A stretch of DNA of 15,907 bases, taken from Ruminococcus albus 7 = DSM 20455 (lineage in GTDB: Bacteria > Bacillota > Clostridia > Oscillospirales > Ruminococcaceae). Position numbers and translations under genes: made by a program. This document shows positions 1 to 15,907 of this stretch, one piece after another. The notes beneath the pieces are model-generated. The model was given only the letters and a program-made list of their open reading frames with translations. It searched no databases and was not told where the DNA came from. The stretch covers positions 1-15,907 of the forward strand of contig NC_014826.1 in the NCBI RefSeq assembly GCF_000179635.2. The letters are read 5' to 3'. Numbering within the stretch: position 1 is the first letter of the stretch; the number at the start of each line of letters is the position of its first letter.

Positions 1-88
1 GAGAATATTCCTACAACAACGTGCGGGCGGACAATTTTCGTTCAAAACAGTAGTAAATTTAAGGTCCCAGAAAATAGTAGTAGATCCA

Positions 89-117
89 TTGACCTATGGC
101 ATTCTGTGTGGTATAAT
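89..117 (+). promoter_or_regulatory. SigA/sigma-70-type promoter of the recombinase gene
   Basis: TTGACC (89-94), 17-bp spacer, TATAAT (112-117) preceded by TGg (extended -10). It lies 60 nt upstream of ATG 177, which has a GAGAGGA SD. Confidence 0.6.
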
Positions 118-176
118 CAAAGTAGTAATTATAACGGTCGTTAAATTTACCACTTAGCTGAAAGAGAGGATCGATC

Positions 177-941
177 ATGCAAAGAATATTTGGCTATTGC
201 CGTATTTCCAGACCCACACAGAACATCGAGCGACAGGAGCGCAATATAATCAAGTCATACCCGACGGCTCGCATATACAAAGAGGCTTACACAGGAACTA
301 AGACCTCAGGGCGCAAGGAACTTGAAAAGCTCCTGAAACAGGTGCAGAGCGGTGACATGATCGTATTTGACAGCGTGAGCCGTATGAGCCGTAATGCTGC
401 CGAGGGCGTGGAGCTGTATCTTCAGCTTTATGAGCAAGGGGTGGAGCTTGTTTTTCTCAAAGAACCCCACATAAACACTTCTACCTATAAACAGGCGCTT
501 TCCCGTGATGTGCCGATGATCGGAGAGGATGTAGACCTTATATTGCAAGGAGTGAACGCATATCTTAAAAGGCTGGCTGTGCGGCAGATCGAACTTGCAT
601 TCGGTCAGGCACAAAAGGAAGTTGACGACCTTCACCAAAGAACAGCCGAGGGCATCGAAACAGCACGGCGCAACGGCAAGCAGATCGGACAGCGTAAAGG
701 GGCAACACTCAATGTCAAGAAGGCGGCTGCTGCAAAGAAGATCATACGCACGAGCTGCAAGACATTCGGTGGGACCCTGACCGATGAGCAATGCGCTGCT
801 GCTGCAGGCATATGCCGCAAGACATACTACAAGTACAAGGCGGAGCTGCGCCGAGAGTTTGAAGCAGAGGGACTGCAAATGACCCTCGATGAAGTATCCG
901 GACAAGCACCGCAAGGCACTAAAGACACGAACGCTCTTTAG
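177..941 (+). CDS. small serine recombinase (resolvase/invertase family)
   Basis: 254-aa ORF. N-terminal catalytic motif YCRISRPTQNIERQ (Ser-11), a DSVSRMSRN motif, and a C-terminal HTH-like segment GICRKTYYKYKAEL. SD and promoter lie upstream, terminator downstream. Confidence 0.9.
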   Translation: MQRIFGYCRISRPTQNIERQERNIIKSYPTARIYKEAYTGTKTSGRKELEKLLKQVQSGDMIVFDSVSRMSRNAAEGVELYLQLYEQGVELVFLKEPHINTSTYKQALSRDVPMIGEDVDLILQGVNAYLKRLAVRQIELAFGQAQKEVDDLHQRTAEGIETARRNGKQIGQRKGATLNVKKAAAAKKIIRTSCKTFGGTLTDEQCAAAAGICRKTYYKYKAELRREFEAEGLQMTLDEVSGQAPQGTKDTNAL

Positions 942-1003
942 TGTCTAAAAGACGTATTAAGCGTTGATTGAGAAAACGGAGTATGCAAGATGAGGGATCA
1001 TTA

Positions 1004-1047
1004 TAAAAAAAGTAGCTGTTGCCCGACTGCAATAGCTACTTTTTTTA
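1004..1047 (+). terminator. rho-independent (bidirectional-looking) terminator after the recombinase gene
   Basis: AGTAGCTGTTGC-ccgact-GCAATAGCTACT hairpin (1011-1040, one G-U pair), flanked by A7 upstream and T7 downstream. Confidence 0.7.
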
Positions 1048-1244
1048 TTAACTGTATCGATCAAAAAACGCTTATTATACCGGCTTCTAAAACAAGCACC
1101 GCAGGTACTATATATTTTCGCGGATGATGCCAGAGGTTTGTTTCAAAGCTCCATTTAGTTATGGCGTTTTTGTTTTCCATTTTCTTTTTCTCCGGTTTTT
1201 AGTTTGTTGTCATTTTATATAAAACGTTTTTACGTTTATATACT

Positions 1245-1403
1245 TTACTTATCTTCATTCTCTAAAGTGAATGCCGATATGAGAAATGCTGCTGTTGCTG
1301 CACCAAACATCATACCCATGACTTTCTCGCCTTTTGTGATCTGTATAACGGCGGCAACCGTCCATATAATACCTATTATTATTCTTATGATCTTATGTCT
1401 CAT
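1245..1403 (-). CDS. small membrane protein (52 aa), translationally coupled to 1405-1836
   Basis: Below the ORF-track cutoff: MRHKIIRIIIGIIWTVAAVIQITKGEKVMGMMFGAATAAFLISAFTLENEDK. AAAGGAG SD about 9 nt before ATG 1403. Two hydrophobic segments. Confidence 0.5.
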   Translation of the reverse strand: MRHKIIRIIIGIIWTVAAVIQITKGEKVMGMMFGAATAAFLISAFTLENEDK

Positions 1404-1404
1404 A

Positions 1405-1836
1405 TCAAACAGCTCCTTTTATCAATTTAGAACATCTGAACAAGTTTTTTGTCTGTTCTCTTTCTTTGAAAATTACTACTGCGGATAAAGTAATTGAAAA
1501 CGCAGCCAGTGTCCACGCTTTTGAATATACAAGTGTTAAGATGCTTATCATCAATCCCGTCATGACCGCAAGGCTGGATTTATCTGCCCTGACGGGATCG
1601 GAATTAAATATCTCTGTTTTGCCTACTATTGCTATAAGGATTATCACAGCAATGGCAAATACTGAAAGTTCTGCAATTATAATAACTGCCAGAACTGATA
1701 ACGGCAGATTTACCTTAAGACTCCGAAGCATAAGAATATCCGATATACCCGAAGGTATCACTGTCTTTACAGCACAATTAAAAATCATATATACAGTTGC
1801 ATAAAGAAAGGTCACATGCGTCATCTGATTCATCAT
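1405..1836 (-). CDS. hypothetical polytopic membrane protein (143 aa)
   Basis: About 4 hydrophobic helices (e.g. LSVLAVIIIAELSVFAIAVIILIAIV). Its TGA stop lies 1 nt before the ATG of the next small ORF. The plus-strand ORFs over the same DNA look like shadows. No family recognised. Confidence 0.6.
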   Translation of the reverse strand: MMNQMTHVTFLYATVYMIFNCAVKTVIPSGISDILMLRSLKVNLPLSVLAVIIIAELSVFAIAVIILIAIVGKTEIFNSDPVRADKSSLAVMTGLMISILTLVYSKAWTLAAFSITLSAVVIFKEREQTKNLFRCSKLIKGAV

Positions 1837-2375
1837 ATCAAAAACTTTTGCAGGCTCTTTTTTGAAGTAAATAAATTTTAAGCATTCAAAATTTACAAGT
1901 TTGCAAATATATTATTTTATCATTTTCCCCTTTGTATTTTATCACTTTACAAACTATAATACACTTGCAGGAAATATTCTATAAAAAGAGAGTAAGCGCC
2001 TATTTTTACGGAGTAAATAAAAAATGAGGCTATTGCTTGGTTGAAACAGTCTCATAAAATTATAACATGTTTCGGATTGGAAATCACATGAAAAGACAGA
2101 ATAATATAAATAGAATCATATTAAATGTAAGAAATATATAATCAAAAATTTTTACGCATGAAATATATATATATAAATGAAAATCTAAGTAATTGTGTGG
2201 TATGAAAACGGAACTTACATTTGGTAGAAAATCTCTGTTAACTTGAGAAAATATTGGTATAAAATCGGAAACGTGATTTTTGGGGATATTTAAATGGACG
2301 TTATATCAACAGTAATTTTATACCACTATTATTGCAAAAACAGTTTTTAAAACGGTCCGAGAATTGAAATTTATG

Positions 2376-2409
2376 AAAAAAAGACCGTCATACTTAATGA
2401 CGGTCTTTT
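2376..2409 (-). terminator. rho-independent terminator downstream of the Rep-like gene
   Basis: GACCGTCAT-actta-ATGACGGTC hairpin (2383-2405) flanked by A7 (2376-2382) and T4. On the minus strand the hairpin is followed by a U7 run, about 75 nt after the stop at 2482. Confidence 0.7.
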
Positions 2410-2481
2410 GAAGATAAACACATTTAAGCCTTACGGACTATTTCACGTAAAGCTGATGATATTTATTTAGTTTGCTGGGTT

Positions 2482-3471
2482 CTATGTGCAGAGTATATCT
2501 TTTATGCTGCTGTGTACCAGTTTTGCTTTAATTATGACGCAGTTTGATATTGCCTGCTCTATCACGGATTCGATCTTCCTGCCAAGCGATGCCGCTGTTG
2601 TCCTGTATTGATGTACAAGCGCGGCTATGTCATTCAGCTCCTGCAATGATACATTTGACTTCTTCTTGCGGCGAAGTATATTTCTTACTGTGTGGCGGTC
2701 AGAACGGAAATGCTTTTCAGTGGTGTAGCGCATTTTATTTCTGCCGTACTGATCTCTTGATGCAGTCACCGGATTTTGTATTTCGGCAACTGTACATTCA
2801 GAAAGTGAAAATGTAGTTCTGTGGACAGGGAAAGCAAGGCTGTGTCCGTTGTTTGAATACTCAACTGAACAGCCTATTTTTATTATTCCTGCTTTTCTGA
2901 GGTGTGCTATCGCTTTTCTGACGGTCTGAACAGATATTCCGAGCTGTTCTGCAATAGCTTTGTACGCCGTGAATTTACTTTTGAAAACAAGGTCGTTGGT
3001 GACATCGCCTGATTTAGACAAACGGAAAAAAAGGTACATCAGCACTCGTATTTCCGCATGATGCATAGTTTTGAGGCTTTGCGCCTTTAACCATACAAAA
3101 TCTATGTTTATGTAGTTGCTGAATGGCTTGTCCTCGCCCGCATATGCCATTTCAAAGTCATTATAAGGTATTTTAAGGATGATCTCCGCATTGCAGTTCT
3201 TATCTTTGGGTTCTCTTATTATCAGAGGGGTCTTTATTTTATTGCCATTTGGTAAATTTATTGTTACAAAAGTGTTTTCAAGAAATTTTACGGAAGCATA
3301 GAATGTCTTCGTATCAATGCAAAGAGTTTCTTCGATATCCCTGTGATAGATCGAGATCCTGCCGTTGACATCACAATGGCTGGCTAGGTAGATCTCTAGT
3401 GTTAAGGCACTTTTAGGGATTTCTTTTGTTCTATATAATGCTTTGAATATCCAATCTTTAATTGTTTGCAT
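2482..3471 (-). CDS. putative plasmid replication initiator / DNA-binding protein with two winged-helix-like segments (329 aa)
   Basis: I place the start at ATG 3471 (MQTIKDW...) because AAAGGAGG lies 9 nt upstream. The track start at 3516 has no SD. Two wHTH-like segments: LTLEIYLASHCDVNGRISIYHRDIEETLCIDTKTFYASVKFLEN and EIRVLMYLFF...AIAEQLGISVQTVRKAIAHLRKAGIIKI. The tail is basic. The Rep function is inferred from this architecture plus the antisense-RNA context, not from a recognised signature. Confidence 0.55.
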   Translation of the reverse strand: MQTIKDWIFKALYRTKEIPKSALTLEIYLASHCDVNGRISIYHRDIEETLCIDTKTFYASVKFLENTFVTINLPNGNKIKTPLIIREPKDKNCNAEIILKIPYNDFEMAYAGEDKPFSNYINIDFVWLKAQSLKTMHHAEIRVLMYLFFRLSKSGDVTNDLVFKSKFTAYKAIAEQLGISVQTVRKAIAHLRKAGIIKIGCSVEYSNNGHSLAFPVHRTTFSLSECTVAEIQNPVTASRDQYGRNKMRYTTEKHFRSDRHTVRNILRRKKKSNVSLQELNDIAALVHQYRTTAASLGRKIESVIEQAISNCVIIKAKLVHSSIKDILCT

Positions 3472-3563
3472 TAAAAAAGACCTCCTTTCGTCTTCAAGCA
3501 GTTTAAAACTACACAACGAACGGAGATCTGAACATCATACTTAAAAAGATTTTTGAAATGGTA

Positions 3564-3592
3564 TTGACAAATGCGAATCTTTTTGGTATAAT
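3564..3592 (+). promoter_or_regulatory. consensus promoter of a short countertranscript RNA
   Basis: TTGACA (3564-3569), 17 bp, TATAAT (3587-3592), preceded by TGg (extended -10). Confidence 0.65.
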
Positions 3593-3598
3593 AGTTAC

Positions 3599-3678
3599 AG
3601 AAACAGGGTTGTTTTGAAACGTTGTGGGTTTCAAACAGCTTAAAGGGAAACGTTCGGCAAAACGTTTCTCTTTTTTTC
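3599..3678 (+). ncRNA. ~80-nt small RNA antisense to the predicted leader of the Rep-like mRNA
   Basis: The start is predicted from the promoter at 3564-3592. Hairpin 1: TTTGAAAC/GTTTCAAA (3613-3635). Terminator hairpin: GAAACGTT-cggcaa-AACGTTTC (3647-3668) followed by TCTTTTTTT. No SD or ORF inside. Confidence 0.55.
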
Positions 3679-3731
3679 TGTTTATTATCGTTTATATTGC
3701 AACACTGTATTATAACTTTATTACGAACATA

Positions 3732-3760
3732 AGTATAGCATAAAATGACCAATTTGTCAA
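3732..3760 (-). promoter_or_regulatory. promoter of the Rep-like gene (long leader)
   Basis: On the minus strand: TTGACA (3760-3755), 17 bp, TATACT (3737-3732). The predicted TSS near 3725 gives a ~250-nt leader to ATG 3471 that fully overlaps the 3599-3678 RNA. Confidence 0.55.
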
Positions 3761-3880
3761 GTGTTTAGTGGCGTGTTTTAGGGCATTTATTTACACTACA
3801 AATATCAGATCGTATCAAATATTTTATTAGGTATTAAAAAAAAGTAGCTTCCCTTCCCAATATATTTAAGTCTTTTTGAT

Positions 3881-3911
3881 TTTCTGAAAATATCGGGAAT
3901 TTTTTCAGAAA
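3881..3911. promoter_or_regulatory. 10-bp perfect inverted repeat overlapping the SD of the 3922 gene (operator or SD-sequestering hairpin)
   Basis: TTTCTGAAAA (3881-3890), 11 nt, TTTTCAGAAA (3902-3911). The right arm abuts AGGAG (3911-3915). Confidence 0.35.
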
Positions 3912-3921
3912 GGAGCATATT

Positions 3922-4626
3922 GTGAGTAAAACAATCAAGCAGATCGCAGATGAACTGCAAGTGAGCAAGCAGGCTGTCTGGCAGAGAGTCAAGCGCAGCT
4001 CTGAACTGTCGGCTATGCTTTATGAACATAGTCAAACTATAAATGGAACTGTGGTCATTGATGAAGATATGGAAAAGGTCCTCTGTGAACTTTATCCCGA
4101 ACGTCCCACAACTATAAATGTTGATGAAACAATCAAGAATGTTGATATAAACGGCGTAAACGTTGATGGGATGAGTAAAGAAGTTGATGTAAACGTTGAC
4201 GAAACATCTATATGTAAAGGTGTAAATGTTGACGATGTTGATATAAACAGCGTCAACAGCAAGAAGAATGTTGATGCTGATGTTGACGATAAACACGCAA
4301 ACGTTGATGTAAACGATATGGACGTTGATGTAAACACGTTGATAGAAACACTTCAAAGTACCGTAAATACGCTGAAACAGCAGTTGACGGTCAAGGATAA
4401 ACAGATAGATGATCTGTCGGCAATGCTCAAAAGCTCGCAGGAACAACAGGCGACTCTGGTAACTGCATTATCGGCGGCGCAGGCATTGCACGCAGGAACT
4501 ATGCAGGAACGTTTGACAGAGCATTCAGAAAATTCGGAGATACAAAGAGAAGTCAATGAAGCCGAGCAGAAGAGTCAGAGCGTGAAAAAAGGATTCTTCG
4601 CAAGGATATTCAGAAAGGGAAGCTGA
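3922..4626 (+). CDS. plasmid HTH / coiled-coil protein with a central VD/VN repeat tract
   Basis: GTG start with an AAAGGAG SD. N-terminal HTH: KQIADELQVSKQAVWQRVKR. Central degenerate NVD/VDVN repeats. The C-terminal heptad-like Q/L-rich segment LKQQLTVKDKQIDDLSAMLKSSQEQQATL resembles, from memory, the DUF536 tail of Gram-positive plasmid replication-associated proteins. Confidence 0.7.
   Translation: MSKTIKQIADELQVSKQAVWQRVKRSSELSAMLYEHSQTINGTVVIDEDMEKVLCELYPERPTTINVDETIKNVDINGVNVDGMSKEVDVNVDETSICKGVNVDDVDINSVNSKKNVDADVDDKHANVDVNDMDVDVNTLIETLQSTVNTLKQQLTVKDKQIDDLSAMLKSSQEQQATLVTALSAAQALHAGTMQERLTEHSENSEIQREVNEAEQKSQSVKKGFFARIFRKGS
4120..4343. repeat. iteron-like GTTGAY array inside the 3922-4626 ORF
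   Basis: GTTGA(T/C) starts at 4120, 4141, 4162, 4183, 4195, 4228, 4237, 4270, 4282, 4303, 4324 and 4338, plus an inverted GTCAAC at 4252. The 12-mer GTTGATRTAAAC occurs 5 times (4141, 4183, 4237, 4303, 4324). There are two runs with exact 21-bp spacing. Confidence 0.8.
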
Positions 4627-4735
4627 GAGGGGCGCAACTCTGATATTTTCAGCATAAAAAGGTACAGCCTGAAATATTTTGCTGTAATATCAGGGCTCTT
4701 GCAGTGTAAACCGAGAAGCTTATAAAGTAAAAAAT

Positions 4736-4771
4736 ATCCCCCTCGGGCGATCGAAACCATGCCCGAGGGGG
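4736..4771. repeat. GC-rich 12-bp-stem hairpin (CCCCCTC family)
   Basis: TCCCCCTCGGGC-gatcgaaaccat-GCCCGAGGGGGA, preceded by AAAAAATA. On the minus strand it would be followed by a U-run. Related elements at 15763-15818, with a half copy near 5565-5577. Confidence 0.6.
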
Positions 4772-4832
4772 ATTTGAACGGTTAGCTATTTTTTATCTTA
4801 CCAGAGCTGAAACACACTCAGCGATCTATTTT

Positions 4833-4870
4833 AAAACAGCCCCTCAGAATTGCTCTGAGGGGCTGTTTTT
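4833..4870. terminator. bidirectional rho-independent terminator between convergent genes
   Basis: AAAACAGCCCCTCAGA-attgc-TCTGAGGGGCTGTTTTT: a 12-bp GC-rich stem (4837-4865) with A-run and T-run arms. Confidence 0.8.
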
Positions 4871-4909
4871 GCACTGTTCAGCGCGTGTTTTTAGCTGTAT
4901 AAATGTCTT

Positions 4910-5074
4910 TTACTTGGGCAGACCCAGCCAGATAGCCAGACCCACGAGTGCAAAGCCGGGGATAAGTGTTACTGCTCGGATAAGTGCGGCTTTTGAAACA
5001 GATTTACGGGTAAAGCCGAATACTATCAGCAGTATGCCGATGATGAATGAAAATACCATTGAAAAAAATCCCAT
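4910..5074 (-). CDS. small two-helix membrane protein (54 aa)
   Basis: Below the track cutoff: MGFFSMVFSFIIGILLIVFGFTRKSVSKAALIRAVTLIPGFALVGLAIWLGLPK. GGGAG SD 9 nt upstream. It starts 3 nt after the ABC remnant's stop and is followed by the 4833-4870 terminator. Confidence 0.45.
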   Translation of the reverse strand: MGFFSMVFSFIIGILLIVFGFTRKSVSKAALIRAVTLIPGFALVGLAIWLGLPK

Positions 5075-5077
5075 ATA

Positions 5078-5530
5078 TTACATCTCCCTTTCCAGTTTGA
5101 TTATCCTTTGATGTCTTTCCGCCACTTCCATATCATGTGTAACCGTAATCACAGTCGTGTTATACTCCTTGTTCATGCGGGAGAGCAATGAGAGGATATT
5201 CTCCTTATTCTCGCCGTCAAGGGAAGCGGTGGGTTCATCACATAATATCAGCGGTGGACGCATTATTACTGCCCTTGCAAAGACCGCGCGTGCTTTTTCT
5301 CCGCCTGAGCATTCAAGCGGCTTTTTTTTCAATATATGCTTGATGCCGATCTTTTCCGCTATGCTTTCAAGTTCTTCTGAAAAATCTTTCCTATCGGGAC
5401 TTGCATAAAGTAGAGGAAGTCTGATGTTGTCTTCGATTGAAATAGAATCTATCAGAGCCGATTCCTGCAAAACGAATCCTATCTTACGGTTTCTCCATTC
5501 AGCCAGTTGATTGAGGTTAGCGTCAGACGG
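5078..5530 (-). pseudogene. 5'-truncated ABC transporter ATP-binding protein (MacB/LolD-like ATPase remnant)
   Basis: The frame reads ...ANLNQLAEWRNRKIGFVLQESALI... (Q-loop), CSGGEKARAVFARA (signature), LILCDEPTASLD (Walker B) and VTHD (H-loop). There is an in-frame TGA at 5531-5533, no Walker A, and no credible start (the track start is a TTG inside the domain). Confidence 0.75.
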
Positions 5531-5612
5531 TCAGAGTACACTATGTAGTGCAGAATCAGCACACTCCCCCTCGCGGCAATCACCACAGATTAGAAAAGCC
5601 ACTGACACAGCG

Positions 5613-5645
5613 AAAAAAACACCCCCATGATAATTCTGGAGGTGT
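5613..5645 (-). terminator. strand-specific rho-independent terminator of the P1 micro-ORF transcript
   Basis: Minus-strand RNA ACACCUCC-agaauuaucau-GGGGGUGU (one U-G pair; it would be a C-A mismatch on the plus strand) followed by U7. Confidence 0.6.
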
Positions 5646-5765
5646 ACATAATATATGTTTTGGTTAATAATGTCCTATTCTACGTATTGCGAAGCCAACT
5701 GCTACGCAGTACAGTGATCTTACTTGCGGAGTGTCAGCTGGATAACCATAATTGTAGCTTTATAA

Positions 5766-5794
5766 TTGACACAAAAACTAATATATGATATAAT
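5766..5794 (+). promoter_or_regulatory. consensus promoter reading toward the two-component genes (and antisense to the P1 micro-ORF transcript)
   Basis: TTGACA (5766-5771), 17 bp, TATAAT (5789-5794), preceded by TGa (extended -10). Confidence 0.6.
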
Positions 5795-5845
5795 GAATTT
5801 AATTATAAATTTTAAGTTTACTCTGTTTTTTAAACTTAATTATAT

Positions 5846-5878
5846 TTACCAGCCCCACCAGTCAAACCAATCCTGCAT
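5846..5878 (-). CDS. Trp-rich 10-codon micro-ORF MQDWFDWWGW
   Basis: AAGGAGG (5892-5886) lies 7 nt upstream of ATG (5878-5876). 4 of 10 codons are TGG; TAA stop. It sits about 44 nt downstream of the predicted P1 TSS. Translation is unproven. Confidence 0.35.
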   Translation of the reverse strand: MQDWFDWWGW

Positions 5879-5928
5879 TTTAAAACCTCCTTTTTTAGTG
5901 TTTTTATTACTCTTGTTTCGATGGTCTT

Positions 5929-5994
5929 ATTATAATTCAACATTTGTACAATTACTATCATTTTGGAGCAAACGGTATAAAATTCAGAGTGAAT
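5929..5994 (-). promoter_or_regulatory. P1: LytTR-type direct-repeat operator plus -10
   Basis: Minus strand: aTTCACTCTG (5994-5985), 11 nt, GTTTGCTCCA (5973-5964), aAATGATAG, exactly 29 nt after the right repeat, TATAAT (5934-5929). Confidence 0.7.
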
Positions 5995-6061
5995 TACATT
6001 AATTAATGTTTTTTTGAAACATTATAATGATTTATATATATTTTTTATGGAGGGGAAATAC

Positions 6062-6775
6062 ATGAAAATCGCGATTTGTGACGACCAGATGGCTATGCAC
6101 ACCGAGTTAAAAAAGCATCTGGAAAATTATGCCCAAAAGAGAAACCTTATAATGATCTACAATGACTATACCAACGGTTTTGACCTTATCAGCAGCCAGA
6201 ACGAGTACGACATTATTTTTATGGATTATCAGATGGCAGAGATAGACGGTCTTGAAACTGCCAGACAAATAAGAAAGAAAAATACTGATACTACCATAAT
6301 ATTCCTGACCAGCTTTCCCGATATCGTCTTTGATACCTTTGAAGTAAATGCATACAGGTTTTTAGTAAAGCCGATAGATGATGCAAGGCTTGAGGCTGCA
6401 CTGGATTCATATCTTTCGGACAATGATGAATCAAACTTCATCCTCATAAAGACCGATGAGAGCAACCAAAAAATAAATATAAACGATATAATTTATATAG
6501 AAGCATCAGACAAGTACTGCAATATCAGGACAAATGAAGGTACTGTACTATTCAAAAAGACCTTGTCCGAAATTGAAAAGATGCTTCCCGAGGATAAATT
6601 CTTCCGATGCCACAGAACTTATCTGGTAGGGTTCCGCCATATCGTTTCGCACACATCGACAGATGTACTTTTTGATAATAAGGAAAAAGCTCTTATCAGC
6701 AGGGTAAAGCTCCCGCCGTTTAAAAAAGCTTTTACCAACTATATAAAGAGATATAATTTCCAGAAGGGGAGCTGA
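6062..6775 (+). CDS. LytTR-family response regulator (AgrA/ComE-like)
   Basis: I place the start at ATG 6062 (MKIAICDD) with a GGAGGGG SD. The track start at 6014 lacks one. REC domain (ICDD...IIFMDYQMAEIDGLE...IIFLTS) plus a C-terminal LytTR domain (IIYIEASDKYCNIRT...FFRCHRTYLV). Confidence 0.9.
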   Translation: MKIAICDDQMAMHTELKKHLENYAQKRNLIMIYNDYTNGFDLISSQNEYDIIFMDYQMAEIDGLETARQIRKKNTDTTIIFLTSFPDIVFDTFEVNAYRFLVKPIDDARLEAALDSYLSDNDESNFILIKTDESNQKININDIIYIEASDKYCNIRTNEGTVLFKKTLSEIEKMLPEDKFFRCHRTYLVGFRHIVSHTSTDVLFDNKEKALISRVKLPPFKKAFTNYIKRYNFQKGS

Positions 6776-6777
6776 AA

Positions 6778-8079
6778 ATGACCACCGTTTCTTATTTAGT
6801 AATGCTTGCAAACATCCTGGAACAGCTTATGTTCGTCACGCTTGCAAGAACAATTTGTGATTTCAAATCATCGCGTATCAGATATCTAGGCTATTTTCTG
6901 CTCATACTCACTCTGCTACCCGTGCCTATTCTTATGAACAAACCCGATTTCTGCTCTAAGGAAATGGGTCTGATATTACAATTAATTTATGTTTTCGGAC
7001 GTATCCCCGCATACAGCGTATTATTCGAGGAATTCAGTCAGAGAGTTCTGTATATTTTCCTGCTGTCACAATGGCCGCCGCAGATATATCTGAATATTTG
7101 CAAGGCATTTATCAAAGATTATGAGCTCTGCAATCTTATCGCATTTTCTGCGGATATCCTTATTTTGTTCCTTATATTCATTTACATCAAAAGAAAAAAG
7201 ATAGAGTCCATGCTTCATCAGATCATCAAATCACTGCCCAAAAGACTTTATATAAACATACTTTTACTTTTATTTATTGCGGCAATATTTGTAATGGGCG
7301 AAACAAAACCCGATCATGAACATTATTATAAAAAATACATCCTGCCTTCCATGATGGGACTGATAGTTTTTTTATTTTCTATAGTAAAGATAAGTATATC
7401 CGAGATCGAAAAAAAGACAACGATAGATCTGCTGTCAAAGCAGGTGGAAAATGAAGTAAAGTACTATGAAAAGATAAACACCATTTATGGCGAATTCAGA
7501 AGCTTTCGGCATGATTTCAAAAATCATGTTATCTGTCTGAGGAGCCTTATCGAATCAAACGAAAAAGAAAATGCTCTTGAATACATAAACGAGATAGAAG
7601 GTCTTTCCTCTGTCGAGAAAAAGCAGTACAACACAGGAAATATAATCATTGACGCACTTTTGAATGATAAAAACGACAGAGCAGCGGCAATAAATACTAA
7701 AATAGTATTCTCCGGAATGGTCCCCACAACCGGTATAAGCAACGTTGATCTGTGTATAATAATGGCAAATGCCATAGATAATGCAATTGAAGCCTGCGCC
7801 AAGGACACCTCAGAAAAGCCCAAGGAGATAAATGCGGAAGCAAGCTTCAGGCAGGGATATTTTTTCTTTAAGATCACAAATCCTATTTATGAAGCTGTGG
7901 AAATAAAAAGCAACAATACTATTACGACTTCAAAGAGCGATAAGGATCGTCACGGCTTCGGTGTAACGAATATTCTCCGCACTGTCCAAAAATACGACGG
8001 TGAAGCCGAACTGTCTGCCGATGATAATAAGTTTACACTGGATCTGAACCTGGTATTGAAACCCGAAATCATAAAATGA
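6778..8079 (+). CDS. AgrC/ComD-type (HPK10) membrane sensor histidine kinase
   Basis: About 6 N-terminal TM helices. H-box FRSFRHDFKNH, N-box IIMANAIDNAIEA, G-box DRHGFGVTNI. The ATG lies 2 nt after the regulator's stop, with an AGGGGAG SD. Confidence 0.9.
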   Translation: MTTVSYLVMLANILEQLMFVTLARTICDFKSSRIRYLGYFLLILTLLPVPILMNKPDFCSKEMGLILQLIYVFGRIPAYSVLFEEFSQRVLYIFLLSQWPPQIYLNICKAFIKDYELCNLIAFSADILILFLIFIYIKRKKIESMLHQIIKSLPKRLYINILLLLFIAAIFVMGETKPDHEHYYKKYILPSMMGLIVFLFSIVKISISEIEKKTTIDLLSKQVENEVKYYEKINTIYGEFRSFRHDFKNHVICLRSLIESNEKENALEYINEIEGLSSVEKKQYNTGNIIIDALLNDKNDRAAAINTKIVFSGMVPTTGISNVDLCIIMANAIDNAIEACAKDTSEKPKEINAEASFRQGYFFFKITNPIYEAVEIKSNNTITTSKSDKDRHGFGVTNILRTVQKYDGEAELSADDNKFTLDLNLVLKPEIIK

Positions 8080-8105
8080 GATCAGAAAAAATCACAATAA
8101 ATACA

Positions 8106-8171
8106 TTTCACTCTGTTTATACTACCGTTCACTCTGTAATCATAGACTGCATCATACTGTAATGATACAAT
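8106..8171 (+). promoter_or_regulatory. P2: LytTR-type direct-repeat operator plus -10
   Basis: tTTCACTCTG (8106-8115), 11 nt, GTTCACTCTG (8127-8136), tAATCATAG, exactly 29 nt after the right repeat, TACAAT (8166-8171). Confidence 0.7.
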
Positions 8172-8278
8172 TTGTATGAAGGAATACTATCAAACTGTTT
8201 AGTAGTGAATAGTAAAAGCAATAAATGATTATAGCTGTTGCTATAATTTTAAAACGATATAAATGGTGGTGAAAATTA

Positions 8279-8740
8279 TTGCAATTTATCGAACACATAA
8301 ACATTTATGCTGAAAACCTTATAACATACACTGCGAGCATAAAAAAATCAGAGATATATAAAATAATCCAGCATATAAACGATAATCTTTCGGCACTGAA
8401 CATCAAAGTCGCAGGAAAATTCATTTTCACATTCAAAGAAGACAAAAATTCTGATGAAGTACAGCCTGTAGAGATACTTATCCCTGTAAAGGGTGAAATA
8501 GGATCCTCGGACAGCTACGGCAAGAAGCTTATATTCCGTCTCATCAACGCTGTTATGACAAAGCACGAGGGCAGCATCAACGATATTTCAGATTCAGAAC
8601 AAGCTCTAAAGGACTATATACAGAAAAATAATTATGAACCGATAACCAACACTTATTATGTAGTGATAAGAAACGGTGATACATTCGGTGCAGACTGTAT
8701 TTTTGAAATGTATATAGGTGTAAACTATAACTCGCTGTAA
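8279..8740 (+). CDS. GyrI-like (SbmC/AraC-effector-binding fold) small-molecule-binding protein
   Basis: 153 aa. TTG start with a GGTGGTGA SD. Two-repeat pattern with VEILIPVKGEI in the first half and a YYVVIRNGDTFGADCIFEMYIGV C-terminus, similar to SbmC ...FEVYLN...WDIEMYVAV. The family call is from remembered motif similarity only. Confidence 0.6.
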   Translation: MQFIEHINIYAENLITYTASIKKSEIYKIIQHINDNLSALNIKVAGKFIFTFKEDKNSDEVQPVEILIPVKGEIGSSDSYGKKLIFRLINAVMTKHEGSINDISDSEQALKDYIQKNNYEPITNTYYVVIRNGDTFGADCIFEMYIGVNYNSL

Positions 8741-8769
8741 AATGGCAGAAGCACGGTTTTGTGTTTGGC

Positions 8770-8812
8770 ATAACCCGTCACCCCTTACACTTTGTAAGGG
8801 GTGACGGGTTAT
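8770..8812. terminator. 20-bp perfect hairpin between convergent ORFs
   Basis: ATAACCCGTCACCCCTTACA-ctt-TGTAAGGGGTGACGGGTTAT. The T-run (TTT) is short, so efficiency is uncertain. Confidence 0.6.
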
Positions 8813-8817
8813 TTCAC

Positions 8818-8946
8818 TTATATATCGCTAAAGTGAACCTGACCTTCAAGTCGTTCTTCGGACTCAGGCTTAGGCTCTATACGCTTTTTCTTATAGATAA
8901 AAGCCCTGGTTTCGTCAACCATATCATCACAAATTACTATTTTCAT
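8818..8946 (-). pseudogene. 42-codon ORF whose first residues look like the start of a receiver domain (possible regulator remnant)
   Basis: MKIVICDDMVDETRAFIYKKKRIEPKPESEERLEGQVHFSDI. Compare MKIAICDDQMAM... of the regulator at 6062. AAGGTGA SD. The ORF runs straight into the 8770-8812 hairpin. The similarity covers only about 10-20 residues. Confidence 0.3.
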
Positions 8947-9038
8947 ATGATAAGATCACCTTGAAAAAACAATATAGCTATATAGCTGCCATCTGGAAGA
9001 AAGCTCGGTATAATGAGAGTTAAAGGGTGTTATATACC

Positions 9039-9104
9039 GTTTACTCTGAATTTAGTGATGTTTGCTCCATAATGATAGCCAGAACCGATAAGGTGATGTA
9101 TACT
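9039..9104 (+). promoter_or_regulatory. P3: LytTR-type direct-repeat operator plus -10
   Basis: gTTTACTCTG (9039-9048), 11 nt, GTTTGCTCCA (9060-9069), tAATGATAG, exactly 29 nt after the right repeat, TATACT (9099-9104). Confidence 0.7.
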
Positions 9105-9144
9105 AGCATCATCAGAAGAACACAAATGAAAGGAGCGATCAGTT

Positions 9145-9171
9145 ATGTGGCTTTGGCCCTGGTTACCATAA
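9145..9171 (+). CDS. Trp-rich 8-codon micro-ORF MWLWPWLP
   Basis: AAAGGAG (9129-9135) lies 9 nt upstream of ATG 9145. 3 of 8 codons are TGG, and it ends Pro-TAA. It sits about 34 nt downstream of the predicted P3 TSS. Translation is unproven. Confidence 0.3.
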   Translation: MWLWPWLP

Positions 9172-9437
9172 TACAAAATAACATAAATCACAATATCAGG
9201 CAGAAATGATTAATGTTTTGAAATCAATGATAATGTCATAAATACTATATCGTGTTTTTTAGTATCAATAGTAATCTCCTGATAAAACAGCGAAAAGAAA
9301 TTTATAATAAATTGCAAAAACAGTTTTCTTTGCGAATGCAATTGTATAATTTTTTTCTATACCGGTGTAGAATAACTTTTAACCGGGAAACTATATTAAC
9401 TTCTGATTTACTGAACGAAACATGAAGTAATTCCAAA

Positions 9438-9469
9438 CGATTATCTTCAGGTACATCTTCGGTTACTAC
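9438..9469. repeat. left arm of a 32-bp inverted repeat bracketing the precursor genes
   Basis: The reverse complement of 9438-9469 (GTAGTAACCGAAGATGTACCTGAAGATAATCG) matches 10297-10328 at 31/32. Weaker similarity continues about 20-25 bp on both sides. Confidence 0.8.
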
Positions 9470-9652
9470 AATACACAAATTATAAGCAGCTTTGATGTAT
9501 GCGAATACTAACCTTTGGTCTTTCGGATTTCCAGCTGGATCAGCTAACTGTTTGGCATGATATATGTCTGCTTCAGCTAATATGTGCTTTTTTACGGAAT
9601 ATTTCCTGACAATTCCAATGTTCGATCAAATTAGAATAAAGGAGTAAAAAAT

Positions 9653-9859
9653 ATGGAATTATTTGAATTAATGGCAGAAGAAGCATGGAGCTGGGGAGCA
9701 GCAATTTGTGGAGGAGTTTGTGGTCTTGGCGGAGCAGCAGGTTGTGCAGCAATCTGTGGAGTTGATGGTCCTATCCCTGTAGCAGATGCAAGTGCAATTA
9801 CAGCATCAGGTACAGCAGCAGGCGGACTTGGAGCTCTCGCAGCAGGTCTTGCATCATAA
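9653..9859 (+). CDS. RiPP precursor peptide, copy 1 (68 aa, Cys/Gly/Ala-rich)
   Basis: MELFELMAEEAWSWGAAICGGVCGLGGAAGCAAICGVDGPIPVADASAITASGTAAGGLGALAAGLAS. Strong AAAGGAG SD. Cys at 19, 23, 31 and 35. It lies immediately upstream of two rSAM/SPASM genes. Confidence 0.85.
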   Translation: MELFELMAEEAWSWGAAICGGVCGLGGAAGCAAICGVDGPIPVADASAITASGTAAGGLGALAAGLAS

Positions 9860-9897
9860 TTGAATTTACTGAAAATTATCACAAAGGAGTAAAAAAT

Positions 9898-10104
9898 ATG
9901 GAATTATTTGAATTAATGGCAGAAGAAGCATGGAGCTGGGGAGCAGCAATTTGTGGAGGAGTTTGTGGTCTTGGCGGAGCAGCAGGTTGTGCAGCAATCT
10001 GTGGAGTTGATGGTCCTATCCCTGTAGCAGATGCAAGTGCAATTACAGCATCAGGTACAGCAGCAGGCGGACTTGGAGCTCTCGCAGCAGGTCTTGCATC
10101 ATAA
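9898..10104 (+). CDS. RiPP precursor peptide, copy 2 (identical)
   Basis: Nucleotide-identical to 9653-9859, with the same SD. Confidence 0.85.
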   Translation: MELFELMAEEAWSWGAAICGGVCGLGGAAGCAAICGVDGPIPVADASAITASGTAAGGLGALAAGLAS

Positions 10105-10296
10105 TCAGTTTAGTACATAGAAATATTAAAAACATCAATATTAATCCGGATTGTCAAAGAAAGTGAAACTGGATATAGCATATACATGAAACAGCCATAT
10201 ATTGTGCTTATATGACATGACGGGTAAGCTGGATGAAATTTACGAAAATCTGAGACAGGATACCGCTTAATTATATCTGCTGATATTTTTAGTTTA

Positions 10297-10328
10297 GTAG
10301 TAACCGAAGATGTATCTGAAGATAATCG
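10297..10328. repeat. right arm of the 32-bp inverted repeat
   Basis: GTAGTAACCGAAGATGTATCTGAAGATAATCG, the partner of 9438-9469. Confidence 0.8.
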
Positions 10329-10397
10329 CTTTGACTTCTTCACTTTTGGTTTAATTTATCTGTAATTTTATATAATATATAACAAGGGAAAAATAAG

Positions 10398-11810
10398 ATG
10401 AATAATAATTGTAATATCTGTTTTAAATCTGACAGTAATAATGAATATGTCTTTGATTCTGATTCATCTGTTATTTTTGAAAAAAGTCAGTATGAGAAAA
10501 GAATCGACAAGATCAGTAAAATGAAAAAGACAAATCAAATTCAGAATAAAAGTTATGACAGTCATGACATTGAAGAATATATACTTAAGTACGGACTTGG
10601 TCAAATGGTTCTGGAAGTGACTAACCGCTGTAATTTCAGATGCGAGTACTGTATTTTTTCTGAGCATTATCAAGGACACAGTAAACTTGAAAATGAAAAT
10701 ATGACATTAGAAACAGCGATAAGGGCTATAGATATGTATATGGACCTTATTGAAAAAGGTAAGATATACAATCCAGAACGCACCCCTATAATAGGATTTT
10801 ATGGTGGAGAACCCCTTCTGAATTTTGATCTTGTAAAAAAATGTGTTGAATATGCCAAAGAGCGTTATAAAGGGAGAGTTTTATTTTCAATAACGTCTAA
10901 CGCGTATCTGCTGAATGACGAAGCAAGTAAATTTATGGCTGAAAATGATTTTATGCCGATATTCAGTCTGGATGGACCGCAAAAAATACATGATAGTAAT
11001 AGAAAACTTGCCGGTGGTAAAGGAACATTCGAAAGAGTGTATCAGAATATAAGAAATTATGCACGTGTCACTAACAGTATTCCTATGATAAATAGTGTAT
11101 ATGACTATAATACTGATATGGAAGAACTGATGGAGTTCTGGTCTGAACAGAATGAAATGGTGCTTCTGTCTCTTTCTCCGGTAAATCCTTACGATACAGA
11201 TTATTACAATAGTTTTGATGAGAAAACGGTAAAGACCTTTTTTGAAAAGAAACTGAAGCTCGAAAAGTACTTTCATGAACTGGTGGCTAAAAAAGATGAC
11301 CTGACTTCAAAGGAAAAAAGAGAACTTAATTTTTTAAATGTTTTTCTTGGAAAGCCCGCGTCTTCTGTTTATATGAAAGAAATGTTCAAAGATCCTTCAA
11401 GAAGTATAGTGAAGTGTACCGGAAGCTGTGTCCCAGGAGATAAGATGTTTGTTAATGTCCATGGTGATATATATCCATGTGAAAAAGTTGATAAAACAAT
11501 GATCATAGGTAATTTAAACAGTGGTCTTGATTATTCAGTTATATGCGGATATATGAAGGAATTTGAAGCTAAAATAACTTCAGGATGCAGTAACTGCAGT
11601 GTAAAAAACGTATGCAGTTTATGTTATCAGTCACTGCACTGTGAAAGCGGATTCTGCAAAAATGCACAAAGCTGCAATAATATGAGGAATAGTTATAAAG
11701 AACTCCTTTCAAGAGCTGTTTCACTGTCAGAAGAGAATCCTGCGTGGTTTTCAGATTTTACTACAAAATATTACAAAGAAATTAAAGAATTGGCTGTGGT
11801 GCTTAAATGA
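10398..11810 (+). CDS. radical SAM / SPASM-domain peptide maturase 1 (470 aa)
   Basis: CNFRCEYC (CX3CX2C) in VTNRCNFRCEYCIF. GGEPLL motif. C-terminal Cys cluster CTGSCVPGDKMFVNVHGDIYPC ... CSNCSVKNVCSLC ... C typical of SPASM auxiliary Fe-S domains. The ~70-aa N-terminus has no obvious wHTH. Confidence 0.85.
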   Translation: MNNNCNICFKSDSNNEYVFDSDSSVIFEKSQYEKRIDKISKMKKTNQIQNKSYDSHDIEEYILKYGLGQMVLEVTNRCNFRCEYCIFSEHYQGHSKLENENMTLETAIRAIDMYMDLIEKGKIYNPERTPIIGFYGGEPLLNFDLVKKCVEYAKERYKGRVLFSITSNAYLLNDEASKFMAENDFMPIFSLDGPQKIHDSNRKLAGGKGTFERVYQNIRNYARVTNSIPMINSVYDYNTDMEELMEFWSEQNEMVLLSLSPVNPYDTDYYNSFDEKTVKTFFEKKLKLEKYFHELVAKKDDLTSKEKRELNFLNVFLGKPASSVYMKEMFKDPSRSIVKCTGSCVPGDKMFVNVHGDIYPCEKVDKTMIIGNLNSGLDYSVICGYMKEFEAKITSGCSNCSVKNVCSLCYQSLHCESGFCKNAQSCNNMRNSYKELLSRAVSLSEENPAWFSDFTTKYYKEIKELAVVLK

Positions 11811-13048
11811 ATTATAAATATTTCAGATTATATGAGGAATGCTATCTTGTAAACGGAAAAGAGAAGTCGTGTATATATGATCTCTTCAATGAAAAGGTAT
11901 TTCATGTGGATGAAGACCTAAGAAAAATTCTTACCCTGACTGAAAACAATAAAAGTTTTGATGATGTCTGTCATGAACTGAATATTACTACGACATTTCT
12001 TGAAGAAAAACTTAAAGAAGCAGAAAAATTTCAGGTAGGAGGATTCTATGAGAAACCTCCTGCAATAGAAAAAGTTACGCTGCATCCTGACTGGAAAGAC
12101 AATCTTTTTTTCAAACTTCCTCCGCAAATTAACAGAGCTTTTCTGGAGCTTAGCAATGAGTGTGATAACAACTGCTTTTTCTGTGCATCCGATCGTTATT
12201 CACTTCGTTTCAGATGCATGGGGTGCGGAAAGGATCCTTCGTATAATAATATAACTATATCTGTAGAAAAATGGACAGAGTATATGAAACAGTTATATGC
12301 TCTAGGTGTTACAGAGCTGTACATTACAGGAGGAAATGTTTTTTTGGATGTTCCTAAGCTTAAAGCGGTTATATTATCAGCTAAAGAGATCGGATTCAGA
12401 TATATAAATGTTATATCAGGAAATCGTAATATCAACGCTTTACGACAGCTGGGTGAAGTAGCGAACGGCGTTAAATTTATTATACAGAGATATCTTGACG
12501 AAAATTATAAACAACTCATTGAAAGTGATGAAATCATACAAAATATTGATATCTTGGATAAATCAGAATACTGCTTCGTGTTTTTACTTGATTACTATAA
12601 TAAATCCCTTGTAAATGATATTGCTGCAACGGTCAAAAATAAAATTAAACAGAACAGTTTTTATTTTGATTATCTTTTGGATAATCAGAATCTCACGGAT
12701 ATACAGCTTAGAGAGATCAAGTTTACCAACAGTAAAATTAAACTAGATGATTTTTCAATCAAAGGTAAATATAATCCTTGCCTCAATTCAACCGTTACTA
12801 TCAAAGCTGATGGTATTATAACTACCTGTCCGGGATTGAAGGATTATCCGTTATCAAAAACCGGTGATCTCTATGAAGCGATAAAAAAAGATAATATCAC
12901 CAGATACTCTTCACTGGGTTGCAATGATATAGAACCTTGTAATAAATGTGAATATAGATATCTTTGCAGTGACTGCAGATATATCGAGATCAAAAATGGT
13001 GCACAGCTCAATCAGACCAGAATTTGTGATAAATGTATGGTGGGCTGA
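11807..13048 (+). CDS. radical SAM / SPASM-domain peptide maturase 2 with an N-terminal PqqD/RRE-like region (413 aa)
   Basis: ATGA overlap with the upstream stop. CDNNCFFC (CX3CX2C). C-terminal CLNSTVTIKADGIITTCPG ... CNKCEYRYLCSDC ... CDKC. The first ~100 aa (YLVNGKEKSCIYDLFNEKVFHVDEDLRKILTL...) resemble leader-binding RRE domains of sactisynthases. Confidence 0.8.
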   Translation: MNYKYFRLYEECYLVNGKEKSCIYDLFNEKVFHVDEDLRKILTLTENNKSFDDVCHELNITTTFLEEKLKEAEKFQVGGFYEKPPAIEKVTLHPDWKDNLFFKLPPQINRAFLELSNECDNNCFFCASDRYSLRFRCMGCGKDPSYNNITISVEKWTEYMKQLYALGVTELYITGGNVFLDVPKLKAVILSAKEIGFRYINVISGNRNINALRQLGEVANGVKFIIQRYLDENYKQLIESDEIIQNIDILDKSEYCFVFLLDYYNKSLVNDIAATVKNKIKQNSFYFDYLLDNQNLTDIQLREIKFTNSKIKLDDFSIKGKYNPCLNSTVTIKADGIITTCPGLKDYPLSKTGDLYEAIKKDNITRYSSLGCNDIEPCNKCEYRYLCSDCRYIEIKNGAQLNQTRICDKCMVG

Positions 13049-13064
13049 CAGAAATGAGGTACGT

Positions 13065-13991
13065 ATGGATAATGTGATCGAATTTAAAAACGTATACAAA
13101 AAATATGATTCTGTAAACGTTCTGGAAAATGTAAGCTTTTCTGTGAAAAAACATGATGTATTTGGGTATATCGGTCCTAATGGTGCGGGAAAAACTACTT
13201 CCATTCGTCTTATAACAGGACTCCTTGAACCTACTCAGGGAGAAGTGAAAGTATTTGGAGAAATACCAGAAAAGAATAACATCAAATCCAAAATAGGCTT
13301 TTGTTATGATAATGATGGCCTTTATACTAATCTTACTGCTTTTGAAAATATGTGTTTTTTCGATATAGTGTATAACGATGCTAAGGGAAGAGACAAGAGG
13401 ATAAATGAACTTCTTGCACTGGTAGGGCTTGAAAAGGCAGTGAACAGGAGAGTGAGCGAGTTTTCAAGAGGAATGAAAAAACGTCTTGGTCTTGCCAGAG
13501 CACTTATCTGTTCACCAGAGATCCTTATACTTGATGAACCTATGATAGGTCTTGATCCTGAAGGGCAGGCCGATATAAAACGTATCATTAATAATATAAA
13601 AGATAAATGTACGATATTTCTGAGCTCACATAATCTTAATGATGTGGAGGAGCTTTGCAACAGAGTTGCAATACTTGAGCATCGTATACTTACCGATGGA
13701 CTTCTTTCCGATATCCTTGCAGATGATACTCCTGTTGTAAAAGTAACTTTGAATGAGCCGTGCACGTATGAACGGTTATCTGGCCTTCTTGGATCAGGAG
13801 CAAGTGATATTGAAATATCAGATAAAACAGTAAGAATCAGATTCAGCCAGAAACCGGACCTGAATACTGTAACAGGTTTTCTTATCGATAAAAAGATTGG
13901 ATTTAAAGAAATTGGTATAGTGAACAGTAGTTTAAGAGAAAAATATTTCAGTTTAGTGGATGGAGAGAATCATGAACATGCAGGCAATTAA
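13065..13991 (+). CDS. ABC-2-type exporter ATP-binding protein
   Basis: I place the start at ATG 13065 (MDNVIEFKNV) with a GAGG SD. The track start at 12948 lies inside the previous gene. Walker A GPNGAGKTT, signature FSRGMKKRLGLA, Walker B ILILDEP, H-loop SSHNL. Confidence 0.9.
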   Translation: MDNVIEFKNVYKKYDSVNVLENVSFSVKKHDVFGYIGPNGAGKTTSIRLITGLLEPTQGEVKVFGEIPEKNNIKSKIGFCYDNDGLYTNLTAFENMCFFDIVYNDAKGRDKRINELLALVGLEKAVNRRVSEFSRGMKKRLGLARALICSPEILILDEPMIGLDPEGQADIKRIINNIKDKCTIFLSSHNLNDVEELCNRVAILEHRILTDGLLSDILADDTPVVKVTLNEPCTYERLSGLLGSGASDIEISDKTVRIRFSQKPDLNTVTGFLIDKKIGFKEIGIVNSSLREKYFSLVDGENHEHAGN

Positions 13992-14685
13992 AGCGATAGC
14001 TTATAAGGAAAAGATCTCTGTAAAAAAGAGCATAAAGTCTCTTTTAATCATCAATGTTGTTTTTATATGTATACTGCTTGCGACTTCCATAAAAAAAAGC
14101 AGTGGTTTTCTGGATGAAGGTGTAACTGATGTAAGTAATCTTTTGGTCGGAAGTACAGGCTATGTTTCTATATTTTTATCATTTGTGACATTTATAAGTA
14201 CACTTAAATTCTGGCAGGAAAAAAGTATGGATGCTATTGATTCCCTCTTTTCCCTTCCAGTATCAATAAGAAAAATACTTGTTGGAAAAGTAGCGTTTTC
14301 AATGCTTATTGGAGTTATTGGTTTTGCTGTAGCTTTTATAACAAGCATTATTGTGTACGCGGTTAAATTTAAGGTTTTTGCTTTTTCACCTGTAGCAGCG
14401 CTGTTAATGCTGGCTATATCGCTTCTGCTGAATTTTTCTTATGGTATAATAAACGGTTTCTGTATGTGGCAGCTGTCAGTTGGTAAAGCTAAAATAATTC
14501 AGGGGCTTACATATGTTATTTTCCTTGGAGGTATCATAGGCCTGAATGGATGTATTACTGCTGATGGGATAAATATGAATGTGGTATATGCTTTGATTGC
14601 TGCGGTAATTTTACTTGCAGCCGGAGCAGTATATTCACTAATCCTTGCAAATAAGGAAAAGATAATACTTAATCACATAGAATGA
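13972..14685 (+). CDS. ABC-2-family permease (6 TM)
   Basis: GGAGAG SD before ATG 13972; an alternative ATG at 13960 is in frame. It overlaps the ATPase 3' end. EKSMDAIDSLFSLPVSIRKILVGK motif, typical of ABC-2 permeases, plus multiple TM helices. Confidence 0.8.
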   Translation: MNMQAIKAIAYKEKISVKKSIKSLLIINVVFICILLATSIKKSSGFLDEGVTDVSNLLVGSTGYVSIFLSFVTFISTLKFWQEKSMDAIDSLFSLPVSIRKILVGKVAFSMLIGVIGFAVAFITSIIVYAVKFKVFAFSPVAALLMLAISLLLNFSYGIINGFCMWQLSVGKAKIIQGLTYVIFLGGIIGLNGCITADGINMNVVYALIAAVILLAAGAVYSLILANKEKIILNHIE

Positions 14686-14698
14686 AAGATTATTGTAA

Positions 14699-15424
14699 AT
14701 GACTAATATTATTCAAAGTATAGTAGCGGCCGAAAAAGTACTGATGCTTTTGATCGCCATAGGATATTTTTTTTATTTGAGACAGAAAAGGGTGCTGACT
14801 CATAGCATACCAATAATTATTATCATAGGTATTTGTTCCTGTTTAAATCTTTTTAACCATAATCATGGTGTAATTTACAATGTGATATTTTGTGTCTCAA
14901 ATTTCGCAAAATTATATGTGCTTTCAACTGTAGGATATACCCTCTGGAAACAGAGAAAAACAAGAGCGGGATCAGATGCAAATACAGGTATATTAAGTTT
15001 TATAATACTGCTGACAGTTATGCTGTGCTGGGGACTGCTCATGCGTGTTCTTATTGGATCTCAGATTTCTGAAGGCTATAATGAATATTTAAGAAATTTC
15101 ACAGTCACTTCCGGAACCTTTTTTGTTTTGCTTAATGGTCTGATCATAGGTCCGATATCTGAGGAAATTTACTACAGATGCTTTTACGGTGAAATGTTCA
15201 TGTCATGGACAGACAAAATGAAATACTCCGCAGTCTTTACAATTTTTATTACTGCAATAAGTTTTTCTTTAAGCCATATCAGCATTTATTCAAATGATCT
15301 TATGAAAATGATCCAGGTTTTCCCTATAGGCATCATACTTGGATATGTGAATTATAAAAAAGGCGTTTTATATTCTATCCCGATGCATATACTTTACAAT
15401 ACCGGATTATTGCTGATCAGGTGA
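14699..15424 (+). CDS. CPBP-family (CAAX/Abi) intramembrane glutamic protease
   Basis: SEEIYYR (EExxxR), FSLSH (FxxxH) and HILYN (HxxxN) motifs in a polytopic membrane protein. Confidence 0.85.
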   Translation: MTNIIQSIVAAEKVLMLLIAIGYFFYLRQKRVLTHSIPIIIIIGICSCLNLFNHNHGVIYNVIFCVSNFAKLYVLSTVGYTLWKQRKTRAGSDANTGILSFIILLTVMLCWGLLMRVLIGSQISEGYNEYLRNFTVTSGTFFVLLNGLIIGPISEEIYYRCFYGEMFMSWTDKMKYSAVFTIFITAISFSLSHISIYSNDLMKMIQVFPIGIILGYVNYKKGVLYSIPMHILYNTGLLLIR

Positions 15425-15435
15425 TAAAAAAGCAG

Positions 15436-15673
15436 TACAAGCTGTAACAGACGTGTATTGGCCGTGCGGATTCCCTCAATCTCATTGGATGCCTCCGCAC
15501 TTTGCACCTTTGCTAATCTCAATCAGACGGTCAAGTTCCGCTAGTTTCTGCTTCAGATAAAGCTCCTGCCTACCATTGTATTCATGTATCTGCGCAACAA
15601 GCCTGATGATTTCACTGTCCCAGGAACGACTTGCCAGCTCAATATAATCAAATTTTAAATAGGAGTATTCCAC
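15436..15673 (-). pseudogene. Fic-family protein N-terminal remnant (frameshifted and 3'-truncated)
   Basis: MEYSYLKFDY...AQIHEYNGRQELYLKQKLAELDRLIEI matches the usual Fic N-terminal region. The expected continuation AKVQSAEASNEIEGIRTANTRLLQLV is in the +1 frame (an apparent 1-nt insertion near 15514). Similarity ends near 15436. The Fic core HxFx(D/E)GNGR is absent. Confidence 0.7.
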
Positions 15674-15762
15674 TTCGCTTTCAGAATTTCAGGGGTATTT
15701 CTGAAACAAGTCTCTCACAATTAGAAAACAAACACGAAGTCTTCTTTTACTTATAAAAAATC

Positions 15763-15818
15763 CACCCCTCACGCATTCCAAATGGATTCGTTTGGTGCAT
15801 CGAAAGCGTGAGGGGGTG
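15763..15818 (-). terminator. GC-rich hairpin (CCCCTC family), probable terminator of the gene entering from the right edge
   Basis: CACCCCTCACGC ... GCGTGAGGGGGTG, with one bulged G and a ~31-nt loop containing a CCAAA/TTTGG mini-stem. On the minus strand it is followed by AUUUUUUAU. Confidence 0.5.
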
Positions 15819-15828
15819 TTCTGTATTA

Positions 15829-15907
15829 TTAGAAACGGCGTGATTTGTAGTAGCTTCTTAGGATATTTTCTACTCTTAATTTCCTGTTCCGTCCACCTCT
15901 GACCATT
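15829..15907 (-). CDS. 3' end of an unidentified ORF running off the window (basic tail ...GGRNRKLRVENILRSYYKSRRF)
   Basis: The frame is open to the window edge, with TAA at 15831-15829 just before the 15763-15818 hairpin. Too short to identify. Confidence 0.25.
   Translation of the reverse strand, partial: MVRGGRNRKLRVENILRSYYKSRRF

Follow-up and report, generated by a model that had tools for sequence, protein, structure and literature searches.

Several described systems pair an HPK10-type histidine kinase with a LytTR response regulator, among them SilA/SilB/SilCR of group A streptococci, BlpRH/BlpC, ComDE/CSP and PlnABCD. Their direct repeats lie upstream of a weak -35 element, and their regulons comprise a pheromone gene and bacteriocin genes. 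Each pheromone is synthesized as a precursor carrying a double-glycine leader, and an ABC transporter with a C39 peptidase both cleaves and exports it. The operator of the LytTR regulator SilA has been determined experimentally as 10 + 11 + 10, two direct repeats separated by 11 bp of AT-rich spacer, and classic LytTR operators of the 9 + 12 type have the same 21-bp period (PMC2766830). A different kind of signal is represented by the leaderless communication peptides (LCPs) that act with RopB/Rgg, such as the 8-aa SIP: ultrasmall ORFs, divergent from the receptor gene, directly encode the mature 8–10-aa signal, which is hydrophobic and aromatic and constitutes a strain-specific peptide 'code' (PMC10518010). 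LCPs must be re-imported to reach their receptor, a transcription factor of the RRNPP type in the cytosol; histidine kinases, two-component systems and LytTR proteins are not mentioned in PMC10518010. A third relative is the staphylococcal agr system (AgrBDCA), with a polytopic kinase, AgrC, and a LytTR regulator acting on direct repeats.

Here, we describe a locus that shares features with each of these systems. The window, the whole 15,907-nt stretch analysed, is a complete circular, plasmid-like element of 15.9 kb from a rumen Ruminococcus: two independent contigs, L005 and L006, run from its last 600 nt straight into its first 600 nt at 100% identity (L numbers denote contigs and loci used for comparison). 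We think it probable, from the sequence, that the element carries a peptide quorum-sensing module controlling bacteriocin production.

The regulator gene (6062–6775, plus strand) encodes a receiver and a LytTR DNA-binding domain; the Pfam scores (LytTR, 81.7 bits against a cut-off of 22.6; Response_reg, 64.2 bits against 30.2) place the product in the LytTR family. The gene that follows (6778–8079, plus strand) encodes an AgrC/ComD-like GHKL histidine kinase, in which about six transmembrane segments are indicated by hydropathy within residues 1–206 and HATPase_c_5 is found with 77.8 bits (Pfam cut-off 22). An H-box, SFRHDFKNH, is invariant in the alignment, and the sensor domain is hypervariable across loci. 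With its polytopic N-terminal sensor (5–7 transmembrane segments for the class), H-box and HATPase_c_5-type GHKL domain, the kinase belongs to the HPK10 type. Similarity to AgrC itself is weak. The agr system was considered and rejected, as the AgrC model gives 34.6 bits against 500 and the AgrA model 45.8 against 400, and neither AgrB nor an AgrD-type thiolactone precursor was matched among the ORFs scanned.

Three operator-bearing promoters surround these genes. P1 (5929–5994, minus strand) has its left repeat at 5994–5985, its right repeat at 5973–5964, TAGTAA at the -35 position and TATAAT at 5934–5929, with an 11-nt spacer between the repeats, a 29-nt gap to the -10 and a predicted start site at about 5922. 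In P2 (8106–8171, plus strand), the repeats at 8106–8115 and 8127–8136 are followed by TAGACT and, after a 29-nt gap, by TACAAT at 8166–8171 (predicted start about 8178). P3 (9039–9104, plus strand) has repeats at 9039–9048 and 9060–9069, TAGCCA, the same 29-nt gap and TATACT at 9099–9104 (predicted start about 9111). A sequence-only reading of this DNA had proposed three such copies, and its strings and coordinates proved exact on re-checking; the 10-bp repeats, 11-bp spacer, 21-bp period and exact 29-bp separation from the -10 are present in all three, as is the weak TAGnnn at the -35 position, where TAG or TAT recurs across loci. That reading had also recognized the geometry of AgrA/ComE/PlnC/BlpR-type operators, in agreement with the 10 + 11 + 10 arrangement of SilA and the 21-bp period of the classic 9 + 12 operators. 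The right repeat ends 6 nt upstream of the -35 position and 29 nt upstream of the -10, so that direct repeats of 9–10 bp with a 21-bp period lie directly upstream of a weak -35, as in LytTR-type operators. The conserved operator unit is about 12 bp long, ACCGTTYACTCC, again with a period of 21 bp.

How far could such sites arise by chance? P1, P2 and P3 match the degenerate bipartite pattern TTYRCTCYR-N11-GTTYRCTCYR without mismatch, for which 0.04 matches are expected in dinucleotide shuffles even with two mismatches tolerated. A 35-nt weight matrix, built from 30 sites at other loci with none of this plasmid family among them, gives 34.3 bits for P2, 33.5 for P1 and 29.9 for P3. The maxima of 200 shuffled windows have a mean of 5.2, a 95th percentile of 10.3 and a largest value of 18.5. 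The sequence-only reading had proposed scanning the remainder of the replicon; as the window is the whole replicon, the matrix scan covers the full circle. It returned P1, P2, P3 and a weaker site, P4 (1953–2017, minus strand), with TTTACTCCG-N11-GCTTACTCTC, ATAG at the -35 position, a 29-nt gap and TATAGT at 1958–1953. P4 scores 14.4 bits, above the 95th percentile and below the largest value of the shuffles, and the next-best site in the window scores 5.6. Running from 2017 to 1953, it is a probable fourth operator upstream of genes for a 143-aa membrane protein (1836–1405) and a 52-aa protein (1403–1245).

Orthologous pairs of LytTR regulator and AgrC-like kinase are flanked by the same layout in Ruminococcus albus as well as in metagenomes from rumen and gut. 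Some 25 further loci retain the repeats, the -10 and their spacing beside the regulator/kinase pair while spacers and flanks diverge, and have a P1-type promoter divergent from the regulator gene; of 36 sites, 27 have a gap of 29 nt between right repeat and -10, and 6 have one of 30 nt. A nine-locus alignment of P1 is invariant only in the repeat cores, TATAATAA, GGAGG, ATG and TGG, and neither the sequence nor the length of the stretch from the repeats to the start codon of the regulator is constant. An operator at the P2 position, 3′ of the kinase gene, is also present in L011, L012, L013, L016, L017, L022 and L023. In R. albus 8 and L012, this operator lies ahead of albusin-B-like lectin/M15 genes of the architecture described in PMC6240691, the one in R. 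albus 8 being an albusin-B-like bacteriocin gene; in L039 it lies ahead of a radical-SAM peptide cluster. Thus the claim of a shared regulon, with a LytTR regulator and a cognate-type kinase at 6062–8079, is supported in silico by domains above cut-off, by the transmembrane segments and by the recurrence of the architecture beside orthologous pairs. P1, P2 and P3 are very probably, judging from these comparisons, binding sites of the plasmid's own LytTR regulator.

Facing P1 is a promoter, Pc (5766–5794, plus strand; predicted start about 5801), with the perfect consensus TTGACA-17 (with TG)-TATAAT; homology to the plasmid variant L021 begins at 5752. Pc reads through the ultrasmall ORF 1 described below and through P1 into the regulator and kinase genes. 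A 12/12 consensus promoter occupies the equivalent position in 13 of 20 loci; it was not found in L027 and L032, nor near P1 in L038 and L041. A single repeat-like half-site, GTTTACTCTG, lies at 5816–5825 (plus strand), roughly +16 to +25 relative to the Pc start, and is retained as a AGTTTACTCTG-like sequence in loci of the R. albus clade. In L012, only about 45 nt separate the regulator start codon from the left repeat, which leaves no room for a separate regulator promoter. In the window, a weaker proximal site (6014–6042), with 10 of 12 consensus matches, could serve as an additional promoter of the regulator operon. A hairpin followed by U7 (5612–5646, minus strand; MFE -19.9 kcal/mol, z = -3.2) probably terminates transcription from P1, in which case the P1 RNA would be about 300 nt long and span Pc; the first ~20 nt of this RNA are conserved, and it carries no gene other than ORF 1.

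ORF 1 (5846–5878, minus strand) encodes MQDWFDWWGW and is preceded by the Shine–Dalgarno (SD) sequence GGAGG (5890–5886). ORF 2 (9145–9171, plus strand), under P3, encodes MWLWPWLP with AAGGAG at 9130–9135. Tiny ORFs follow the P1-type promoter in the ~25 loci, with 7–21 codons and most often 7–12, and each such promoter examined is followed by an SD sequence and an ORF of this size, L019 excepted, in which a gene for a 233-aa membrane protein takes its place after the divergent operator. The peptides (22 distinct ones) consist of 22% Trp and 13% Phe. In ORF 1 orthologues, synonymous changes (GAT/GAC, GGC/GGT/GGA, TTT/TTC) preserve the peptide. Variation of the peptide accompanies that of the sensor: between the window and L021, whose ORF 1 counterpart is MFDWWDW, the regulator gene is 98–100% identical, the pheromone region 72–79% and the sensor-coding region 64–79%; between L031 and L027, the kinase domains are 99% identical, the sensor domains 46% and the peptides unrelated. 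In locus pairs with the same peptide, sensor identity stays near kinase identity. This co-variation points to a leaderless pheromone, and the ORF 1 peptide looks like a candidate for it, cognate to the kinase. ORF 2 is identical in L021 and hence does not co-vary with the kinase; it is, from its sequence and position, a predicted orphan pheromone-like peptide heading a sactipeptide operon.

P3 aligns as a P1-type promoter, a paralogue of P1, and probably arose by duplication, since the two are 82% identical over 39 nt. It is the sole operator-bearing promoter upstream of a set of genes on the plus strand: two identical, duplicated 68-aa precursors (9653–9859 and 9898–10104), a radical SAM/SPASM maturase (10398–11810), a second radical SAM maturase (11807–13048), an ABC ATPase (13065–13991) and an ABC-2 permease (13960–14685) assigned to export, and a CPBP protease (14699–15424), 10398–15424 forming a maturation, export and immunity set. 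The precursors score 50.1 bits with the NCBIfam model HuaA_fam_RiPP (NF037972; cut-off 35), and radical SAM and SPASM domains were found, SPASM slightly below its cut-off; with a HuaA-type precursor and radical SAM/SPASM maturases, the genes are assigned by sequence to the huazacin family of sactipeptides. On the plus strand, scanning from P3 to 10450 revealed nothing resembling a terminator, and the 480 nt between P3 and the precursors contain another promoter-like site (9279–9308).

The target of P2 (8279–8740, plus strand) is a DUF5085-like protein (22.2 bits, below the Pfam cut-off of 30). Its AF2 model (pLDDT 85.6, pTM 0.81) suggests a GyrI-like ligand-binding fold (SbmC/BmrR-C/CtaZ/albicidin resistance), a fold in which a duplicated beta-alpha-beta-beta module makes up a ligand cleft, and the best PDB matches in Foldseek are all GyrI-like (E 5e-7 to 3e-5, TM 0.66–0.77). 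The predicted fold is shared with SbmC/GyrI, the albicidin-resistance protein STM3175 and CtaZ, whose ligands are aromatic or hydrophobic and some of which protect producer or target, though sequence identity to stand-alone GyrI-like proteins is just 9–16%. A GyrI-like protein is also operator-driven in L030, L037 and L038; searches not aimed at this protein found no literature report of one with a quorum-sensing module. A perfect 20-bp inverted repeat (8770–8812, plus strand), a terminator-type hairpin with no T run after it, ends the P2 unit. Beyond it, divergent from P3, lies a short ORF with an SD sequence (8818–8946, minus strand). Its first residues, MKIVICDD, were likened by eye to the regulator's MKIAICDD. 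The ORF may be what is left of the 5′ end of a second gene for a LytTR regulator, a reading that is tentative because tblastn does not detect the likeness.

The computations establish what the sites are in sequence and geometry, that they are significant and conserved, which domains the proteins have, that the tiny ORFs are conserved and co-vary, and which fold the P2 product is predicted to adopt. From this we infer how the regulator binds and activates, how the peptide is secreted and sensed, what the GyrI-like protein does and how the convergent promoters interact. The phosphorylated regulator would bind as a dimer to two operator units 21 bp apart and switch on P1, P2, P3 and probably P4. 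The sole product of the ~300-nt P1 RNA would be the leaderless 10-residue peptide, which would leave the cell with no AgrB-type or C39-type processing protein from the module and be recognized by the kinase through its polytopic sensor domain, closing a positive feedback loop. P2 would supply a cytoplasmic GyrI-fold protein that probably binds or buffers the aromatic peptide or gives self-protection, and P3, a duplicate promoter of the pheromone type followed by an orphan peptide ORF, would feed the sactipeptide genes. Pc, presumed constitutive, is the probable source of the regulator/kinase mRNA, whose leader of 260 nt would be antisense to the pheromone transcript, so P1 induction and basal sensor expression would mutually interfere. 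In prgQ/prgX of the Enterococcus faecalis plasmid pCF10, a pheromone-responsive and a constitutive promoter are likewise convergent, with an antisense overlap of ~100–200 nt; the regulator there, PrgX, is of the RRNPP family and not LytTR, and the corresponding interplay of P1 and Pc is suggested by the sequence.

Several points invite other explanations. The repeats may be LytTR operators without the tiny ORFs encoding a secreted signal, the extracellular cue being something else; P1 and P3 would then yield regulatory RNAs, the ORFs would be leader (upstream) ORFs, or the peptides would modulate the kinase privately within the membrane of the same cell. No exporter, processing or modification enzyme for the tiny peptide is encoded in the module, and a ~300-nt RNA with a conserved start and an overlapping antisense promoter is long for a 33-nt ORF; ORF 2, placed like an upstream ORF before an operon, shows no kinase co-variation. 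Conservation at the amino-acid level through synonymous changes and a strong SD in every case speak for translation products that matter, however, and co-variation with the sensor beside nearly identical regulator and kinase domains is a ligand–receptor signature. Peptides of 7 to 12 residues are too short to span a membrane, and leaderless secreted signals of 8–10 aa are established for RopB systems (PMC10518010). We regard the non-secreted alternatives as unlikely, though deserving to be kept in mind.

Less credible still are two further proposals. The identity between P1 and P3 would suit recent promoter duplication, or sites of another plasmid DNA-binding protein (HTH proteins are encoded at 2482–3516 and 3922–4626), in place of LytTR operators; yet motif and spacing accompany the regulator/kinase pair both at R. 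albus chromosomal loci and in distant Lachnospiraceae/Oscillospiraceae contigs, none of which have detectable homologues of the plasmid's other proteins, the repeats persist where spacers and flanks diverge, and the motif agrees with the GTT-containing LytTR consensus and SilA geometry. Similarly improbable is that the ORFs encode Trp-sensing ribosome-stalling leader peptides or radical-SAM substrates (small modified peptides). Three to four Trp codons within 8–10 codons and two radical-SAM genes downstream of P3 would fit, but genes of Trp metabolism are absent, the P1 unit has no downstream gene, most tiny-ORF loci lack radical-SAM genes, several family members have a single Trp, and the cluster already has its huazacin-type precursors.

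A secreted leaderless pheromone, the reading we prefer, would set the module apart from each of its relatives. In contrast to the Sil, Blp, Com and Pln pheromones, the plasmid peptides are leaderless and of 7–21 aa; the window's ABC proteins, an ATPase and an ABC-2 permease only, contain no C39 domain, and a double-glycine-leader system was rejected for want of both leader and C39 exporter. The kinase and regulator genes also lie apparently behind a convergent constitutive promoter and not behind an operator. As in LCP systems, ultrasmall ORFs divergent from the receptor genes would directly encode a hydrophobic, aromatic peptide, whereas the neighbouring receptor pair is a membrane histidine kinase with a LytTR regulator and not RopB/Rgg (RRNPP), so a full LCP system was likewise rejected. 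Like agr, the locus combines a hypervariable signal and sensor segment with adjoining conserved regulator and kinase domains (pherotypes) and would have an induced small RNA encoding a short peptide; unlike the divergent promoters of agr, those here are convergent. The operator is thus of a kind already known, and the novelty is the signalling system.

The sequence-only reading had proposed that three promoters of the replicon, P1 (5994->5929, minus strand), P2 (8106-8171) and P3 (9039-9104), carry operators for a LytTR regulator, and the strings that it quoted match the sequence exactly. All three contain the 10-bp direct repeats, the 11-bp spacer and the 29-nt distance to the -10 hexamer (TATAAT in P1, TACAAT in P2 and TATACT in P3) that had been claimed, as well as the weak -35, TAGnnn. 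A degenerate bipartite pattern occurs three times in the window without a mismatch, and shuffled sequence gives 0.04 matches with two mismatches permitted. To avoid circularity, a 35-nt weight matrix was trained on 30 sites, all from other genomes, and both strands of the window were scanned with it. P2, P1 and P3 scored 34.3, 33.5 and 29.9 bits, respectively, followed by 14.4 bits at 2017 (minus) and then 5.6 bits, where the maximum per shuffled window had a mean of 5.2 and a 95th percentile of 10.3 bits. The site at 2017 belongs to a weaker candidate, P4 (2017->1953), with two small membrane proteins downstream. A fifth match to the pattern, at 4731->4702 with two mismatches, was discarded, since it lacks a correctly spaced -10 and gets no score with the independent matrix. 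The last and first 600 nt of the window are contiguous in independent metagenome contigs, with 100% identity, and therefore the window is an entire circular replicon of 15.9 kb, all of which the scan covers. Such a replicon-wide motif scan had been suggested as a check, and it places P1-P3 on top, the largest shuffle maximum being 18.5 bits.

A P1-type site divergent from the regulator gene is found in all orthologous loci long enough and matching the pattern. Nine aligned P1 regions have invariant columns at the repeat cores (TTxACTC, TTTxCTC), TATAATAA, GGAGG, ATG and TGG, and the stretch from the repeats to the regulator start codon is variable in sequence and length. A comparison of 36 distinct sites gives ACCGTTYACTCC as the operator unit, repeated at a 21-bp period. 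Between the repeats and the -10 lie 29 nt at 27 of these sites and 30 nt at six others, and at the -35 position TAG or TAT is found repeatedly (TAGACA in P2-type promoters). The geometry of P1-P3 is that of the operator of the LytTR regulator SilA, in which mutagenesis has shown 10-bp repeats and an 11-bp AT-rich spacer, and the period is the same as that of the classic 9+12 LytTR operators (PMC2766830). The LytTR regulator and kinase that had been assigned to 6062-8079 are borne out by receiver and LytTR domains in the former (6062-6775) and a HATPase_c_5 GHKL domain in the latter (6778-8079), which also has the H-box SFRHDFKNH and six hydrophobic segments within residues 1-206. The phylogenetic footprint, the SilA-like geometry and the domains of the regulator and kinase together support, at the level of sequence, the interpretation as LytTR operators. 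The architecture is genuine and conserved, with high statistical significance, and is a new member of the known LytTR kind of operator; P1-P3 are very probably the operators of this regulator. The first ~20 nt transcribed after the P1 -10 (5928-5908, minus, and equivalents) are also conserved, as AAGACCATCGAAACAAGAG in the R. albus clade and AAGATCAATGAAAC in distant loci, and P3 has a similar start, CATCATCAGAAGAAC.

Behind P1, an SD sequence, GGAGG (5890-5886, minus), precedes ORF 1 (5878-5846, minus; ATG CAG GAT TGG TTT GAC TGG TGG GGC TGG TAA), which encodes the decapeptide MQDWFDWWGW. A hairpin with a U7 tail lies 3′ of it at ~5646-5612 (minus), and there is nothing else coding between ORF 1 and this hairpin. 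All other loci that have a P1-type promoter, L019 excepted, show this arrangement of an SD and a tiny ORF. The peptides, of 7-21 residues, include MLDWFDWWGW, MLEWFDWWLW, MQYWFDLWGWNF, MQDWFDFWGWFL, MFGWWDW, MFDWWDW, MWNWLFG, MWDWLFP, MWEWWFK, MFWDWFDF, MFDWFWDLW, MLDWILTYFGL, MWEWLFGLFGC, MGGFWDFIFGR, MEHIWDWIEKHF, MGNFLEWLFNGR and MTWSTILDFLFGNK, a list that is not exhaustive. Among the residues of 22 distinct peptides, 22% are Trp and 13% Phe, and the same peptide is encoded by differing synonymous codons between loci. Two distant loci have a tandem duplication of the pheromone-type promoter and tiny ORF (L031, ~2740-3125; L042, 2460-2740), the duplicated ORFs encoding MKNTKKPLNDWVDWLIEKFGG twice and MGGFWDFIFGR twice. 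Roles of the tiny ORFs as a Trp-attenuation leader or as a radical-SAM substrate were considered and rejected.

How the peptide varies with the kinase is seen in the plasmid variant L021. Its identity to the window is 98-100% per 100 nt in the regulator gene, 92-98% in the kinase domain and mostly 95-100% 3′ of the kinase gene, versus 72-79% across P1 and ORF 1 and 64-79% where the kinase gene encodes the sensor, and its peptide is MFDWWDW. Among pairs of homologous loci, L031 and L027 have 99% identity in the kinase domain, 46% in the sensor domain and unrelated peptides, and L011 and L017 (97% and 76%) have different peptides; the peptides are the same in L017 and L022 (95% and 88%) and in L014 and L015 (81% and 78%). 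This pattern of peptide and sensor divergence is the pherotype signature of agr and com, which speaks for the peptide as the ligand of the kinase sensor domain, and ORF 1 is likely, from these comparisons, to encode the cognate signal. Genes for AgrB, a leader peptide or a C39 transporter are missing from the module, and the signal therefore looks leaderless. Leaderless peptides of 8-10 aa are known from LCP/SIP, where they are paired with RopB receptors (PMC10518010). A leaderless signal would be common to both, but the receptor is cytosolic RopB in LCP/SIP and would be a kinase/LytTR pair in the module. The LCP paper makes no mention of kinases or LytTR (PMC10518010), and a non-exhaustive literature search found no description of a system combining a leaderless peptide with a kinase/LytTR pair.

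The opposite strand carries, just past ORF 1, a promoter Pc (5766-5794, plus) that fits the sigma-70 consensus perfectly, TTGACA-17 (with TG)-TATAAT, and is directed through ORF 1 and across P1 into the regulator gene. At the equivalent position 13 of 20 loci, distant ones included, match the consensus at 12/12 and five more at 10-11/12, and the homology between L021 and the window starts at 5752, directly 5′ of Pc. At one homologous locus, L012, ~45 nt separate the regulator start codon from the left repeat, so that a separate regulator promoter does not fit there. Pc is probably the constitutive promoter of the regulator and kinase, with a leader, of no notably stable fold, that would be antisense to the pheromone mRNA. 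The Pc and P1 transcripts would overlap by ~112-184 nt in most loci, and the P1 RNA would cross Pc before its predicted terminator. Mutual interference of convergent promoters occurs in the prgQ/prgX pair of pCF10, and it is plausible between Pc and P1. A single operator-like half-site, (A)GTTTACTCTG (5816-5825, plus), lies at ~+16 to +25 relative to the start predicted for Pc. It is retained at the equivalent positions in the R. albus clade (L011-L017, L021) but not in Lachnospiraceae-type loci, and it may act as a roadblock or in repression.

P2 drives a gene for a 153-aa protein, whose Pfam match to DUF5085 is below the family cut-off. A sequence search of the PDB gave no match, fold comparison alone being informative: the AlphaFold model (pLDDT 85.6) matches GyrI-like ligand-binding proteins only, namely the albicidin-resistance protein STM3175, CTR107, the C-terminal domains of EcmrR and BmrR, the closthioamide self-resistance protein CtaZ, and SbmC. 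The gene travels with the module and has the operator in front in distant loci, too (L030, L037, L038). In the P2 leader, 27 nt (8224-8250) are unaligned in the contigs L001-L004, with a length difference of ~35 nt. For the convergent-promoter mechanism together with the role of the GyrI-like protein, we regard the sequence-based case as evenly balanced.

Behind P3 lies ORF 2 (9145-9171, plus; MWLWPWLP), after which no terminator-like site was detected in a scan of the plus strand. Its 3′ side contains two identical precursor genes of huazacin-family sactipeptides (NCBIfam 50.1 bits, cut-off 35), then two radical-SAM genes, an ABC transporter and a CPBP protease. P3 can be aligned with P1-type promoters from the repeat through the ORF, with 82% identity to P1 across 39 nt, and judging from this alignment it is probably a copy of a pheromone-type promoter. 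Divergent from P3 is a 42-codon ORF with an SD (8818-8946, minus), which begins MKIVICDD..., the regulator beginning MKIAICDD. It may tentatively be seen as the stump of a lost second LytTR regulator gene, a reading of 8946->8818 that tblastn did not confirm and that so rests on the 8 residues and the SD only; such a stump-like ORF suggests that P3 and ORF 2 derive from a decayed second module. ORF 2 is the same in L021 as in the window and therefore does not vary with the kinase allele; it may encode an orphan peptide or one for cross-talk, or may by now be just an upstream ORF. The duplicated precursor genes are flanked by inverted repeats of 68-99 nt (9392-9496 and 10270-10374; 78-81% identical), both arms of which would encode VVTEDV(P/S)EDNR in opposite orientations. 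An invertible switch was not supported, the orientation being the same in every plasmid contig covering the segment, where the sole difference is a precursor copy number of one or two; the repeats could be a long-range RNA stem or a rearrangement relic.

In R. albus 8 and L012 the third operator lies upstream of a secreted protein with B-lectin and peptidase-M15 domains, the architecture of the bacteriocin albusin B (PMC6240691). Albusin-B-like genes with signal peptide, B-lectin and peptidase M15 lie behind this LytTR operator in L013 (R. albus 8; 9444->8194), L012 (8963) and L023 (7443), and therefore albusin-type production in R. albus is probably controlled by quorum sensing. Elsewhere the third operator precedes other secreted proteins (L017, L014), a glucosaminidase (L038) or a radical-SAM peptide cluster (L039). 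From the targets in the window and in other genomes, the recurring regulon therefore consists of a tiny peptide gene, a GyrI-like protein and a bacteriocin. The system as a whole appears to be a three-component bacteriocin quorum-sensing module with a putative leaderless peptide signal from an ultrasmall ORF, a GyrI-like partner and a convergent promoter.

The circular element, which includes a serine recombinase (177-941) and an HTH replication-like protein (2482-3516), resembles nothing in PLSDB by DNA or by protein, and no known RNA family of Rfam was found in the window. The kinase protein is unchanged on 10 retrieved contigs (23 read), the longest of ~19 kb, and some plasmid variants have an IS21-family insertion near 1758. 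Orthologous regulator/kinase pairs are chromosomal in Ruminococcus albus AR67, 8 and KH2T6 and Ruminococcus sp. YE71 and occur in several metagenome-assembled genomes, with kinases 65-80% identical to that of the window; more distant pairs (33-53%) are on Lachnospiraceae, Oscillospiraceae and Dorea contigs. The kinase family comprises 281 clusters at E <= 1e-20, whose public names are only 'GHKL domain-containing protein' or 'sensor histidine kinase'. On the minus strand, an ABC ATPase without its N-terminal third (5078-5470; beginning at profile position 66) and a 54-aa membrane protein (4910-5074) are probably a relic of the chromosomal locus that gave rise to the plasmid module. Full-length homologues of the two (82% and 63% identity) lie shortly 3′ of the kinase gene in L014. 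A 234-aa protein (3922-4626, plus) has an N-terminal HTH and internal degenerate VDVN/NVD repeats, with direct DNA repeats at 4177-4291.

Kinase-based peptide quorum sensing has been thought to require a leader-bearing precursor and a protein dedicated to its processing or export, either AgrB or a C39 ABC transporter. With roughly equal chances either way, the module may represent the first recognised three-component quorum-sensing family in which an unprocessed, leaderless, Trp-rich peptide of 7-12 residues from an ultrasmall ORF is sensed extracellularly by an AgrC-like kinase, with diversification into pherotype-like variants, a GyrI-fold protein that is induced together with the peptide and binds it within the producer cell, and a switch set by convergent promoters. 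On this reading the family would occur widely among the Clostridia of rumen and gut (281 kinase clusters) and control albusin-B-type and radical-SAM bacteriocins. If a kinase senses the direct product of a 24-36-nt ORF, the class of leaderless peptides, itself of recent definition, would extend from cytosolic RopB to two-component systems, and this would account for the lack of annotation of such systems, whose signal genes are too short for gene calling. The conserved convergent consensus promoter would make a compact natural switch for study. Ruminococcus albus is a key fibre degrader of the rumen, and albusin-B-type bacteriocin shapes its competition with R. flavefaciens. The module gives a testable handle on the control of R. 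albus bacteriocins, the albusin-B type included; short synthetic peptides would serve as ready inducers or inhibitors.

Follow-up and report, generated by a model that had tools for sequence, protein, structure and literature searches.

Tandem identical genes for a predicted huazacin-family sactipeptide on a small plasmid of Ruminococcus albus 7

The plasmid locus and its precursor genes

The window, by which we mean the whole stretch of DNA analyzed (15,907 nt), contains a gene cluster carried on a 15.9-kb circular plasmid of R. albus 7. The features of the cluster are listed in Table 1. Both precursor open reading frames translated to MELFELMAEEAWSWGAAICGGVCGLGGAAGCAAICGVDGPIPVADASAITASGTAAGGLGALAAGLAS, a product for which RefSeq already gives the name "huazacin family RiPP peptide [Ruminococcus albus]" (WP_013483959.1). 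An AGGAG ribosome-binding site was located 8 nt 5' of the ATG of copy 1 and lies within a 233-nt repeat unit that occurs at 9628-9860 and again at 9873-10105, with a period of 245 nt. A first-pass annotation of the sequence had called the two genes identical at the nucleotide level, and all 207 nt indeed agreed.

Table 1. Coordinates of the precursor genes, flanking repeats and neighboring genes in the window
Feature	Position	Strand	Remarks
LytTR-family response regulator, 237 aa	6062..6775	+	Pfam Response_reg + LytTR
AgrC-like (GHKL/HPK10-type) membrane histidine kinase, 433 aa	6778..8079	+	Pfam HATPase_c_5; weak NCBIfam AgrC
Conserved 153-aa protein	8279..8740	+	Between kinase and precursors; sub-threshold DUF5085 only
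Inverted repeat, left arm, ~110 nt, imperfect	9392..9504	.	Brackets the precursor pair
Precursor gene copy 1, 68 aa	9653..9859	+	NCBIfam NF037972; exact match WP_013483959.1 / ADU24422.1
Precursor copy 1, predicted leader	9653-9685	+	Codons 1-11
Precursor copy 1, predicted core	9686-9856	+	W12-S68
Precursor gene copy 2	9898..10104	+	207/207 nt as in copy 1
Inverted repeat, right arm	10264..10374	.	Between precursor copy 2 and maturase 1
Radical SAM/SPASM maturase 1, 470 aa	10398..11810	+	Pfam Radical_SAM, Fer4_12, SPASM; HuaB/ThzC position
Radical SAM/SPASM maturase 2, 413 aa	11807..13048	+	N-terminal RRE-like domain; ATGA overlap with maturase 1 stop
ABC transporter ATP-binding subunit, 308 aa	13065..13991	+	Pfam ABC_tran 1e-30; NCBIfam lantibiotic-protection/DrrA-type matches
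ABC-2 type permease, 237 aa	13972..14685	+	Weak Pfam ABC2_membrane_4
CPBP/Rce1-like intramembrane glutamic protease, 241 aa	14699..15424	+	Pfam Rce1-like 1.8e-13; motifs EEIYYR, FSLSH, HILYN

The residues that the first-pass annotation had picked out were all found in the translation: four N-proximal Cys at positions 19, 23, 31, and 35 (C-x3-C-x7-C-x3-C), AAICG at residues 16-20 and again at 32-36, AWSWG at residues 11-15, and a C-terminal half without Cys beyond residue 35 that ends in the Ala/Gly-rich tail GGLGALAAGLAS. How far these features exceed chance was judged from 200,000 composition shuffles of the precursor. Four Cys in a single i/i+4 register within 17 residues occurred in approximately 0.027% of the shuffles (P~3e-4). 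In contrast, the AAICG pair is unremarkable because 5.4% of the shuffles (P~0.05) contained some repeated 5-mer, and the pair varies in homologues (AAVCA/AAICG in P0001 and AAICG/VALCA in P0002). Given P=0.054 and the lack of conservation, we rejected the idea that the pair is a meaningful repeat. The periodicity noted for the tail is real, with small residues spaced i/i+4 at G53, G57, A61, and G65 in the register of the Cys ladder; however, the label of glycine zipper is better explained by that register. A transmembrane glycine zipper per se was rejected, as the small residues sit on the predicted acceptor register. Both the AAICG pair and the "glycine zipper" are more plausibly explained as side effects of the i/i+4 ladder.

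A precursor, two radical SAM (rSAM) genes and an ABC ATPase gene were present in all 10 cluster types read, the huazacin cluster included. The ATPase start (ATG 13065) was picked to agree with the 308-aa gene called in related locus L001. The gene at the permease position is conserved in L001, L007, and L009-L013, and a small membrane-protein or permease gene was present in the 10 cluster types except L006, which has an unannotated hypothetical gene in that position. Most of the family's clostridial clusters contain the CPBP protease, a candidate immunity or leader-processing protein, but it is missing from L006, L011, and the Bacillus huazacin cluster. The 153-aa protein occupies the same place in L001-L005. 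No matches were returned by megablast of 6000-15907 against PLSDB plasmids, by Rfam over the whole 15,907 nt, or by Pfam for the frame within the arm of the inverted repeat and for other small reading frames. A promoter and terminator scan of 8700-10450 gave nothing above shuffles.

The inverted repeat on either side of the two precursor genes has a 68-nt core that is 81% complementary and extends over about 112 nt by local alignment; L001 has one of 105 nt (75% complementary). When metagenome contigs were searched for the junction pattern of an invertible cassette, the flipped state was found 0 times and the observed state, which served as the control, just once, too few for the comparison to have power. 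The orientation of the precursor pair was identical in 7 of 7 contigs seen. In L012 and L007 the precursor is on the strand opposite to the rSAM genes.

Relationship to huazacin and predicted maturation

Huazacin (thuricin Z) is, to our knowledge, the sole characterized member of its family. The R. albus 7 precursor scored 50.1 bits against the NCBIfam model of that family, NF037972 (cut-off 35), with residues 22-59 aligned to model positions 2-39/40. For direct comparison, the huazacin precursor was taken from the annotation of Bacillus thuringiensis plasmid pBT62B; when its leader is taken as 8 aa, the Cys and acceptor residues of this precursor fall exactly on the published links C4-H38, C8-Y34, C12-T30, and C16-D26 (PMC8172795). 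BLASTP aligned precursor residues 23-57 with huazacin residues 12-45 at 46% identity (E 4e-5). C19, C23, and C35 were invariant in an alignment of 21 sequences of the long form; when huazacin was added, C23 and C35 were still invariant and C19 nearly so. W14, C23, C35, D38, and D45 were invariant in the 23-sequence alignment that includes huazacin. D45, at +10 from the last Cys, aligned with D26, the proven acceptor of huazacin, and the last three Cys coincided as well. The R. albus 7 peptide is thus an uncharacterized, extra-long relative of huazacin that belongs to a known family and constitutes no new system.

The extra length was distributed over both arms. Counted from the last Cys, the Cys residues are at -16, -12, -4, and 0 here, whereas huazacin has them at -12, -8, -4, and 0; rungs -20 and -8 are occupied by Cys in other family members, and -8 (G27) is empty here. 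The invariant Trp is at -21 rather than -14, and the tail has 33 residues instead of 23, giving about 7 more residues in the Cys arm and 10 more in the acceptor arm. An alternative register, shifted by one residue, exists for the acceptor arm: the gap placed by BLASTP would pair T50, T54, and G58 with huazacin T30, Y34, and H38. An AF2 model of the precursor gave a helix, a break at GPIP and a second helix, at low confidence (pLDDT 56.5). The long clostridial form is rare, with approximately 20 sequence clusters among 5.8 billion proteins and 8 representatives among 1.84 billion. A scan of genome contigs with the precursor-alignment pattern gave 57 pattern matches, 0 of which were confirmed by tblastn.

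The first-pass annotation had anticipated a very short leader of about 15 aa, to be separated from the core by aligning homologous precursors. The alignment placed the boundary at A11|W12. A short leader is probable (that of huazacin is 8 aa), but its length is more likely about 11 than 15 aa because conservation begins at W12, 16 of the 21 sequences with a residue at position 11 have G or A there, and the mature N-terminus of huazacin is Y-W. No gene for a dedicated leader peptidase was recognized. By this alignment, the leader is probably the acidic MELFELMAEEA, and WSW would belong to the core since the leader is that short. The R. albus-type leader does not carry the MxP[IV][NQ] motif common to huazacin and most clostridial members.

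Maturase 1 was 32% identical to the first rSAM of the pBT62B huazacin cluster (E 5e-66) and maturase 2 was 24% identical to the second (E 1e-26, colinear over the full length), and the order of the pair is the same in both clusters. The closest solved sequence to maturase 1 was CteB (5wgg). Its best NCBIfam matches were CcpM and RumMC, but it scored under the cut-off of every named maturase family, including CcpM (230 bits) and PapB (153 bits, cut-off 340). In maturase 2, the CxxxCxxC motif (C119/123/126) and seven C-terminal Cys were invariant in 11 homologues, and the AF2 model showed an N-domain of beta-strands and three helices, which is RRE-like, followed by the barrel. The hairpin logic that the first-pass annotation had proposed, with donor Cys in the first half and acceptors in the second, is supported: the precursor passed NF037972, its last three Cys and acceptor Asp align with those of huazacin, and the huazacin cluster contains a counterpart of each maturase. 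Because the rSAM pair matches the huazacin maturases one to one, homology supports the reading as a donor-Cys arm, a turn and an acceptor arm. By homology to the published huazacin links (PMC8172795), we infer that the mature peptide carries nested Cys-to-alpha-carbon thioethers.

Beyond homology, gene content, and feature order, which are observed, we also infer the cleavage, folding, crosslinks, and roles that follow. Removal of an acidic leader of about 11 aa would leave a core of about 57 aa, hydrophobic and anionic, with WSW at its N-terminus. The N-terminal arm, W12-C35, would present the Cys ladder i/i+4 at 19, 23, 31, and 35, with G27 as the empty rung. The chain would then be reversed by the conserved turn C-x-[VI]-DGP-x-P-x-x-D-A, and the Cys-free arm D45-S68 would supply the alpha-carbon acceptors. 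The thioethers would be made by the two translationally coupled, dissimilar RRE-rSAM-SPASM enzymes, probably acting as a complex. Applying the constant donor plus acceptor sum of huazacin, we predict the links C35-D45, C31-I49, C23-G57, and C19-A61. The calculated monoisotopic mass of W12-S68 is 4913.361 Da unmodified and 4905.298 Da with four thioethers; with four thioethers and a start at A11, S13, or G15, it is 4976.335, 4719.219, or 4446.107 Da, respectively. The ABC ATPase/permease and the CPBP protease may serve in export, self-protection, and possibly leader removal, and expression may be under the LytTR/AgrC-like two-component system. Overall, we consider it likely that the two identical genes are tandem, homogenized copies, borne on a small circular plasmid, that encode the precursor of a bacteriocin of the huazacin/thuricin Z family, a sactipeptide of type I (nested hairpin).

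Alternative chemistries and a possible signaling role

The chemistry of the product could depart from this prediction in more than one way. The first-pass annotation had suggested that the second maturase might crosslink WSW as in the darobactin class. Under this scenario, a Trp C-C or ether crosslink of darobactin or streptide type would be added to the thioethers, giving two modification classes. Of 23 family sequences, 16 have W12-S13-W14 and all, huazacin included, have W14, and the two maturases had no significant sequence similarity to each other. Moreover, the top Foldseek match of the maturase 2 model was SuiB, a Lys-Trp crosslinking enzyme, ahead of CteB, a thioether synthase; however, the E-value margin was only about 10-fold and the TM-scores were 0.34-0.42. 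The suggestion did not hold against the gene content of the family. Two rSAMs are kept in 10 of 10 cluster types read, with or without WSW, and precursors with single-Trp motifs (LNW, MNW, VNW, SGW, KHW, or YW) also keep both in every locus read. Maturase 2 is colinear with the second huazacin rSAM, whose orthologue ThzD makes in vitro the same four sactionines as ThzC, and only thioethers have been reported for huazacin (PMC8172795). In thuricin CD, the second rSAM is a complex partner with no second chemistry, TrnC and TrnD acting together through RRE domains (PMC12093266). Maturase 2 had no matches to the NCBIfam DarE, DynA, or cyclophane models, and the 67 bits of maturase 1 against DynA (cut-off 450) reflect generic SPASM similarity. 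Membership in the darobactin/dynobactin class was rejected, as WSW is N-terminal, after about 11 residues, and the G-A-A that comes next offers neither Lys nor another partner residue of the darobactin type (W-x-W-x-K). We regard a Trp crosslink as most improbable; the invariant Trp beside the first Cys may instead cap the mature, membrane-active peptide at the interface.

Another scenario is a ranthipeptide-like product with thioethers at beta or gamma carbons, for example at the invariant Asp45, and not at alpha carbons. The preferred acceptor of PapB is Asp, and Asp is the sole invariant residue of the acceptor arm. The sub-cut-off PapB and CcpM scores of maturase 1 point the same way, but this enzyme is far nearer to the huazacin rSAM than those scores suggest. 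The remaining predicted acceptors are Gly, Ala, and Ile, and Gly has no beta carbon. Deuterium labeling placed the huazacin/thuricin Z links on alpha carbons, Asp26 included (PMC8172795). Taken together, these data make ranthipeptide-type links very unlikely, and alpha-carbon thioethers remain our preferred reading.

Comparison with a sister plasmid bears on how the two copies are kept identical and on what the peptide does. The first-pass annotation had named recent duplication or gene conversion as the source of the identity. On the sister plasmid, the two precursor copies are again identical to each other, yet they differ from the R. albus 7 pair at six sites. All six changes (6/6) are non-synonymous, lie in the core, and are present in both copies. 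Gene conversion is thereby favored, and the pattern indicates that it has probably acted together with fast change of the core. The five maturation, export, and protease genes differed at 20 of 5022 nt (~99.6% identical), and the response regulator had 99.6% protein identity. In contrast, the kinase was 66.5% identical over residues 1-215, a hypervariable sensor, and 95.4% identical over residues 216-433.

These differences raise the scenario that the mature peptide is mainly a signal, an autoinducer of the adjoining AgrC-like kinase, with or without killing. A separate pheromone-like small reading frame was sought near the regulator genes and not found, and strong divergence between the two haplotypes is confined to the peptide core and the membrane sensor of the kinase. 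However, this co-variation comes from just two haplotypes, and unrelated recombination could account for the sensor block, given a synonymous divergence of 0.32 in the kinase (aligned codons 78-433, mostly the sensor part) and 0 in the precursor. Furthermore, huazacin is a bacteriocin that permeabilizes membranes (PMC10125368), and the two-component system is missing from the family's other clusters. A mainly signaling role is therefore unlikely. A related proposal is that peptide and kinase form a "pherotype" pair, the sactipeptide being its own quorum signal with a core that diversifies together with the sensor domain; gene conversion would keep the copies identical, and each cell would therefore carry a single signal or bacteriocin variant. 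We hold this proposal to be speculative and rather doubtful, and the peptide to be probably a bacteriocin of the huazacin type.

Comparison with known sactipeptide systems

About ten sactipeptides are of known structure. The best solved-structure match of the precursor was subtilosin A, by way of C-x-VDGPIP, and was marginal (E 0.07). As established by Kawulka et al. 2003/2004, subtilosin A is a nested hairpin with N-terminal donors and C-terminal acceptors. It shares with the R. albus 7 peptide a C-x-V-D-G-P-I-P stretch right after the last donor Cys and, by the present prediction, a short leader, but it is head-to-tail cyclized, has three Cys where there are four here, and is matured by a single rSAM, AlbA, with the AlbE/AlbF peptidases, none with a counterpart here. 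A cluster of the subtilosin A (sbo-alb) type was rejected, as M16 peptidase genes are absent from the window and two rSAMs are present, not one.

Tandem structural genes in multiple copies are also known for thurincin H. Thuricin CD has two adjacent rSAM sactisynthase genes and a nested-hairpin peptide. Its enzymes form a complex via RRE domains (PMC12093266), to which the ATGA overlap and the RRE-like N-domain of maturase 2 correspond here; however, its two distinct peptides act together, whereas the two genes here are identical. Like thurincin H, ruminococcin C and gnavucin D have tandem multi-copy structural genes, and leaders are about 9 aa in these multi-copy loci, thurincin H included (PMC13239113). 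These three belong to other peptide families with other Cys spacings, and no sequence relationship to them was detected.

Huazacin is the closest comparison. The two peptides belong to the same NCBIfam family and share an N-terminal i/i+4 Cys ladder with an aromatic residue and Trp ahead of it, 10 residues from the last Cys to the invariant Asp, an acceptor arm rich in Ala, Gly, Thr, and Ser, and, as predicted here, a very short leader. Their clusters share at least two identical tandem precursor genes, two rSAM/SPASM maturases unlike each other, and an ABC ATPase after these. In contrast, the precursor is 68 aa here and 47 aa in huazacin (predicted core of about 57 versus 39 aa), the ladder is set one rung outward with one rung empty, the turn is DGPIP rather than DTASP, and the predicted leader is an acidic MELFEL... 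rather than MEPIQRDD. A CPBP protease and a LytTR/AgrC-like pair are present here, a second large ABC transporter is missing, the host is a rumen clostridial organism with a 15.9-kb plasmid, and the maturase identities are only 32% and 24%. The classification is unchanged, as the peptide is an uncharacterized member of an annotated family. The bacteriocins published for R. albus 7, a model rumen fiber degrader, are large proteins, and with this peptide the strain would gain its first small modified bacteriocin. The long form would represent the huazacin ladder with one or two rungs added to each arm and an empty rung tolerated, and it therefore offers a natural test of how a sactisynthase pair counts and registers crosslinks. 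It also probes why the clusters of the huazacin family always keep two unrelated rSAMs.

A huazacin-family precursor on a small plasmid

The precursor matched the NCBIfam model NF037972, 'huazacin family RiPP peptide', at 50.1 bits (cut-off 35); a Pfam search of the precursor gave no match. Exact look-up identified it as WP_013483959.1 / ADU24422.1 and ADU24423.1, and its RefSeq name is already 'huazacin family RiPP peptide [Ruminococcus albus]'. The classification is thus already known, and the R. albus 7 precursor is an uncharacterised new member of a known family. UniRef wrongly labels the R. albus precursor (strain ATCC 27210) 'Type II secretion system protein E'. A literature search for the cluster, plasmid or accession found no paper; the only R. 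albus 7 rSAM in the list of Letzel et al. is chromosomal, and the bacteriocins published so far from this strain are class III proteins. The family has few members: only 8 proteins at E<=1e-3 came out of a profile search across 1.84 billion representatives, and approximately 20 clusters out of a word-indexed search of 5.8 billion. Members were found on a Clostridium botulinum plasmid, one 556-kb contig, and metagenome contigs; homolog P0020 lies on a Clostridium septicum plasmid, per the source's own name.

The window is a circular replicon: in the sister contig L001, window position 15907 runs directly into position 1. Its size agrees with that of plasmid pRUMAL03 of R. albus 7. Sister contigs L003-L005 carry the same bacteriocin module beside Rep3, Mob_Pre and BrnT/BrnA genes, all missing from the window; the module therefore sits on mosaic small plasmids. 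The best NCBIfam match of the truncated ATPase was a lactococcin-972-type bacteriocin exporter ATPase, and this fragment probably represents the pseudogene remnant of a different bacteriocin system.

Features of the window
Feature	Position (nt)	Strand	Remarks
Serine recombinase	177-941		Backbone
HTH/RepL-like protein	2482-3516	-	Backbone
Truncated ABC transporter ATPase	5078-5470	-	C-terminal part alone, from about profile position 66
LytTR response regulator	6062-6775		Upstream of precursors
AgrC-like GHKL kinase	6778-8079		Upstream of precursors
Conserved 153-aa protein	8279-8740		Upstream of precursors; no assigned role
Perfect 20-bp stem, 3-nt loop	8770-8812		3' of 153-aa gene
42-aa ORF	8818-8946	-	Starts MKIVICDDMVDETRAF
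Inverted repeat, arms	9392-9504 / 10264-10374		Imperfect, about 110 nt
Repeat units	9628-9860 / 9873-10105		233 nt, 245-nt period
Precursor copy 1	9653-9859	+	Translation MELFELMAEEAWSWGAAICGGVCGLGGAAGCAAICGVDGPIPVADASAITASGTAAGGLGALAAGLAS
Precursor copy 2	9898-10104	+	Translation MELFELMAEEAWSWGAAICGGVCGLGGAAGCAAICGVDGPIPVADASAITASGTAAGGLGALAAGLAS; 207/207 nt identical to copy 1
Maturase 1, rSAM/SPASM	10398-11810		470 aa; downstream of precursors
Maturase 2, rSAM/SPASM	11807-13048		413 aa; start overlaps maturase 1 stop (ATGA)
ABC ATPase	13065-13991		Downstream of precursors
ABC-2 permease	13972-14685		Downstream of precursors
CPBP/Rce1-like protease	14699-15424		EExxxR, FxxxH, HxxxN motifs intact

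Duplication and local divergence

The two precursor genes are identical at every nucleotide, as the first-pass annotation stated, and AGGAG is present separately in each repeat unit. A sister plasmid about 97-98% identical to the window is present on five metagenome contigs (L001-L005). Two copies with the same 245-nt period were found in L001, L002, L003 and L005; L004 stops after the first copy. The sister copies are identical to each other but differ from the window pair at six sites, all amino-acid-changing and none synonymous (window to sister: I18V, G20A, A28V, I49V, T50A, A56T). Since copies are identical within each plasmid and different between them, the duplication must predate the split and the copies have been homogenised, which bears out the gene conversion originally suggested from the window. 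Precursor copy number was one in the family clusters L007-L013, two in the window, and three in the Bacillus thuringiensis plasmid pBT62B.

Differences from the sister plasmid concentrate locally in the precursor, with 6 in 207 nt compared to 20 across 5022 nt of downstream sequence (five genes; Fisher P = 4e-4). Besides the precursor, just one block has diverged strongly: the membrane sensor domain of the kinase (residues 1-215; 6778-7420), where protein identity is 66.5%. The kinase domain retains 95.4% and the response regulator 99.6%. Nucleotide divergence reached approximately 25% at 7009-7408, whereas the maturase genes were nearly identical. No pheromone-like small ORF was evident near the sensor region. 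The paired divergence of precursor and sensor recalls agr/com pherotypes; with two haplotypes only, the resemblance is only a lead.

The inverted repeat flanking the precursor pair has a 68-nt core that is 81% complementary, and the same decayed reading frame (VVTEDVxEDNR) can be read in both of its arms. The sister plasmid has this repeat too (L001, 2504-2608 / 3369-3473). In the relatives L012 and L007 the precursor and the rSAM genes are on opposite strands, so an inversion of the cassette has taken place in the course of evolution. A scan for a flipped-cassette junction gave 0 matches, and the control for the observed orientation matched just one contig. The stem loop reads CTT in the window and AAG in the sister plasmid; the center of the palindrome is thus flipped, which explains the three adjacent 'substitutions' at 8790-8792. 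The start of the 42-aa ORF resembles the response regulator N-terminus, MKIAICDDQMAM. This ORF, gene-called in L001-L005, probably originated as a gene fragment in a rearrangement.

Leader, cysteine ladder and predicted links

A tblastn search with maturase 1 against plasmids identified pBT62B. On this plasmid, three identical genes with the annotation 'huazacin family RiPP peptide' are accompanied by two rSAM genes, and the cluster also encodes an ABC ATPase, a second ABC transporter and a small protein labelled hypothetical. The PLSDB resistance-gene layer calls each of these three 47-aa genes (L006, the pBT62B cluster, 5195-5791) 'LUT-6 beta-lactamase, identity 100%', which is impossible for a 47-aa peptide. 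The pBT62B precursor peptide is MEPIQRDDYWGCALKCAGPCLGVCAIDTASPVMDAVGTASGYAGGHG; if its first eight residues are taken as leader, Cys occupy core positions 4, 8, 12 and 16, and positions 26, 30, 34 and 38 hold D, T, Y and H. We took it as the authentic huazacin precursor because these positions equal exactly the published links of thuricin Z/huazacin (C4-H38, C8-Y34, C12-T30, C16-D26; PMC8172795). Residues 23-57 of the R. albus precursor align to huazacin 12-45 (BLASTP, 46% identity, E 4e-5). This alignment, the family match and the matching rSAM pair support the sactibiotic hairpin layout proposed in the first-pass annotation.

The anatomy described there was present in both translations: Cys 19, 23, 31 and 35, AAICG at 16-20 and 32-36, AWSWG at 11-15, and a Cys-free second half ending in GGLGALAAGLAS. 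Chance was assessed by composition shuffles. A repeated 5-mer appeared in 5.4% of shuffles, and homologs do not conserve AAICG; the repeat, once thought notable, is noise in a peptide so rich in Ala, Gly and Cys. Only 0.027% of shuffles had the register of the Cys (spacings all multiples of four, <=17 residues).

The first approximately 11 residues differ between clades (MEL[FLV]E... in the R. albus clade, M-x-P-[IV]-N-... in most others, MEPIQ in huazacin), conservation starts at W12, and position 11 is mostly G or A. Given also the 8-aa leader and mature Y-W-G-C N-terminus of huazacin, cleavage is likely at A11|W12. The leader would then be short, as proposed, at about 11 aa instead of 15, which would place WSW in the core. 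The predicted core is hydrophobic (GRAVY 1.09) and anionic.

Cys ladders, counted relative to the last Cys (= 0)
Peptide	Cys positions
Window precursor	-16, -12, -4, 0
Huazacin	-12, -8, -4, 0
P0023	-16, -12, -8, -4, 0
P0003-P0005, P0007	-20, -16, -12, -4, 0
P0008	-20, -16, -12, -8, -4, 0
One-residue-shifted subgroup, n = 7 (P0009, P0015, P0016, P0018-P0021)	-16, -12, -5, 0
One-residue-shifted subgroup, n = 5 (P0010, P0011, P0017, P0022, L007 peptide)	-19, -15, -11, -4, 0

Across 23 aligned sequences including huazacin, W14, C23, C35, D38 and D45 are invariant and C19, G39, P40, P42 and A46 nearly so. The Cys positions thus form one ladder with a variable count of occupied rungs, the empty rung in R. 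albus being G27. Five homologs (P0003, P0004, P0007, P0011, P0017) have an extra Cys in the C-terminal arm, located at the C-terminus or close to it. The same five have an additional Cys immediately following the invariant Trp; such a pair at both hairpin ends would permit a further outermost link or a closing disulfide.

The tail had been read as a glycine zipper. Its small residues are real, yet G53, G57, A61 and G65 continue the i/i+4 register from D45 and I49, the predicted acceptor register. With a constant donor+acceptor sum (80 here, 42 in huazacin), they would pair with positions 27, 23, 19 and 15, and the predicted thioether links would be C35-D45, C31-I49, C23-G57 and C19-A61. The BLASTP gap against huazacin also permits a one-residue-shifted acceptor register (T50, T54, G58).

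The two maturases and comparison with known systems

The CxxxCxxC motif of maturase 2 (C119/123/126) is retained in 11/11 homologs, as are seven C-terminal Cys. In the AF2 model of this enzyme (pLDDT 68.6), an RRE-like N-terminal domain of beta-strands and three helices precedes the barrel. The model matches SuiB and CteB to a similar degree, with low TM-scores; these matches reflect architecture, not chemistry. The first-pass annotation had suggested, from WSW, that this enzyme might perform darobactin-like chemistry on that motif. However, two rSAMs were kept in every cluster read (ten cluster types) whichever Trp motif the peptide has, and W14 alone is invariant in WSW, W12 giving way to L, M or V in several homologs; we consider this role very improbable. 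For thuricin Z, ThzC and ThzD each install all four sactionines (PMC8172795), and in thuricin CD, TrnC and TrnD form an obligate complex via RRE domains in which the radical chemistry of TrnC alone is essential (PMC12093266). The ATGA overlap, with similar overlaps in L007, L008 and L011-L013, fits stoichiometric co-production of both rSAMs. Taken together, the conserved pair, these precedents and the overlaps point to maturase 2 as a predicted partner sactisynthase.

Of the two huazacin rSAMs of pBT62B, the first shares 32% identity with maturase 1 (E 5e-66); the second shares 24% with maturase 2 (E 1e-26) and is colinear with it end to end. Maturases 1 and 2 showed no significant similarity when compared to each other, resembling what is reported for ThzC/ThzD. 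The noteworthy structural variation lies in the longer ladder, empty rung, DGPIP turn, CPBP protease and AgrC-like regulation. Subtilosin A, the best PDB match of the precursor (marginal, E 0.07), shares the turn C-x-V-D-G-P-I-P. Both arms exceed those of huazacin in length: the invariant Trp sits at -21 instead of -14, and 33 residues instead of 23 follow the last Cys, a joint lengthening as would be expected for arms that pair in a hairpin.
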